From assembly GCA_046761065.1 (NCBI GenBank), contig JBHIFL010000002.1, forward strand, positions 1 to 64,000: a stretch of DNA of 64,000 nt, read 5' to 3'. Shown here in pieces: positions 1 to 64,000 of this stretch (position 1 is its first letter; each line of letters opens with the position of its first letter). The position numbers were made by a program, and so were the translations under genes. The DNA is from Candidatus Heimdallarchaeota archaeon (GTDB lineage: Archaea > Asgardarchaeota > Wukongarchaeia > Wukongarchaeales > JBHIFL01). The notes beneath the pieces are model-generated. The model worked only from the letters and a program-made list of their open reading frames with translations. It did not search any database and was not told the DNA's origin.

Positions 1-589
1 GCTGGGAAAAATGTGCAAAGGAAACATTTGCTCTCTATGAGCGGCTTAGTTAAGTACCCATCATCCTGTCACTTTATATTTGTGTTGCGGATTGCACTTG
101 AAACCGCTTATCTATTTTGTAGAGATTCTTCATCAATTTAAGACATTATTGCTTCATATCCTTCAGGAATTAAGTTTTCTTGAGACTCCCAGTTTCCGTC
201 TTAAGACTATTTAGAATAGCCCTTCCGCTAAAATCAGAGTGGGAAAAACGAAATTTGACCACCTTTGTGGCGGCAAGGGCAGGATATGGGCCATTATACC
301 TGTTTTATCCACAAATGTTGCCAGACAAATGCTATATCGACATTCAACAAGTCAGTGCCATCATCCCCCGCAGGAAACACGATAAATCTTGTTCAAAGGA
401 ATTAAATCGAGAGCCAACAGATCATGGATAGTTATCTTTGCTTGAAACCCCTGATCTGAGCCTTCCTATCAATGTATATCCGCCAGTAACCCGCCTCGGT
501 CCGAAGCCGTTGAGTCTGCCTTCAATTGCCAAATTTACCGGTACTGCAAGTCACTTCCCTTTTCGAAAATCTCGATTGAAATCTGCTTA

Positions 590-784
590 TCAAATATTTC
601 CTCCAGCTCTCTTACCATAATTTGAGAAAGCTCGAATGAGCGCACATATTATCAAAAGAACAAGGGCTTCAAAAATCCATGATAAGAGAATCCAATCTAT
701 CCACCCTAATCCAATCGATTTAAAGAAGTCCGTAAGAGGCTTGAAGAGGTTTTGTAGGAACCCCGCTGTGATTCCTTGCACCAA
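590..784 (-). CDS. possible small membrane protein
   Basis: 64-aa ORF with an amphipathic N-terminus and one hydrophobic helix (WILLSWIFEALVLLIICALI); no family recognised. Confidence 0.4.
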   Translation of the reverse strand: MVQGITAGFLQNLFKPLTDFFKSIGLGWIDWILLSWIFEALVLLIICALIRAFSNYGKRAGGNI

Positions 785-1032
785 TATTTTCAGTCCTTCT
801 TGGGAATGACCTGCTCTTCTTATCGAGATTAGATGATGAGGTTTATTTAATTCTTTCTTAACGCTGAGGTGTTCGGTTGGAATTGTAGGGGTCTTGAGGT
901 GTTAGATGGAAGCGGGAGACAGCAAAACCATCTGTAGAGCAAAAAAACGCGCGGAGCAGGAAGCAGATTAAATCGATCCTTTACAAGAGTTCCGACTATC
1001 CAAACTTTCCTGAATTGATATGCTATCACATG

Positions 1033-1707
1033 TTAGGGAACGAAAAGAGCAAACGCTCTCACAGGAAATGCCGTTCCCCGTTCGAATTTGGGAGGAGCCG
1101 CAACAAAGTAGAACCCAGCGGGAGGCAGTTGATCTAAGTTACATAAATTCTCGACAATGGGAATGCCAGCGTGTAACAACCCAGTATGCGCGGGGCGGTG
1201 CCCATCACGGGGGTCATCAACCACTAGTCCATCGATCCCCACAAGGCCTACCGAGTATTCAACTAAGTACGTACCCCCGGAGGCATCCAAAAACGGATGG
1301 TCGCGATACTGCCTCGTCCCCCAGAATTTCGAAAAATCCGTACGCAGAAGGATAGCATGCTGAACTCGAATCTCCTGCCCCTTAAAAAACTTGGAAGCAA
1401 TCCCACTTCGTGGCGGGATTGTGGTACAGTCGATGACTTGCCCGGTGAGCACCAATTTTTGTAACGGGAGACTTGCTAAGTCGGCACCTTGTTCAAAAAA
1501 ATGAAAGGGAGCATCTAAATACGTTCCACAGGAGCCCATTAAGGAGTAATGGGACACTTCATAAGCAACATTTTCGGCTAATTGGCTCAACTGTTGACTT
1601 TCCTCCCTGGAAACACCTACCGTAAGTTTTGGAGCGTATTTTTCACTAAATACGGACATGGATCGTCCATTCACCGTCACGGTATGACTCAGATCGATCA
1701 ACTTCAT
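1033..1707 (-). CDS. cyclase family protein (kynurenine formamidase-like)
   Basis: MKLIDLSH start, GTYLDAPFHF (variant of HxGTHxDxPxH), VGID, H..LL..GIPIVENL, GTAFPVRAFA motifs. Confidence 0.9.
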   Translation of the reverse strand: MKLIDLSHTVTVNGRSMSVFSEKYAPKLTVGVSREESQQLSQLAENVAYEVSHYSLMGSCGTYLDAPFHFFEQGADLASLPLQKLVLTGQVIDCTTIPPRSGIASKFFKGQEIRVQHAILLRTDFSKFWGTRQYRDHPFLDASGGTYLVEYSVGLVGIDGLVVDDPRDGHRPAHTGLLHAGIPIVENLCNLDQLPPAGFYFVAAPPKFERGTAFPVRAFALFVP

Positions 1708-1844
1708 CCGAATCCCCTCTCGCATTATTCAATCTTGGTTTGCAATGAGCTATCCTAATTGAGTCTTCGCTCGTTTTCCAAGAACCTAAATATCTTACCA
1801 AATATTTAAGCAAACGTTTCAGATGGGGGGTCTCTTTTCAAGCT

Positions 1845-1866
1845 CTGACGAAAAGCTTTTTATCAG
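1845..1866 (+). promoter_or_regulatory. BRE/TATA-like element within an imperfect palindrome
   Basis: CTGACGAAAAGCTTTTTATCAG lies between the divergent cyclase and tail-tube genes. Confidence 0.35.
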
Positions 1867-1978
1867 AACGTTTAGTTCAACACGTAAGCCCGCCTAGCAT
1901 CCATGGTTAATGTAGCGAAAGGATAAAACGGGCGGTAACTAAGCTCAAACATGAGTATGAAAAGAGGTATGAAAGAAA

Positions 1979-2482
1979 ATGACACCGAAGTTCACTGTAA
2001 ACCCCCACAGATCGGACCCATATCGCAACTTCAAATTTCGCGTCATTTGGGATGGGCGACCCGTGGCCGGGATTACCAAGGTAAGCCCCCTCCAGCGTAT
2101 AACGGAGGTTATTGAATATCGAGAGGGCGGTGACCCCAGTCTCATCCACAAACTCCCGGCCCGGACCAAATACGCTCCGATCACCCTGGAACAAGGTGTG
2201 ACCCACGACACCGCATTTGAGGACTGGGCTAACTTGGTTCATAACCTTCAAGGCGATGCTGCCATGTCCCTCAAAAATTATCGCAAAGATATCATCATCC
2301 AACTCCTTAATCAACAAGGCACAGTCGTCAAAGCCTATAAAGTGTATCGCTGTTGGGTCTCAGAGTACCAAGCTCTGCCAGAACTGAACGCCAATTCCCC
2401 CACCGTGGCAATCGAACGAATTACCTTGGAAAATGAAGGGTGGGAACGGGACACTGAGGTCACTGAGCCCACTGAATCTTGA
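1979..2482 (+). CDS. phage tail tube protein, T4 gp19-like (eCIS Afp1/Afp5 type)
   Basis: DPYRNFKFRV, EVIEYREGG, KLP.RTKY..ITLEQGVT, RKDIIIQLLNQQG..V..Y, W...Y....LNA..TVAIE.ITL..EG motifs. Confidence 0.9.
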   Translation: MTPKFTVNPHRSDPYRNFKFRVIWDGRPVAGITKVSPLQRITEVIEYREGGDPSLIHKLPARTKYAPITLEQGVTHDTAFEDWANLVHNLQGDAAMSLKNYRKDIIIQLLNQQGTVVKAYKVYRCWVSEYQALPELNANSPTVAIERITLENEGWERDTEVTEPTES

Positions 2483-2567
2483 GAAATGCCCCCTTTCCGC
2501 GTCATAAGGGAACGAAACCATGTAGAAGTGCTCGGTTCCCTCGAAGAAATCATAGGAGAAACGTATA

Positions 2568-3203
2568 ATGCCCGCTCAAGAAGACCCAAATAAGCAAATT
2601 CAAAAAGATCCCCCGAGGAAAATCCCAACGAGTGCGACTAAGAGAAGACCGCCACCTAAGGTCATTGTGGACTTTATCTTCAGTGAGGGATTATTTTTCA
2701 TCTCCATAAAGAACATTGGAACTCAGCCCGCCTATAAGGTTTCCATCCGATTCGATCCCGAGATCAAAGGCGTTAGCGGCACCAAGAACATCTCCAAACT
2801 CCCATTATTCCGAAACATAGAGTTCTTAGCCCCACAGAAAGAGATAACTACCTTCTTAGACACAGCCGCCCTCTACTTTGCCCGGGAAGAGCCCACTAAA
2901 ATCGCGATAGATGTGGCATACCAAGATTTCCAGCACCGCCAATACACCGCAACGATAAAACATGACCTAGAAATCTATCGATCCCTTGGCTATATCACTC
3001 GCCGCCCCTTCCCCGAGGAACAAGGACGACTCCCCAGTTTTCCAGCCATATCAACAGATCGCGTAATTGAATCCCTAAAGGGCTCCCCGGTTCCGCAAGA
3101 AAAAACGACAACTCGCATAATAAAGGAAACCCGGCCATCTCGAGACTCAAAAGCTTTCGTTGTGACTCAATATGTCACAGAAGAGCGAATTGACTCGGAG
3201 TAA
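2568..3203 (+). CDS. hypothetical protein, probably beta-sandwich (Ig-like) core
   Basis: 211-aa ORF downstream of the tube gene; alternating beta-strand pattern including IKNIGTQPAYKVSI. Confidence 0.7.
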   Translation: MPAQEDPNKQIQKDPPRKIPTSATKRRPPPKVIVDFIFSEGLFFISIKNIGTQPAYKVSIRFDPEIKGVSGTKNISKLPLFRNIEFLAPQKEITTFLDTAALYFAREEPTKIAIDVAYQDFQHRQYTATIKHDLEIYRSLGYITRRPFPEEQGRLPSFPAISTDRVIESLKGSPVPQEKTTTRIIKETRPSRDSKAFVVTQYVTEERIDSE

Positions 3204-3596
3204 CCTTATAGTATCCGACTTGACAGCCGCAAATCGAGATGCTATATATTCATTTGCCTAAATATTGAGAGCTAGGCGATCACCCGTTTCCCCAGAGTTT
3301 TGACAATACCCTTGCCACTGCGATGAATTTCTTAAATAAAGAGGGAAAGTAAAAGAGTAATTACCCGGTTTCATTTCGATCGAGTTCCTCATATGAGATG
3401 ATCCCTTGCCCCTTTCAACCGACCATAGTGCTCACAACACAGAGGGATTAGACAAAAGGATTGTCTTATCCTACTCAAAGCCCTTTTTTCTGCTTCATCA
3501 GAAGAGCATTTATTTATGACTGCCACAACTTTAAGTAAATGGTATTTGGGAGTCCTGCTACCATAGAGGATTTAAACAGAACTGACAGTTCCTGTA

Positions 3597-5576
3597 ATGC
3601 CCTTTTCTGAGTTGACCGAATTGAATGAGATAGAGCCAGAAAAAACCCCTCGAGACCCTATTAAAATCATCCCGGATATCACTGCAATTATTTCGGGCAG
3701 CTTTGGCTTGTGGGTCATGGAACAGCTCCATGAAAATGAACCGGGGTCCTTAGTAGTCCTCTTGCCGCGTGCCCTTCTCGATGAAATTGAGCACCAAGCG
3801 AAGTTGGGACGCAGTGTCGGGTTTGTGGGCTTGAAGGAACTCAAAAAACTTCGCACCTTAGAAGATGACCTTCAACAGAACAATTCTTCTTCCACATCAC
3901 ATGAGGGGAAACCTCAATCTTTATCCATCCAAATCATTGAACGTCCGCTGAGTCCCAATACGGGGAGCGATAGCAACAGTACAACCCTTGATCGCCTTGT
4001 ACGACAGATGACAAAGAACCATGATGCATTCCTGTTTACCGTGGAGCCTACCCAAGCGGAATTCGCGACCTTCGAAAAAGTGCCGCTTATTCGGTTGTCG
4101 AAAAAACCCCGTTCCTCCGACTTCCTTACACTGGAGCAGTTCTTCACGGACGGGGTCATGAGTGTGCATCTCAATGAAAACTGTCCTCCGCGGGTCAAAC
4201 GGGGGCATCCCGGTGCCTGGCGCCTTGAAGCGGTGTCGAATACTCCCTTGATGCAAACCGACCTCGAGTTCCTGATTGCGGATTTAATCGGCCGGGCGAA
4301 ATCCGACCCTGACAAATCGATCGAGATCGAACGACGCGGCGCAACCGTGCTTCAGTTTGCCGATATGCGGGTGGTGATTGCCCAACCCCCCTTCAGCAAA
4401 GAGATCGAAATCACCGCCACCCGGCCGATCGTGAAACTTACCCTCGACGACTATGCCCTCTCGGGAAAACTCAAAAAACGCCTCCGGCGCCATGCTGAAG
4501 GCATTCTGATTGCGGGTCCCCCAGGCAGCGGCAAGACCTCCTTTGCTGCCGCCCTCGCCGAATACTTCGCTGGGCTCGAGCGGATCGTCAAGACGATGGA
4601 GCAACCTCGCGACTTACGGGTTCCCCCGCTTATCTCCCAATATTCCGCTCTTAATGGCGATATGGCCCTCACTGCTGACGTCCTCCTGCTTGTCCGCCCA
4701 GATGTCTGTATCTTTGACGAGATGCGTAAAACCAGTGATTTCAAAGTCTATGCCGACATGCGTCTGGCGGGAGTTGGTATGATCGGCATTTGCCATGCAA
4801 CCCGCCCCATTGATGGAGTTCAGCGCTTTCTTAATCGGGTCGAACTTGGGCTGATCCCCCAAATCATTGATACCGTGATCTTTATCCAAGATGGCGAGGT
4901 TAGGACTGTCCTTGATATCACCATCACCGTTAAGGTTCCCACCGGCCTTACCTCCGCCGACCTCGCCCGCCCCGTGCTTGAAGTCCACGACTTTCAAACC
5001 GGGACCCTGCTGTATGAGATTTACATGTTTGGAGAGCAGGTTTCCGTCGTGCCCGTAAAGGTCCGGGAAAACGGTGTCCTGGTGGCATTCGAAGAGAAAG
5101 AGCGGCTACTTCTCAAAGCCCTGAACCGCTTTGCGGACACGTCCCGGTTACAGGTGGAGATGATTGGTCCCAAACGAGCGCGCATCTTGGCTCCGTCATC
5201 TGACATTCGTCGCCTAATTGGAAAAGGAGGGAAGACTGTCCGCAAACTGGAGAAGCGAACAGGCCTGAAACTCGACGTCGAGGAATTATCTGCTGTAAGG
5301 GGACCGGACACTCGACAAGAACAGTTCCCCCCATACTCCGGCTTCCCCATCGAGGTCTCCGTGACCGACCGCCATCTCATCCTGAATGTCGGACCCGAGG
5401 AGGAGGGGCGACGTGTGCATATCCTAAATGCTGCCCAGCAGTCGTTGGTGATAGCCACCGTGGGTCGTGGCGGCGAGATTAAGATCCGGCTAGATTCTGA
5501 ACTGGGACAAATCTTAATGGAAGAACTGGATGAGCATAAGAGACTCTTCGCCCTCGATGAAGTTGATTCCTGGTGA
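3597..5576 (+). CDS. PIN-domain ATPase with KH domain (PINA-type Holliday junction branch-migration ATPase family)
   Basis: N-terminal PIN (IIPD, DEIEHQA), Walker A GPPGSGKT, DEMR, C-terminal KH motif LIGKGG. Confidence 0.9.
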   Translation: MPFSELTELNEIEPEKTPRDPIKIIPDITAIISGSFGLWVMEQLHENEPGSLVVLLPRALLDEIEHQAKLGRSVGFVGLKELKKLRTLEDDLQQNNSSSTSHEGKPQSLSIQIIERPLSPNTGSDSNSTTLDRLVRQMTKNHDAFLFTVEPTQAEFATFEKVPLIRLSKKPRSSDFLTLEQFFTDGVMSVHLNENCPPRVKRGHPGAWRLEAVSNTPLMQTDLEFLIADLIGRAKSDPDKSIEIERRGATVLQFADMRVVIAQPPFSKEIEITATRPIVKLTLDDYALSGKLKKRLRRHAEGILIAGPPGSGKTSFAAALAEYFAGLERIVKTMEQPRDLRVPPLISQYSALNGDMALTADVLLLVRPDVCIFDEMRKTSDFKVYADMRLAGVGMIGICHATRPIDGVQRFLNRVELGLIPQIIDTVIFIQDGEVRTVLDITITVKVPTGLTSADLARPVLEVHDFQTGTLLYEIYMFGEQVSVVPVKVRENGVLVAFEEKERLLLKALNRFADTSRLQVEMIGPKRARILAPSSDIRRLIGKGGKTVRKLEKRTGLKLDVEELSAVRGPDTRQEQFPPYSGFPIEVSVTDRHLILNVGPEEEGRRVHILNAAQQSLVIATVGRGGEIKIRLDSELGQILMEELDEHKRLFALDEVDSW

Positions 5577-5971
5577 AGTCTTAACCCTTCATGGATTAGT
5601 CCGACATCCAAGAATTCAACCTGGTCGAATCGAAGACCTGTAAATGCTTCAATCGTGTAGACTCGATGTTTATAGGAAGGGCGCAACCACTTAGGTGATG
5701 GTCGCCCCGGCAACAAAACCGATGGCAATGATTTGGCTGCGTTTTCAACCTATTCCGCCCCGTATTAGCGGCTCATCACAGTAGCGTCTCATCGCAACTT
5801 AATTAGTTGTGTGATGTTGTGAATGCCTCCCTTTTGTGTCCCCTACCCCTCCTTCCAAGGTTAATCCGTTTCTATTTCTCCCTTTATTCCTCTCCAACAT
5901 GTCTTAAAACAGGGTCGATGGGATTTATCGATCCTTTTTGGTTGTTCCTACTCTCTTGCCATTCGTTTCTC

Positions 5972-6595
5972 TCACACTTTGTAGAGCTCCTTAAATAGAT
6001 CGGCAAGCAATAAAATAACGAGCCCTTCCAGCCAAAACGGTCGAAATATCGTAAATGTGACGAACAACATCGATGAGCTGAAACGCACAAACAGGGATAC
6101 TAAGGTCGAATGCACAAAGTTTTCCCGCGTTGAGCGTTGGAGGTTTGCCTTGATTTTCCCCAACAACTGGGTTTTCCGATTGACAGACATAAAAAAGAAT
6201 ATGATGCCCCCAAACAGCCAAATTTGCACTACATATTGTAAGAGCCGCCAGACTTGGTCTCGAGCCACGTCTGGAAAGACCTGTATCGCTAATTGTGCCC
6301 AAAACACCAACCCAAAAAAAAGCACCGCAGTGTGGGCTACTGCTCCCAAGCCATACCGCGCAAGAGATCGCCCATCCTTGAGTACGTTGACTGCTGCATT
6401 GGCATTCCAGAGTGTCGAGGCCAAAAAGAGCAGGAGTAGCCCTAGCACTACTAACCGATACATGTGATAGGGGGCGATTGGGGGAAGTTGGGGCACAATT
6501 GGGATGGTCAGATACCAGATGAAGAACGGGATGTAGAGTGCCCAAACGGGCAGTAGATACCGCCAGATACTCATGTAACGAGTTCTTACGCCCAT
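5972..6595 (-). CDS. hypothetical multi-pass membrane protein
   Basis: 207 aa with about 6 hydrophobic segments. Confidence 0.7.
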   Translation of the reverse strand: MGVRTRYMSIWRYLLPVWALYIPFFIWYLTIPIVPQLPPIAPYHMYRLVVLGLLLLFLASTLWNANAAVNVLKDGRSLARYGLGAVAHTAVLFFGLVFWAQLAIQVFPDVARDQVWRLLQYVVQIWLFGGIIFFFMSVNRKTQLLGKIKANLQRSTRENFVHSTLVSLFVRFSSSMLFVTFTIFRPFWLEGLVILLLADLFKELYKV

Positions 6596-7216
6596 TTAAA
6601 TCCCTCTTTAGCTCTCTCACATACGTATCCTAAAAGAATAGCTCGTAGCGAACTTTCCACGCTTGCTTACGCTGTTCCTCTTAAAATGGTGAAAGCCCCC
6701 AACTAACCCTGATCCCAGTTGCGCATTTACGCGAAGTCTTTTAGTACAGTCCCCCAATTAACTCTTTGCATACGAGGTTTAATCGCCATGATTTTATTTC
6801 AGAGTTTGGAAATCTTTCCTTCCACTTACTCTTTAAGTGAATTCTAGATAAATGTCACAATATAGGTAATTACACAATCACCACTTACCACTCAACTAAA
6901 GCCTTAGTTGAGTATTGGTCGCATACCTCCGCTTAAGCTCTTTCCACGGATCTCCGGTCGAATCAAAGACTCCCCTTCAGCTTTAATTTAATTCAGTATT
7001 AAAAACACCTATTAAAAAACTCTAATTTTATAGGCTTTTCACCACTCAGAGGGGTATAACATCATTTATATCATCTTTTTCTAAACATGAAACGATTCTT
7101 CAGCGATGGCAGTGGTAATTTAAGGAGAAATAGACTTAAATGAACCTCCAGTGCTGAGGATTGAGGCACCTTCTCCTAGGACCACTGCCATTAAAAGCCA
7201 AAAAAAGTAAAAGAAA

Positions 7217-8998
7217 ATGAACAAAATTCAGAAACACCAGATCTTTGGACTGGTAACCCTTGGTTTGTTCGTCGGCCTGATCCTCACCTTAGTTACGCAG
7301 AGTACTCCATACCCATCCTACACCATCCCAGAGATCCAAGGCGATGGGTGGTCCACACCATATCCTTGGACGTATGTAAATACGACCGGCATTGTCACTG
7401 CCGATTTCCAAGCTAAAAGTAAGCGAGGATTTTTCCTTCAAGATCCCTTCGGAGATGGCAATGCAGCCACCTCTGATGGAATTTTTGTATACGAGCGTTA
7501 TAAACAAGTAAACGTCGGTGATGAAATTATCCTCGTAGGATGAGCCAGAGAATACTACGGGCTGACCGAGATAGATAGAGTGGTGGCCATTACGGTCTTA
7601 TCCACTGGTAATCCACTTCCAATGCCGATTGAGCTCGACCCACCGTTCGATGATTACGCTTCTAATGTCTACTTTGAGGCGCTCGAGGGTATGTTGGTCA
7701 CGGTTCCTGATTTAAAGATGGTAGCTGGCACCAATCAATACGGAGAGATCGCCGGGGTACTTGAAGACTTGGATATTGAGCGAGTGTTCCAAGATGACCG
7801 CGCTGGGACAGGGGAGCTGATCTTCGCAGATGATGCTGGCGGAGTTCGACTCGATGTCAAGACGGGAGACCTGGTCAAAGGGTTATACGGTCCGCTCGAT
7901 TACACCTATGATGAGTACAAAGTTCTTCCTCCCTACCATGCACCACAGCAACCGATCGTGATTCGAAAAGGGCATGATGACCCCCGAATCCCCCGCGGAC
8001 GCGGGCGAGATGGACTCTCTATTGCCACTTATAACATGTACAACCTCTTCGATAATATTAACGATACTAAAAAGGACGATCCTATATACTCTTACTGGAC
8101 AATGAAACGGTTGCTGTCGAAGCATGCGAACGCTATCTATAACAATTTGCGATTACCAGACCTTATTGCAGTGCAGGAAGTCGAGAAGCTCGAACTGTTG
8201 GAGGCTTTGGCAGACACCCCGCCGATTCCTAAGGATTACTATGGCGCTGTTCTCATCGATGGACCAGACACACGAGGGATTGACGTGGGATTGCTTTATC
8301 GGACGGATCGGGTAGAAATCCTAGAATACTATGCCCGACAGACGTGTACCAACCTGAATGATAGCTATGGGCCAGGCGTTGACCCTAATTACCCTTGTCC
8401 ACCATTGACAAACCCACTCTTCTCACGACCCCCCCTAGTGGTTCACCTCAAAATCTTAGACAAGAATTCCGACAAGTGGAAGGGGCACCACAACCACAAT
8501 GACGATGACGATAGAAAACCTATGGATCTGTGGCTAATCATCAACCACTTCAAGTCAAAAGGTGTATACCCACCATATTATGCGGACACAACACCCCGCC
8601 GCCTTGAACAGGCTGCGTTTGTCGGTAGCTTGGTGGACGAGATTCAGATAACGGATCCTGACGCGCTGGTGCTTGTGCTCGGTGATCTTAATGACTTCGA
8701 AAATAGCGCTCCCTTGGCTACCCTAGAAGCTAGAGGGCTACGCAACCTGATTTACGAAGTCGAAAAAGAAGATCGCTACACTTACATCTACAGGGGAGTC
8801 TCTGAAGTGCTTGATCACATGCTGGTCACCCCCTCTATGGAGGACGCAGTGGATGATGTCATAGTAATTCACTTCAATCCTGACTTCCCATATGCGGAAT
8901 ATCGCTATGAGTGGGATACTGGGATCTGGAGCTCTGACCATGACGTCCTGATGGTATCAATCGAACTTGATGAACTAGACGATGACCACGACGACTGA
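7217..8998 (+). pseudogene. secreted endonuclease/exonuclease/phosphatase-family nuclease (ExeM/YhcR-like) interrupted by one in-frame TGA at 7541-7543
   Basis: ORFs 7217-7543 and 7580-8998 share a frame; read-through gives ...VG*AREYYGLTEID...; signal peptide, OB-fold (TIPEIQG, GFFLQD, SDGIFVY), ATYNMYN, QEVE, GDLND, LDH, SDHD. Confidence 0.8.
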
Positions 8999-9281
8999 GC
9001 CACAAACTGCCAAGTAATGAACCATAAGTCCGAAGGGCCTAGCAAGACGAATTCACCTCGTTCAAATCCCTGGGCACCCTCCTGCCACAACCGCAGAAAG
9101 GGACACACCACCGGCTCAAAACCAACTTTTTTCCCTTTTTTCTACTGAAAAAATTCTGGTTCCTAATCATAGCTAGGTAACTTGTATTAGAATCTTTCAA
9201 TTTTCTGCATGAGCATGGAAAAAGTCGGAAGAAATATAATCACTCTCATTATGAAGGGGGATTTGATTGGAGTGGGCTTGA

Positions 9282-9539
9282 ATGGAATTTTCGGAGCACG
9301 TAAAGAAACGACGAAGTATCCATTATTTCACAGCGGATGAGGTCTCCCATGAGGATTTGACCTACATTCTAGAGGTCGCTAGTTGGGCACCGTCAGCGGG
9401 GAACTGTCAGCCATGGCGATTCATCATCAAGAAATCGGAAACCATCCAGATTCTAGGTTTAATGTTGATTGGTTATCCTAGCCTTGTAGAAAAATTGATT
9501 TCACCAACCATGAAAGGAAAAATCACATTCGAAGATTAG
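9282..9539 (+). pseudogene. internally deleted nitroreductase-family gene
   Basis: RRSIHYF and APSAGNCQPWRF joined almost directly to the C-terminal LIGYP; only 85 aa. Confidence 0.7.
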
Positions 9540-9623
9540 GATTATTATTATAAATATAAAACGAGTTAAAAAGAGTAATAGGAGAAAAAAAGAGAAAAGG
9601 AAAAGTTGAGTCCCTTTTCGGTT

Positions 9624-10928
9624 CTATCTTGATGTGACGTCTGTAACGATGCCCACCGATACGGTACGGCCCATATCGCGAATTGCAAAGCGTCCGAGCT
9701 GAGGAAACTCGGTGAAGCGTTCAACGCACATTGGACGGAGCGGTTGGATTTCAACGATGGCGGAATCGCCGGTTTTAAGGAAGGTAGGGTTATCTTCGAC
9801 TTTTTGGCCGGTGCGGCGGTCGATTTTTTCTTTGAGTTGGATGAGGGTCCCGGCTTGTTGAGCGGTGTGAGCATGGATGACGGGGGTGTAGCCTTGGGAA
9901 ATGGCGGTGGGGTGGAAGAGGACGAAGATCTGGGCGGTGAAGGATTTGGCAACGGTCGGGGGGGTGGAGGGGTGGGAGGCGACGTCCCCGCGGCGGAGGT
10001 CGGTGCGAGAGACCCCTTTGATGTTAAAGCCCACATTATCGCCAGGTTCGGCTTTCGGGATGGTCTCGTGGTGCATCTCGATGGATTTCACCTCCGCGAT
10101 ATGGCCCTCAGGCATGATCACGATTTCATCGCCGGCCTTGAGGACGCCGGTTTCGACACGGCCGACAGGGACGGTGCCGACGCCGGTGATGGAGTAGACG
10201 TCCTGGATGGGGAGGCGGAGGGGCTTATCGAGGGGTTTTTCCGGTTGGACGACCTGATCGAGGGCTTGGAGAACGGTGGGTCCGGTGTACCAGGGCATGT
10301 TAGGGGAGCGGTCGCGGAGGTTATCGCCCGTCCAGCCGGAGGTGGGGACGAAGAAGTAGTTCAGCTCGACATTGAGTTCGCGTTGGATCATTTGGAGGAC
10401 GTTCTCGACGTTGGACTTGACTTCATCAAAGCGGTCTTGGGCCCAGGGGGTCGGAGCGTCATCCATCTTGTTGATACAAACGATGAACTGGGTGACCCCG
10501 AGGGTAGCGGCGAGGACGGCGTGTTCGACGGTCTGGCCGCCGCGGCCGATGCCAGCCTCGAACTCCCCCTTACGAGCGGAGACGACGAGGATAGCGGCGT
10601 CGGCTTGAGAGGTGCCGGTGATCATGTTTTTGATGAAGTCACGATGGCCGGGGGCGTCGATAATGGTGTAATAGTATTTATCGGTCATGAACTTATAGAA
10701 CGAAACGTCGATGGTGAGACCACGTTCACGTTCTTCTTTTAAGCGATCAAGGGCCCAAGCGAATTTGAAAGTCCCTTTGCCCAATTGTTCGGCCTGTTGT
10801 TCGAACTGTTTCAGTTTCCGTTCATCAAGGGCCCCGGCGACATAGAGGACGTGGCCCATCATGGTGGATTTCCCATGATCGACGTGGCCAATGATAACCA
10901 GGTTCAAGTGAGGTTTTTCGGAGGACAT
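9624..10928 (-). CDS. tuf: translation elongation factor EF-1alpha
   Basis: GHVDHGKST, ERERGLTID, DAPGHRDF, NKMD, GRFAIRDMG. Confidence 0.98.
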   Translation of the reverse strand: MSSEKPHLNLVIIGHVDHGKSTMMGHVLYVAGALDERKLKQFEQQAEQLGKGTFKFAWALDRLKEERERGLTIDVSFYKFMTDKYYYTIIDAPGHRDFIKNMITGTSQADAAILVVSARKGEFEAGIGRGGQTVEHAVLAATLGVTQFIVCINKMDDAPTPWAQDRFDEVKSNVENVLQMIQRELNVELNYFFVPTSGWTGDNLRDRSPNMPWYTGPTVLQALDQVVQPEKPLDKPLRLPIQDVYSITGVGTVPVGRVETGVLKAGDEIVIMPEGHIAEVKSIEMHHETIPKAEPGDNVGFNIKGVSRTDLRRGDVASHPSTPPTVAKSFTAQIFVLFHPTAISQGYTPVIHAHTAQQAGTLIQLKEKIDRRTGQKVEDNPTFLKTGDSAIVEIQPLRPMCVERFTEFPQLGRFAIRDMGRTVSVGIVTDVTSR

Positions 10929-11320
10929 TGTAAGATTCGACCTCGTTTAATGAGTACAAGTAGGGAGAGATATCGAGAAGGAATTTTTATGTGTTATGAT
11001 GTGGAAAGACGGGGGAGATCAAGCGAGGTGGAGCGTCTGACGGGTGGAGGAGAGGGGAGAGGGGAGAGAGGTATGAATTTGCGTGGGGTAAGAAATGAGG
11101 TGGAGCTTGGAGCCAAGATAGCCGAGGTGAAGGCAGGAAGTCGATGGAGCGGGAGGATTGGGAAAAAGATAGAGAGGTGCCAGAAAGCCGAGGAACCGGG
11201 TGCAGGGAATTTTGTCGAAGGTTAGAGGAAGGCGGTTCAGGGAGTACCCGGAGTGGGAGGGAGAAGGATGAAGGAGCGGTCACTCCACAGGAAGGGAAGG
11301 AAAGGAAAGAAGGGGCTAGG

Positions 11321-11908
11321 TTACCGGGCACTGCGAGCGACCCGTTCGATTTCGAGTTTGCGTTTGATGGAGTAAGCCTTGGTGTCATTGCGGGAGGCGA
11401 GGAGGAGTTCATCGGCGACGCATTCCTCAAGGGTGTTCACGTTATTGAAGGCAGCCCGAGAGGCTCCGGAAGCGAGGTAAGAGAGGGCGAGGTCAACGCG
11501 GCGTTGGGGAGCAGTATCGACGGAGGTATGATAGACAATGCCCCCGTAGGAGATGCGAGTCGTTTCTTCGCGGGGGGCAGCATTATCGAGCGCGGAGAGG
11601 AAGATCTGGAGGGGGTTTTGGCCAGTGCGGGCGTGGATAAGGTCGAAAGCATGTTTCACGACATTATAGAGGAGGTGTTTTTTCCCAGCGTTTTTGCCAC
11701 TTATCATGAGGCGGTTAATGAAGCGTTCCACGATATGGGTATCGGCTTTCCCGAAGCGTTTGTTGGCGTTCCGGCCAAAATTATGGAGAGCGAAAGGGGC
11801 CTTCAGGGTGATATAGCGTTGGAGGCCAGGATCGGGTATCGAGCACTCACCAGTGGGCCATTTATCAAAGAGGAGGAGGTTCTCCGGATCGTAAACCAAA
11901 GTTCTCAC
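11321..11908 (-). CDS. rps7: 30S ribosomal protein S7 (uS7)
   Basis: IVERFINRLM, APREETTRISYGG, VDTAPQRRVD, ERVARSAR. Confidence 0.97.
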   Translation of the reverse strand: MRTLVYDPENLLLFDKWPTGECSIPDPGLQRYITLKAPFALHNFGRNANKRFGKADTHIVERFINRLMISGKNAGKKHLLYNVVKHAFDLIHARTGQNPLQIFLSALDNAAPREETTRISYGGIVYHTSVDTAPQRRVDLALSYLASGASRAAFNNVNTLEECVADELLLASRNDTKAYSIKRKLEIERVARSAR

Positions 11909-12654
11909 CAGATAATGAGGGATGAAGCCCTCAGGAGGGAGGGCCTGATGAGGAGGGTAAGGAGGGCATAATATAAGAGGGTATTGACTGAGGAAAGGAA
12001 ACCCCCCCCAAGTCGTTTGGGAGAAGATGGGGTGGGGAGTTTATTTAGGTATAGGTGTGACCCTAAGGTTGGAGGAAGAGGGGGGTAGAGGGGAAGGTGG
12101 AGAAGGCCACGGGAGGAAGAAAGAGGAAAAAGGAAGGACAACGAGAACGGAGGGGAAGAGAGGAAGAGAAGCTTCGATGGGACGAAATGGCTGAAAGAAC
12201 GGGAGGGACAAGAGGGAGGGACAAAGGGGGAAAGAAGAGAGGAGGTGGGTGGAAAAATAATGAAGGGAAGCAAGTATTCCGAAAGAGGGGCGAAAGAGAG
12301 GAGGGGAAGGAGAGCAATACGCGTGAAGAGGAGAGGGAGAGGGAGGTGGTGGCGGGAGGTACAGAAAAGAGCGAGAAGGTGGGAAGAGAAAAACGTAAAG
12401 GGGCAGTATCAAACCCAAGGGTTTAAGTAGGAATAAGCTGGTGAATGGAGGAGAAAGAGCTGAGGGAAACATCGAAAGTTTTTGATAAAAAGGGTAGGCT
12501 TATGAAAGGGGGCAAGTACATCGATAACAGGATCGAAGGAGGATCGAATAACGGGGAATCCCAAAGAGATCTAGCTAGAAGTCGCAAGAGGGGCAGGTAA
12601 GGATCTCAACGAAGTAAAAGAAGTAGCTATGGGAGAATTTTGAGAAAAGCATGA
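11909..12654. repeat. polypurine (+)/polypyrimidine (-) low-complexity intergenic tract
   Basis: long G/A-dominated stretches such as GGGAGGAAGAAAGAGGAAAAAGGAAGG between divergent rps7 and rpoA2. Confidence 0.8.
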
Positions 12655-12675
12655 TTGGGGAGACGTGGGAATATT

Positions 12676-13875
12676 ATGGCCAAAAAAAAGAAGCGGAGAC
12701 TCTTAACGAAGAAAGAGTTAACAGCACAATTGAAGAAGTGGGAAGAGGATCTTCCCATAGAGATGTTAGAAGAGCTCGAAGGAGCGTTAAGGGAAGCCCG
12801 GGTGACGAAGCAAGAGTTTGAAGCGATCATGAAAGCGGTGGAGGAGGAGTATCAGCGGGCGGAGATCGAAGCCGGAGAGGCGGTGGGAACGGTAGCAGCA
12901 CAATCGATTGGAGAGCCGGGGACCCAAATGACCCTACGGACATTCCATTACGCGGGGGTAGCAGAGTTGGATGTAACACTGGGTCTGCCACGATTAATCG
13001 AGATCATTGATGCAAGAAAGGACCCGTCAACGCCTATGATGAGGGTGTATTTGGATGGGCGGGCGCGGGAGGAGTTAGGGCGGGCGCGGGAGGTGGCGCA
13101 CCGGTTGGAGCTGACAACAATCGAGCGGGTAGCGGATAGTGTGGAACTGGACTTAATCAACATGGAGATTGTTATCACGCTAAATCAGCAGTTAATGGAG
13201 AGTAAAGGATTAAAGATGGGGGAGATTGCGGCGCAGGTGAAGCGGTTGAAAAAGGGGACGGTAGTAGAGGAAGGGCGGCGGATCCGGTTGGAGCCCGCAG
13301 GGGAACCGACATTAAAGGATTTGCAGAAACTCGCTGAGCGGGTGCGAGAGCTGCAAGTGAAAGGGGTGAAGGGAGTACGGCGAGCGTTGATCCGCAAAGA
13401 GGGGGAGGAGTATGTGATTTTCACAGAGGGGACGAATTTAGCCGAGACCTTGAGGGTGGTCGGAGTCAATCCCACACGAACGTACACGAATAGTATCATG
13501 GAGATCGCGGGGGTCCTAGGGATCGAGGCCGCACGGGCGGCGATGATTCGGGAGGCGAAAGGGGTGCTAGAAGAGCAAGGGCTAGAAGTGGACGTGCGGC
13601 ATGTGATGCTCGTGGCGGATCTGATGACCCTGACGGGGCAAATCCGCCAGATAGGACGGCATGGGGTCAGTGGGGAGAAAGACAGTGTGTTAGCGCGAGC
13701 GGCGTTTGAAGTGACGGTGAAGCATCTATTAGAGGCGGCAGTAGCAGGGGAAGCGGACAAGCTGCGGGGGGTGACGGAGAATGTGATCATCGGGCAGGTG
13801 ATCCCAGTAGGGACGGGAGTAGTCGAGTTACTAATGACCCCCGGACAAGGGGGGAGACGGAGTGAGGCGAAATGA
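12676..13875 (+). CDS. rpoA2: DNA-directed RNA polymerase subunit A'' (Rpo1C)
   Basis: [45 protein letters not shown]. Confidence 0.98.
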
Positions 13876-14255
13876 GGGGGGAGAAACCCATGGAGAAAGG
13901 GGAGTTAGACCGAGCAGTAAAGATCGTGATGCGGACGGGAAAAATGGAGTGGGGGTGGAAGAAGGCAAAACAAGCGGTTTTGCGGGGTGGGGTCGAGCTC
14001 TTGATAGTGGCAGCAAACATCCCAATGACAGAGAGAGAAGAACTGAGATATTATGCGACATTAGGTGGGATCCCGATAGTGGAATACCCGGGGACGAGTT
14101 GGGAGTTGGGGGAGGTGTGTGGGCGACCGCATATGATCATGGTATTGATGATAAGGGATGTTGGAGACAGCAAGTTGAAGGAGCTTGGAACGAGAAGCAC
14201 GAACAGGGGAGAAGAGGGCGACACAAGAGCCATGAAGAGCGTGAAAGCAGAATAA
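13872..14255 (+). CDS. rpl30e: 50S ribosomal protein L30e
   Basis: ELG.VCGRPH motif; ATGA overlap with rpoA2; canonical position. Confidence 0.93.
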
Positions 14256-14275
14256 GGACAAGAGGCAAGGTGGAT

Positions 14276-14731
14276 ATGGTGAATAACAATGAGAAGAGTG
14301 AAAGCGGGGTCAAGCTACGGGGGGAAGAGTTACAATTTATGAGGGATTTCGCGCGGTTGACCGGTGCGGTCCCACGGGATTGCGTGATCGATGGGAATGA
14401 GCGGATTATCTTCGTGGTGAGGGCGGGAGAGGCAGGGCGGGTGATTGGGAAAGGGGGAGCGAACATAAAGCATGTACGAGAGGTGTTTAAGCGGGAGGTG
14501 AATGTGGTGGAATACGATGAAAAACCCGAGAACTTTGTGAAAAACGCATTAGCCCCAGCGAAGATAAAGAATGTCTCGGTGGTGGAGCAGAAGGATGGAA
14601 AACGGGTCTCCGTAGTGGATGTGGACCCAGAGGATCGAGGACGAGCGATCGGGAAGAATGGGCGAAACATTGGGCGGGCCCGGATATTAGCACGGCGGCA
14701 TTTTGGGATCGAGGACATTATTCTTGCGTAA
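14276..14731 (+). CDS. nusA: archaeal NusA-like KH protein
   Basis: VIGKGG and [11 protein letters not shown] motifs; start taken at ATG 14276. Confidence 0.95.
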
Positions 14732-14883
14732 GGGAAGGTAGGGCGAGAGGACCTCGAGTTCGGGTTCGGAAACTCGGGGGAGAGGGGTATAGAGGGGGAG
14801 AAACACCAGAACGGAATGGGGGGATGAGTACAATCATAACTGATAAAAGAAGGGGGGGAGAAAGAAGCAAGGAGCGCATCAAG

Positions 14884-15327
14884 ATGGTTCGGTCAAAAGC
14901 ACCAAGCGGCGAGTATGCGGCAAGAAAAGCGAGAAAAAAGCGGAAGAAATTCCGCTGGAGCAGCAATCAGTACAAACGGCGAATGCTGCAGTTAAAGAAA
15001 CGGTTCGATCCGCTGGAGGGCGCGCCACAAGGGCGGGGAATCGTGATCGAGAAGGTGGGAGTGGAAGCGAAACAACCAAATAGTGCGATTAGGAAGTGTG
15101 TCCGCATCCAGTTAATTAAGAATGGAAAGCAAGTGACGGCGTTCGTACCGGGGGATGGGGGGTTGCTGTATGTGGATGAGCATGATGAAGTGGTGATCGA
15201 GGGGATCGGAGGAGCGAAGGGGCGGGCGATGGGAGATTTACCGGGAGTACGATACAAAGTGAGCCTTGTAAATGGGGTATCCTTAGAGGCGTTGTTAAAA
15301 GGGATCAAGGAGAAGCCGCGGCGGTAG
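14884..15327 (+). CDS. rps12: 30S ribosomal protein S12 (uS12)
   Basis: [30 protein letters not shown]. Confidence 0.98.
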
Positions 15328-15446
15328 GTGCAAGGCGGTCGGCGAAAAGAGTAGCGGAAGAAAAAGAGAGGGGATCAAGAGAGTGGAAGTGGACGGGTTG
15401 GAGTGGGGTGAGTTTGTGGGAGTGTGAGGAAACCGTAGGTGAAAAG

Positions 15447-18144
15447 TTAAGCTTTCACCTTATTTTGTTGAAGACGAACGCGGATACTTTCAATGAGTTT
15501 AGGGAAGTCAATGTGTTTATAGTGGAGGCGGATGGGATCGACGCCGTCTTCACCGAATTTGAATTGAATGATGTGATTGATGGCATTCCGGACAGTACCG
15601 TCATAACGCACAGTGAGGTCCTGGAGGGCGTTAATGAGACGACGTTGCATGTATCCAGATTGAGAGGTACGAACAGCAGTATCGACGAGGCCTTCACGAC
15701 CGCCTTGGGCATGGAAGAAGAACTCAATAGGATTGAGACCTTCACGATAGTTGGATTTGACAAAGCCCCGAGCGGTGGCGCCAAGGTCTTCCCGATGGAA
15801 ATGGGGAAGGGTGCGATCGCGATAGCCACGGAGGATCCGTTCACCGCGGATGGATTGTTGCCCAATGACGACGCCCATTTGGGTGTAATTGAGGATATTC
15901 CCCCGGGCGCCGGTGGTGACCATGACGGCGATAGGGTTGGTGGGGGCGAGTTGTTGGCGGGCGATTTCACCAGAGCGATCGCGGGCTTCGGAAAGGATCT
16001 GCATGACACGCATTTCCAGGGTTTCTTCAAGAGTGCGGCCGGGAAGGCGTTCCAATTCCTGGCGGTGATACGCTTCGATTAACTTTTCAACTTTGTTGAT
16101 ATTATCGTCAAGGATGCTGTCAATGCGAAGTTTGATCTCTGGTGGGACGTCGACATCATTGAGACCCATACTAAACCCGCGAATGGAGAGGAACTTCAAG
16201 AGGACTATGGAGAGTTGGTCTAAGAAGCGGCGACCTGCCTCAATCCCATGATCGACGATGAGTTTTTGAATCAAGTTTTCGGGTTCTTCGACCCCAATAG
16301 TCCCTTTGTCGATGACTCCGCAGCGGAGCTGGCCGTTTTCAATGAGGACATAGCCCTCATTGGGACAATTTTCTTTCAGGCACTCAGAATGTTTGGTGCA
16401 GGTTTTCGCGCGGGCCTCGAAGTGAAGTGTGGGAGGGAGGAAGAGGGAGAAGATTTGTTTACCTGTCCACAGGGGTTCGGGCTCAGTGACGGCAGGTGGG
16501 GGGAGAGGACCGGCATATTGCCCGGTAACTAAGAGGTTGGCGACTTCTTCGCGGGGGAGGAAGGTGCCGGCGCGGGTGAGGAGGTAGGCAGCAGAGATGT
16601 AATCATGAATAGCCCCGATGATGGGACCACCGTATTTAGGGGTAATAATATGGTTTTGGACGAGGAGAAGGATTTTAGCTTCGGCACGCCCTTCTTCTGA
16701 CTGCGGGACGTGGATATTCATTTCATCGCCATCAAAGTCGGCATTATAGGGGGGAGTGACTTGGAGGTTGAGACGGAAGGTACGGTAGGGCATGACATGG
16801 ACTAAATGGGCCATGATGGACATGCGATGGAGCGAGGGCTGCCGGTTAAAGAGGACAATATCGCCATCACGGAGGTGACGTTCAACGATGAACTCGGTGG
16901 CGAGTTCTTCGGCGACAGTAGAGCGATCAGCGACATAACGGAGATCAATCCGGCGACCATCGGGGCGAACGATATAGTTAGCTCCCGGGAAGCCGTCAGG
17001 ACCGATGAGGATCAATTGTTTCATACTTTCGATGTTCCATTCAGTAACCCGTTCGGGAATGGTAAGAATGCGAGCAATTTCCTTGGGGATACCAACTTCA
17101 TTGATGCTGAGATTGGGATCAGGACTGATGACGGTGCGAGCGGAGAAATCAACGCGTTTCCCGGAGAGGTGGCCGCGAAAACGGCCTTCTTTCCCTTTAA
17201 GGCGTTGGGCGAGGGTACGGAGGGTGCGACCGGAGCGATGGCGGGCAGGGGGGATCCCGGAGACTTCATTATCAAAGAAGGTGGTGACGTGGTACTGGAG
17301 GAGTTCCCAGAGATCTTCGACAATGAGTTGCGGAGCTCCAGCTTCGATATTTTCGCGGAGGCGTTGATTAATGCGAATCGTGTCGACAAGCTTATGGGTG
17401 AGATCATCTTCGGAGCGGACGCCCGTTTCGAGGATGATAGAGGGACGAACGGCGACAGGGGGGACTGGAAGGACGGTGAGGACAATCCATTCTGGGCGCG
17501 CGTAGCGTGGGTCAAAGCCCAGGAGGATGGCGTCTTCGTTGGAAATACGTTCAAGGCGATCACGAATTTCGGAGGGGGAGAGCCGATAATTCCCTTCTTC
17601 GGTTTCCTCATATATAGTGGTGGGTTTCTCAAATTTGATTTTAAACTGAGGATTGCCACAATGGGGGCATTCCATAAGTTTTTTGGCGTTTTTCAGGACC
17701 TCATCAGTTGTAGAACGGAACTGTTCAGTCCGCATATCCCGGAAGTTCGTGAGGGTTTCTTGAAAGGTTTCGAGTTTTTCGGGGGGGAGAAGTATGCGAG
17801 AACAATCGCGACAAATTGATTGGAGGATTTTATGGGCTAACTTGGCATGGCCAACATGAAGGACAGGGCGTGCTAACTCAATATGCCCAAAATGACCGGG
17901 ACATTCGCCAACGCGGTTCCCACAGGTACGACAACGTTGGCCCGGCTCAATAGTCCCCAAGCGAGAATCCATCAAGCCAGAGCTAATGGGAGTGCCATCC
18001 TCATCATACGTTTACAGAGTGAGGGGAGGAAGCCCGTCACCGATCTGCCGTGATGATTCTGGCTGCGGACATTTTTCGTATGTCTTCTGGGGCTAGCAAG
18101 CCGAACTGAATCGATTCAATCTTCTTTAATGGGACTTTAGACAA
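15447..18144 (-). CDS. rpoA1: DNA-directed RNA polymerase subunit A' (Rpo1N); two exons, 18144-18043 and 18011-15447; 888 aa when spliced
   Basis: exon 1 encodes (M)SKVPLKKIESIQFGLLAPEDIRKMSAARIITAD; exon 2 starts TYDEDGTPISSGLMDSRLG; also CPGHFGH, NADFDGD and GGREGLVDTAV motifs. Confidence 0.97.
18012..18042 (-). other. BHB-type intron in rpoA1 pre-mRNA (31 nt)
   Basis: minus strand reads ACG-GCAG-AT|C-GGTGA-CGGGCTTCCTCCCC-TCACT-CTGT-AA|A-CGT: 4-bp central helix, two 3-nt bulges, flanking helices; removal restores ITADTYDEDG. Confidence 0.9.
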
Positions 18145-18597
18145 TGGGTCAACCCCTAGAGCGCGAGAGTAAACTAACGATATAAGCTCAAGAATAAAAA
18201 TAAAGCACTCCGCAAAAATTAGCAAGGGGATGGGATTAAAATCTTGTCAAAGGGACATAAGAGCGTCTGAAAGAAAAAGGTGTAGAAGAATGAGGAGGAA
18301 ATTCTGCCTGAGTGGTGGGAAAAAGGGAGAAAGAAAGCGTATGAGCAGGCTCCAAAGAAGCCCCCGATGCGACAAAGGAGATCACCGCCATACCGTTGGA
18401 AAATCAAAGGAAAGAAGGAAGGGATCCCTAAAAGGCGTGTAGGATGTTGGAAGGGAAAGGTTATGGAAAAAAGAGGAGGGAGCCACGCTGTAAGAGGAGA
18501 AACAAAAACCTTAAGATGAGAAGTCCTAAAGAATAAATAAGAAATGGAGCATGGTAGAGTAGGTGTGTCCGAGAGAAAAAAGAGGACTGGTGAGAAG

Positions 18598-19851
18598 ATG
18601 AAGGGAATTATCCTAGCAGCAACGAAGGGAGCCTATCTCGACCCGCTAACTGAAGGGAAACCGAAAGCGATGATCAAGATCTCAGGGAAGCCGTTGGTGC
18701 AGCATACGATTGAAGCGTTTCGAGATTCGGGGATTCGTGAGTTAATTGTGGTGATCGGCTATAAGGGTGAACAAGTGGTAGAGGAGTTAGGGACGGGAGA
18801 GGCTATCGGGGTGTCACTCACCTATGTAAAGCAAGAAGCACCAGAGGGGGTGGGCCAAGCCGTTTTGGCAGCAAAAAACGCTTTAATAGGAGAAGAACGG
18901 TTTATTTTAGCCTATTCAGATGTGATCATCGCCCCCGAAATGATTGGACGGCTGATCAACGTATCAGATCAAGAGGGGGGCAAAATGACCTTTTCTATCA
19001 CCCTGACGCCTGAGACGAGTCATAGTGGAGTGGTTTACCGGGACGAAGAGGGATGTGTGACTCGAACGGTGGAGAATCCCCTTCCAGGGACTGAAAAAAG
19101 CTATTATGTACTTTCAGGGTTGTATCTGCTAGGACCAACCATTTTAGACCAACTGGAACAAACATCAGCGTTTCCAGAGGCCATTCAAGAGTTAATCAGA
19201 GCCAAAGAGAAGATTTATACTTCTGTGTGGGAGAAACAGTGGGCACACATCCGGTATCCTTGGGACCTGTTCGAGGTAAACCGATTGTTGCTTGATCGAA
19301 TTCAGGAGACGCGAATTCATCGAACTGCGAAGGTGGAACCTAACGTCTCGATCGAACACCCGGTGGTGATCGATAGTGGGGCAATCATTCGACCAGGGGC
19401 AACCCTCCGGGGACCTTCGTATATCGGACCAAATGCGTACATCGGGAATAACAGCCTGATTCGAGAATATACGGACTTAGCGGAGAATGTCCAAATCGGA
19501 TTCTCTTCGGAGATCAAAAAATCCTTGGTGATGGAGAACACGAAGATAGGCAGCCTATCCTATATTGGGGATAGTCTAATTGGGATGAACAGTGAGCTGA
19601 CCGCAGGGATCACGACCATGAACGTCTCAATCCCGCCTGCGCCTTTGGTCGTGACAATCAATGAGAAAGAGTATCAGCCAAATCTGAAGAAACTGGGGGC
19701 GATTGTGGGGAATGGGACCCGAATTAGTGCGAATGTCTCGACCTATCCGGGGGTAATCATTGGGGCGAATGCCCAAATCGGGCCAGGGGCGACCATCACG
19801 CGAAATATCCCCCCGAATAAAGAAGTGCATGCGAACCCCAGCAGATTCTAA
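18598..19851 (+). CDS. sugar-phosphate nucleotidyltransferase with left-handed beta-helix (archaeal GlmU-like)
   Basis: MKGIILAA..G..L.PLT..KPKAMI, YPWDL, hexapeptide repeats, KLGAIVG. Confidence 0.85.
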   Translation: MKGIILAATKGAYLDPLTEGKPKAMIKISGKPLVQHTIEAFRDSGIRELIVVIGYKGEQVVEELGTGEAIGVSLTYVKQEAPEGVGQAVLAAKNALIGEERFILAYSDVIIAPEMIGRLINVSDQEGGKMTFSITLTPETSHSGVVYRDEEGCVTRTVENPLPGTEKSYYVLSGLYLLGPTILDQLEQTSAFPEAIQELIRAKEKIYTSVWEKQWAHIRYPWDLFEVNRLLLDRIQETRIHRTAKVEPNVSIEHPVVIDSGAIIRPGATLRGPSYIGPNAYIGNNSLIREYTDLAENVQIGFSSEIKKSLVMENTKIGSLSYIGDSLIGMNSELTAGITTMNVSIPPAPLVVTINEKEYQPNLKKLGAIVGNGTRISANVSTYPGVIIGANAQIGPGATITRNIPPNKEVHANPSRF

Positions 19852-19915
19852 GGTGCGGTTTGCAACCATCAAACTCAATTGAAGATCCCCAGCAGGTAGA
19901 AGAAGGGAGAATAGA

Positions 19916-20071
19916 TGGGCGGGAGGGGAGATTCGTCAAGAGCAGTGATGAACATGTCCTGAATTCGAACCCCTGACCGCCGGGTCCCGTTCGAGGGGCT
20001 TACCCACTGAAGAATAGCCCAAACCCGGAATCATACCAATCTAGCCATCAAGGTATCTAGACCACCCGCCC
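19916..20071 (-). tRNA. tRNA-Pro(TGG) with three introns: D-loop 20039-20054, anticodon loop ~19986-20017, T-loop 19930-19963
   Basis: removing 16+32+34 nt from 156 nt gives a 74-nt cloverleaf GGGCGGGTGGTCTAGATTGGTATGATTCCGGGTTTGGGACCCGGCGGTCAGGGGTTCGAATCCCCTCCCGCCCA. Confidence 0.9.
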
Positions 20072-20386
20072 AGCTCATTTTCTTTAGGAGAGTTACGAGA
20101 AGAGTACGGGGATGGACAACTGAGCAATTATTTCAGGAGCAGTGAGGTAGCATAGGAGTTTATACAAAGAGGATATAAATATGCGGGTTTGGGGGAGAAG
20201 ACGCCTTTGTGGAAGTGGTGTTTCCGTGTATATAAAAAATGGACTTAGATGTTTGTCCCTTGGGTACAACCTTTTTGGGGAATAGTGTCCGCTCTTACGG
20301 GCTCAAGGAGAGAAAGCGAAGGGAAACCCCTCCCCGAATAAAGAGGAGGGGATAAGGGCGGTATTGAGCTAGGAAGTAGAGTGGAC

Positions 20387-21106
20387 TTACTGGTCATGGC
20401 AGATATTATCAATCGCAATGGTTAAGCCAACGATGAGGAGGCGGTCAACTTGGGGATCCTTGATATGAATGCCATAACTGTCTCCGTAATCGAATATGCC
20501 GTTCAAAAAAAAATCGCGCCATTTATCCGCTTTTTCAACTTCCGCTACAAGATTGCCTTTCTGATCCTGAATAGTGAAGTGAAAACCCATAAAATTGCCT
20601 TGAGCTTTCAAGATTTTCTTCCCCCGATGGTCTTCCAACCAGAGGGACGGGCGAAATACGCTAGTGAGTTTCTTTTTCACTCGACCACGGAGGTTATCTG
20701 TCGCATCTTTAATGTCATAGGTGGGACGGATGGTCACGATCTTTTGGTTGATGGTAGCTGCGATGGTTTGATTGTCAGCCTCTTTAAATTCAATGAGTTT
20801 TCTGATGGAGAGAATGCGGCGATGCATGTGGCCAATCTCATTACCAGCGCGATCATAGATTGGGCCACTCCCCCAATCCCAGTATTTTTCCCGTAAGAAA
20901 TAATATTCTCTTGCGGGGTCAAAGAGTGCACTGGGACGAGGTGCTCCAGCGCGTGTTGGAGCAAAGGGCTCAGGTCGGAGCTCCGCATCAGCTGGGGAGG
21001 GTATTTTCATTGCAGCAGAATCGGCAAGATGAACGGTTGCACCGCATTGACTGCAAAAGCGTTGATCCGGCAGTATCTCATTTCCACACTGACTGCAAAA
21101 AGTCAT
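20387..21106 (-). CDS. zinc-ribbon plus LURP-one-related (tubby/scramblase-like) protein
   Basis: FCSQCG..FCSQCG double zinc ribbon; KIVTIRPTYDI, AQGNFMGFHFTI, DSYGIHI, IAID. Confidence 0.8.
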   Translation of the reverse strand: MTFCSQCGNEILPDQRFCSQCGATVHLADSAAMKIPSPADAELRPEPFAPTRAGAPRPSALFDPAREYYFLREKYWDWGSGPIYDRAGNEIGHMHRRILSIRKLIEFKEADNQTIAATINQKIVTIRPTYDIKDATDNLRGRVKKKLTSVFRPSLWLEDHRGKKILKAQGNFMGFHFTIQDQKGNLVAEVEKADKWRDFFLNGIFDYGDSYGIHIKDPQVDRLLIVGLTIAIDNICHDQ

Positions 21107-21289
21107 TAGATTCACCGAGTATATTTTTGCTGAAGGAATATTTAACTTTGTTCTAAATGAAAAGTGGGACTTATCTTCCAAAAATTAGATTCAAGAAAAA
21201 TAATTACTCAAAATCAAAACCGATCTATCCAGCCATACATTTCTTGTAAAGACACATAAAGAACTTTTTCAATAACTTGAGTGGTTTAA

Positions 21290-21878
21290 GTGTCATCAGG
21301 ACTTTTTTCTAAAAGAATGAGATCCTAAGGTGTAGTGGAGGAGTCAATAAGGGCAAAGGTTTCTACCAGCCTTTAGTTGGTGAGCTAAGGGCGGAGGAAC
21401 TTCAGGTCAGGTGGCAGTAATGCAGATCTTATCATAGGGAGCACTAGGCGGATAGTCCAAGGCACCTTCGCCACGAGGGAGTAGGACATCGATATATACT
21501 GATTTTTCCAGATTGCTGCGGGCAAATGTGTAGGTTGCGGGATCAATCGCAATGGTGACTACTAGCCCTTTGTTCCTAACGATTTCCCGTGTGAGTATTG
21601 CGCCATAGTTCATTTCTGCGCCCACTTCTAGGAAAGTGTTCTATTCAGTCAATTTTAGGACTTATAAAAAAGGGGATAACTATGGGGGGAGGAGATCGTG
21701 GAATTCGCGTCAGGTAGAATGAGAGGGATCTCGAGGTAAGCATAATCTTTGTATCCTTAGGGAATGAAGTCTTCATGAGGGGCTTGGAGCATCGCCTCCT
21801 GAACCCAAGTGGATTTTAAAAAGCTGTGGTTTATGAGCCACTCTACTCTTTCTTGGCATGTTGTTGAAACTCTTGCAT
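21290..21878 (-). pseudogene. protein-L-isoaspartate O-methyltransferase pseudogene
   Basis: fragments EAMLQAPHEDFIP*GYKDYAY, STISSPH, FLEVG, APYDKICITAT, with stops and frameshifts; ends approximate. Confidence 0.75.
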
Positions 21879-22276
21879 CGTTTTTTCTGGTTGTTTATTG
21901 GCGAAACAATCCATCCCCACCTCTTATAGGATCTTTCTCTTTCAGGGAGGCCATCTTGCGGGCGATATTCGCCCAAAACAGAAATGGGTTCAAAATAACA
22001 TTTCCAACAGTAAACCTGATACTATGGATAAAAATCACTTTCGAGACCGTTTTGAAAAGTTATAGAGCTAATCTAAAAAATAACCCCTTTCAGAGTTAGT
22101 GAGCCATATTTATTCCTATCCTGAGGTATTATATTAGCTCCTTCAAGAGGAATTTGGATTTATGTAATATAGTAAACACAGGAAGCCTTAAGATATTTCT
22201 TTTAGATGATAATCTGCAACAGTTTTTCCAATGAGATATCTTTAAGAATTATTTCGGCTGCTCAACATAGATATCC

Positions 22277-23128
22277 ATGGAAAAGGAGAACGTGGGAATA
22301 GTGCATCATGAACTTGTGGGGTTAATTCCTGCCGCAGGGGAAGGGACAAGATTATATCCATTTGCCCGAGCCGTCCCTAAAGAAATCTATCCACTGTTGG
22401 GAAAACCAGTTATTGAACATGCAGTGGAAAACTTGAGGATGGGAGGAATTCAGAAAATCTTTTTGATTGTTGGGTACCAAAAGGGTGCGTTAATGGATTA
22501 TTTAGGAGATGGGAGTCAATTTGATGTTAGTATTGCATATATTTTTCAGCTGCAACGCCGTGGCTTGGGGCATGCAATTTTACAGGCGAAAGACTGGATT
22601 GATACATCCTTCGTCACGTTACTTGGCGATTCCTTTGTCGAACCGAAATTGGAGGTAGCTAAGCTAATTGATTTGCATAAAACAAAGAAACCTCTAGCTA
22701 CTTTATTACTCTTCAATGTCCATGATCCTACCAATTATGGGATTGCAAAAATGAATGGGATTGAAGGGCATTCAGGGATGATTGAGGCGTTGGTTGAGAA
22801 ACCCACACCTAAAGAGGCCCAAAATTATCTTGTAAGCGGTGAATATCATGCAATATGCGGATTCTATGTGTTTGAACCAGAAATTTTTGGCTACATTGAA
22901 CAGACGCCCCCAGGAGCGAAGAATGAAATTCAAATCACAGATGCTCTAGAACTCGCGATTCAAAGTGGGGAGACTGTTTGCGGACATATCTTGAACGGAA
23001 AATATCTGGATATCGGAAAATGGCATACCGTTCTCCAAGCCGAAAAAGACCTCCTTGAGGCAAGAGGTTTAGAGAATTATATTAAAGATCGAGAACAGCT
23101 GAGAAAACAATTAAATCAGAATTTATGA
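22277..23128 (+). CDS. sugar-1-phosphate nucleotidyltransferase (RmlA/GalU-like)
   Basis: GLIPAAGEGTRL.P...PKE, GLGHAI, LVEKP, EIQITDAL, YLDIG. Confidence 0.9.
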   Translation: MEKENVGIVHHELVGLIPAAGEGTRLYPFARAVPKEIYPLLGKPVIEHAVENLRMGGIQKIFLIVGYQKGALMDYLGDGSQFDVSIAYIFQLQRRGLGHAILQAKDWIDTSFVTLLGDSFVEPKLEVAKLIDLHKTKKPLATLLLFNVHDPTNYGIAKMNGIEGHSGMIEALVEKPTPKEAQNYLVSGEYHAICGFYVFEPEIFGYIEQTPPGAKNEIQITDALELAIQSGETVCGHILNGKYLDIGKWHTVLQAEKDLLEARGLENYIKDREQLRKQLNQNL

Positions 23129-23361
23129 AAAGTTCGTGAAGGATGGTTGTTCCTCTAAAAAAGAGAAACCTGCTTGTTTTCTGTTTTCCCATTTGAAAAG
23201 TGTCAAGGACGCATTTCCTGCGTTGAATAAGAGAAAGGATCGCTTTTCTGGAACTAGGTAATATTAATGCTCGAAAAATAAACCTTTAAAGGTTGACATT
23301 TTTAAAGTGAATATATTTTGGTTTACATTTAGTAAAATTTTACTGCTTACAAATAAATGAG

Positions 23362-24006
23362 GTGAGCCCCATATACTTTATTGTAACCTGTGATCTTATC
23401 CACTCAAAAAAGGCGTTAGATCGATCCCAAGTCCAACAAGAATTGAGGAAAGCAGTGGATATTGTTAATAGAGAATATAGACAAAAGCTCGTATGCCCAT
23501 TTATAACTGTTTGGGGGGATTCCTTCCAAGGAGCTCTAAAATCTCTAAAAGGTTTCTATAACCTCATAGAAACCTTTGAAGAGCTAATTTCAGTAGAATT
23601 CAGGTGTGGGATTGGAGTTGGGAAGCTCACCACCGAAATTTCCACGACCACGCTAGAGATGGATGGTCCAGCGTTCCATCGCTCGCGAGCCGCGCTGGAT
23701 ATAGCGGAAAAAGGCCAACGACGAGTTTGGATTCAATCAGGGAATCACGTTTTTGATGGGATGGTGAATAGTATATTGACGCTATTATATGCGCTTAAAA
23801 GCCGATGGACACCCCATCAAAAAGAAATAATTCGAATGAGACGAAAAGGAATGACGTATGCTGAGATTGGAGAAAAGAAAAAGATAAGTAAACAAGCGGT
23901 TTACAAGAGTTTAAAAACCGCAAAGTGGGAGGAAGCGTTCCTAGCAATTCGGACACTGAATAATTTAACAGGAACTTATTTTAAGCAGTTGGAGGGCATG
24001 GAATGA
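23362..24006 (+). CDS. SatD family protein
   Basis: TCDLIHSK, GDSFQG, GIGVG, MDGPAF, C-terminal HTH (ISKQAV). Confidence 0.85.
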   Translation: MSPIYFIVTCDLIHSKKALDRSQVQQELRKAVDIVNREYRQKLVCPFITVWGDSFQGALKSLKGFYNLIETFEELISVEFRCGIGVGKLTTEISTTTLEMDGPAFHRSRAALDIAEKGQRRVWIQSGNHVFDGMVNSILTLLYALKSRWTPHQKEIIRMRRKGMTYAEIGEKKKISKQAVYKSLKTAKWEEAFLAIRTLNNLTGTYFKQLEGME

Positions 24007-24413
24007 ACCTTTACGGAATTATAATTCTAATTAGCGCTTATATAGTGGGGATATTTGGCGGAGCGCCACTAGTTGGACGAGTCTTGAAGAATTTCGCTAT
24101 CTCACAAATCCCTCAATTAGAAGAAGGACTGCCTCGAGCGGGAAGAATGATTGGAATGCTCGAAAGAAGCATCATACTGACATTCAGTTTCTTTGGTGAT
24201 TTCGCCTCAATTTCCTTTATTTTCTTGGCAAAATCAATGGCGCGGTTCCGACAGCTTGAAAATCGACAATTTGCGGAATATTATCTCATCGGAACCTTAT
24301 TAAGTTTCTTTTTCGCCCTCCTTGTGTGGATCATGGTCGAAGTCATTTGGGATGCCTTACAATTATCTCCTTTCCCACTCGTAAACTTGAATTGGTTTAC
24401 TACTTTCATGTAA
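24003..24413 (+). CDS. membrane protein of the type associated with SatD (DUF3307-like)
   Basis: AGRMIGMLER, AKSMARF, AEYYLIGTLLSF; ATGA overlap with the SatD gene. Confidence 0.75.
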   Translation: MNLYGIIILISAYIVGIFGGAPLVGRVLKNFAISQIPQLEEGLPRAGRMIGMLERSIILTFSFFGDFASISFIFLAKSMARFRQLENRQFAEYYLIGTLLSFFFALLVWIMVEVIWDALQLSPFPLVNLNWFTTFM

Positions 24414-24626
24414 TCTTTTTCAGGTTAACTTTTTCACTATCAAACAAATATTTAAAGGGTCTTACCATATGAGATTAAAAGATTATATCTTACCATATTA
24501 GTAATTTATATAATCGGTGTTATCCCAATGATACTTGTTTTCTCCCTCCGATTTTGCCTATCCTATGTGACCCCTTCCTTACCGCCTATATTAGGACAAA
24601 TGTTTTTGACAAAAATGTTTTCACCC

Positions 24627-25271
24627 TTATAGATCAATTTCTTGTGCACGATAATAAGTAACATCTCCACTCCGATCAATAACAGCCAAAAGGAGTTGTT
24701 TTCGAGCTGCAAGAGCAATTGAAAAGAGATATTCGAGGGTTTCTAGTGGAAGCCGCTTCCCTTCAACCATTGGAGCAACAAATAACTTAGCTGGATCCCG
24801 CCCCGGTTGCCCACCCCGCTGATAGACCCGGAATAAAATTGGATCTTCAAAGCCAATCCGGACAATGTATCCTCGCATTCGCAAATCCTTATAAACCAGG
24901 TAGTTAACCCAAAAGTCGTTGTTTTTCATGACAAAGTAGTGAACTACTTGCTGAAGAGTCATTTGAGAGCTGGCTTTTTCATCTAAAATCACCAGGCGTT
25001 TTCGCTCGATCAAGTTTATAGCCTCTACATCACTAAGAAGTAAAGTTTCTTGGTCTTTCAATTCCCCATAAAAACCCGTATTGTACAAGATACTCGCTCC
25101 TGGACCGATAACAAGGATTCGACCATTCTGGAACACGCCAGTAGCCACAAAAACCTCTTCTTCAAGTCCGGTAGGTCTCTCTTCTTCGTTTCCGTTTTCG
25201 ATTGTTTCATCACCCACGAGAGAGCACCTTCCAACTAAAAAACATCTTGAATACCTAATGTATACTCTCAA
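24627..25271 (-). CDS. endA: tRNA splicing endonuclease subunit, probably the structural (beta) type
   Basis: LS.VEA..L, YLVYKDLRMRGY, FRVY.RG, RKQLLLAVID..GDVTYY; catalytic His and G(L)KFG motif not evident; true start may be downstream. Confidence 0.85.
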   Translation of the reverse strand: MRVYIRYSRCFLVGRCSLVGDETIENGNEEERPTGLEEEVFVATGVFQNGRILVIGPGASILYNTGFYGELKDQETLLLSDVEAINLIERKRLVILDEKASSQMTLQQVVHYFVMKNNDFWVNYLVYKDLRMRGYIVRIGFEDPILFRVYQRGGQPGRDPAKLFVAPMVEGKRLPLETLEYLFSIALAARKQLLLAVIDRSGDVTYYRAQEIDL

Positions 25272-25513
25272 ACACCGAAAAATAGAATAAGAAACTTGTG
25301 ATGCATACGTAATTTTGCTCTTATAAGAAGGAAAATGTAAAAAAAGTCAGAAGGAGAAATAAATAAACGATTCAATGTCTTTTTCCTCTTTCGAGTCTAA
25401 TTAACCTTGATAACACTTTTTTACCAATGCCCAGAATTAACATAGTTGATTAACTAAGCCATAATAAAAGCCTTATCGAGTGCATATAAAATACTAAAAA
25501 AAGTTGATCACTT

Positions 25514-26575
25514 TTGAAGGAAATAACTCCACAGATAAGAGATGATCCATGTCTACCGCGCTCAGTAGTTTGGTTAGATAATTTATTACGACTTCTTGAC
25601 CAAAACAGCGTCCAATTTCCTTATAACTTACAATATATTGAAGCAACTACCTCAGAAGCCGTCATTGCCGCGATTAAGGAGATGAATGTTCGAGGAGCCC
25701 CAGCTATTAGCCTTGCAGGTGGCTACGGCCTTGCACTTGCGGCGATAAAAAGTAAAAGCAAATCTTCGCAAGAATTTTATAGTGAAATGATACGTGCAGG
25801 CTCCACTTTGAAAAGTACCCGCCCGACAGCTGTGAACTTGGCAAACGTTATTGATAGAATACTTAAGAGCTTGAATCCGAAATTAGATATTGAACAACAA
25901 AAAGAATACATAGTCAAAGAGATTAAGAGAATTCATGCCGAAGAAGAGGCAACATATAGAAATTTGAGCCAAAGAGGAGTCGAACTCCTTACGGATCACG
26001 CTCAAGTCCTTACGCACTGTAATACTGGAGCTCTTGCCACAGGAACTACGTATGGCACCGCAATAGGGATTATACAATTGGGGCACCAACAGGGCAAAAT
26101 TCGGCACGTCTATGCAACAGAAACTCGACCAAGGCTCCAAGGTCTAAAAATAACAGCTTGGGAATTGCAACAACTGAAGATCCCCACCACAATAATTGTG
26201 GAGGGAGCGGTTGGTTATGTGCTTGCGAAAAAAGAGATCGATTGCATCTTGGTAGGAGCAGATCGGGTTCTTATTAACGAACAACCACCGTATTTTGTAT
26301 TGAATAAAATTGGTACGCTTCCATTGGCAATTATGGCTAAGTACTATAATATACCTCTAATTGTGGCTTCGCCCTACTCCACATTTGACTATCAGAATAA
26401 ATTGAAGGAAATTAAAATCGAATTAAGAGATAAAAGGGAGATCACTCACTTCGAGGGACACCAAATAGCTCCTGAAAACATTAATGCTCTCAACTTGGCT
26501 TTTGATGTCACACCTCCAGACTTAATAACTGCAATTGTGACAGAAAAGGAGATTATTTATCCAACACTTGGATAG
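25514..26575 (+). CDS. mtnA: S-methyl-5-thioribose-1-phosphate isomerase
   Basis: VRGAPAI, TRPTAVNL, LTHCNTGALAT, ETRPRLQG, VGADR, NKIGT, FDVTP. Confidence 0.93.
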   Translation: MKEITPQIRDDPCLPRSVVWLDNLLRLLDQNSVQFPYNLQYIEATTSEAVIAAIKEMNVRGAPAISLAGGYGLALAAIKSKSKSSQEFYSEMIRAGSTLKSTRPTAVNLANVIDRILKSLNPKLDIEQQKEYIVKEIKRIHAEEEATYRNLSQRGVELLTDHAQVLTHCNTGALATGTTYGTAIGIIQLGHQQGKIRHVYATETRPRLQGLKITAWELQQLKIPTTIIVEGAVGYVLAKKEIDCILVGADRVLINEQPPYFVLNKIGTLPLAIMAKYYNIPLIVASPYSTFDYQNKLKEIKIELRDKREITHFEGHQIAPENINALNLAFDVTPPDLITAIVTEKEIIYPTLG

Positions 26576-26775
26576 AATGGTGAAGGCTCTACTTTTACTT
26601 ATTACTAAGAATGGAGTTTGATAAAAAATCGAATAGTCCCTTTTGAAATTAGAAAGACAAGTCTGGTTAGCACTATCTTAATTTACTATGTATCAATTAA
26701 GAAAAAGGCATTTAAAGAAAGAAAAGAGGGAACAATAGTTGTTCCTTTCCACTATAAACCAGTAGTAGCATTACA

Positions 26776-28242
26776 TCAGGCATCTGTTCGATTGAAGTCG
26801 TAGTTTGGATCACGGTTCCGCGGATGGTATTTTTCGATGGTTTCAGGGACAATTCGCTTTAAATCTGCATCGGGGAACATGGTCAGGAGTTCCCATCCGA
26901 TATCTAATGTCTGGAAAATCGAACGGTTTTCGAATTCCCCTTGGGCAATGAACTCATACTCAAAACGGTCCGCAAATTCGAGAAACTTGCGATCTTGGTC
27001 GGTCAGGGCTTCCTCTCCAACCACAGCTACTAAGTCCCGCAAATCGCGGCCTGTGGCATAAGCGGCATACAGCTGATCCGAGACTTCTTTCTGGTCTTGA
27101 CGGGTTCGGCCTTTACCAATGCTCATTTTCATCAAGCGGGACAATGAAGGAAGGGGATTCATTGGAGGATAGATGCCTTTTCGATGTAGGCCGCGATCCA
27201 ACAACAACTGTCCTTCTGTGATATAACCAGTCAGATCAATAACCGGATGAGTAATGTCATCGTTAGGCATCGTTAAAATGGGTAATTGAGTAATAGTTCC
27301 CTTGCGGCCTTTGATCCGGCCTGCACGCTCATAGATCGTAGCTAAATCGGTATATAAATAACCTGGATAGCCCCGACGACCAGGCACCTCTTCCCGCGCG
27401 GCGGAGATTTCTCGTAAGGCTTCGGCGTAGTTCGTCATATCAGTTAAGATAACGAGTAGTTGCAAATCATAATCATAAGCTAAGGCTTCGGCTGCAGTTA
27501 GGGCAAGTCTAGGGGTGATAATTCGTTCTACAGCAGGTTGGTCTGCCAGATTTAGAAAGAGTACCACATTTTCGAGGGCCCCTGTACGTTCAAAGCTCCG
27601 ACGGAAAAATCGGGCTTCTTCGGCGGTGATGCCCATGGCTGCAAAGACAACAGCAAATTCCTCCTCTTCACCAAGTACACGTGCTTGACGAGCGATCTGG
27701 GCGGCGATACGATTATGAGGGAGGCCATTCCCTGAGAAAATGGGGAGTTTTTGCCCTCTTGTAAGGGTATTCAAGCCATCAATCGCGCTTATGCCAGTTT
27801 GGATAAATTCGCGGGGATATTCTCGAGCCTCTGGGTTGATTGGCGCGCCATGAATGTCACGAACATCTTCTGCAATAAGAGGAGGACCCCCATCAATGGG
27901 TATCCCCTTCCCACTGAAGACGCGGCCCATCATATCCGCCCCCACTGCAAGTTTCATCGTTTCACCGAGGAATCGCACATTAGTCTTTGCAACATCAAGG
28001 CCTCGAGTCCCTTCAAATACTTGAACTACTGCAATTTTCGTAGTCACCTCTAAAACCTGACCTGTACGCTTTTCGCCAGAGGGGTCTTCAACCGAAACAA
28101 TTTCTCCATAAGAAATTCCGGTCACACCCTCGACAAAAAGCAAAGGGCCAGCAACCTGCTGAATCGTGCGGTATGTTCGAATTGTACTCACTGGCTTAGT
28201 TTTCAGTATATCCGTACTCAATTCCAAAATATTGCACCTCAT
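26776..28242 (-). CDS. atpB: A/V-type ATP synthase subunit B
   Basis: [42 protein letters not shown]. Confidence 0.97.
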
Positions 28243-28252
28243 ATATATCCTT

Positions 28253-30040
28253 TCAAGTGGATATCGGTTTTTCAGTGAGCGTTTCAGGGCTCAGTTCCTG
28301 AATATCTTTCATAATGACCTCAAGGCGCCGTTCAAATTCCTCCCCTAGATACCACTTCATCCGAGATACCTTGTCAAAAAGAGGGATCCCTGTCAAATCG
28401 CGAACCATGATCCCTTTATCTTGTAACTCTTGCATCTTATGGTAGAACTTTAAAATGGCGTTTAACATCTTGTACTGCTTATCAAGTGGACAAAATGAAT
28501 CTTCACTGTACGAATTTTGCATCAAGTAGTCTTCCCGCAACATCCGTGCTGCTTCCAAGACGATTCGTTCACTCTCTGGGAGTGCATCTGGACCCACTAG
28601 CTGAACGATCTCTTGAAGTTCCTTTTCTTTCTGTAAGATTGCCATGGATTCTCTCCGAAGGCTAATGAAGTCTGAAGCGACATTATCTACAAACCAGGGT
28701 TCAAGGTCCTCTAAGTAAAGGGAATAAGAATTTAACCAGTCAATCGCTGGGAAGTGCCGGCGACTGGCAAGATCTTTGCTTAAGGCATAAAAAACTTTGA
28801 CAACTCGGAGAGTACTCTGAGTCACGGGTTCTGAAAAATCCCCTCCTGGCGGTGAGACCGCTCCTATGACCGTAATACTGCCAATACGTTCAGGAGATCC
28901 TACTGTTTTAATGCGACCTGAGCGTTCATAAAATTCTGCAACCTTTGAGCCCAAATATGCAGGATACCCTTCCTCACCTGGCATCTCTTCAAGGCGGCCA
29001 CTTACCTCCCGAATAGCCTCAGCCCACCGACTCGTGGAATCTGCCATTAAGGCCACATTATACCCTTGATCGCGATAATACTCCGCCAGAGTGATTCCCG
29101 TATAGACACTTGCTTCCCGGGCTGCAACAGGCATGTTTGAGGTATTTGCGATAAGAACAGTTCGATTCATCAGAGGTTCGCCACTACGAGGATCCTCTAG
29201 CCGTGGGAACTCCAGTAGGACTTCGGCCATTTCATTACCACGCTCGCCGCACCCCACATAGACAACCACCTTGGCATCACTCCATTTAGCCAGTTGATGT
29301 TGCATCACAGTTTTTCCAGTCCCGAACGCGCCAGGAATTGCTCCCGTACCTCCTTTAGCAATTGGGACAAAAGTATCGAAGATTCGCTGTCCTGTAATCA
29401 ATGGCACGGATGAGGGCAATTTTTGGGTGATAGGGCGAGGTGTCCGGACTGGCCATATATGAAACATCTTGAATGGTTTTTCTTCCCCATTTGACATGTA
29501 GATACAGATATCCTCATCAATGGTGTACTCTCCCTCTTCTACGACAGACTTGACTTTCCCTGGTGTTATTAACGGCGGAGTAAGAACCCGATGTGTCACA
29601 AGAGTCGATTCTTTGACTTCTCCGAGAATATCACCGGGTCCAATAGGATCTCCCACATGCACCTTAGGTATAAAAGCCCATCGCTTGGTATGATCGAGTG
29701 GAGAGGGCACAATACCTCGTCTAATGAATTCCCCAACCTCGGCAACAAGAGCTGGGAGTGGGCGTTGGATCCCATCGAAGATCTGCCCGATTAATCCGGG
29801 TCCTAGTTCAACACAGAGGGGTTCCCCCGTAGGAATTACCGTTTCTCCAGGTTTAAGGCCTGCAGTCTCCTCATAAACCTGGATAGTTGCCACATCTCCC
29901 AAAAGGCGGATGATTTCACCAATGAGTTCTTCTTCTCCAACGCGACAGACCTCATACATAGAAGTTCCCAAGAGGTTTTCTGCCTCGACAACCGGACCAC
30001 TGACTCTCACAATATTACCCATCTTTTGGGTTGTTTCCAT
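28253..30040 (-). CDS. atpA: A/V-type ATP synthase subunit A
   Basis: [35 protein letters not shown]; no intein. Confidence 0.98.
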
Positions 30041-31011
30041 TCATTTCCACCTCGTGTCCAGTTAATAGAAGGTCGTATCATCGATTAATACAGCTGATTT
30101 CATTATTATCCTTCGACTGCTATCATTTTTTCACCCCTTTAAAAGTACTTACATATTGTTGTGCTAAATATTTATTTCCAATCTCGTTCGAGTAAAGTTG
30201 AAATAAACTTTAAAAGCCTACCAAACTCCTAAATTCAAAAAATGGGAATTTGTAGATAGCTGTCAACACTAATCTGTAAACATAGCTCTATGTTACTTAT
30301 TAAGAATTGAGATTTTAAATTCAGGGTATGAAAGACGTTTCTCCAAAATTTACTTCTCGCGTTTCATTATTAAGTCTCCTTTAGTTATGTATGTTCACCA
30401 TCTTAACTCTATTCTTGAGAAGACAGTGGAAAAGATATACCTTCTTCACATGACATTTCAGCATTCATTTTGACAACATTTCCCACCAGATTAGAACCCC
30501 AAGTAAACGTCCATCTATTTATCTAAAATATTAGCAAGATGATTTTTTCTGCAAAGAGAGGAAATAAATTGCCAATACAAGGTTTAAATGATGATTTGAT
30601 TACATTGGTCTGGTGAAAAGTCACTTTATTCGATAACCCGAGCAGTAATGGTTGAAACTCCGAATTACTCTCTTTACAGATCATAGCCGCTCAAATAGCG
30701 ACAAATTTTGGAAGATTCATGAAAAAAGCCTCCTATTAAAGCACAATTCAAAACTATTGCTGAAAGCGAGTTTTATGGACAAATGGACAGGAGTAACACA
30801 ATTGAAAGAGTCCAAATAGCCCTCAAATCTCGTGGATGGATGAGAGGTAATGGGTGTGTGAATTACTCGGCAAAAATAAGCTAGTCAGACTGGTCTCTTC
30901 GCCTGATGCCCCGTCTGATAGGTTGAGGTAATTCATAATCCACACGAAACATAATTCTTAATAAATACGCCTTTTTACAAACTAATAACTAGAACTCAAA
31001 TACAAATTACT

Positions 31012-32076
31012 ATGGAGGAGGTACTCTTGACGACAACTGAAGAACTAATTCCATCAATTGAACGAAAAGTGAAATTTAAAATGGCTTATTTCCAAGCAGA
31101 GATGAAATTTCGCTTAAAAAAGGTGAAAACCGATTTAACTTCAGCACTTAACACTCTTGATTTTTTCAAGATTTTTATCCCCCTCATGATCGGATTAGTC
31201 ATTCTTTTATTTTTGGGGCTCTTTCTAGCTGGTTTGATGCTTTCAATTCTTGGAAGACTAGAAGGGAGCTTTCCAGGTGTCGCTTGGACTTTTGCAAAAG
31301 CTCAATTGACAGGAGAAAACTCAGTCCGCTTGTTTGGAACGTTGATGGCATATTTGGGCGCTATGATCATCCGTGGCTTGATGAAAAGCCGCATTCAGAA
31401 ATTTGCTGATAGTGTACGTGCTAAAAAAGCAATAATCTATGTCTTTGGGACAAGTATCTATGCAGAAACCTTCATTAAAGAAATGATCAAACTTGGGTTC
31501 TCTGAACGAGTGGCCCTCGTGGCAGAACGTGGGCTAATCTGGGTTGAAGAAGTCAGTTCCCAATGTGATACCCTGATTGAAGAGAATCTCGAGGAATTTG
31601 AAAAAACCAACCTCTATGACATTATAGGGTTTGAAAACGCAGCTAAAATCTTAGTTCTTACAGAAGATCCAACAATGAACCAAAACATCATTACATTCAC
31701 ACGAGAACGCAATAAAACTGTCGAAATCGTCGTGTTAGCCCGATTTGCGCCAAGTTTTATAAGAACCCTTCAAGCATATGTGGAAGGAATTCAGATTATT
31801 GATGATATTGGAGGTATCACCCAAGATTTAGTCCAATCCTTGTCACTGGAAATAACTTTTGCTCCGACATTTTGGGTTCCTACGCCAAAATCATATATAG
31901 GTGAGAGGGGAAATGCGATTACCGCAGATATCCCAGGTGTAGAGGTCTTGAAAATTAATCATGAGAGCCAACTTTTAGATCCCGAAGCACTAATCTCTTT
32001 GGGAGATAAACTGCTCCTTTACGTTCATGATGAGAAAACTTTACGAATATTGTCCCGAATTATCACTCAAGAGTGA
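31012..32076 (+). CDS. membrane protein with an RCK/TrkA-like C-terminal region
   Basis: two hydrophobic helices followed by Rossmann-like IIYVFG, AAKILVLTED, GDKLLLY. Confidence 0.6.
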   Translation: MEEVLLTTTEELIPSIERKVKFKMAYFQAEMKFRLKKVKTDLTSALNTLDFFKIFIPLMIGLVILLFLGLFLAGLMLSILGRLEGSFPGVAWTFAKAQLTGENSVRLFGTLMAYLGAMIIRGLMKSRIQKFADSVRAKKAIIYVFGTSIYAETFIKEMIKLGFSERVALVAERGLIWVEEVSSQCDTLIEENLEEFEKTNLYDIIGFENAAKILVLTEDPTMNQNIITFTRERNKTVEIVVLARFAPSFIRTLQAYVEGIQIIDDIGGITQDLVQSLSLEITFAPTFWVPTPKSYIGERGNAITADIPGVEVLKINHESQLLDPEALISLGDKLLLYVHDEKTLRILSRIITQE

Positions 32077-32369
32077 TTTCCACTCTTTTTTCTGTTAGAA
32101 GTATGTTTAACGTTGCCAAGATCCACATGTTGCAAAATAGAATGGCTATGACTAATATGGTAAGACACCTTTCAATTCAAGATCCTTCAATTTTATTCAT
32201 TTCAATTAATCAGGTTAGATCCTTATCTTGACTCCTCATTAAAGAACGTATTAAAAACGTTAGAATTAATTAAACCCATAGAATTCATCTGATATAATAT
32301 GAATAGTTCTCTCTGGAATCAAAATAAGATGCTCTAACATTATTCATTTTGAAAGGGACTTTGTCTTTT

Positions 32370-33152
32370 TTAAGAGTTTTCTGGAGATTCTGGACCCGTT
32401 TCCCTCCAGAGAAATTCAAAGTATGTAGCTCCAAGCTGCGCAAGACCAAAATGATCCGACCATATGCCAATAACTCCAATTAACTGTTCAAGGTCGGTGG
32501 TTACCGATGGGAGCATCAGAAGAATCTCCCGTTCGTCAACGATTACACACCCCCCATAGATTCCATCACGCCATCGAACTTCACCGATGAGTCGTAACGC
32601 ATCAACTTCTTTAGGATCTGTGCGTGATGAAATCAAGAACTGAAGATGCTTGTTTAATTCAACTAAACGTCTGAGAAAAGGGGAAAGGAATCGAAGATGG
32701 ACGTCTGTAATGATGGGGGTAAGAATTAAGACAGAATGTTCTGCCCGTGTCAACATGGTCTCTAATTTCGCCAGGATTGCGGGTTCCCCATGTACCAGAA
32801 CTATATCGTGATGTTCAGCTGCACTTCCGCCTTTTTCGAAAATTGGTTGGAGTTCATCTATAATAGATTGACGACTGGCATCTATTTCTTTAGTTTTTTT
32901 CAAAATAATTGCACGAGTAGCTTCGTCGGGTGATTTGGCCACATAGAGAGTTGGGCGCCCTCTTTCAGCCGTAACAAATTGTTTTTTTTCAAGGGATTTA
33001 AGTACATCATAGACTCGGGAATATGGAATCCCCGATTCATTAGAGATTTGTAATGCGGTAAGGGGTCCTTGTTCCAAAAGAGCTAAATATGTTCGTATCT
33101 CGTAATCTGTGAGCCCTAAAGTTGCTAATGCTGTCCGAACTTCACCACTCAT
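32370..33152 (-). CDS. TrmB family transcriptional regulator
   Basis: LGLTDYEIRTYLALL, SGIPYSRVYDVLKSL, GRPTLY. Confidence 0.92.
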   Translation of the reverse strand: MSGEVRTALATLGLTDYEIRTYLALLEQGPLTALQISNESGIPYSRVYDVLKSLEKKQFVTAERGRPTLYVAKSPDEATRAIILKKTKEIDASRQSIIDELQPIFEKGGSAAEHHDIVLVHGEPAILAKLETMLTRAEHSVLILTPIITDVHLRFLSPFLRRLVELNKHLQFLISSRTDPKEVDALRLIGEVRWRDGIYGGCVIVDEREILLMLPSVTTDLEQLIGVIGIWSDHFGLAQLGATYFEFLWRETGPESPENS

Positions 33153-33304
33153 TTAGTTCGCACCACTTTAATATCAGAATTATGGAAAGAGAAGTGATTT
33201 CCTTTATTTTCTCATTTCCGATTATCAAACTGAAGAGAATTCTTATATATGAGATTACGAAGTTTCAACTAATCTTTTATTATTGTTGATGGTGGTGAAT
33301 TTTA

Positions 33305-34888
33305 TTGACCTTGAAGAATGTAAAAAAGTTATCTACAGAAAACGAGTTACTTGTAATCAAGGGACACGTGATAAAAACAACAAAATCTTTGTGCCCCGAT
33401 TGTGTGAAAATTCTTCCGGCTACGATCTTTGAACAAGATAACAAGGTCTGGATCACCAAAAAATGCCCTGACCACGGAGAAGTGACCGAACTATATTGGG
33501 GCAATTATGAGATGTACAAGAAGGCAAGAGAAGCGGATTACGAGGGAAAAGGAATCTTAAATCCCACCTCCCATATAACGAGAGGGTGTCCATTTGATTG
33601 TGGATTGTGTGAGATCCATAAATCCCATACTGCTCTTGCCAATATTGTTTTAACAAATCGTTGCGATCTTTCCTGTTGGTATTGTTTTTTTTATGCTAAG
33701 AAAGGCGAACGGATCTACGAACCAACAATCGACCAAATTAGATCCATGCTACGTACTTTAAGAAGTCAAAAACCCGTAGCACCTAATTGTATCCAGTTAA
33801 CTGGAGGAGAACCCGCACTTCGTGATGATATATTTGAGATAGTGCGATTAGTTCGTGAAGAAGGCTTTGATCATATCCAATTCAATACAAATGGGATTCG
33901 CTTGGCTAATGAACCAGATTTTGCGCGAAAGCTTCGGGAAGCGGGAGTCAACGTCATCTATCTCAGCTTTGATGGGATCACTCCCAAATCAAATCCAAAA
34001 AATCACTGGGAAATCCCAAAAGCCATCGAAAGTTGCCGTAATGGGGGACCAGGGATTGTTTTGGTCCCAACAGTGATTAAAGGAAAAAATGATCACGAAC
34101 TGGGGGATATCATTCGCTTTGGTTTTGACCATGTGGATAAGGTTCGAGCCGTTAATTTCCAGCCAGTTTCCCTAGTAGGACGAATGCCCCATCACGAACG
34201 AGAACGCCATCGTATTACCACTCCAGATGTTATAAAGAGCATTGAGGAACAGACAGACGGTCAAATTGGCCACGAAGCCTTTTACACGATTCCTAGTGTA
34301 GCAGGAATATCCCATCTAGTGGAAGCCCTAATAGGACACCCCACCTACGAGCTTTCAAACCATTTTGCTTGTGGAACTGCCACTTACATTTTCAAGGAGG
34401 GTGACAGGATGATACCCATCACAGACTTCTTTGATGTTGATGGATTTCTTGAATTCTGCGAACGTACCGCTATCAAGTATCAAGGCCGAAAGGTTAGTAG
34501 GTGGGGGAAACTTAAATTACTCTGGAACTTGAGAAAATTTATCGATAAAAAACGACAACCTAAAGCTTTGAATATCCGGACCCTATTATGGCAGATTTTC
34601 CAGAAAGGAGATTATGGAGGCCTCCGAGCATTCCACCACGCTTCACTATTTATCGGGATCATGCACTTTATGGATTTGTACAACTACGACATTGAACGCG
34701 TCAAAAAATGTAATATCCACTATGCCATGCCGAACGGCACTATTGTACCTTTTTGCGCATTTAATGTAATTCCAGCATACTACCGGGACAAAATTCAAGA
34801 AGAATACAGTATTCTACCTGAACATTGGGAACGAGAGCATAATAAAAAACTTAAAGACGACAAATATATACGGCAATATTCTCCTTAG
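33305..34888 (+). CDS. tes: radical SAM tetraether lipid synthase homologue (Tes / GDGT-MAS, MJ0619-like)
   Basis: SLCPDC...CPDHG, GCPFDCGLC..H, CDLSCWYCF, QLTGGEP, NFQP, YNYDIERVKKC, PFCAFN. Confidence 0.85.
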   Translation: MTLKNVKKLSTENELLVIKGHVIKTTKSLCPDCVKILPATIFEQDNKVWITKKCPDHGEVTELYWGNYEMYKKAREADYEGKGILNPTSHITRGCPFDCGLCEIHKSHTALANIVLTNRCDLSCWYCFFYAKKGERIYEPTIDQIRSMLRTLRSQKPVAPNCIQLTGGEPALRDDIFEIVRLVREEGFDHIQFNTNGIRLANEPDFARKLREAGVNVIYLSFDGITPKSNPKNHWEIPKAIESCRNGGPGIVLVPTVIKGKNDHELGDIIRFGFDHVDKVRAVNFQPVSLVGRMPHHERERHRITTPDVIKSIEEQTDGQIGHEAFYTIPSVAGISHLVEALIGHPTYELSNHFACGTATYIFKEGDRMIPITDFFDVDGFLEFCERTAIKYQGRKVSRWGKLKLLWNLRKFIDKKRQPKALNIRTLLWQIFQKGDYGGLRAFHHASLFIGIMHFMDLYNYDIERVKKCNIHYAMPNGTIVPFCAFNVIPAYYRDKIQEEYSILPEHWEREHNKKLKDDKYIRQYSP

Positions 34889-35207
34889 CCTCATAAAGAT
34901 GTCTTCTAGGATTTTTACCGATTATACTTCTGTTTAATTCCCAATGGAGAGTTCTTGGACAGACGGGTGAGGTGGTATAGAATCTAGTACATGTGTTTCA
35001 GAAATCTCCACAAGTGATTTTTCTGTACTAGGTACATTGCCCCTTCCTTACAAATTATAATACTTTCAATGGTTTTAAATCCGATGTGCGCGCTTCCTTC
35101 CCTCTCGCTTTCCTAATATAACGATTCGCTAATTCTAATTAAAAACCATTGGAAAAGGTTTTAGAGATGATTATTAGATTACCGTTTAAAGGGGGAGTTA
35201 ACAGTAA

Positions 35208-35308
35208 GCTCCGGTAGCCTAGTGGTAGGGCGACAGCCTCGTAAATTTAAAGAGTTAAAAAATGTTCGGGAAAGCTGTAGATCGCGGGTTCGATCCCCGC
35301 CCGGAGCT
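35208..35308 (+). tRNA. tRNA-Thr(CGT) with a canonical 37/38 intron (35244-35272)
   Basis: GCTCCGG/CCGGAGC acceptor stem, ACAGC-CTCGTA|A-GCTGT anticodon arm, GTTCGATC; TTTAAA box about 20 nt upstream. Confidence 0.93.
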
Positions 35309-35539
35309 TCCTATCCTTCGAAGAGGGGAGGGGATCTTATGAAAGTGGAGTCCGTGTAAGATCGTGATATGAGACCCATTTTTTACCAATTATAGGTAAT
35401 AATCGCTATCATGACCAATCTGATATTTTTCAAAAATAGAAGTCAAATAATATATATTTCGATAACTCTTCAGAAGCGATTAGGATTTCTTCTGGATTAT
35501 TAATTTATAATAAGAAAAGCAGAGCCTAAAAGTGTTCAA

Positions 35540-35875
35540 TTAGATCTCGAGTTCTACACCTACAGCCTGCTTGACTAGTTCTTTTAATGTATCTGTTTCT
35601 TTTTTAATTTTACCGCCTTTATCTGGGATTTCAATGATAACAGGGTATGTTCTCTCCTGTTGAATTTGAGCGATGATGTCTAGGGCTTGCGCAGCCAGTC
35701 GTTCAGTGATTAAAATGACAGCTACACCTTCTTGGCGGCTTAGTTTAACTATAATATTTTCAACAGGGTCAGATTCATCAAGAATGATTGTTTCCTTTAC
35801 TCCAGCAAGTTGCAATCCAATTATCGTGTCTTCATCTCCTATCGCTACGATCTTCATGAAATCACCGGGATTCAA
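35540..35875 (-). CDS. atpF: A/V-type ATP synthase subunit F
   Basis: KIVAIGDEDTIIGLQLAGV, IIEIP, VKQAVGV. Confidence 0.93.
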   Translation of the reverse strand: MNPGDFMKIVAIGDEDTIIGLQLAGVKETIILDESDPVENIIVKLSRQEGVAVILITERLAAQALDIIAQIQQERTYPVIIEIPDKGGKIKKETDTLKELVKQAVGVELEI

Positions 35876-35879
35876 CTGT

Positions 35880-36200
35880 TTACCTTGCGATAGTTATAAG
35901 ATATTTCCTAACTAACTCAGCAACTTCTTCAATTTTATTTTTGGCTTGTTGTTCGATCCTTTCCATCTCTTTTTTTGCACTTTGCTGTATTTTTTTGATT
36001 TCAATAGTGGAAGCTTGCTTAAATTCGTTCATAATTGTTGCCGCATTTTCTTTTGCGTGTTCTTCAGCAACCATAATGATGGAGCTTGCTTGCTCTTTCG
36101 CTTCTTTCAGGAGTTGTTGAGCTTTCTTCTGTGCGTTTGTGACACGATTTTCTGCCTGTTGCTCAGTCTCCCGAATTTTTTTAAAGAACTCGATTGACAT
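35880..36200 (-). CDS. A/V-type ATP synthase peripheral stalk subunit H (G-like)
   Basis: coiled coil (KIRETEQQAENRVTNAQKKA) directly upstream of atpF. Confidence 0.75.
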   Translation of the reverse strand: MSIEFFKKIRETEQQAENRVTNAQKKAQQLLKEAKEQASSIIMVAEEHAKENAATIMNEFKQASTIEIKKIQQSAKKEMERIEQQAKNKIEEVAELVRKYLITIAR

Positions 36201-36481
36201 TTCATTTAAACCCTCAAATTATCCTCTGTTCACAAGAAAGCTGACATATAGTTGAGAAAATTACTTGTCAAGCTTATTTCCCTCTTATTGAGAATATAAT
36301 TTATAGCTTTTGTGGCAAAGAATCGAGGATTGAAACTTAAGCAACTGGATTTCTGCATGAAGAATTCTTATCCAATGATAGAACATTCTGCCCTCCATCC
36401 TTATTAGTGTAAAAATCTGAAAACCGCAAAATTAAACGATCTTGAAAGGAAATCTAGAAACTTCTTTGGTGTTATCTAAGC

Positions 36482-36955
36482 CTAAAGACCCAATAAATTG
36501 AGAATATGCTTTTTTTCGATCATTTGATTGCAGTATCTACAACGTAATTGAAGTGGGATCTTCTTTACGACATCAAGTACCGAAATAATTGGTTCTGATC
36601 CATTGGAAATGCAATTGGGGTTAATGCATCGAATGTGTCGTTTGATTGTTGCAGGCATTTCTACGGGTTTCTTGTCTACTACTTGGTAATTCTTCACAAT
36701 ATTGATCGTCGCTTCAGGCGATACAATTGCAATCATATCGACCTCTCGTGGGTCTAAAGTTCGATCCTCAATTTTTACAATGTCTTTCTTCCCAAGAATG
36801 GTACTCGGCACATTAAGGACAATACTAACAGTATATCCTTCTTTCCCAGTCAGCCCCAGGATTGCTAACACATCAAGAGCCGAGCCAGCAGAAATATGGT
36901 CGATCACAGTCCCATTACGAATTTTCCGGACCCGCAACTCTTTTGCCATTCTCAA
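36482..36955 (-). CDS. pyrI: aspartate carbamoyltransferase regulatory subunit
   Basis: GTVIDHI, KDIVKIE, CINPNCIS, RCRYC. Confidence 0.97.
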   Translation of the reverse strand: MRMAKELRVRKIRNGTVIDHISAGSALDVLAILGLTGKEGYTVSIVLNVPSTILGKKDIVKIEDRTLDPREVDMIAIVSPEATINIVKNYQVVDKKPVEMPATIKRHIRCINPNCISNGSEPIISVLDVVKKIPLQLRCRYCNQMIEKKHILNLLGL

Positions 36956-36965
36956 AACCTCTAAC

Positions 36966-37898
36966 CTATTCTCCTAATATATGTACCAGTAAAGACATCC
37001 GAACAAATACTCCATTTCTTGCTTGCCGAAAATACACAGCATTAGGTAATTCATCCACCTCGAAAGCGATTTCATTCACTCGTGGCAACGGATGCATCAC
37101 CAACATCCCCTCTTTAACACTTTTAAGTAATGCCCGAGTGATTTGATAGCTCCCACGCACTTTTTCGTAATCAGCGGGGTCTGGAAACCGCTCTTTTTGG
37201 ATACGAGTCATATAACACACATCAAGCTCAGGAAGAACCTTTTCAAGATCGGTTGTCTCTGAAAAGGAGATATTTTTTTGCTCTAAATCATCAAGGATTT
37301 CCCGACGCATACGAAGTTCAGGCGGGGCAACGAAGTCAAAGGTCATATCAAAGTTAGCTAGTGCATAAGCTAAGGAATGAACAGTTCGTCCATATCTCAA
37401 ATCCCCTACGAATGCGATTCTCAACCCATCAAGAGTTCCTTTCTCCAAAAGAATGGTATACATGTCTAAGAGGGCTTGAGTCGGGTGTTCTCCGGCTCCT
37501 GAGCCTCCATTAATTACTGGGACCTCTGCAACTTCACTGGCAAAGCGGGCAGCCCCTTCCAAATAATGACGGAGGATAATCAAGTCGGAATATCCATCCA
37601 GCATGCGAATAGAGTCTGCAAGGCATTCTCCCTTAGCTACTGAGGCGGTTCGTGGATCAGAAAATCCCAACGTATTCCCTCCCATCCGCTTTACAGCTGA
37701 TTCGAAGCTTAATCGAGTTCGTGTACTGGGCTCATAAAATGCCACCGCCACGATTTTGCCCCGAAGTGCCTCTGAATACTTTTGAGGAGCAGTCTGAATC
37801 ATCTTGGCTAAATCAAAAATGGCTTTCATTTCTTCGAGTCTAAGATCTTTTACCGAAATCAGATCCCTACCCTGCAGCGTGGAATTCAATTTAATCAC
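36966..37898 (-). CDS. pyrB: aspartate carbamoyltransferase catalytic subunit
   Basis: FYEPSTRTRLSF, HPTQALLD, RIQKERF, MHPLPR. Confidence 0.98.
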   Translation of the reverse strand: MIKLNSTLQGRDLISVKDLRLEEMKAIFDLAKMIQTAPQKYSEALRGKIVAVAFYEPSTRTRLSFESAVKRMGGNTLGFSDPRTASVAKGECLADSIRMLDGYSDLIILRHYLEGAARFASEVAEVPVINGGSGAGEHPTQALLDMYTILLEKGTLDGLRIAFVGDLRYGRTVHSLAYALANFDMTFDFVAPPELRMRREILDDLEQKNISFSETTDLEKVLPELDVCYMTRIQKERFPDPADYEKVRGSYQITRALLKSVKEGMLVMHPLPRVNEIAFEVDELPNAVYFRQARNGVFVRMSLLVHILGE

Positions 37899-38168
37899 CT
37901 ATTATTTTCATTAAAATGCGGTATTTAAAATTTCAGGGAGAGGATATAAGCATGAAAAGGGTTTAATAAAAAGGGAGAAGCACTCATCAAATGAACAGAA
38001 ATACTTTTCGATGCGATTTGGCAAGTAACTCAAATAATGAATAAGAAATAGTAAAGAAAGGAACCGGACTTGAATAGGTACTGATTTTTGAGAATTGTTA
38101 GGCATATTGGTTTCTTAGATTGGTTGTCAGTTGGTATTTTTATTAAATCATTACTAGATTTGAAATTC

Positions 38169-38399
38169 TTACACAAGCTTAGGAGCTAATCCCATTGCGA
38201 TTAAGATGAGCCCCGTTATAACACGCTTCACCCCATTAGTACTCCACCCAGTTAAATAGACGAGTGCTCCCCATATAATTGTAAGTAACCCCCCAATCAC
38301 ACATAACTTCACAAAATAATAAAACGCTTTATCTAACCAAAACATAAATTTGGCAGGAAGTTCTGCCCAAGATTGCAAATAATCTATAGGATCAGACAT
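38169..38399 (-). CDS. small two-helix membrane protein
   Basis: 76 aa, two hydrophobic segments. Confidence 0.6.
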   Translation of the reverse strand: MSDPIDYLQSWAELPAKFMFWLDKAFYYFVKLCVIGGLLTIIWGALVYLTGWSTNGVKRVITGLILIAMGLAPKLV

Positions 38400-38661
38400 A
38401 TTTTATGCCTTCTTTACATAATAAAAGCGAGCTGATGCCCAAACAAATTCGCATATTCATCACAGTAATCTAATACCATGACATTCAACTATCCTGTTTA
38501 CAAGTTCACTTATAAAGCCCAATTCATCAAAAGTGTTGGTCATAAAATCGTTCTAATGTGATTTTCTAAAACAAGTCACCTTTTAACTAATTCATGCCTA
38601 TTATGACGTTTACTGTATTTAAAATAAAATCTATAGTTAAAACGAATATTACAGGATCACA

Positions 38662-39867
38662 TTAGGTGTAATATCCTTCCTTCAAGACCACGTTGATGGT
38701 TGCCCGAACATTATCTCTAGGTGTATGAGCAGCAATGCCAATTATTGAAAAAAGAGCAGGAACTCTCTTTTTAATTGCGAGAGCGCAAAGATGAGAGGAA
38801 TATTCTTGAATCTGGGTTACATCAGCATCTCTTAGAAAGTCAGGAGCTATGTTCATTGCAACCAAAGATTTCAGTCCCTTAGCAACATCAATTGTCGATT
38901 CGTCGAACTTTCTGCTGAATAGACCGTACTCATCGATTTCGTAGCCTAGATTTCCAATAAGAAGGCCTTTAAAAATCTGTTTCATATGGTTAATCTCTTC
39001 AGGGGAGGTGGGTTGCCAAATAAGTGGCGAAAACTGCAACCCTCGTAAAATCTCCTTTGTAAATGGATACACATATTGGGCATAGGCCTCAATATCCAAA
39101 TTCGGGGGAGATCCATAAAGATCGTAAACCGTGGTGCCAAAACCCAACGTCCCAGCCTCTTTATGTCTGTCACGTACTTCGAAACAAAGATTAAGAAAGA
39201 CTTCCATCTCACATTCCCAGAACAAAGGATCTATAGCTCTCGCCTGAGCCCTTCGCTCCAACTTTCGGCGGCGTGCAGCAGATTCTGTTTCGATATAGTT
39301 TTTGTATAAAATAAAATCTTGAATTAATCTATCTGCTTCGCGGAGAAAGGTTCCAAGTGTCCAAGGACATGGTATTAATGGGGGAAAAAGAAGGTTGGGA
39401 AATTCATCACGAACCAATCCAAGGGTTTCAATATAGTTCTCCAAATATCCACCAAGTTGGAGATGTAACGCATCTAGGTCTTTTGCTTCATTAACAGGGT
39501 ACTTGATTGGATAGGCAAAAGTGTCTCGTGGGAACTCGAATATGGTTCCACATTCGCAAGCACCTTCTGAAAGCATAACCCCTCCAAGCCATGGCTCACC
39601 CCACCAGTCTATATCGGGGATTAACTCCATAAGATCTTGAATGAATTCCAAGGAAAGTTTAGGGTCATTAACCAGTTTAAAATAATCATATTTAGAGGGA
39701 TTCACCCAGAATGGATTGATATTTGCGATGCCACATGCGAGTGGAATCCGATCAGGAATCTTTCCCATTAGTGCTAAGAGTGTTCGTTGTCTTCCGGAAA
39801 GCTTCTTCCCGAATTTTAGTTTGGTGAGACCATAAACAATATCTTTCATTAATCCAAATAAATTCAA
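38662..39867 (-). CDS. uroporphyrinogen decarboxylase / MtaA-like methyltransferase family protein (divergent)
   Basis: GKIPDRIP, PWTLG, TPRDNVRA; located next to corrinoid genes. Confidence 0.7.
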   Translation of the reverse strand: MNLFGLMKDIVYGLTKLKFGKKLSGRQRTLLALMGKIPDRIPLACGIANINPFWVNPSKYDYFKLVNDPKLSLEFIQDLMELIPDIDWWGEPWLGGVMLSEGACECGTIFEFPRDTFAYPIKYPVNEAKDLDALHLQLGGYLENYIETLGLVRDEFPNLLFPPLIPCPWTLGTFLREADRLIQDFILYKNYIETESAARRRKLERRAQARAIDPLFWECEMEVFLNLCFEVRDRHKEAGTLGFGTTVYDLYGSPPNLDIEAYAQYVYPFTKEILRGLQFSPLIWQPTSPEEINHMKQIFKGLLIGNLGYEIDEYGLFSRKFDESTIDVAKGLKSLVAMNIAPDFLRDADVTQIQEYSSHLCALAIKKRVPALFSIIGIAAHTPRDNVRATINVVLKEGYYT

Positions 39868-39996
39868 TTATTACACCTTAACTGTGTAACTATTAAAGTT
39901 TAAAAATTCCACTCCTACAAATATTGCTACACAAAACTTCAATAGATTCAGTCAAGCATTTGAACGTCTTTCGACTACTTCTCAATCCAAAAAAAT

Positions 39997-40153
39997 GCTG
40001 GGGTAGCCAAGCGGACAATATCCAATAGGTAATTGGCATATATGGAAAACGGCGCTGGCCTTGAGATCTCTGAAAATAAGGAAAATTTTATCAGAGAATG
40101 GTCAGTCAGTGGTCCATTGGACCTCGTGGGTTCGAATCCCACCCCCAGCGCCA
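39997..40153 (+). tRNA. tRNA-Ser(TGA) with two introns (D-loop ~40017-40047; 37/38 intron 40066-40103) and encoded CCA
   Basis: GCTGGGG/CCCCAGC acceptor stem, G discriminator, CTGGC-CTTGAG|A-GTCAG anticodon arm, long variable arm GGTCC..GGACC, GTTCGAATCC. Confidence 0.9.
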
Positions 40154-40255
40154 TTTTTTTTCTAAATAAAATATAGTCATGATTTCTTGAATAAAAAAGC
40201 CTGAATTCAAAATTCTTGTGCATTGTAGAAATACAATTTAATTGGGAATTATTAC

Positions 40256-41671
40256 TTAAAGTAACCGCGAATTAGAAACTGAAATATGAGTAGGAAATGT
40301 GTTTTCAGCTAAAAAATAATTGTTAAAATGTTCATTTCCCGTGAGAGGTATGTATTTGATCCCTTTGACCAACTTATCGATTTTTTCCCGTTCGTTTTTA
40401 TACAAGTAGTAAATAGCGCCCAGCCCCGCGGTGTTCCCCACGGATTCCACTTTATTACATGATGGGATCATTCCAACACGGACAGCATTTTCAGGTCTGC
40501 AATGGAGGCCAAACGCCCCAGCCAGATAGATCTTATGGAGCATATGGTGAGATGGGAGCATTTCATCTAAAATTGTTTGAATGGCAGCAGCAAAGGAAGC
40601 TTTTGCCATAAGTACTTCACCAATATCTTTCTGAGTGAGGACCAGATCAGGGGCTGTGTGTAATTGAAAACTTTTTCCATACTTTGTATGAATAATTCGA
40701 GGATGGTCAAATTGTGGAGGAAAAAGCCCACTAGGTGTTATCACTTGATGAAAGAGGAGTTCTGCTACAAGATCTATTACTCCACTTCCACAAAGACCGC
40801 GAGGAACTTGTTCTAGTCCGGGGTCATCAGAAATGACCTCATACGTAGGAGAAAGATCATTGTCCAAAGTAATATGCGCGATTGCTCCAGGTCTTGCACC
40901 CATCCCACAGAGAATTTGCATTCCCTCAAAACATGGTGCCGAAGAAACACTTGTTGCAAGAATGGTGTTCCCACTACTCATAGGTGATGGATAAGATATC
41001 GCGATTTCTCCATTAGTTCCTAAATCAAGAAATAATACATAAGGATCGGAGTCTAAACCTAGAACATAGGTACCCACCAATGCATCACCCCCCCAGTAAC
41101 CATGAACAACTGGAGGGGAATAAATCTCTGCATCTCTTGTGATCAAATTCACGTCAGTAGCATTTGCTTTTATTGGATCCTTGTAGTCAGCGTTATAAGG
41201 CGGATTGGTAGCCCAAATAGGAGGGATATCGAAGAAAAAGTCACGCATAGTGGTGTTTCCAACCAGAGTGACTATTATTATGTCTTCAGGTCTATTCGTC
41301 AGTTTAAGGATGAGTTCATTAATATCACGAATAACGAGGTCATGTAATTTTTTCTGGTTACCCGTGAGTGCACAATCCTGTCGTTTAATCACGTCAATTC
41401 CATATCGTCGTTGGGAATTGATTTTAGATGCGACTTGTTTTACTTGTTTCGTTGTAAAGTCCCAAAGATATGCGACTATAGTTGTCGTTCCTAGGTCTAC
41501 AGCAACTCCTAGGCCATCTTCAGCTGGAAATCTCTGAAAATCGAGTAAGAGGGTGGAGTGCGTTAAAATCGTGCGTTGGTCTATAAAGCAGCGGCCACAG
41601 TGGTGACATTGCTGGGTGCATTCATATAGAAGGGGCCTTGATTTATTCCCTGAAAATTGATCAGATTTCAT
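40256..41671 (-). CDS. ASKHA-domain corrinoid activation enzyme (RACo/RamA-like)
   Basis: AVDLGTTT, YGIDVI.R, VGNTTM, DLGTNGEI, GLCGSG, LAGAFG, GNTAG; N-terminal CxxxCxxCxxC. Confidence 0.88.
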   Translation of the reverse strand: MKSDQFSGNKSRPLLYECTQQCHHCGRCFIDQRTILTHSTLLLDFQRFPAEDGLGVAVDLGTTTIVAYLWDFTTKQVKQVASKINSQRRYGIDVIKRQDCALTGNQKKLHDLVIRDINELILKLTNRPEDIIIVTLVGNTTMRDFFFDIPPIWATNPPYNADYKDPIKANATDVNLITRDAEIYSPPVVHGYWGGDALVGTYVLGLDSDPYVLFLDLGTNGEIAISYPSPMSSGNTILATSVSSAPCFEGMQILCGMGARPGAIAHITLDNDLSPTYEVISDDPGLEQVPRGLCGSGVIDLVAELLFHQVITPSGLFPPQFDHPRIIHTKYGKSFQLHTAPDLVLTQKDIGEVLMAKASFAAAIQTILDEMLPSHHMLHKIYLAGAFGLHCRPENAVRVGMIPSCNKVESVGNTAGLGAIYYLYKNEREKIDKLVKGIKYIPLTGNEHFNNYFLAENTFPTHISVSNSRLL

Positions 41672-41686
41672 CTCATGCCACCATCT

Positions 41687-42901
41687 TTAAGCTTTGTCCT
41701 GATTAAAGATTCCACTCACCGCTTTCAAAACTTCCTGTACGTTATGCGCATAAATAATATCTCCAGTGGCTTCCGGAACTGCAGTATCTAACTCCTGTTT
41801 AAGTTTTTTCACTGTAAGTGAATTTACAGCGATTCCACCTGCAAGCACCGGCTTATTGATTCCTGCTTTTCGCAAAGCAAGGACTGTTTTCTTAAAAGAA
41901 GGAATTACAGTGTTAATAAAAGCAGAAATTCCAACAATGTCTGGCGAATGGTGAAAAACCGCTTGTACAAACTCTTCAGGGCCAATATCAACCCCTAAAT
42001 CGATAACTGCGTAGCCATTGAACTCAAGAAACATTTTTACAATGTTTTTACCAATGTCGTGAATATCCCCTTTTACTACCCCCAGAAGAATGCGACCGTT
42101 TTGTCTTAGTCGAGATAGAGTAGGGTATTCTTCATCGATAATATTTAATGCGTTTTTTACTGCCAAAGTGGCTTGAAGAACTTGAGGATAGTAGATTTCC
42201 CGTAACTCAAACAACTGTCCAATTTGTATTAAGGCGTGATCAAGATTCTCAAGCAATTTTTCGATAGGGCATTTTAAATTAATTAACTCGCTTGTTAACG
42301 CTTCAGTACCTTCGGGATCAATAATCCCAGTATTTAATCCGGAGACCGCTTCAGTTAATTTTTCAAGGAGCTCGCTCAAACCGAATGCTTCAGCTTGTTC
42401 GATGTAATGAATTGTAATGTTCAGGGCATGATCCACTTTAAATTCAGAAGACATCGCTGAAAGAAGAAGCTCACATGATGAGCAATTTACCATTTGAGTA
42501 ACATCTGTATGATTTGCTTTATGAGCATGTACTGCCAATAAATCATATAAACAGTGATCACGTTTATGAATTGAAGCACCAAATATTTGTTGATTGTTCC
42601 AAATTTCTAAAATGCTTTTTATTTTCCTATTACCTTTTTTAAAAGCTAAAAATGCCCGTTTTTTAGATAGATAGCCCCTTTCGATGAGAAACCCAATCCC
42701 AAAAGCTAAGAACAACAAAATCAAGAGTGTCATAAGTTTTATCGATTTCTTTATTAAAAAATAAGCTATACATCGAAAAAATATTAAATAAGACATTATA
42801 AATAATGTATACTTCAATCTAATCATATTCTGGAACTTTTGCCCACGAGTTGTTAACGAACGAATATTACTATGTAAATCATTTAATTCCTTCTCAATCA
42901 T
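41687..42901 (-). CDS. cobalamin-binding (corrinoid) protein with N-terminal transmembrane helices
   Basis: GDIHDIGKNIV (DxHxxG), VIDLGVD, VGISA, LAGG; two hydrophobic N-terminal segments. Confidence 0.88.
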   Translation of the reverse strand: MIEKELNDLHSNIRSLTTRGQKFQNMIRLKYTLFIMSYLIFFRCIAYFLIKKSIKLMTLLILLFLAFGIGFLIERGYLSKKRAFLAFKKGNRKIKSILEIWNNQQIFGASIHKRDHCLYDLLAVHAHKANHTDVTQMVNCSSCELLLSAMSSEFKVDHALNITIHYIEQAEAFGLSELLEKLTEAVSGLNTGIIDPEGTEALTSELINLKCPIEKLLENLDHALIQIGQLFELREIYYPQVLQATLAVKNALNIIDEEYPTLSRLRQNGRILLGVVKGDIHDIGKNIVKMFLEFNGYAVIDLGVDIGPEEFVQAVFHHSPDIVGISAFINTVIPSFKKTVLALRKAGINKPVLAGGIAVNSLTVKKLKQELDTAVPEATGDIIYAHNVQEVLKAVSGIFNQDKA

Positions 42902-43856
42902 TTTCCCCGCCTCTTAACCCATAATTCATGCCTTCTATTTGTAATCTTGAGGTGTGAAATCGCTTTTCTTTCACCATAAGGTATCCATTCTTCTCTATAA
43001 GACTTGAGATGGTGAGAAATACGTTCCAATCATCTGTTACTTGATTTGATACCCATTCATCAAATAAAATCCGCAGATTTCGAGATCCGTCCGCATATTT
43101 TGCTAAAATTAAAACTATTTGATCAACAACAGATTGAGCAATTCCTAACTCTCGCGAAATAAACTGATTTAGTGTATTAAGTTGATTTTGCTGTAATTTA
43201 GCTGTTGAAAAATGTGGATAAACTTTAGACAAGCGAACAAACCGATTTTTTGAGAACATGATATCCTCAATCAAGGATTTGCGAAAAACTTCATTTATCG
43301 TCACAGCAGTGAATCGTCTATTCAATAAAGAAGGAGCCATTTGTTTTACTATTGAATCTTTATCTTCACGAGGAAATACAATGATAGTCTTTTCTTTTGA
43401 TGAAATCACGAATAATTCCATACCTGCAAAATTTAATGTCACGAGTTTCCCATCAGGTACTCGTAAGTCGGTTAATGAAGACATAATTGTGCTAATCATA
43501 AAAGCCGTTTGTTTCTCAGCAAAAATAGGGCAACAAGAGTCATCAAATTCTCCTCGAATTGAATCTACTATAATAACACCATAGACAAAATTGTTGTTAA
43601 TGAGAACTCGCTTTTTATTATTTCGAAAAAACAATTTTACGTCATTTTCATAAATATACTGTCCTCGGTGACTCCCTTTTGATCCATAAAATACTATCAG
43701 AGTATGATCCCCATGAGAAAAAGCCTTTCCAGCCACTCCACTAATTTTGGCCTTTTTTAAATCTGTGGGGCTTAAACTTAACTTTTCTTCCTTTCCACAT
43801 TTAGGACACGGTTCTGCAATAATTACTCGTTCAGATTGAATCGTTTCATAATTCAA
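42894..43856 (-). CDS. hypothetical protein with CPxC..HxxH N-terminus and possible C-terminal winged helix
   Basis: 320 aa; overlaps both neighbouring genes. Confidence 0.75.
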   Translation of the reverse strand: MNYETIQSERVIIAEPCPKCGKEEKLSLSPTDLKKAKISGVAGKAFSHGDHTLIVFYGSKGSHRGQYIYENDVKLFFRNNKKRVLINNNFVYGVIIVDSIRGEFDDSCCPIFAEKQTAFMISTIMSSLTDLRVPDGKLVTLNFAGMELFVISSKEKTIIVFPREDKDSIVKQMAPSLLNRRFTAVTINEVFRKSLIEDIMFSKNRFVRLSKVYPHFSTAKLQQNQLNTLNQFISRELGIAQSVVDQIVLILAKYADGSRNLRILFDEWVSNQVTDDWNVFLTISSLIEKNGYLMVKEKRFHTSRLQIEGMNYGLRGGEND

Positions 43857-44409
43857 TTTTCTCCATCCTCCTCTTATATAAGAAGTTAGAAAGGACTACA
43901 AAAGCCTGGTTGATGTTCTCATCCTCTTTCGAAGAAATAGGAAGAAACCCGATTAGATTATGAGTTCTAGCAAAATTTTCAGCTTCTTCTAAATCTATAT
44001 ATGGCATCAATATGGATTTATCAGTATTCAATAAATCCGCTTTAAATCCTAGTAACAATAATGGTATATCACCTGCGTGTTTTCGTATCATTTTGATCCA
44101 ATTCGGGAGTGTTGCAAGAGTTAGAGGGCGAGTAAGATCAAAACAGACAAATCCGGCAGCTGTTCCTCGGCAGAATGATGGGAGGAGAAAACGAAACCGT
44201 TCTTCTCCCGCAAAATCCCAAATCTGGAATAAAAATAAAAATCCATCATATTGAAAAGTTTTCACTGCAAAGTTCGCCCCTATTGTGATATTATCCTCCT
44301 CAATGTATTCGCCAATGGTACATCGGGTTACGAAGGTGGTTTTTCCTACTCCACCTTCTCCCGCAACAATAAGTTTGAACTTTGATTTTGGTTTTAACAT
44401 ACATCGCAC
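43846..44409 (-). CDS. Ras-superfamily (Rab-like) small GTPase
   Basis: GEGGVGKT, TIGANF, WDFAGEERF, GFKADL, SSK; no C-terminal prenylation motif. Confidence 0.95.
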   Translation of the reverse strand: MRCMLKPKSKFKLIVAGEGGVGKTTFVTRCTIGEYIEEDNITIGANFAVKTFQYDGFLFLFQIWDFAGEERFRFLLPSFCRGTAAGFVCFDLTRPLTLATLPNWIKMIRKHAGDIPLLLLGFKADLLNTDKSILMPYIDLEEAENFARTHNLIGFLPISSKEDENINQAFVVLSNFLYKRRMEKIEL

Positions 44410-44642
44410 CTTTAATTAATAGCTCACCGTAGAACTACCTTTCTGTGAAATTTACCCTATAAAAACCTAAAGTAAATCTACCTACTTCATTTCAGAGAAG
44501 TTTCTGATTTAAACTGAACTCAAAACGCCTTATCTGTAGCCCAACGAAACATTTCACAAAATATCTTATAAAAAGCGACCTAACAAAAAGCTAAAAAATG
44601 GTCATGAAAATAAAAATAAAAGACAGTATAGGAAGAATTTTC

Positions 44643-44960
44643 ATGAGTCAAAGAGGAACTGCACGGATACGTCTAATGAGTATTCAACATAAGGCATTAG
44701 ATAAAATAGCTCAACAAATGAAAGAAATTGCCCAACGAACTGGAGTAAAAATTAGAGGACCGATTCCACTCCCTACAAAAAGACTCGTTGTGCCTGTTAG
44801 AAAAAGCCCTTGTGGAAATGGAACTGCTACTTGGGATAAATGGCAATTGCGTATTCATAAACGCCTTATAGACATTGATGCGGATGAGAGAACTTTGCGA
44901 CAAATTATGCAAATAAACGTGGATCCTCAAATTGTATACGTCGAAATTGAACTTCACTAA
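44643..44960 (+). CDS. rps10: 30S ribosomal protein S10 (uS10)
   Basis: [31 protein letters not shown]. Confidence 0.97.
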
Positions 44961-45386
44961 TTTTTTAAAAATTTAAATGAATAAGACTTTCTATAAACTT
45001 AATCTGGATGTTTTTAATAAATTTTCAATACTAAACTAGCTCTAACATCACTTCTTCTAAAATCCGATCTTTTTACCCACATAAACCTGTAAAAATGTAT
45101 TATAAGTAAAATAAAGGAATTAGTATCTTTTAAACACAATAAGAGATCAAAAATTTAACATTTCTTACGAATCCCACTGATGTCCTAATCCAATATACAT
45201 TACTATATGATATGGTAAGATTTTTCAAATTAAAAACTTAAATTTAAAATTATAGAATCTTGAGGACGATGAGCCATTTTAATTAATATTCTTGAAAAAT
45301 TGAAATATTTGCCTTTTAATGTTCTAAATATCCTATATAAAATTATTTAAATCATATACAGCTGTTCGGTTGTGTAATTAGAATGA

Positions 45387-45956
45387 TTACCCAGTAAAGG
45401 CGATTACATCAATTTTGCAAATAATTCCTACTACCTTCGCTTCTTCCACAACTAGAACTGCAGGATGTCCTGAGGCAAGTAATTGATAAACCCCCTCTAC
45501 GTGCATATTCGATGGGACACTCGGAAAAGGATCCACCATGATTTCTCGAACTTTCTTTTTAAGAAATTCTACAGGATTTTCGAAGGAAACATGGAGGAGT
45601 AAGGCTCCTTCTTCTAGACTTCCTACTGATTTCCCATTTTCAAGCACAGGAATTTGAGAGAACCCAGTTTGCTGTAAGATTCTAATTACATCATGGACAG
45701 TTTGATCTGGTTTAACATAGATAACAGGTTTTTTCATAACGTCCCGTGCGATTATTTTCGGTGGGATTATAGATTCAAGAGCCGCAAGAACCTTTTTCAA
45801 TGTAGAAGCCCGAGGATCTACACTTCCTGATTCAATACGTGCAATCATTGACTGACTCATCCCGGCTTTCTTTGCAAGATCTGCTTGAGTCATCCTCGAT
45901 TTTCGTCTCAACTCCCGAATATCGTTCCCATTGGGGATCTTGAATCGCAAACTCAT
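45387..45956 (-). CDS. XRE-HTH plus CBS-pair transcriptional regulator
   Basis: TQADLAKKAGMSQSMIARIESGSVDPR, FSQIPV, CBS repeats. Confidence 0.92.
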   Translation of the reverse strand: MSLRFKIPNGNDIRELRRKSRMTQADLAKKAGMSQSMIARIESGSVDPRASTLKKVLAALESIIPPKIIARDVMKKPVIYVKPDQTVHDVIRILQQTGFSQIPVLENGKSVGSLEEGALLLHVSFENPVEFLKKKVREIMVDPFPSVPSNMHVEGVYQLLASGHPAVLVVEEAKVVGIICKIDVIAFTG

Positions 45957-46220
45957 CTCAGATCACCCGACTGAGCTATACTGTCCCATCAAAATACTCT
46001 GTTACCATTACATATCTACTCTTAATAAGGCCTTATAAGTCAATTCTATGGGTTTCCAATATTTCTAATGGGCGGACTATCGTTAAACTCGTCCTTCACA
46101 CAAAACTCTTTCATAATGATTTTGGAGATTAAACCCTTTAAAATTTGGAAAATGTAAAAAGATGGTTTTCTGTTTATGAAAAAGAATTACATCTTATTTA
46201 ATATAGTTAAGTTGTAAAAT

Positions 46221-46715
46221 TCAACTGGTAGAGGGAACAACAGAAATCTTGCTTAAGTTGATAGAGGGAGTAGTTTCAAGTGCACCTTCGATTAATTTGT
46301 ACTTTCTTATCATGCGAGATCCACGTTTCTCTAATATACCGCTCTTCACTAGGCGTGCAAGATAAGTACTGACTGTGCTAAGAGGGACATCACCAAAATA
46401 GTGTTGATAAAGTTCTTGAAGATCACGAGAACTAAACCAGAGGAGAGACACAGAATTTTTTATTAAAATCTTGATTTTTTCCATAACAGATAAGTCATCT
46501 AATCCTTCAACCAAAGAGGAATTATTATTTACTAAAAACTTGTTAGTTTGATCTTTTCTAGTTAATGAAATATTATTAGCATTAGGTCCTCCCAAAACAC
46601 CTATTAATACTTGAAGTATATCTGATAGAACTTGTTCTTGTGGCAAATCAATTGTAATGACTGTTCCATCTGGTTTTTTGATCGAAATTTTTAACAAGCT
46701 TGATGTTTTTGGCAA
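46221..46715 (-). CDS. winged-helix DNA-binding protein
   Basis: WFSSRDLQELY...LSTVSTYLARL...GILEKRGSR..RKY. Confidence 0.75.
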   Translation of the reverse strand: MPKTSSLLKISIKKPDGTVITIDLPQEQVLSDILQVLIGVLGGPNANNISLTRKDQTNKFLVNNNSSLVEGLDDLSVMEKIKILIKNSVSLLWFSSRDLQELYQHYFGDVPLSTVSTYLARLVKSGILEKRGSRMIRKYKLIEGALETTPSINLSKISVVPSTS

Positions 46716-47104
46716 AATAACCTCAACCGTTTGTCATTACTCCTCCAAAAATAAAATGTGTTATTTATTTAATTTATACAAAACTTATTTTAAAACTTTT
46801 CGCCAAATCTATATCTAGAGAACATCTCAAAAATAATGGGGTTGACTGTGTTTATACTTTTTTATTAAAGCTTTATAGAAAAGCAAACAAATATAGCGAC
46901 AATATATTGAATATCTAAAATGATTTCACATGTGATTATTTGAATACAAGAAATTAGTGAAATGTGAATACATTCTCTTGTTCTAAAATGAATAAACTGT
47001 TTAAATTTTTTGAGAGTTTAACATATTATTTCAATAATATGTAATTTAAACAACAAAAAAATAAGATTGGTCTTATTTTGCGATTTTTGGATTTTATTTC
47101 GCCG

Positions 47105-47143
47105 TTCACATATGTGATATTGACCCCTTCATTTCTACTGGAG
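47105..47143 (-). promoter_or_regulatory. ORB-like element joined to palindrome TCACATATGTGA (copy 1)
   Basis: reverse complement contains CTCCAGTAGAAATGAAGGGG, resembling the ORB consensus with G-string. Confidence 0.55.
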
Positions 47144-47387
47144 ATTTGGAAGAAATTATAACAGTTCTTATTTTTTAGAACAAAAGCTTTAGAAAATAAA
47201 TATTTAAAAATATAAGCAAGTATAAAGCGTTTTAAACAAATACTCCTTTAAAAAACCTGATTATACTCTAGATTTTTCTAAAACTACTTAATAGCATGTT
47301 TTAATAAAATAAAATCTTTATTTCTCAAACAATTAACAAAAAGACATAAATTCTTATTGTTTTTATAATGATAGGTTACTCATAATT

Positions 47388-47427
47388 TTCACATATGTGA
47401 ATACAGACCCTTCACTTTCTTGTGGAA
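47388..47427 (-). promoter_or_regulatory. ORB-like element joined to palindrome TTCACATATGTGAA (copy 2)
   Basis: imperfect direct repeat of 47105-47143; reverse complement contains TTCCACAAGAAAGTGAAGGG. Confidence 0.45.
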
Positions 47428-47829
47428 AATAGATCCCCTTTGAGTAAAAAGATGAATTGAAATAATATTTTTGTGAAAAATTAATTTTTTTTACTTGATT
47501 TTTTTTATTATGTATGGTTATATAAAGCTAAGTAACCGTTTCAAAGAAAAATGAAAATAGAAATTGACTAGCTTGAAATTACAAGTTGTAATCCTTTTTT
47601 ATTTGCATTATTTAACATTTAGAACTTAAAAACACAAATTATCATTTAAAAAACCCGATAAAACGCCATATATTATAATTTATGAGTGGTTTCGCCTTAA
47701 TATTTTCTTTAAACATGATCGAATAGTAGTGTGAATATAGACAGATATAACGACGATGTGCTATGACTTTATGAAGAGATTATCTATTAAATGAAAATGA
47801 TTTTAATTCTAGAAAATTTTCAGTTTTAG

Positions 47830-48165
47830 GTGAATGAAATCATGTCAGATATTTCTAAAGAAGATCTAATAACGTTATTAAAAAAAGAATACGTGAAAAA
47901 AGAAAAACCGAAACGCCGGTTTCCTAAAAAATTGATTGATCAAGAAAACTCATGTCAAATAACCAATGAAATAGATGAAATTGTTTTTTGTATTTTAAAA
48001 AAGCATGGACCCGTGACGCGATCAAAATTAGTTGAAATCACCGGCTTGCCACGTACAACTTTATATGATTCTTTAGTTCGTCTCATTCTTAAAAACCATG
48101 TTAGAAAATTTGATGAAGAGAGAAACCAACGAGGCCGCCCCAAAGTTTTCTATCGATTAGCATGA
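47830..48165 (+). CDS. winged-helix (TrmB-like HTH) protein
   Basis: GPVTRSKLVEITGLPRTTLYDSLVRL, RGRPKVFY. Confidence 0.8.
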   Translation: MNEIMSDISKEDLITLLKKEYVKKEKPKRRFPKKLIDQENSCQITNEIDEIVFCILKKHGPVTRSKLVEITGLPRTTLYDSLVRLILKNHVRKFDEERNQRGRPKVFYRLA

Positions 48166-48178
48166 TAAGGCGCTACAC

Positions 48179-48502
48179 ATGGTCTCAATAATTATTAAGT
48201 TTCAACGGTGTGGGAAAAAAAATTGTAAGTGTATTAAAGAAGGAAAATTACATGGCCCCTATTTTTGGGCTGTTAACTATCGAGGTTCTCAAAACGGTCG
48301 TGCAAAATATAAATGGATCTATCTTGGAAAAGCAATTGAAAAAACTATAGAAAAATTAGGAGTTGTTTTTCCTGAAATTGACATTAAGATAACTCGTGAA
48401 AAACTTCAATTAAAACTTAATAAACTTCAAGAAAAATATAAAAGTATTAATAAAGCAAATTTTCAACAAAAATCTTATTCCTTTTACAATAAATTAATTT
48501 AA
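48179..48502 (+). CDS. DUF6788-like small zinc-binding protein
   Basis: RCGKKNCKC..G.LHGPY...WIYLGK motif. Confidence 0.7.
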   Translation: MVSIIIKFQRCGKKNCKCIKEGKLHGPYFWAVNYRGSQNGRAKYKWIYLGKAIEKTIEKLGVVFPEIDIKITREKLQLKLNKLQEKYKSINKANFQQKSYSFYNKLI

Positions 48503-48619
48503 GAGGAGTGGTTAAAAACATATTTTCATTGGAACCCCTCTTAAATTTGTAATATGAGAGGAACTTATCCTAATTTTACACAAACCAGCACAAGGACGAG
48601 CATCACACACAAATAGGTA

Positions 48620-49480
48620 AACAGAAAAAATTAAACATTTTAAAATCCCCAAACAGGTATCTTCAGGACAAGATACATGTTCTTCAAGCAGCCAAAGACC
48701 CCCTTAACTTAAGATTGTCAACGAAAATGGATCTTCCACAGCGTTCCTCCAATTGAAAAGTCCTTTCTCCATTACAGGTCAGTTTTAGTTTTTGCTAGCC
48801 CATTTCGCTTGTTCAGCTGCACTAAGGGGCAGCTTTACTCTCTCAGTTCACTTCAATGTTTTCTACAAAATCGTAGCTCGTTTCTGCCAGCAGATAGCGG
48901 CTTACGATATGCGGTTGGGTTTTGAAAAGGCGCAGGAAAAGTGGGGTTTCATGGTAATTTCCTTGAATCAACACTGCATTTTATGGTAATTCTGTTTCAT
49001 AATTTACCAGTAGATGCAATTTATAGCCAAAAATTCACCTGTGAAAGCTATACCCCTTTCGGGCATTCTTATCTGTCTCTAGAATCGGGATTAAGGTCAA
49101 ATCAACCACCAAATACTCTCCAAGCACATAAACTTTGGCAAACCAATCGAAGGAGTTCTTGAAGATGGAATTAAGCAAGCGGTGTCGTAAAGCCTGAAAA
49201 CGATTGAGAGTCCGTAAACTAGGGATCTTCAAAAAGTCATATAACTTACGGAACAGAAGATTCTGAATTAATTTATAATGGAGGGCACTATCCAACTGAA
49301 AGTCAAGGAGGAATTTGAATACAAAGACATAGAATATCAAGTTCTGATTAAATAGAAAGTGTTCCGGTTTTCGAGGAGTGGATAATCCTGGATTAAGCGC
49401 AATTTAAATAGATGACAATCAAGGAGAGAATAACAGTGTTCATGCGACGCCAACGCGGTGCGGAATATATGGGGGATGAT
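48620..49480 (-). mobile_element. degraded DDE transposase (IS4/IS5-like) remnant
   Basis: fragments PSLRTLNRF, LVVDLTLI, DKNARKG, GYKLHLLV, RNAVEDPFS, with stops and frameshifts; ends approximate. Confidence 0.7.
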
Positions 49481-49589
49481 CACATTCCTAAAGGATCCAG
49501 CATGTTATTTTGATCAACTTCCTTAATTTAAATAAAAATCATTGGTTTTAGTATTTAAAAATTAGATTATATGATAATATTATATGCGT

Positions 49590-49702
49590 CCCCCCTTTAT
49601 TTCCAATGTACTATAATATATATTAGGTTAATTAAAAATCTTACCATATTATTATTTGATATAAATATTGAAGGAAAATACTTTACAGTGGAAAAAAAGG
49701 GG
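49590..49702. other. replication origin (oriC): inverted ORB pair flanking an AT-rich unwinding element
   Basis: TACATTGGAAATAAAGGGGGG on - (49590-49610) and TTACAGTGGAAAAAAAGGGG on + (49683-49702) around ~70 bp of AT-rich DNA, just upstream of cdc6. Confidence 0.85.
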
Positions 49703-49834
49703 ATACTTTTATTTTTTAACGAAAAAAAGATTTGTGATACTTGTATGTTACTAGAAACATAGACACGCTTTTAAAATTCTATAAGAAACGGTGGTACTAC
49801 CTTTCCAACAAAGAAAATTTTTGAGTGACAATCA

Positions 49835-51088
49835 ATGTTAGAAGAAGATCCACTTGAAACTGTATTCGAGTCCTTTCTTTCAACACCAAAAATATTTAAG
49901 AATAGAGATGCTCTACGTCCTACTTACATTCCAGATAAACTTCCTCATCGGGATAATCAAATCCGTCAATTAGGTCAGATTTTAGCAACAGTTCTTAAAA
50001 GTGGTATTCCTAGTAATATATTATTATATGGTAAGACAGGAACAGGAAAAACAGCTGTTTGTAAATATGTTTTACAACGATTAAAAATAAAAACATCTGA
50101 ACTTAATTTATCTCTTCAATTTTGTTATATGAATTGTCAAATTGTTGCTACAAATTATGGAGTTTTTAGAAACTTATGTGAATCTCTTGATCTTAGTGTT
50201 CCGCATACTGGTCTAGCTACAGCTACTATTTTTACCAAATTTCAAACCGCTCTTGATTTACACGACACACTATTTGTAATAATATTAGATGAAATCGATC
50301 GTCTTGTACGAAAAAATGGAGATGAAATGTTATATAACTTAACACGTATCAATACAGATCTTCAAAATGCTAAAATAAGTCTGATTGGAATAAGTAACGA
50401 CTTAAAATTCAAGGAATCACTTGATCCTCGAGTATTAAGTAGTCTATCAGAAGAAGAAATCGTCTTCCCTCCTTATAAAGCTCTAGAATTACAGGATATT
50501 TTAAATGAACGAGCAAAAACAGCCTTTTTTGACTCTACAATTGACCCATCAGTAATAAATTTATGTGCGGCTCTTGCAGCTCGTGAACATGGAGATGCCA
50601 GAAGAGCTTTAGATTTATTACGTGTAGCAGGAGAACTAGCTGAAAGAGAAGGTCAAATTCGAGTGACAGAGCCATTTGTAAGAAAAGCAAAAAATGTAAT
50701 TGAACGAAACACCGTATTAGAAGTTATAACAACACTTCCCTTGCAATCAAAACTTGTTCTTTATGCTATTTATCTTTTAGAACATTTTGATGTAAAACAA
50801 ATTGTTACAGGGGAAGTATATGAAATTTATTCCAATATTTGTAAAGAATTAAACGTAGATCCTTTAACACAACGTAGGATAAGTGATTTAATTAATGAAT
50901 TAGATATGTTAGGAATTGTTAATGCAAAAGTAGTTAATTTAGGACGTTATGGTCGAACTAAAAAGATTCGTTTAGCAATCCACTTGAGTCAACTCGCAAA
51001 TATGTTAGATGAAGATGTACAAATTTCTCAAATTCAAAACTCCATTTCAAAATTAACTCAAACACGACTAACGAATCTTCTTAAATAA
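49835..51088 (+). CDS. cdc6: Orc1/Cdc6 replication initiator
   Basis: YIPDKLPHR, GKTGTGKT, LDEID, GDARRALDLL, C-terminal winged helix (GRYGRT). Confidence 0.97.
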   Translation: MLEEDPLETVFESFLSTPKIFKNRDALRPTYIPDKLPHRDNQIRQLGQILATVLKSGIPSNILLYGKTGTGKTAVCKYVLQRLKIKTSELNLSLQFCYMNCQIVATNYGVFRNLCESLDLSVPHTGLATATIFTKFQTALDLHDTLFVIILDEIDRLVRKNGDEMLYNLTRINTDLQNAKISLIGISNDLKFKESLDPRVLSSLSEEEIVFPPYKALELQDILNERAKTAFFDSTIDPSVINLCAALAAREHGDARRALDLLRVAGELAEREGQIRVTEPFVRKAKNVIERNTVLEVITTLPLQSKLVLYAIYLLEHFDVKQIVTGEVYEIYSNICKELNVDPLTQRRISDLINELDMLGIVNAKVVNLGRYGRTKKIRLAIHLSQLANMLDEDVQISQIQNSISKLTQTRLTNLLK

Positions 51089-51310
51089 TATATTATAAAA
51101 AAAAAGTCAATATGAACAGTTAGAAGATTTTTAATGAATAAAAACCAAAAAATCACCCTATTTGAATTTTTTTCCAAATAAAAATCATCTAATTCTCTAT
51201 AAATAAGGGATCAGTATAGCTGCTATCGCGTTAGAAAAGTGGAATGAAAAAATCATTGATGTGAAAAAGGTATTAAGGAATATTAATGGAAATAATAAAT
51301 GTGAAGCGGA

Positions 51311-52876
51311 ATGGCACAGGACGATCCTTCCAAGTTGCAAAAAATCATTGAAACAGCCCTTCAGTATGGGTATCAGCTTTCACCTGGAGCTCTAACCATA
51401 TTAGCGACCAAAGAAAATTTTGATAATTTACTTCGAAAGGCAATTAAGAAAACGGATCAAGTTATAATAACGAAAGAAGTTCTTAATTTGATTAATAAGA
51501 CTTTAAAAGTCCCAAAGGAGAAAAATTTAAATCTTACAACAAGAAATATAACTCTACCAGAATCTTCATCTCCTCCTTTAAAATCTCAGATAATCCTAAA
51601 AAATTCTCCCCCTTTAAAAATTGAGTATTTTAAAGAGGCAGCTAAAGATATCTCCGCAGAGATAGAAATTGTGAATAGTTTTATTTCTACAAAAGGTGGG
51701 GAAGGAATTAAAGGCTTTTACCAATTATTTAAAAGCCGGTTTGATAAATTAAAAAAGCTAATTGAAAACCGCCCAGACTCTCATGGAACAATACCCATTT
51801 CATCAATAATAGACGTAAAAGAAAAGGAAACCATTAAAGTTGTTGGAATAATCAATAGAATTCATCGTACAAGGAAAGGAGGATTCTTTTTAAATCTAGA
51901 AGATAAAAGTGGGGAGGGACGATGTCTAATACCTTCAAATGTCCTAAAGAACGATGTTCTCTTTCTTGATACTATAATCCTTGTAACAGGATATGTTAAA
52001 GAACATCTTTTTATTGCAACAGAGATAGCGCAACCAGACATCCCAACAACATTTAAATCAGCATACGCGGACATCCCTCTTTTTGTCGCTTTGCTCTCTG
52101 ATCTTCATGTAGGGAGTAAAACATTCCTTAAAAACGATTTTTTGAATTTTCTTAAATTTCTTAAAGGCAAAACATTAGGATTTCCAAAAAATATTAACCG
52201 CCTAATCCCTTTAATTAAATATATTATCATTGCAGGTGATCTTGTCGATGGAGTTGGTGTCTATCCTAAGCAAGAGGAAGATCTTATAATTTCTGACATT
52301 CGCACTCAGTATGAGATGGTTGCTAAGCTTCTTTCAGACATTCCTGATCATATTGAAGTTATCTTGATTCCTGGTAATCACGATGCAACAAGGCAAGCCC
52401 TCCCACAACCTCCAATTGATAAGAACTTTGTAGACGCGTTTGATCACCTTTCTAATGTTCATTTTCTTGGGAATCCATCTTTTATTAAATTAAACGGGGT
52501 TAGATTTCTATTAAGCCACGGACGTCCTTTGGATGATACGATTCCATGTGTACCTGGGGCCAGTTTCCAAAATCAAAAAAAGGCATTAGTTAAATTACTG
52601 AAGGCTCGCCACTTAGGTCCAATATACGGTGCGAAAACGCCCTTTGCACCTGAGGCCACTGATTCTCTTGTTATTGAGAACATTCCTGACGTTTGGCATC
52701 TTGGTCATACCCATGTGAATGAATTTGTAAATTACAGAGGTGTGAAAATTATCAACTCAGGAACTTTTCAAACTCAAACAGATTGGCAGAGAGGTTTGAA
52801 TATCAACCCAACTCCCGGGATTGTTCCTTTCTTTAATTTGCAAACCCATGATATTATGCATTTGAGTTTCCTTTGA
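51311..52876 (+). CDS. polB: DNA polymerase D small subunit (DP1)
   Basis: SDLHVGS, AGDLVDG, PGNHD, HG, RHLGP, GHTH, NSGTFQ.QT. Confidence 0.95.
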   Translation: MAQDDPSKLQKIIETALQYGYQLSPGALTILATKENFDNLLRKAIKKTDQVIITKEVLNLINKTLKVPKEKNLNLTTRNITLPESSSPPLKSQIILKNSPPLKIEYFKEAAKDISAEIEIVNSFISTKGGEGIKGFYQLFKSRFDKLKKLIENRPDSHGTIPISSIIDVKEKETIKVVGIINRIHRTRKGGFFLNLEDKSGEGRCLIPSNVLKNDVLFLDTIILVTGYVKEHLFIATEIAQPDIPTTFKSAYADIPLFVALLSDLHVGSKTFLKNDFLNFLKFLKGKTLGFPKNINRLIPLIKYIIIAGDLVDGVGVYPKQEEDLIISDIRTQYEMVAKLLSDIPDHIEVILIPGNHDATRQALPQPPIDKNFVDAFDHLSNVHFLGNPSFIKLNGVRFLLSHGRPLDDTIPCVPGASFQNQKKALVKLLKARHLGPIYGAKTPFAPEATDSLVIENIPDVWHLGHTHVNEFVNYRGVKIINSGTFQTQTDWQRGLNINPTPGIVPFFNLQTHDIMHLSFL

Positions 52877-53102
52877 AATGGGCATACATTTAATCCTATT
52901 TTTAATTTAGAACCCACCTATAATAACGACTAGTGATTCGTGAACGTAATACGTTTTATCTTAAAATGGAGAAGAGCAAAAAAGCAGTTCTCTGAATCTT
53001 ACAAGTCAAAGAAATACTGGAGTATTGCTGTTGATAGTATCAACAGAAAAAAGGATCTATCAGTTCGCTTAAAAATCTGAAACTTAGCAATTAGGTGGTT
53101 AT

Positions 53103-53441
53103 GTGGCTTCGAAGGATGAATTGGCTCGGGCTGAAACCGAGCTTTATGAACTAATAATGCCAGGAAAGTTAATTGGAAAAGCAATTGTAGATGGTGCCGC
53201 TCGACTTGTTGGTATTGTGAGAAGTGTTAAGTTGAGCGTCCCGCCTGTTCGCGTGGATATCATTGCAAAAGGGATGGAAATTGAGTTCCCAATTAATACT
53301 ACTGACATTGTGGCTGTAGGTGGAATTGTTCAATTAAAAAATGTGATTAGTGAAGCGGAAGAAATTGCAATCGATGATATTATAAGATTACGTGAAGAGA
53401 TTAAAAGTGAAATTCATGCGTATTTAAAACAAGCCAGTTAA
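53103..53441 (+). CDS. PRC-barrel-like protein
   Basis: LIGKAIVD..ARLVGIV..V...I...DIVAVGGIVQLK pattern. Confidence 0.65.
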   Translation: MASKDELARAETELYELIMPGKLIGKAIVDGAARLVGIVRSVKLSVPPVRVDIIAKGMEIEFPINTTDIVAVGGIVQLKNVISEAEEIAIDDIIRLREEIKSEIHAYLKQAS

Positions 53442-53891
53442 AATTTTTATTATTATAGTTTGATTTTTTAGGTTATCAGTATCAGTTTATGAACAAATGT
53501 CTAGAGAGATGTCATTTTGTGTTTTAATAATATCTTAATTTATAGGAGGATTGTTTGTTATTAGTAGAAGTAAATGATGTTTGAATTGTTCCATCACAAG
53601 TGTCGGAGCTTCCTACATCACTTTACTTCACGCGTTCGAGGTCACGTTTGCTTTTCAATATCCAGACTATGGGCATAAAGTACGAATTTACAATCCAGAG
53701 AGACAGGAAGTTATAATTTTTTGGGATCTAAATTTAGTGCCACAAAATTCGTTCTATGTTAAAATAAAACCTGAACGCCAATGATCTGTGAAGGTGCTAA
53801 CTTGACAAGCGTTGTGAAAGGCAACCCATTACATGATGCTTCTCGTGGTCAGGAGGGAGAATAACTAATTAGATGGACACACAAATAGAAA

Positions 53892-54932
53892 TTACTTGTA
53901 AATCTTAAAAGCATTCACATGGGGTTCTCGCCAACCAAGGATGGGGCGCTCATGGGTTTTTGCTAAATAATATGCAAAAAAATGTAATGGGAAGGCTAAG
54001 AAAAGGGTTTCAAGTAGTGCATTATTTTGGACAATGCTTGAAGGCGTCTGGAGAACTAAAGTATTAGCTCGAATCACATCCCGGGTCCCTTTTTCTATCG
54101 TTTTAAAGTAGTCTGTCTTGGCTGAACCCCTTAGCGTTAAAAGGATAACAGGATCACTTTTATTTACGACAAGTTTCGTGTGGTGTGCAAATTCTTCCAT
54201 ATGAACCGGAATCCCCTTAGCAACTGCATATTCATGAAGTTTCATCATTCCTAACAAAGCATCAACATAAGTAGGGCCAAGGCCAAGTAAAAAGATGATC
54301 TCTTCTCTTTTAAGTTCTTGTGCAGTTTGATTACCCCATGATTCGGCCCATGTAAGTACTTGATCAGCCTTTTGAAGCAAGATTTGGGTTCGGGTAGGTT
54401 TTCTTTGCATAACGAGTTTGGAAAGCTCCTCCGCTGCCCATAATAACAAGGCCATAGCAGAAGTTGTAGTACTCGAGGGTGAAATGTTGAATGAACATGG
54501 TTGGGCTTGAGTGAGCCAGAGGTGGTCCACAATTTTCGCAAGCGCCCCTTTAGGGTTTTCAGTGAGTCCAAAGGTTTCAATTTTTGCATTCACTGCTTTT
54601 TCTACTGTTTGAAGCGTTTGAGTACTTCTTCCCGAGGCGGAAACTGCGATCAGAGCATCTCCTTTTTGAAAAGGGAAAAAATTAACATCTGCCGCTTCAA
54701 AAACACTTGTATTTAACCCCAATTCTGTAAATATAAAACAACCAAAGAGACTAACCACATACGAATCTCCAACACCAGTCAAAAAGATTCGAGATGCATT
54801 TTCTAATTTATTAAATGAATCAGGGCGATTAGATGGGGCTAAAGTTCTCGAAATAGCAGCAGGTTGATCTAAAATCGCTTTATAACACTTATCTAAGAAT
54901 GTTCGCATCTTTCTCTGCTCGTTGTTATCCAA
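53892..54932 (-). CDS. double SIS-domain sugar isomerase/deaminase (GlmS C-terminal / FrlB-like)
   Basis: ILDQP, TGVGDS, VSASGRS, EEFAH. Confidence 0.85.
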   Translation of the reverse strand: MDNNEQRKMRTFLDKCYKAILDQPAAISRTLAPSNRPDSFNKLENASRIFLTGVGDSYVVSLFGCFIFTELGLNTSVFEAADVNFFPFQKGDALIAVSASGRSTQTLQTVEKAVNAKIETFGLTENPKGALAKIVDHLWLTQAQPCSFNISPSSTTTSAMALLLWAAEELSKLVMQRKPTRTQILLQKADQVLTWAESWGNQTAQELKREEIIFLLGLGPTYVDALLGMMKLHEYAVAKGIPVHMEEFAHHTKLVVNKSDPVILLTLRGSAKTDYFKTIEKGTRDVIRANTLVLQTPSSIVQNNALLETLFLAFPLHFFAYYLAKTHERPILGWREPHVNAFKIYK

Positions 54933-55029
54933 AGAGGGTTATACTTTTTTAGACATTTCTAAATAGAAGATCTCTCCCTTTTCTTATTCTTTTGTTATTT
55001 TTAAATTTGATTTTTGTTCCATTCTTTAA

Positions 55030-55653
55030 AATATTCAATGTTCTGTGATTGCCATTTCACCCCGTAACTTACTTCTTCCTCTTCAGTTAGTAGTTTCACT
55101 TTTAAACGTAGAATGAATGCCTTATTGTCTCCAGGGTTCTCAGGGGTTTAAACATTCCATAGTAATAGCTTTCCCTGTTTTTTAAACGCGGTGAACTTCT
55201 TTATAGACTTTAAATGATTATTAGTGGATACACATCAAAGAAAAGTAAGCGATGCACACGTCGAAGGACTTGGGAAGAAATTTTGGTTCTGTGGCATCTA
55301 TAACAATTTTTAAGGCATCATTTAGAGTTTCTAATAGTTCTTTTTCATTTTTATCAATCGCAACTACTTGTTTGCCGTTTAACTTCCCTATTATCCTTTC
55401 CCCTCTGCCTCCGCAATCTAAGATGAACCCTTCCGATTCTATGGGACTTAATTTGATTGATTGTGGCTGAGTACTTTAAGTGAATTCTTGAATGAATTCA
55501 CAGATTTGACTGATTAACTCGTCATTTCTTATGTTTTCGGCTATTTGCATTGCTTACTTTAATTTATTTCCTGCTTCCTCAAGGTTGTTTGCCTGGAAAT
55601 CCAATTCTGCATCTGATAAGAGTTTTTTTTATCTCTTTATTTACTATGCTCAT
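55030..55653 (-). pseudogene. class I SAM-dependent methyltransferase pseudogene
   Basis: fragment FILDCGGRGERIIGKLNGKQVVAID...IDATEPKFLPKSFDVC..FSLM with flanking stops and frameshifts; ends approximate. Confidence 0.65.
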
Positions 55654-55803
55654 TTGAGACCCCCATATTTTTTATATCAATTAAGCAATAATAATAATTG
55701 AACTTTTGATTCGAGCTTAACTTATTTAGGTATGATTAAATGCTCTTGTCTTATTTGATCATTTTGTATATTGTGGCTATGGCTATATAGGGTGTTGTAA
55801 TTA

Positions 55804-56286
55804 TTAAGTAAGAGGGGGATATTTATTTGACAAGTTCAACCCGCAATGGTAGCAATACATCTTGTCCCATCCTAATACCGGCAGGGGATTTCCGCAACTT
55901 GGACACTTGAATTTATCCTCACATTCTTCCAACCAAGCCTTGGTCTCCCCAGCTTTTATTCTTTCTAGATTGGTCCGTAAATCAACATTATTCTCGGTAC
56001 ACTTCTTTGCTCCCTCCGCATATTTATCGCATGCGTGTTGTTCATATTTTATGCATTCAAAACAATATTCGAGCCCTTTAGAGTCCAAACATCGCACGAT
56101 TTTACATTCAGATCCTGCACAATTTGGTGTTAAGGCATGACAGCCCTCGCATCGAATCTTTTCTATTGGCATTTCCCATTCTTTGGATATTTGTCTTAGA
56201 TATTCTTTTCCATCCTTATAGGCTCGATATAACGCGCACGAGCCGCAATATATTCCGCATCTGCCAACCAAAGCATAATTTACCAT
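55804..56286 (-). CDS. DUF3795 family Cys-rich protein
   Basis: CGIYCGSC, CEGC, CKIVRC...YCFEC, NLERIK. Confidence 0.85.
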   Translation of the reverse strand: MVNYALVGRCGIYCGSCALYRAYKDGKEYLRQISKEWEMPIEKIRCEGCHALTPNCAGSECKIVRCLDSKGLEYCFECIKYEQHACDKYAEGAKKCTENNVDLRTNLERIKAGETKAWLEECEDKFKCPSCGNPLPVLGWDKMYCYHCGLNLSNKYPPLT

Positions 56287-56409
56287 TGAATACCCCTTTT
56301 TTCAAATAAGGAATTATCCTTTCTTTAAGTTATTTACTCCTTCAATCGTCAGAACTGCTAAATAAATAACGTGGAAGGAGGTTTTATGATTCCCGCTTTT
56401 TTACCGTTG

Positions 56410-57618
56410 CTATATTTCTAGCTCTTTGGGGAGTGTAGATAAGTTTTCTATTTTATTTTTTCTCACAACGACGACGTCTTCTACTCTAACTCCGAATTCA
56501 TTTGGGTAGTAAAGTCCAGGTTCAACTGTTGTGACAGCTCCTTCCTTTAGGATTTCTTCTGACGTTAATCCCAGATTTGGAGGTTCGCCTATTGTTAATC
56601 CTATTCCGTGGCCGAGCCCATGAATGAGTCCTTCGGTCATTGGAAGGTTTTTCTTCGTGTAATAGATTGGCGTCTTATACCCTTTTGCTTCTAAGAATTC
56701 GCAGACTTTCATCATGACGTCTTTTCCCGGTACTCCGCTTTGAATAATGTCTAAGGCTAATTGTTGGGATTCAAGAACCGTTACATAGCTTTTCTTCACT
56801 TTCTCTGCAGCTTTACCAATAACAAAAGTTCGTGTTGTATCGAACCAGTATCCTCCAATTTCTTGGGGGAAGATATCAAAAACTATTGGCGTGTTAGCGG
56901 CTATAACGGTTTTTTCACTACCGACATTGTGTGGGTCCGCGCCTTCTGCTCCTATGGCGAAAACCGTGTCCATTGGTGCGATAAGGTTTTCTTCGGCTAA
57001 TTTCATACGTATAAATGCTTTAACGTCTCCAACTGTGAGAGGTTTTCCTCCTTCAACCCTTAGGTTGTCTTCCCTATCAACATCACATTCTAAGAGCATT
57101 TTAATGGTTGTACCCACAATATTTTCCGTCTTTTTCCCAATACTTCTTATTTTCTCGATTTCAACGTTATTTTTGGTTATTCTTACTCTGTTAACTATTC
57201 TTTCATTAATTAAGATGGAGAAACCCCTCGATTTAAGCCATTCGGCCCAACTTAATGCAACACCTGCTTCGACTTTGCCAGCGATATATATATTTCCTTT
57301 GACATGTAATTCTTTCAAAGCATGAACACATATTTCGATTAACGCTTTATTTCTTCCATGCATTTTCGCATGCTTATAGAAACCAAATTCAGATATGGAT
57401 CTAATGTCTTTTACGACACCTTGCTTGGCACTTCCGATGTCGCCCTCGCTGACAATAAGCATCGGGTCGCTCCCAACAGGTTTAATATAAATCCCTCCCC
57501 TTGGGATGGTTGCACCGACTACGTATGTTAGAGAAGGATTCCCGAAGGTCGAATCACCAAGTACAACGAGGGCATTTATCCTCTCTTTAGATAATTCGTT
57601 ATCAAGATCTTGAATCAT
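56410..57618 (-). CDS. M24 family Xaa-Pro peptidase
   Basis: DIFP...GYWFDTTRT, HGLGHGIGL, TVEPGLY, GVRVED. Confidence 0.92.
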   Translation of the reverse strand: MIQDLDNELSKERINALVVLGDSTFGNPSLTYVVGATIPRGGIYIKPVGSDPMLIVSEGDIGSAKQGVVKDIRSISEFGFYKHAKMHGRNKALIEICVHALKELHVKGNIYIAGKVEAGVALSWAEWLKSRGFSILINERIVNRVRITKNNVEIEKIRSIGKKTENIVGTTIKMLLECDVDREDNLRVEGGKPLTVGDVKAFIRMKLAEENLIAPMDTVFAIGAEGADPHNVGSEKTVIAANTPIVFDIFPQEIGGYWFDTTRTFVIGKAAEKVKKSYVTVLESQQLALDIIQSGVPGKDVMMKVCEFLEAKGYKTPIYYTKKNLPMTEGLIHGLGHGIGLTIGEPPNLGLTSEEILKEGAVTTVEPGLYYPNEFGVRVEDVVVVRKNKIENLSTLPKELEI

Positions 57619-57801
57619 AGGTTAATTCACCCATTATTGTCCTTATACTTAGAACAACAGCTAATCTTGAATTGAAAGGAGAAAATTGATCAATGCTGGG
57701 GGAAATGTTCCTGAAAGGTTTACTTTCTATTGCCCACAGCTGTTTTTAAGAGCCTCTATTTGGTTTATAAGTCTTAGTTCTTCAGCCTAGTCCCTGCAAG
57801 G

Positions 57802-58839
57802 TTATTTGGAGAGAATGGCTGTAAGCAATCTTAATAGCTTGTGCAGATCCTGTTCATTGATCATTTCAAAAGGGCTGTGGGTGTACCTTGTGGGCCAGGC
57901 TAACAGGGCATTTGGGACACCAGCTGTAAGCAACGCCTTTCCATCTGAACCATAGCGATAGAAAGCGGCTTCTTGGATTGGAATTGCAAGCTCTTGAGCT
58001 AATTCAACCAATCTATTTGACAACACTGGATCATAAGCGGAATAGGCGTCTCGGTGAACGACTACAGGACCTCCTCCTAAGCGGACGGGCATTTGCTCGT
58101 ATTTCACTCCAGGAATGTCTCCCGCAATCGCCACATCCAAAGCAATGCCAAAGTCAAATCGTTCTTCCCGACAGATATCTTGAGCGCCCAAAAGACCCAT
58201 CTCTTCTTGTATAGTGCTAGCAAAATAGAGATCGTAACCAATCGAGGAAGTTTCGAGTTCGCGCGCAAGCTGGATCATAAGAGCAAGACCTACCCTATCA
58301 TCCATGGCTTTTCCAACAATATGCGAGCCAAGCTGGTGAGTCTGGACGTTCCAAAGGATTGGTGCACCTGGATAAACTCCAGCTTCTTCTACTTCCTTTT
58401 TGCTACTCATCCCAAGATCTATGAAGCAGGTATCCCACGTTGGCAACTTATTTCTCTCTTTTTCAAAAAGAACATGGCCCGTAGCGGTTGCGAACAGACC
58501 TGGTACGGGTTCTTTTCGCCCTAAAATGAGGACATTTTGGCCGATAGTAAATGGGTCCACACGCTCGGGACTACGGTAATTCCTAATAAATTTGACAAAT
58601 CCTTTTTTTGTTATACTTTGAACAGTATGACAAATTTCATCAGCATGCGCTTCTATCACAATTTTTTGCCCTGAGCCGCCTAAATGGGCGAGGATATTTC
58701 CAATCCGAGTTGATCTAACTTCTTCGGCAACTTCTGCGAGATGTGTCTTCACACATTGTTGAACAACTTGTTCATGCCCAATCGGGCCAGCAAGCTCAGT
58801 TAGTTCCCTGATAAGATCATATAACAGCATGTTTATCAT
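57802..58839 (-). CDS. M42 family (TET-like) aminopeptidase
   Basis: AHADEI, KAMDDRVG, QEEMGL.GA, RYTHSP.E. Confidence 0.92.
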   Translation of the reverse strand: MINMLLYDLIRELTELAGPIGHEQVVQQCVKTHLAEVAEEVRSTRIGNILAHLGGSGQKIVIEAHADEICHTVQSITKKGFVKFIRNYRSPERVDPFTIGQNVLILGRKEPVPGLFATATGHVLFEKERNKLPTWDTCFIDLGMSSKKEVEEAGVYPGAPILWNVQTHQLGSHIVGKAMDDRVGLALMIQLARELETSSIGYDLYFASTIQEEMGLLGAQDICREERFDFGIALDVAIAGDIPGVKYEQMPVRLGGGPVVVHRDAYSAYDPVLSNRLVELAQELAIPIQEAAFYRYGSDGKALLTAGVPNALLAWPTRYTHSPFEMINEQDLHKLLRLLTAILSK

Positions 58840-59158
58840 CTAGATTGACTATTTCTAAAGATTCAGCTTATATATGGTGTCACTCCCCAAAAGGCTGTTT
58901 TTTCATTTTAAGTCTAAAAGATCATATCCTATTCGTGTGATTGAAAGACAGAAAATTTGAGCCCATAGTTATTCTCAAAGTATTAGAATAAAAAGATTCG
59001 CGAAAACCCACGTTATTTGCGAGTAAACTTCTTATTTTCCTACTTACACCTTAAAACTTATAGTAAATCCCTGATTAATGATAGGAGAAATTATCATTAA
59101 TTGCTCTAGTAGGGGGTCCTTCTTATAGGATAATGTCGACTATAAAAGAGGTGAAGAT

Positions 59159-59431
59159 ATGGATCCAGAGGAACAGCATAAGCTGCGGCGAGAGTTTTAT
59201 CATCCTTCGATGCTCCAGCAAAAGAAAGCCAATCAAAAGAAAAAAAAGTACGTAAAGGAAGCAGAGTCCCTTTGTGTGGAGTGGGTATGCCAAGAAAATT
59301 GTGTTCCTTGTATACCAAGTATATGTGCAAAGTTTTCAGAGATACGAGGAAAATGTGAGACCTGTAATCAAAAAGATTGGGTTATTTGTTGGTTTGAATT
59401 ACGAAAGATCCATCCTACCCTGTTAGTCTAA
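59159..59431 (+). CDS. small Cys-rich hypothetical protein
   Basis: 90 aa; GAGGTGA ribosome-binding-like sequence upstream. Confidence 0.6.
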   Translation: MDPEEQHKLRREFYHPSMLQQKKANQKKKKYVKEAESLCVEWVCQENCVPCIPSICAKFSEIRGKCETCNQKDWVICWFELRKIHPTLLV

Positions 59432-59590
59432 ATCCATTCAGATGATTAAAATCCACAATAGAGCTTGATGGTTTGGAGATGTGAGTAGGTTACTTGAGCT
59501 TTAATGATATAAACCCTAGCCAAATGTTGGAGGGGGAGTGGACACAAACCCTTCATTAGGATTTTAATGAATAAAGAATTGGAAATCAAG

Positions 59591-60022
59591 TTAGGGCATT
59601 TTAAAGCGTTTTCGAAGAGGATTTCTTTGGCAAAACAGATCTATTATAGCGAATCCGTATTCTGCTAGGGAATGATGTATTTTCTCAGCAGATTTTCGGT
59701 ATTGACAATTCTGTTTCGCGTGTTCGCTCAGGTATTCCACACAGAAGTGGCAGATGGTCTCCCAAAGCCTCGGGTCTATGCGTTGCGATGGTCTTCCCAG
59801 ATTGCACTGGATCTCAGTAACTGTAAATCCATCAGAAGTTAGTTGGATAATGCATTTTTGGACGTTTTCACGGGTGGAACAATGGTCTACTTGAATGGCA
59901 TCACAATTTCGCCTTCGACACATCTTGTCAAGCGCTTCTATTGTTAAGATAGTCCTTTTCAATGCTTCTTTTTTAATTTCAGCCTCGTCACTGGGATCAA
60001 AGGAGTTCTCAGTGAATGACAT
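59591..60022 (-). CDS. Cys-rich hypothetical protein
   Basis: 143 aa; GGTGAGG upstream of the ATG. Confidence 0.65.
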   Translation of the reverse strand: MSFTENSFDPSDEAEIKKEALKRTILTIEALDKMCRRRNCDAIQVDHCSTRENVQKCIIQLTSDGFTVTEIQCNLGRPSQRIDPRLWETICHFCVEYLSEHAKQNCQYRKSAEKIHHSLAEYGFAIIDLFCQRNPLRKRFKMP

Positions 60023-60407
60023 TCCTCACCATCCTCCTATTCTCGCATCTTCGCGTCTTATTGATCTATTCAATGAGAATGCTTTCTTTTGTTTCACAGA
60101 AGATAATAACTTTTCGCTTAAGAAGGCATTTTCCGATTCTTCATCTCATGAGATTAAGGCCTTGGAATAAATTGAATGATTGTAGGTTTACCTGCTTGGA
60201 GGATCATTAATAGTGATTAGGAAGGGGTAGCTGCATTGAAATACTGGAAAACGAAATATAAAAGCCAAAAAATCGGTATTACACTCTGTTGGTTATAGAT
60301 TACATGAGTTATTGCACCTGTTGGACTTCTTTGTCAAGATGTAGGGATAATGACTCCTCTTCAAAGCTTTTAGGGAAAACATCTAAGGGAGAGAGCATAC
60401 TGGGGTA

Positions 60408-60950
60408 TTATTCAAAAAACTCGCTTCTTTCAGGTCTTCTGTTCGAGTCTAAAACGCGTAAAACATCATCATTCTTCTGAGTCATAAATGAGTCGTTGGA
60501 GGTTGTTGTGATGGCTATAACTGAGATAGTTCGAAAACGTTTCCGAAACTGAACAATATGGTGGGTATAGAAGCATCGACGTGGTTTGCACTTCATGAAG
60601 AGGGGCCAAGGGGTTGAACACGCTTTTTCCAGACCAAGAACACGTTCCACACAAAATCTCTCAAACCTTGAACCCAATAGCTTATACGTACCTCGTCCGA
60701 GGTCTATGCATCTGAGAAAGAAAAAGGGGAGAGAAAGGCGGAGATGGAGATCAGGGGGGACAAGGTTGGCTAAGTCTAAGAGTTCATCTCGAGTTACTGC
60801 TGAATGGGTTCCATCCCTTAAGGGAAAAGAGGGATTTGGACTTTTTAACATGTCTGGAAAGGGGATTCGACGAGCTGGTAAATGGTCATTTAACTTGCTT
60901 AATTCGTGTTTCCATAAGTATTTGAGTGTTCTATCGAAAGATTTTTCCAT
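60408..60950 (-). CDS. DUF61 (UPF0216) family protein
   Basis: LNDHLPARR, LRDG, EL..L...VP....L.LP. Confidence 0.75.
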   Translation of the reverse strand: MEKSFDRTLKYLWKHELSKLNDHLPARRIPFPDMLKSPNPSFPLRDGTHSAVTRDELLDLANLVPPDLHLRLSLPFFFLRCIDLGRGTYKLLGSRFERFCVERVLGLEKACSTPWPLFMKCKPRRCFYTHHIVQFRKRFRTISVIAITTTSNDSFMTQKNDDVLRVLDSNRRPERSEFFE

Positions 60951-61062
60951 CCGGTCCTAAGCCCCCTAATGTACTCGCCGGATACAGATACGATACTTTC
61001 AAGTATCTACATGGTTCTCCAATGTTTGGAATTTGCAACCCCATTTTTTCCCTAGATCTTTT

Positions 61063-61515
61063 TCAAGCCACGTCTTGTAACTTTTTAGGTTCTGTCTCAT
61101 AGAACATCGAGTCAAATAGGTTATTGATCTTAGTAGAAGTTTGCCCTAACCATTTGAGCATCCATGCAATACTAAGGTTTTTCCCAGAGACCCCTAGAAT
61201 GAGATTATACTTCAAACGGGCTAAACCAATAGTCATCTGGTCTGTTATTGCTATAATATAGTTGGTTTTACTTTCAAAAAGCCGGTGGAGCGGCTCCGCA
61301 CTAACTTCTGCGATTTCTGCGCCAACTGCTGAATACATTATAGATTGCTCTGGGGGTCCTGTATGGGCTTTTGCAACAACAAGTCCATCCGGTTTCGTTA
61401 AAAAAACAGTATCAGCTCCTGATGTTCGCTCAAGAAGCTTTTCAAGCAATTCTGTTAATCTATCTTCAAGGATTTGGGATCGTTTAAATCCAAGAAGGCG
61501 TTTGAGTGATTCCAT
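61063..61515 (-). CDS. roadblock/LC7 domain protein
   Basis: VFLTKPDGLVVA, SAVGAEI helix, roadblock-like strand pattern. Confidence 0.75.
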   Translation of the reverse strand: MESLKRLLGFKRSQILEDRLTELLEKLLERTSGADTVFLTKPDGLVVAKAHTGPPEQSIMYSAVGAEIAEVSAEPLHRLFESKTNYIIAITDQMTIGLARLKYNLILGVSGKNLSIAWMLKWLGQTSTKINNLFDSMFYETEPKKLQDVA

Positions 61516-61675
61516 TTCAAAACCCGATAATAATTACCTTATTAAAAGGTTCCCCCTTCTGGCTATTAATAGGTTCTTGATCGAGATTAGATACGACAAT
61601 TCAAGGATTTGTTCGAAATTGGAAGCAAGAGACCGAGTGGGGTTTTCTAATATTTTTTGATGGTAAGAACTCGCG

Positions 61676-62389
61676 TTAATCATCGTTTTTTGATAAATTC
61701 GCTGCAACCATCACATGATCCTTATGATACGGTCGTAGATTGCGGCGGTCTTGGATCAAGAAGTGCGATGTCATCTTTTGTATTTCCTGGTTGTATATAC
61801 GGGAGGGGTCTATTGTCACATCAATACTCCGTGCTTTAATCGCAATCATAGCTTGGCCCTCCTCTTTTAAATACCAAATGGCATTCTTTTTCAGGAGTTT
61901 TGCCTGTTCTGGCTGTGCTACATCACAATATATTGCATCGACAACTGGAACAAGGTCTGAATATTCCTCGGGTTTACGTGCATCCCCCAAAATTGGAATC
62001 ATGTTTGGACGTGTATTGCATGTTGCAACAAGATCTCGGGTAGTTCTTGGAGAAAATTCGATGCAAAAAACCATGCCATCTTGTCCCACAATATCTGCAA
62101 CGTGACTGGGAGTTGTTCCACTCCCCGCCCCGAGATAAAGGACACGTCTTCCCGATTTGATCGGGAAACAAGCTGCTGGGATGCCCCGTAATATTGCTGC
62201 TGCAAGTTTGCTTCGGTAAGGATCCCAGAGCCGAAACTCTTTCCCCTCCGTTTTAAATATCTGTTCCCCATAAATCTGACTCCCCGGGGAAAGATTACGG
62301 GTTGCTAATCTCGAAGTTCCTGTTGAAGGATCTGTTACTACGTAAATATCCGGGAATTTATCGTATTCTTTAATCTTGATTTCTTCCAT
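61676..62389 (-). CDS. flpA: fibrillarin-like 2'-O-methyltransferase
   Basis: WDPYRSKLAAAI, VLYLGAGSGTT.SH, DVAQPEQ, KARSID. Confidence 0.97.
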   Translation of the reverse strand: MEEIKIKEYDKFPDIYVVTDPSTGTSRLATRNLSPGSQIYGEQIFKTEGKEFRLWDPYRSKLAAAILRGIPAACFPIKSGRRVLYLGAGSGTTPSHVADIVGQDGMVFCIEFSPRTTRDLVATCNTRPNMIPILGDARKPEEYSDLVPVVDAIYCDVAQPEQAKLLKKNAIWYLKEEGQAMIAIKARSIDVTIDPSRIYNQEIQKMTSHFLIQDRRNLRPYHKDHVMVAANLSKNDD

Positions 62390-62392
62390 TGT

Positions 62393-63622
62393 TTATCCAC
62401 TTTTTTTCTTATAGGTTCTCCTCTTTTTGAGTTTCTTTTTAGGGGGGGTTTGCCTTTTTTTACGTTTAGGAGGTTTGACAAACTTCGTTTTGATTTCGTT
62501 AATGGTAATGAAAAGGCTTTTCCGTAAATCACCTGCTATATTTTGGCCTCGAAATGCATCTACTCGGGCAGCTATCGCGAGTTTTCCAGCTAAAGCCCGT
62601 GCAATCTTTCCTCTTTGCCATCGAGGGCTTTGATGGATTTCTGGGAACTGGAAAATAATTCCATGCTTGGGTGGTAAGGCTTTGGTTCTAAGAGATCGGA
62701 ACAAAGCTTTTTCTGCGCCAAGAACTTGAATCGTGCTAGAAGGCATCTTGGCTATTCGGTTGAGTCCCCCAGCAAGGGCTATAAGGCGTGCGCCTAAAAG
62801 TGAACCAACTAATCCTTGGACATTTGGGGCGACCTCTTGCATCATCTGAGTAATATAGGCTTCTATCTCAGCTTTTCTTTTGTAGAGATTAAGCGCCGCA
62901 TCTGAGAGCTGCTGAATTGTCGTTATGTCAGATTTTGATAACTCTGCCCCTACCGAATCCTGGGCGCTTCTTAGCAAATTTACTTCTAACTGCTTTGGGA
63001 CCTTTTTTTCCCCTTTTACTACAGCGTTGAAAACCTCTTGTCTAGTTCCAAAATTGGAGACAAGCTCCAAAAAGAATTTATGGTCTTCTATTAACCGATC
63101 TGCTTCAGGGAAGTGCAAGCCGTACCATTCTCGAACTCTTGATGCAAAAAGGTTAATCATCTTGTTTATGTCATCAATGGCGTGAACCGCTTGGATTACC
63201 AGCCGGTCGCGCTCTTCTCCGGCTCTTCGAAGTTTTTCTTTTATAAGAGCCATCCCAACTTCTCTTAAGTGGTTGAGAAAAGCTTTTTGGGATTCTATTA
63301 GGCCTGCTTCGATTAATTTTTCGGGGGTTTGCTCGCGAATCTGTTTAGAAAGGATCATATCTGTCAGCGTTGAAACAGGAATGGTTGTCTGTGACGCTAC
63401 AAGGTCGGTAAGATGTGCATCAATACATTGAATCGAAGAAACAGCTGAAGTTAATTTTTTCAGGAGGATATCGAGTTCAGGGAAGCTCTCTCCTGCCTCC
63501 AATTTCAGAAATTTCTTTGCCACCTCCTCCGGATCCAAGTCGAATTGTTCAGTTAACAATGGTTCAAAATCCTCATTGAGTGCAAGAATTCCTCTGTTTG
63601 TCATTATTAAGTAATTATTCAA
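62393..63622 (-). CDS. nop5: C/D box RNP protein Nop5 (Nop56/58)
   Basis: REWYGLHFPE, STIQVLGAEKALF, PKHGIIF, RGKIARALAGK, Lys-rich tail. Confidence 0.97.
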   Translation of the reverse strand: MNNYLIMTNRGILALNEDFEPLLTEQFDLDPEEVAKKFLKLEAGESFPELDILLKKLTSAVSSIQCIDAHLTDLVASQTTIPVSTLTDMILSKQIREQTPEKLIEAGLIESQKAFLNHLREVGMALIKEKLRRAGEERDRLVIQAVHAIDDINKMINLFASRVREWYGLHFPEADRLIEDHKFFLELVSNFGTRQEVFNAVVKGEKKVPKQLEVNLLRSAQDSVGAELSKSDITTIQQLSDAALNLYKRKAEIEAYITQMMQEVAPNVQGLVGSLLGARLIALAGGLNRIAKMPSSTIQVLGAEKALFRSLRTKALPPKHGIIFQFPEIHQSPRWQRGKIARALAGKLAIAARVDAFRGQNIAGDLRKSLFITINEIKTKFVKPPKRKKRQTPPKKKLKKRRTYKKKSG

Positions 63623-64000
63623 ATAATATCCCCGAAGAATTGTTGGGTTTTCTCTTTAAACCTTTGTTGTTTGAGAAACTCCTTATGGAGAGATTTTGTA
63701 AGTTTTCATCGACAAAGAGTTGAGGACCCAGTATGGTCCCAATTAAGTCCCCATGAAACGTTCTCTTCTATTCAAAGAGCCCTGAAACCAAGAATCAAAT
63801 AAGGATCTCCCTGTTGAGATGGAAGATCCTCGGAACCAAGGTGAGCCATAGCATTGTGGTGCATCCTGTGCAAAATGACACATACTCAGCGATGTGGACA
63901 CTAACACATCCTAGAAGTGCTTTCATGTAACAAGAAGCGGAAAGTATAAGTGTTTAAGAGGTTGATATGGATAGTTAGCTCAACCTCTCTTTCAGATTTC

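What the first reader, a model, noticed from the sequence alone, without database searches (positions are those of the whole stretch)
18012..18042. BHB intron inside the essential mRNA for RNA polymerase subunit A' (rpoA1)
Seen in sequence: the rpoA1 N-terminus (...EDIRKMSAARIITAD, 18144-18043) and the rest (TYDEDGTP..., from 18011) are in different frames, separated by 31 nt that contain an in-frame TGA. The junctions fold into a textbook bulge-helix-bulge: outer helix ACG/CGT, central helix GCAG/CTGT, bulges AT|C and AA|A, inner helix GGTGA/TCACT. Cutting after the second base of each bulge, which is the EndA rule, removes exactly the 31 nt needed to restore ITADTYDEDG and an 888-aa protein. 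Established knowledge: BHB introns are typical of archaeal tRNA and rRNA; the well-documented mRNA case is crenarchaeal cbf5. Inference: this likely Asgard archaeon must splice its RNAP mRNA with the tRNA splicing machinery. That could tie RNAP supply to EndA/RtcB activity, resembling eukaryotic non-spliceosomal HAC1/XBP1 splicing, and would be missed or called a frameshift by standard annotation. I do not know of a prior description for rpoA1.
Basis: partly seen in the sequence, partly recalled or inferred. Interest (0 to 1): 0.96.

Follow-up and report, generated by a model that had tools for sequence, protein, structure and literature searches.

The report
tRNA-type intron in RNA polymerase mRNA
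The only gene for the largest RNA polymerase subunit of this Asgard archaeon is broken by a 31-base insert shaped like a tRNA intron. The cell very probably has to cut and rejoin this essential messenger RNA, which has been shown by experiment for only one archaeal protein gene (cbf5).

Summary
On the minus strand, rpoA1 exon 1 (18144-18043, 34 codons) and exon 2 (18011-15447, 854 codons) lie in different frames. A 31-nt insert (18042-18012) separates them, with an in-frame TGA two codons in.

The insert and its flanks form a canonical helix-bulge-helix-bulge-helix. Cutting after the second base of each 3-nt bulge gives ...IITAD|TYDEDG..., which is gapless against all 109 checked archaeal homologues.

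The insert is real DNA: it is identical in two independent assemblies. Two species about 13% diverged carry a 32-nt insert at the same site. They show one compensatory A-U to G-C change in the central helix, changed bulge bases and a 1-nt loop indel. The indel changes the exon frame offset, which only RNA-level removal tolerates. Exon 1 is under purifying selection (8-11 synonymous versus 1 non-synonymous codon change).

The genome has a single rpoA1, a two-subunit EndA of (alpha-beta)2 type, and RtcB. I also saw BHB-type inserts in its cbf5 and uS5 genes.

No RNA data could be obtained, so splicing is inferred. I found no published description. This scan has reported BHB-type inserts in rpoA1 of other Asgard genomes, at other sites. 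The proposed regulatory (HAC1-like) role is untested.

The parts
18043..18144 (-). rpoA1 exon 1: TTG start plus 33 codons, ending ...MSAARIITAD
   Evidence: It matches Pfam RNA_pol_Rpb1_1 profile positions 2-28. It is under purifying selection: 8-11 synonymous versus 1 non-synonymous codon difference to two relatives.
18012..18042 (-). 31-nt BHB intron. It begins with the third base of the 5' bulge (AU|C) and ends with the second base of the 3' bulge (AA|A). TGA at 18039-18037 is in the exon-1 frame.
   Evidence: Identical in two independent assemblies. A 32-nt orthologue with a compensatory change sits at the same site in two other species. Absent from 109 homologues.
15447..18011 (-). rpoA1 exon 2: 854 codons plus stop, beginning TYDEDGTPISSG
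   Evidence: Pfam Rpb1 domains 1-5, with domain 1 entering at profile position 31. The only rpoA1 match in the genome.
18001..18056 (-). Whole hBHBh' motif: exon-exon outer helix (18056-18049 with 18010-18001), central 4-bp helix (18048-18045 with 18017-18014), 3-nt bulges (18044-18042 and 18013-18011), inner helix and loop (18041-18018)
   Evidence: fold; 96.7% of pair cells are standard pairs, against 33-60% when the partners are slid by 1-3 columns.
24627..25271 (-). EndA paralogue without the catalytic His (beta-like structural subunit of the splicing endonuclease), encoded 6.5 kb from rpoA1
   Evidence: PF01974 and PF02778. Its catalytic partner is on contig C15. RtcB is on C14.

Best explanation
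The 31 nt at 18042-18012 (minus strand) are an archaeal bulge-helix-bulge intron inside the rpoA1 (Rpo1N, subunit A') coding sequence.

Proposed mechanism, step by step:
1. In the pre-mRNA, the codons for IIT and TYDE pair with each other to form the outer helix. A 4-bp helix (GCAG/CUGU) separates two 3-nt bulges on opposite strands. The intron body forms the inner hairpin.
2. The organism's two-subunit (alpha-beta)2-type splicing endonuclease EndA cuts after the second base of each bulge.
3. RtcB joins the exons, and probably circularises the intron. The result is ...GCA GAU|ACG UAU..., an 888-aa subunit.
4. Unspliced RNA would terminate at UGA two codons into the intron, giving a 36-aa peptide.

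Shown here: the structure, its exact register with the protein junction, its conservation with covariation, selection on both exons, single gene copy, and presence of the enzymes.

Inferred: that cleavage and ligation actually occur, and that EndA and RtcB perform them.
For: (1) Canonical hBHBh' geometry, with cut sites that give a gapless ...IITAD|TYDEDG....

(2) In 29 Asgard relatives, exon 1 residue 34 abuts exon 2 residue 1 in one frame. The same holds in 80 further archaeal genomes. Pfam profile coordinates run on across the junction: exon 1 covers positions 2-28 and exon 2 enters at position 31.

(3) It is not an assembly artefact. The sequence is identical in Logan assemblies of SRR29324585 and SRR29324587.

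(4) GCA_012975005.1 and GCA_048887365.1 have rpoA1 about 87% identical at nucleotide level. Both carry a 32-nt insert at the same site. The central helix is GCGG/CCGU instead of GCAG/CUGU, a compensatory A-U to G-C change whose exon-side half is a synonymous GCA to GCG. The bulge bases are changed and the loop has a 1-nt indel. The 31 versus 32 nt lengths give different exon frame offsets, which removal at the RNA level tolerates.

(5) Variation is concentrated in the intron, where 10 of 32 columns vary. Of these, 6 fall in the 12 unpaired columns and 4 in the 20 paired columns. In the flanking 46 exon nt only 2 columns vary.

(6) Exon 1 shows 8-11 synonymous versus 1 non-synonymous codon difference, so it is still translated.

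(7) There is one rpoA1 in the genome.

(8) The machinery is encoded: a catalytic EndA, a His-less EndA and RtcB. This fits the published statement that Asgard archaea carry (alpha-beta)2 EndA with the loop that broadens specificity (PMC5829648).

(9) In the same genome, cbf5 has a textbook 26-nt BHB intron in its Asp codon, and uS5 has a 35-nt BHB-like insert. ARAGORN finds only 19 tRNAs, 16 of them with introns.
Against: There is no RNA evidence: no junction reads, no circular intron, no junction peptide.

Only three distinct sequences carry the intron, so covariation rests on a single compensatory pair. The shuffle control is not significant (168 of 500 shuffles reach the observed value).

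The first inner-helix pair (G-U) is lost in both relatives, so their 5' bulge is a 4-nt by 1-nt internal loop rather than a strict 3-nt bulge.

The fold z-score for the window sequence alone is modest (-1.6).

The MAG is 91% complete with 8% contamination, so a second, intact rpoA1 cannot be fully excluded.
Confidence: 0.87

Rival explanations
1. Translational recoding: ribosomes bypass or frameshift over the insert (as in T4 gene 60), and the RNA is not spliced.
For: A stop codon lies close after the take-off region and a stable hairpin follows it, which superficially resembles bypass signals.
Against: No matching take-off and landing codons flank the gap in a way that would keep the conserved TYD residues.

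The insert is 31 nt here and 32 nt in the relatives, so the required shift would differ between species.

The conserved feature is a BHB with symmetric 3-nt bulges and a compensatory change in the 4-bp helix. This is what EndA recognises, and bypassing does not require it.
Confidence: 0.04
2. The gene is broken or split. Either it is a pseudogene whose working copy lies in the unassembled 9% of the genome, or the subunit is made as two polypeptides (a 36-aa peptide plus an N-terminally truncated A').
For: The MAG is 91% complete with 8% contamination. Gene callers annotate truncated proteins of 841 and 864 aa.
Against: Both exons are under purifying selection across three species.

The same interruption is kept at about 13% nucleotide divergence.

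No conserved start codon precedes exon 2. The window has TAA immediately before exon 2 and its first start is 12 codons downstream. The relatives use a GTG inside the insert.

This reading does not explain the conserved RNA structure.
Confidence: 0.05
3. Assembly or sequencing artefact: the 31 nt are not in the organism's DNA.
For: The source is a short-read MAG. I could not inspect raw reads.
Against: The sequence is identical in two independent per-run assemblies. Orthologous 32-nt inserts occur in two unrelated NCBI assemblies.
Confidence: 0.01
4. The insert is removed from the RNA, but by enzymes other than EndA and RtcB.
For: Enzyme assignment is purely by analogy.
Against: The geometry is exactly the EndA substrate. 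EndA alpha, EndA beta and RtcB are all encoded. At 31 nt the insert is far too short for a self-splicing intron, and it matches no Rfam family.
Confidence: 0.03

Closest known systems
cbf5 pre-mRNA BHB intron of Crenarchaeota (Aeropyrum, Sulfolobus, Desulfurococcales; Watanabe 2002, Yoshinari 2006, Yokobori 2009 = PMC2738675)
   Same: Both are short BHB introns inside a protein-coding sequence. Both would abolish the protein if left unspliced. Both occur in a lineage with hetero-oligomeric (alpha-beta)2 EndA, and gene callers miss both. This genome's own cbf5 carries such an intron between bases 1 and 2 of the catalytic Asp codon, the position reported for Crenarchaeota.
   Different: The host gene here is the largest RNA polymerase subunit. 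The host is an Asgard archaeon. The intron lies between codons, 102 nt into the ORF. It is confined, as far as sampled, to one genus-level clade. Splicing has been shown by experiment for cbf5 but not here.
Archaeal tRNA and rRNA BHB introns (Marck and Grosjean 2003); heavily interrupted Asgard tRNA genes (bioRxiv 10.64898/2026.10.13.758758)
   Same: The motif, the cut rule and the presumed enzymes are the same. This genome's tRNA genes also look heavily interrupted.
   Different: The substrate is an mRNA, so translation and splicing compete. The exon parts of the motif are constrained by a protein sequence rather than by a tRNA fold.
BHB processing site in the 5' UTR of Haloferax volcanii HVO_1309 mRNA (PMC7714728)
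   Same: EndA acts on an mRNA.
   Different: That site lies in the untranslated leader and does not interrupt a reading frame. Here the coding sequence is split.
HAC1/XBP1 unconventional cytoplasmic mRNA splicing in eukaryotes
   Same: Both are non-spliceosomal removal of a short intron that changes the reading frame. In metazoa the exons are joined by the tRNA ligase RtcB.
   Different: The endonuclease there is Ire1, which recognises two stem-loops rather than a BHB, and that splicing is stress-regulated. Nothing here shows regulation.

Membership tests
Archaeal bulge-helix-bulge (hBHBh') intron | Two 3-nt bulges on opposite strands separated by a 4-bp helix | tested here: met
   The bulges are AU|C and AA|A, either side of GCAG/CUGU. 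In the two relatives the 3' bulge is strict, while the 5' bulge is a 3-nt bulge plus one mismatch.
Archaeal bulge-helix-bulge (hBHBh') intron | Flanking outer (exon-exon) and inner (intron) helices | tested here: met
   The outer helix is ACG/CGU plus UCAUC/GAUGA. The inner helix is GGUGA/UCACU plus GGG/CCC. Across three species, 96.7% of pair cells form standard pairs.
Archaeal bulge-helix-bulge (hBHBh') intron | Cutting after the second bulge base restores the functional sequence | tested here: met
   The spliced junction ...IITAD|TYDEDG... is gapless against 109 homologues. Pfam profile coordinates run on across the junction.
Archaeal bulge-helix-bulge (hBHBh') intron | Structure maintained in evolution (covariation) | tested here: inconclusive
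   There is one compensatory A-U to G-C pair in the central helix, and variation is concentrated in unpaired positions. Only three sequences are available, and the shuffle control is not significant (168 of 500).
Archaeal bulge-helix-bulge (hBHBh') intron | Host encodes the splicing endonuclease EndA and the ligase RtcB | tested here: met
   EndA alpha is at C15:7589-7843, a His-less EndA at window 24627-25271, and RtcB at C14:28843-30144.
Archaeal bulge-helix-bulge (hBHBh') intron | Excision and exon ligation observed in RNA | not testable with these tools
No transcript data were available.
Programmed translational bypass (gene 60 type) | Matching take-off and landing codons around a gap of fixed length | tested here: not met
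   No matching codon pair preserves the conserved TYD residues. The gap is 31 nt here and 32 nt in the relatives.

The most novel reading that the evidence does not exclude
This Asgard lineage, and others in the phylum, carry a spreading population of BHB mini-introns that have moved from tRNA genes into essential information-processing protein genes, including rpoA1, uS5 and cbf5. Routine EndA/RtcB splicing of mRNA would then be part of gene expression in the closest prokaryotic relatives of eukaryotes. The rpoA1 and uS5 introns of this genome share the same central helix and 3' bulge (GCAG/CUGU plus AAA). That combination occurs once among 44,426 loose BHB hits genome-wide, which hints at a common origin or a preferred insertion and recognition sequence. 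A stronger version, in which RNAP synthesis is gated by splicing capacity, is less likely.
Probability: 0.35. Interest if true: 0.9.

Novelty: new member of a known kind. Interest (0 to 1): 0.8.

Why it matters
Archaeal protein genes are treated as uninterrupted. The literature I could search names cbf5 as the only coding sequence with a BHB intron (PMC7714728, PMC2738675).

Here the catalytic core of the transcription machinery depends on the tRNA-splicing enzymes. This occurs in Asgard archaea, the group used to reason about the origin of eukaryotic gene structure.

In practical terms, gene callers truncate such genes, giving 841- or 864-aa products or 'partial' calls. That distorts marker-gene sets and phylogenies that use RpoA.

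In biological terms, it raises three questions:
- How is splicing kept ahead of coupled translation, given that the stop codon lies only 108 nt into the ORF?
- How do BHB introns reach coding sequences?
- Can EndA/RtcB capacity limit RNA polymerase supply?

Tried and rejected

(2) Homology-free genome-wide census of mRNA introns. I combined a loose BHB scan (44,426 hits) with ORF-joining tests, closure tests and codon-usage scoring. The counts equalled those of controls with the 3' cut shifted by 1-5 nt (79 versus 60-76). The rpoA1 intron itself failed the coding-score filter because exon 1 is so short. The method is noise-dominated and I dropped it.

(3) Metagenome scan with an intron-junction pattern. 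It only re-found GCA_012975005.1, plus two chance hits.

(4) Search for same-site inserts elsewhere. A degenerate pattern over 400 Asgard genomes matched only G000. The G002 match is a spurious upstream hit in an uninterrupted gene. The 80 best GTDB matches are all uninterrupted at this site.

(5) Rfam search of the region found no family. ARAGORN found no tRNA in the window.

(6) Considered and rejected: group I or II intron (31 nt is far too short); intein (the insert is out of frame and contains a stop); programmed frameshift or bypass; pseudogene. See the rival explanations.

Full report
**What is in the sequence.** On the minus strand, a TTG at 18144 opens 34 codons that end ...EDIRKMSAARIITAD (GAT at 18045-18043). 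The same frame continues CGG, then TGA (18039-18037). From 18011 a different frame reads TYDEDGTPISSGLMDSRLG... and stays open for 854 codons to the stop at 15447. This product carries Pfam Rpb1 domains 1 to 5, entering domain 1 at profile position 31. The 34-residue exon 1 peptive matches positions 2-28 of the same profile, so the two pieces are consecutive parts of one protein. The 31 nt between them are 18042-18012.

**Structure.**
- outer helix ACG/CGU, extended by UCAUC/GAUGA beyond a 2-nt bulge
- central 4-bp helix GCAG/CUGU
- 3-nt bulges AU|C and AA|A on opposite strands
- inner hairpin GGUGA/UCACU, then GGG/CCC

The strand order is outer, central, bulge, inner on the 5' side, and inner, central, bulge, outer on the 3' side. 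From established knowledge of pre-tRNA structure, this is the order found at a canonical 37/38 tRNA intron. The minimum-free-energy fold reproduces the structure, apart from a one-base slide of the 5' bulge. A loose form of the motif occurs about 1e-4 times per position-length pair in this DNA. A hit at the one place that repairs the protein is therefore not expected by chance.

**Comparison with homologues.** In 29 Asgard relatives from 17 families, the codon for the last exon 1 residue is followed directly, in frame, by the codon for the first exon 2 residue. The sequence (A/P)D|TYDEDG is almost invariant. The 80 best matches among GTDB species representatives across Archaea are likewise uninterrupted here. 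A degenerate pattern that allows a 20-50 nt gap at this junction matched no other genome among 400 Asgard genomes.

**Is it real DNA?** The insert and its flanks are identical in two independent per-run assemblies, from SRR29324585 and SRR29324587. The genome holds only one rpoA1, although the MAG is 91% complete with 8% contamination.

**Conservation in diverged relatives.** This is the strongest evidence. The 90% protein cluster of the truncated gene call held two more members, whose N-termini read through the insert. Their contigs come from NCBI GCA_012975005.1 and from GCA_048887365.1, which is labelled Candidatus Hodarchaeota. These contigs have the same gene neighbourhood, and their rpoA1 is about 87% identical at nucleotide level. 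Both carry a 32-nt insert at exactly the same site.
- The central helix is GCGG/CCGU instead of GCAG/CUGU. This is a compensatory A-U to G-C change, and its exon half is a synonymous GCA to GCG.
- The bulges change from AU|C to AU|U, and from AA|A to UU|A or AU|A.
- The loop has a 1-nt indel.

Because the insert is 31 nt in one species and 32 nt in the others, the two exons stand in different relative frames in different species. Removal at the RNA level is indifferent to this; a fixed translational shift is not. Ten of 32 intron columns vary, six of them in the 12 unpaired columns, whereas only 2 of 46 flanking exon columns vary. Exon 1 differs from the relatives by 8-11 synonymous and 1 non-synonymous codon changes. 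The first 107-117 exon 2 codons differ by 29-37 synonymous and 6-8 non-synonymous changes. Both pieces are therefore still selected as protein. With only three sequences the formal covariation test is weak, and the first inner-helix pair is lost in the relatives.

**Machinery and genomic context.** The genome encodes two EndA paralogues. One, on contig C15, has the Tyr/His/Lys catalytic residues. The other lies in this window (24627-25271, minus strand) and lacks the His. Together they indicate an (alpha-beta)2-type enzyme. RtcB is also encoded. PMC5829648 reports that Asgard archaea have (alpha-beta)2 EndA with the loop associated with broad substrate specificity.

Following leads from earlier notes of this scan, I checked two other genes of this genome myself:
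- cbf5 has a textbook 26-nt BHB intron (GGGA CCUU AG|A GCUG...CAGC AAGG AA|A UCCC) between bases 1 and 2 of the catalytic Asp codon. That is the position reported for Crenarchaeota (PMC2738675).
- uS5 has a 35-nt insert between VQR and QTDAGRK. It has the same central helix and 3' bulge as the rpoA1 intron, and a less regular outer helix.

ARAGORN finds only 19 tRNAs in 4.4 Mb, 16 of them with introns. This fits the recent report of heavily interrupted Asgard tRNA genes (bioRxiv 10.64898/2026.10.13.758758).

**Mechanism.** I infer that EndA cuts the pre-mRNA after the second base of each bulge, and that RtcB joins the exons to give ...GCA GAU|ACG UAU... and an 888-aa A' subunit. Unspliced RNA would yield a 36-residue peptide. 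The structure, its register, its conservation and the presence of the enzymes are shown. The cleavage and ligation themselves are inferred. My confidence is 0.87.

**Rivals.** Translational bypass or frameshift, a pseudogene or two-piece subunit, an assembly artefact, and removal by other enzymes together receive about 0.13. The reasons are given in the rival explanations.

**Novelty.** The papers I could search state that cbf5 is the only archaeal coding sequence with a BHB intron, besides a 5' UTR site in Haloferax (PMC7714728; PMC2738675). Six searches found nothing on RNA polymerase genes or on Asgard protein genes. The library covers open-access papers and bioRxiv only.

Within this scan the phenomenon has been reported before on other DNA. 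There are BHB-type inserts in rpoA1 of other Asgard genomes at other sites, and in rpoA2 and rpoN. In passing I saw one of these sites myself: a 40-nt insert after GHFGH in genome G029. The phylum-wide protein search also shows matches about 30 nt longer than their neighbours, with internal stop codons, in G354, G367 and G335. I did not examine those.

This finding is therefore a new member of a known kind (the cbf5-type mRNA BHB intron), at a new site and in a new lineage. It has unusually good comparative support.

**What remains open.** There is no RNA or protein evidence. The HAC1-like regulatory idea is untested. It is also unknown how splicing outruns translation when the stop codon lies so near the 5' end.

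Noticed in passing
window 12600-18144; G000:C20:31465-32583: The canonical rpoH-rpoB-rpoA1-rpoA2 operon is broken. rpoA1 (minus strand) converges on rpoA2-L30e-NusA-S12 (plus strand, about 12.6-15.3 kb). Its upstream neighbour is a divergent NTP-transferase gene (18544-19851). rpoB lies on another contig. The two intron-bearing relatives have the same arrangement.
   Followed up: partly
window 24627-25271 (-): An EndA paralogue lacking the catalytic His (beta-like subunit) lies 6.5 kb from the intron-bearing rpoA1. The catalytic paralogue is at G000:C15:7589-7843.
   Followed up: partly
G000:C28:25211-25236 (-): This genome's cbf5 has a textbook 26-nt BHB intron between bases 1 and 2 of the catalytic Asp codon (GHAGTL-D-PNVTG). 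This is the site known from Crenarchaeota.
   Followed up: partly
G000:C19:about 7214-7248 (+): The uS5 gene is split between VQR and QTDAGRK by a 35-nt insert. Its central helix GCAG/CUGU and 3' bulge AAA are identical to those of the rpoA1 intron. That combination occurs once, as the rpoA1 intron itself, among 44,426 loose BHB hits in the genome. This may indicate a common origin or an EndA preference.
   Followed up: partly
L036:781-820 (G029:C71:17580-17619): In a different Asgard family, rpoA1 has a 40-nt out-of-frame insert after GHFGH and before IELARP. It has a BHB-like core (GGAC/GUCU, AU|U, AA|A, inner AAAU/AUUU) and a weak outer helix.
   Followed up: partly
G354:C340:4067-6721, G367:C3:189491-192145, G335:C438:416-3070: These rpoA1 matches are about 30 nt longer than those of their genus neighbours and contain one or two in-frame stop codons. 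They look like in-frame 30-nt inserts at other sites.
   Followed up: no
G000 whole genome: ARAGORN finds only 19 tRNA genes in 4.4 Mb, 16 of them with a called intron. Most tRNA genes therefore seem too interrupted for standard detection.
   Followed up: no
G033, G013, G008, G040 and others: Several Asgard genomes have one open frame of 1300-1420 aa covering rpoA1, which suggests fused A'-A'' subunits.
   Followed up: no

Follow-up and report, generated by a model that had tools for sequence, protein, structure and literature searches.

The window, that is, the whole stretch of 64,000 nucleotides that was analysed, carries on its minus strand a tRNA-Pro gene of 156 nt (the focal gene, read from position 20071 to 19916) whose body is interrupted in the D loop, the anticodon loop and the T loop (Table 1). 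The three introns make up 82 of the 156 nt, in line with an earlier reading made from the sequence alone, which had put the intron share at more than half. When the introns are removed at the registers given by their BHB motifs, the remaining 74-mer is called by ARAGORN as a full-length tRNA-Pro(cgg) with a standard cloverleaf, so the earlier view of a functional-looking tRNA-Pro with three BHB introns is borne out. The body is of the Pro type, with G1-C72, A73 and, in the only BHB-valid register, the anticodon C34-G35-G36 followed by G37. A BHB was taken to be a central helix of 4 bp, formed by exon and intron, together with two 3-nt bulges on opposite strands, and all three introns have 4/4 central pairs. 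Register scores were obtained with a home-made BHB scorer. The gene was also read with a home-made cloverleaf solver that skips sequence only at BHB-valid introns, and this solver returned three-intron solutions only, with the anticodon CGG in all top solutions. Shuffled introns matched the observed BHB score in 5 of 2000 cases for intron 1, 8 of 2000 for intron 2 and 0 of 2000 for intron 3. The gene had been expected to escape default tRNA finders, and it does: ARAGORN reported zero tRNA anywhere in the window, and Rfam gave no match at the focal gene at the gathering threshold or at E<=10.

Table 1. Parts of the focal tRNA-Pro gene and associated features. Coordinates are positions in the window unless a contig (C) is named.
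Feature	Coordinates	Strand	Description and basis
Whole tRNA-Pro gene	19916..20071	-	74-nt mature body, CCA not encoded; spliced model is tRNA-Pro (ARAGORN)
Exon 1	20055..20071	-	Positions 1-17: acceptor 5' strand, U8, D-stem 5' strand, start of D loop
Intron 1	20039..20054	-	16 nt, D loop 17/17a, relaxed BHB; register scan, shuffles, paralogs and orthologs
Exon 2	20022..20038	-	Positions 17a-33: remainder of D arm, 26, anticodon-stem 5' strand, U32, U33
Intron 2	19990..20021	-	32 nt, between 33 and 34; register scan, shuffles, covariation, orthologs
Exon 3	19964..19989	-	Positions 34-59: anticodon CGG, G37, A38, anticodon-stem 3' strand, variable loop, T-stem 5' strand, T loop to A59
Intron 3	19930..19963	-	34 nt, T loop 59/60, strict hBHBh'; MFE fold, shuffles, site conservation in orthologs
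Exon 4	19916..19929	-	Positions 60-73: U60, T-stem 3' strand, acceptor 3' strand, A73
TATA-like box ATTTATAT	20173..20180	-	102-109 nt upstream of the tRNA 5' end
EndA paralog	24627..25271	-	214 aa, putative structural (beta-like) subunit; Pfam tRNA_int_endo, 65.8 bits
EndA, catalytic type	C15:7589-7843		E 7e-41 to the catalytic subunit of the Aeropyrum pernix heterotetramer
tRNA-Pro(UGG) (L015)	C1:33630-33456	-	Four introns: 17/17a (16 nt), 33/34 (33 nt), 45/46 (22 nt), 59/60 (30 nt)
tRNA-Pro(GGG)	C28:4400-4174	-	227 nt, five introns: 17/17a, 24/25, 33/34, 42/43, 59/60

The D-loop and T-loop introns were both found as they had been described in the sequence-only reading. The D-loop intron at 17/17a has a CUAG/CUAG central helix, bulges AU-A and AU-U (the hyphen marks the splice point), an inner helix of 2 bp and an outer helix of 1 bp. 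A 6-nt repeat permits seven registers of the same 16-nt length, and the register scan ranks 17/17a as the best of them. The same intron site and helix are shared by 10 other Pro genes. In further Asgard families, Pro genes either carry the same kind of D-loop intron, built on CUAG, or have a D loop of 9 nt, a length consistent with 17/17a. An 18-nt intron cut at 15/16, with the central helix UACC/GGUA, gives a score equal to that of 17/17a in the focal gene and in its sister gene on contig C1. It was rejected because, as reasoned from the sequences, a central pair would be lost in 5 of 11 Pro genes (C28, L105, L107, L109 and L110), and because the 9-nt D loop of the Pro genes from other Asgard families suits 17/17a. 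The T-loop intron at 59/60 scores 22, with 4/4 central pairs (UUCG/CGAA), an inner helix of 6 bp, an outer helix of 5 bp that is the T stem, and bulges AA-U and UC-U. Its BHB is the minimum-free-energy (MFE) fold. The strict hBHBh' form is complete at 59/60, and the motifs at 33/34 and 17/17a are relaxed forms. On the strand opposite the T-loop intron, Rfam C/D-box snoRNA models gave scores of 14 and 19 bits, far under threshold, and these matches were judged to be due to chance since the C-box-like word is missing from the orthologous introns of two metagenomic genes, L106 and L108.

The anticodon-loop intron is where the present analysis departs from the sequence-only reading, which had called the gene tRNA-Pro(TGG) and had regarded the junction of a 32-nt intron as ambiguous within GGG. 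The 32-nt intron itself was upheld by the shuffles, but the ambiguity was not, because a BHB is found only at 33/34, which scores 17.5 in the register scan against at most 9.5 at registers 34/35 to 37/38. At 33/34 there are 4/4 central pairs, an inner helix of 5 bp and an outer helix of 3 bp. The central helix joins C28-G31 with the intron strand CUCG, the bulges are UU-U and AA-C, and the inner helix follows directly; the outer helix is weak, consisting of one C-G and two G-U pairs. From 34/35 to 37/38, central pairs number no more than 2 to 4 and flanking helices are missing: 37/38, with a score of 9.5, has 2/4 central pairs, and 36/37 has 4/4 central pairs and no flanking helix. Since 33/34 is the sole register with a BHB motif, the anticodon is read as CGG and not UGG. 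The middle intron then lies 5' of the wobble base, so that the entire anticodon comes from exon 3, and moving the register to 33/34 turns nucleotide 34 from U into C. The intron starts with UGGG, an anticodon look-alike, and the TTTGGG at the junction of exon 2 and the intron would be intron sequence that builds the inner helix and not an anticodon. The reading favoured here is that the gene is an Asgard tRNA-Pro(CGG) whose body is broken by three BHB introns, of 16 nt at 17/17a, 32 nt between U33 and C34 and 34 nt at 59/60, and we put its probability at roughly 0.84.

The competing reading retains tRNA-Pro(UGG), with an intron at or near 37/38 within the GGG run, which would make the focal gene a second UGG gene. 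In the unspliced gene, TTTGGG does follow a perfect 5' strand of the anticodon stem, and removal of 32 nt at 34/35 to 37/38 leaves a cloverleaf that ARAGORN calls Pro(tgg). Additionally, Pro(UGG) genes from other Asgard families carry 37/38 introns, and the MFE fold of the precursor retains the mature-like anticodon stem. However, no BHB exists at the registers of the GGG run, and forcing a BHB costs 13.5 kcal/mol relative to the MFE at 37/38 as opposed to 6.4 kcal/mol at 33/34. The isolated precursor favours the mature-like anticodon stem over the 33/34 BHB conformer by this latter amount, and because the 33/34 BHB is not the MFE fold, cleavage there would need a refolded or enzyme-stabilised conformer.

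The proline tRNA genes in the rest of the genome bear on the same question. BLAST of the focal gene against its own genome recovered the sister gene on C1, a tRNA-Pro(UGG) with four introns that reads UGG in every register and has the 33/34 BHB as in the focal gene. Whether the focal gene is the only Pro(TGG) gene had been proposed as a check on the earlier reading, and the outcome is that Pro(UGG) is encoded by this separate gene. The C1 gene matches the focal gene at 92% identity over its first 53 nt, D-loop intron included, and the remaining introns are unrelated in sequence, a pattern that suggests partial gene conversion or intron turnover. The mature products of the two genes are distinguishable at positions 16, 44, 50 and 64, and the T stem holds a compensatory pair (G50-C64 in the focal gene and A50-U64 in C1), which shows that both genes have been kept foldable. 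A third gene, on C28, is a tRNA-Pro(GGG) with five introns. Its 33/34 intron is unambiguous, with the central helix CUGC/GCAG and an inner helix of 10 bp; its weakest motifs are those at 24/25 and 59/60, whose scores were matched by 179 and 93 of 2000 shuffles, respectively. Taken as CGG, UGG and GGG, the three genes form a complete and non-redundant proline set, whereas the competing UGG reading would leave two UGG genes and zero CGG gene. Further Pro-type anticodon arms were scanned for; none lay in a tRNA context, and no other Pro gene with an uninterrupted arm turned up. Candidate anticodon arms on C59, C24 and C13 were rejected because the tRNA context is absent. A second 'Pro(tgg)' that ARAGORN reported at C125:1003-1146 when introns were allowed was also rejected, as its acceptor stem and U73 are unfit for Pro and the solver finds no Pro solution. 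The assembly (4.42 Mb in 234 contigs, 42% GC, 91.5% complete) has an estimated contamination of 8.2%, and with that figure in mind the three Pro paralogs probably belong to one genome.

A metagenome scan yielded eight orthologous genes. Two are of the focal type (L106 and L108; 157 nt, three introns) and six are of the C1 type (175 nt, four introns). L108 is syntenic with window positions 17293-25422 at 80-84% identity, and its exons are identical to those of the focal gene at 74 of 74 positions. At both 17/17a and 33/34 the central helix has 4/4 pairs in 11 of 11 genes (focal, C1, C28 and the eight orthologs), and at 59/60 the seven C1-type genes have 3/4 central pairs and the other four genes (focal, L108, L106 and C28) have 4/4. 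On its intron side, the 33/34 helix reads CUCG, CCCG, UCCG or CCUG, that is, with C/U changes only and with pairing kept, while the inner helix is altered on both strands and the third bulge base is U or A. In a MAFFT alignment of nine genes, the BHB structure at 33/34 has 96.6% of cells paired compared to at most 67.8% when it is slid to other registers. Pairing of the central helix is 100% in this alignment, where three positions switch between G-C and G-U, three inner-helix pairs have changed on both sides, and none of 500 shuffles matched the observed pairing or covariation score.

The orthologs also bear directly on where the anticodon is encoded. In L107, L109 and L110 the intron begins with A-G-A/G, so the 5' side cannot supply an anticodon and only 33/34 yields a tRNA there. 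These orthologs of the sister gene exclude a family intron at 37/38, and in L106 the look-alike itself is broken (TTTGGT in place of TTTGGG); together with the BHB geometry and the paralogs, this makes tRNA-Pro(UGG) with an intron in the GGG run distinctly unlikely and points to Pro(CGG). The first base of exon 3 is C in 3/3 focal-type genes and U in 7/7 C1-type genes, with exon 3 starting C-G-G-G-A in L106 and L108 and U-G-G-G-A in the six four-intron orthologs. It should be noted that the conservation of C34 is drawn from three CGG-type genes, which are a small and related sample. A pattern search for the D-loop-intron architecture in two genomes of the same order (87-92% complete) gave no match.

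A further alternative is that the precursor is cut in two registers and yields both the CGG and the UGG isoacceptor. This would make use of the two valid cloverleaves, which differ only at position 34, and of the competing conformers of the precursor. However, the second register has no BHB, the look-alike is not conserved in L106, and the genome has a dedicated UGG gene on C1, so that dual-register splicing is given very little probability. As for the history of the introns of the tRNA-Pro(CGG) gene, active intron spread had been proposed for this lineage, and the comparison speaks against it: all three introns occupy the same sites in orthologs with flanks that are about 80% identical, and the T-loop intron is unlike the other 24 introns found at 59/60 in this genome. 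On these comparisons the introns of the focal gene are taken to be old and vertically kept.

The flanks of the gene contain few conventional signals. No promoter was seen at the usual distance and no oligo-T terminator was seen downstream of the focal gene. A TATA-like box further upstream is (nearly) invariant in the window, L108 and L106 within an otherwise diverged spacer, and an A-rich block adjoining the tRNA 5' end is conserved in L108 and L106. The TATA-like box is possibly a promoter and, if it is, the transcript would have a long leader of about 75-80 nt. The missing terminator and the missing promoter at the usual distance, together with the CCA end that is not encoded, are what a decaying or non-functional tRNA-like pseudogene with insertions that are never removed might look like. 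That explanation has to contend with a perfect spliced cloverleaf, three intact BHB motifs that beat shuffles, exons that are identical across species with flanks differing by 16-20%, and compensatory changes in stems and BHB helices alike. The focal gene is also the sole candidate for the CGG isoacceptor. A pseudogene is therefore considered highly improbable.

The steps by which a functional tRNA-Pro(CGG) would arise can be laid out from the motifs, with their conservation and covariation, and from the enzyme genes, all of which are observed in the sequence; from these we infer cleavage at the sites given above, the subunit make-up of the enzyme and the use of the tRNA in translation. In a minus-strand precursor of at least 156 nt, exon and intron would pair at each site over 4 bp, with a 3-nt bulge at either end of the helix. 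Each bulge would then be cut behind its second nucleotide by the archaeal splicing endonuclease, which makes six cuts in all. The enzyme is probably a heteromer of the catalytic EndA encoded on C15 and the His-less paralog encoded in the window. RtcB would join the four exons, the CCA end would be added afterwards, and the product should read the codon CCG.

Of the two EndA paralogs, the one in the window lies 4.6 kb from the focal tRNA gene. When aligned with M. jannaschii EndA (PDB alignment) it keeps the Tyr and Lys but carries Pro where the catalytic His would be, and it is probably a structural (beta-like) subunit of the splicing endonuclease. The C15 protein keeps Tyr, His and Lys. The presence of two such paralogs suggests that the endonuclease is a heteromer of the crenarchaeal type, and heteromeric EndA of this type accepts relaxed motifs (PMC4090602). 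RtcB is also encoded by the genome (533 bits).

The genome itself encodes ESCRT-II and profilin homologs, which are absent from 14/14 control genomes, and this identifies it as an Asgard archaeon. A placement in the Thermoproteota, considered because the best match of RpoA' (66%) is to a Culexarchaeia MAG, was ruled out by ESCRT-II and profilin. Among the reference genomes searched, the genome is alone in its family. The RpoA' ORF (window 15447-17975, minus strand) enters the Pfam profile of Rpb1 domain 1 only at its position 43, which implies that the N-terminus is encoded further upstream.

Rfam sees only 12 tRNA genes in the whole genome. A census anchored on acceptor stems and T arms located about 45, of which 38 were solved and about 7 tRNA-like genes were left out. 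The 38 solved genes carry 85 introns, or 2.24 per gene; all counts of this census are approximate, as they come from the home-made solver and some assignments are doubtful. At least two introns are present in 29/38 solved genes, at least three in 14/38, and an intron at 59/60 in 25/38. Nearly all of the 25 introns at 59/60 close with GAAA and one or two further bases, and this strand pairs with UUCR of the T loop. They are otherwise little alike, and the only clearly similar pair is that of C5:53160 and C28:13783, both in Ala genes.

Several other tRNA genes came to light. The sole Rfam-visible tRNA in the window (35208-35308, plus strand, 59.8 bits) is Ser(cga) with a 29-nt intron according to ARAGORN and Thr(CGT) with a 37/38 intron according to the BHB solver, and this disagreement makes it another case in which the splice register decides the anticodon. 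A 154-nt class II tRNA gene (window 39997-40150, plus strand) is read by the solver as Ser(UGA) with three introns and by ARAGORN as His(atg) with one 78-nt intron. Two long tRNA genes, at C5:32724-32469 and C12:27253-27098, are probably Trp (GGGG start, A73) and Tyr (C1-G72), respectively; the solver returned no solution for either. Their large introns carry the sense-strand C/D-box-like words GAUGAUGA ... CUGA, which are reminiscent of the intron-encoded guide RNA that exists in euryarchaeal tRNA-Trp. The 5' part of a tRNA-Val(CAC) was found from C19:45318 onward (plus strand), with no 3' part within 160 nt.

The number of introns in the focal gene had been presented as rare and as mainly a feature of the Thermoproteales. 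This framing does not apply here, because the genome is that of an Asgard archaeon and two to five introns per gene are the rule in such genomes, as has already been published. Up to 2021, three was the highest number of introns stated for an archaeal tRNA gene, and the record stood at 71 introns in 46 genes (PMC8450103). According to more recent reports, Atabeyarchaeia and Freyarchaeia have introns in 92-95% of their tRNA genes, with more than half of the genes having several (Valentin-Alvarado et al. 2024, PMC11291895), and three Asgard families have 2.2 intervening sequences per gene (2.20-2.42) and up to five per gene (Goswami et al. 2026 preprint, 10.64898/2026.10.13.758758). The present genome resembles these intron-rich Asgard archaea (Atabeyarchaeia and Freyarchaeia/Jordiarchaeia) in that nearly every tRNA gene is interrupted, with the approximate 2.24 introns per gene found here falling within the 2.20-2.42 reported there. 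It also resembles them in having up to five introns per gene, common D-arm and T-arm sites, BHB motifs at the intron boundaries and genes on which standard finders fail. A three-intron tRNA gene is thus typical for such Asgard genomes and not rare. The passages of the two reports considered here mention neither an intron at 33/34 whose look-alike sequence conceals the true anticodon nor the risk of mis-called isoacceptors that follows from it.

Compared with the Thermoproteales (Thermofilum pendens and Pyrobaculum; Sugahara 2007/2008, cited in PMC4090602 and PMC8450103), the focal gene is alike in having up to three BHB introns at non-canonical sites and, probably, in its association with a heteromeric EndA of the crenarchaeal type and of relaxed motif tolerance. 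However, the Thermoproteales belong to a different phylum and have a lower load, with a record of 71 introns in 46 genes and an average of 0.84 introns per gene (PMC8450103). Many of their introns look like recent copies of one another (Fujishima 2010, cited in PMC4090602), whereas the focal T-loop intron has no similar copy in its genome. With respect to the canonical archaeal 37/38 intron, the enzyme chemistry is the same, and so are the 4-bp helix and the two 3-nt bulges. The site in the focal gene, though, lies four nucleotides further 5', so that the anticodon is wholly in the downstream exon, and its helix is built from the anticodon-stem 5' strand and not from the loop nucleotides 32-35 as in the canonical case.

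The 33/34 intron is present in all three Pro isoacceptor genes and across species with flanks diverged to about 70% identity. One proposal is that it has been retained for a job of its own, for example an intron-dependent modification of nucleotide 32 or 34 or the blocking of premature use of the precursor, with the look-alike as a by-product that could lead annotation pipelines to mis-call Pro(CGG) genes in this lineage as Pro(UGG). We consider this proposal, taken as a whole, to be unlikely.

Beyond the 2024 paper and the 2026 preprint, nothing categorically new is found here, and the gene is ordinary for its lineage, of which it is a well-documented example. The present analysis corrects the isoacceptor and clearly documents an intron that lies 5' of the wobble base and opens with an imitation of an anticodon. 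The window holds both a tRNA substrate and one of the two EndA paralogs. The orthologs and paralogs provide support, independent of the motif, for a non-canonical 33/34 site that is common to the whole isoacceptor family. In intron-rich Asgard genomes the isoacceptor is unreadable from the gene until the splice register is fixed; in the focal gene, a shift of one nucleotide alters the set of codons that is decoded.
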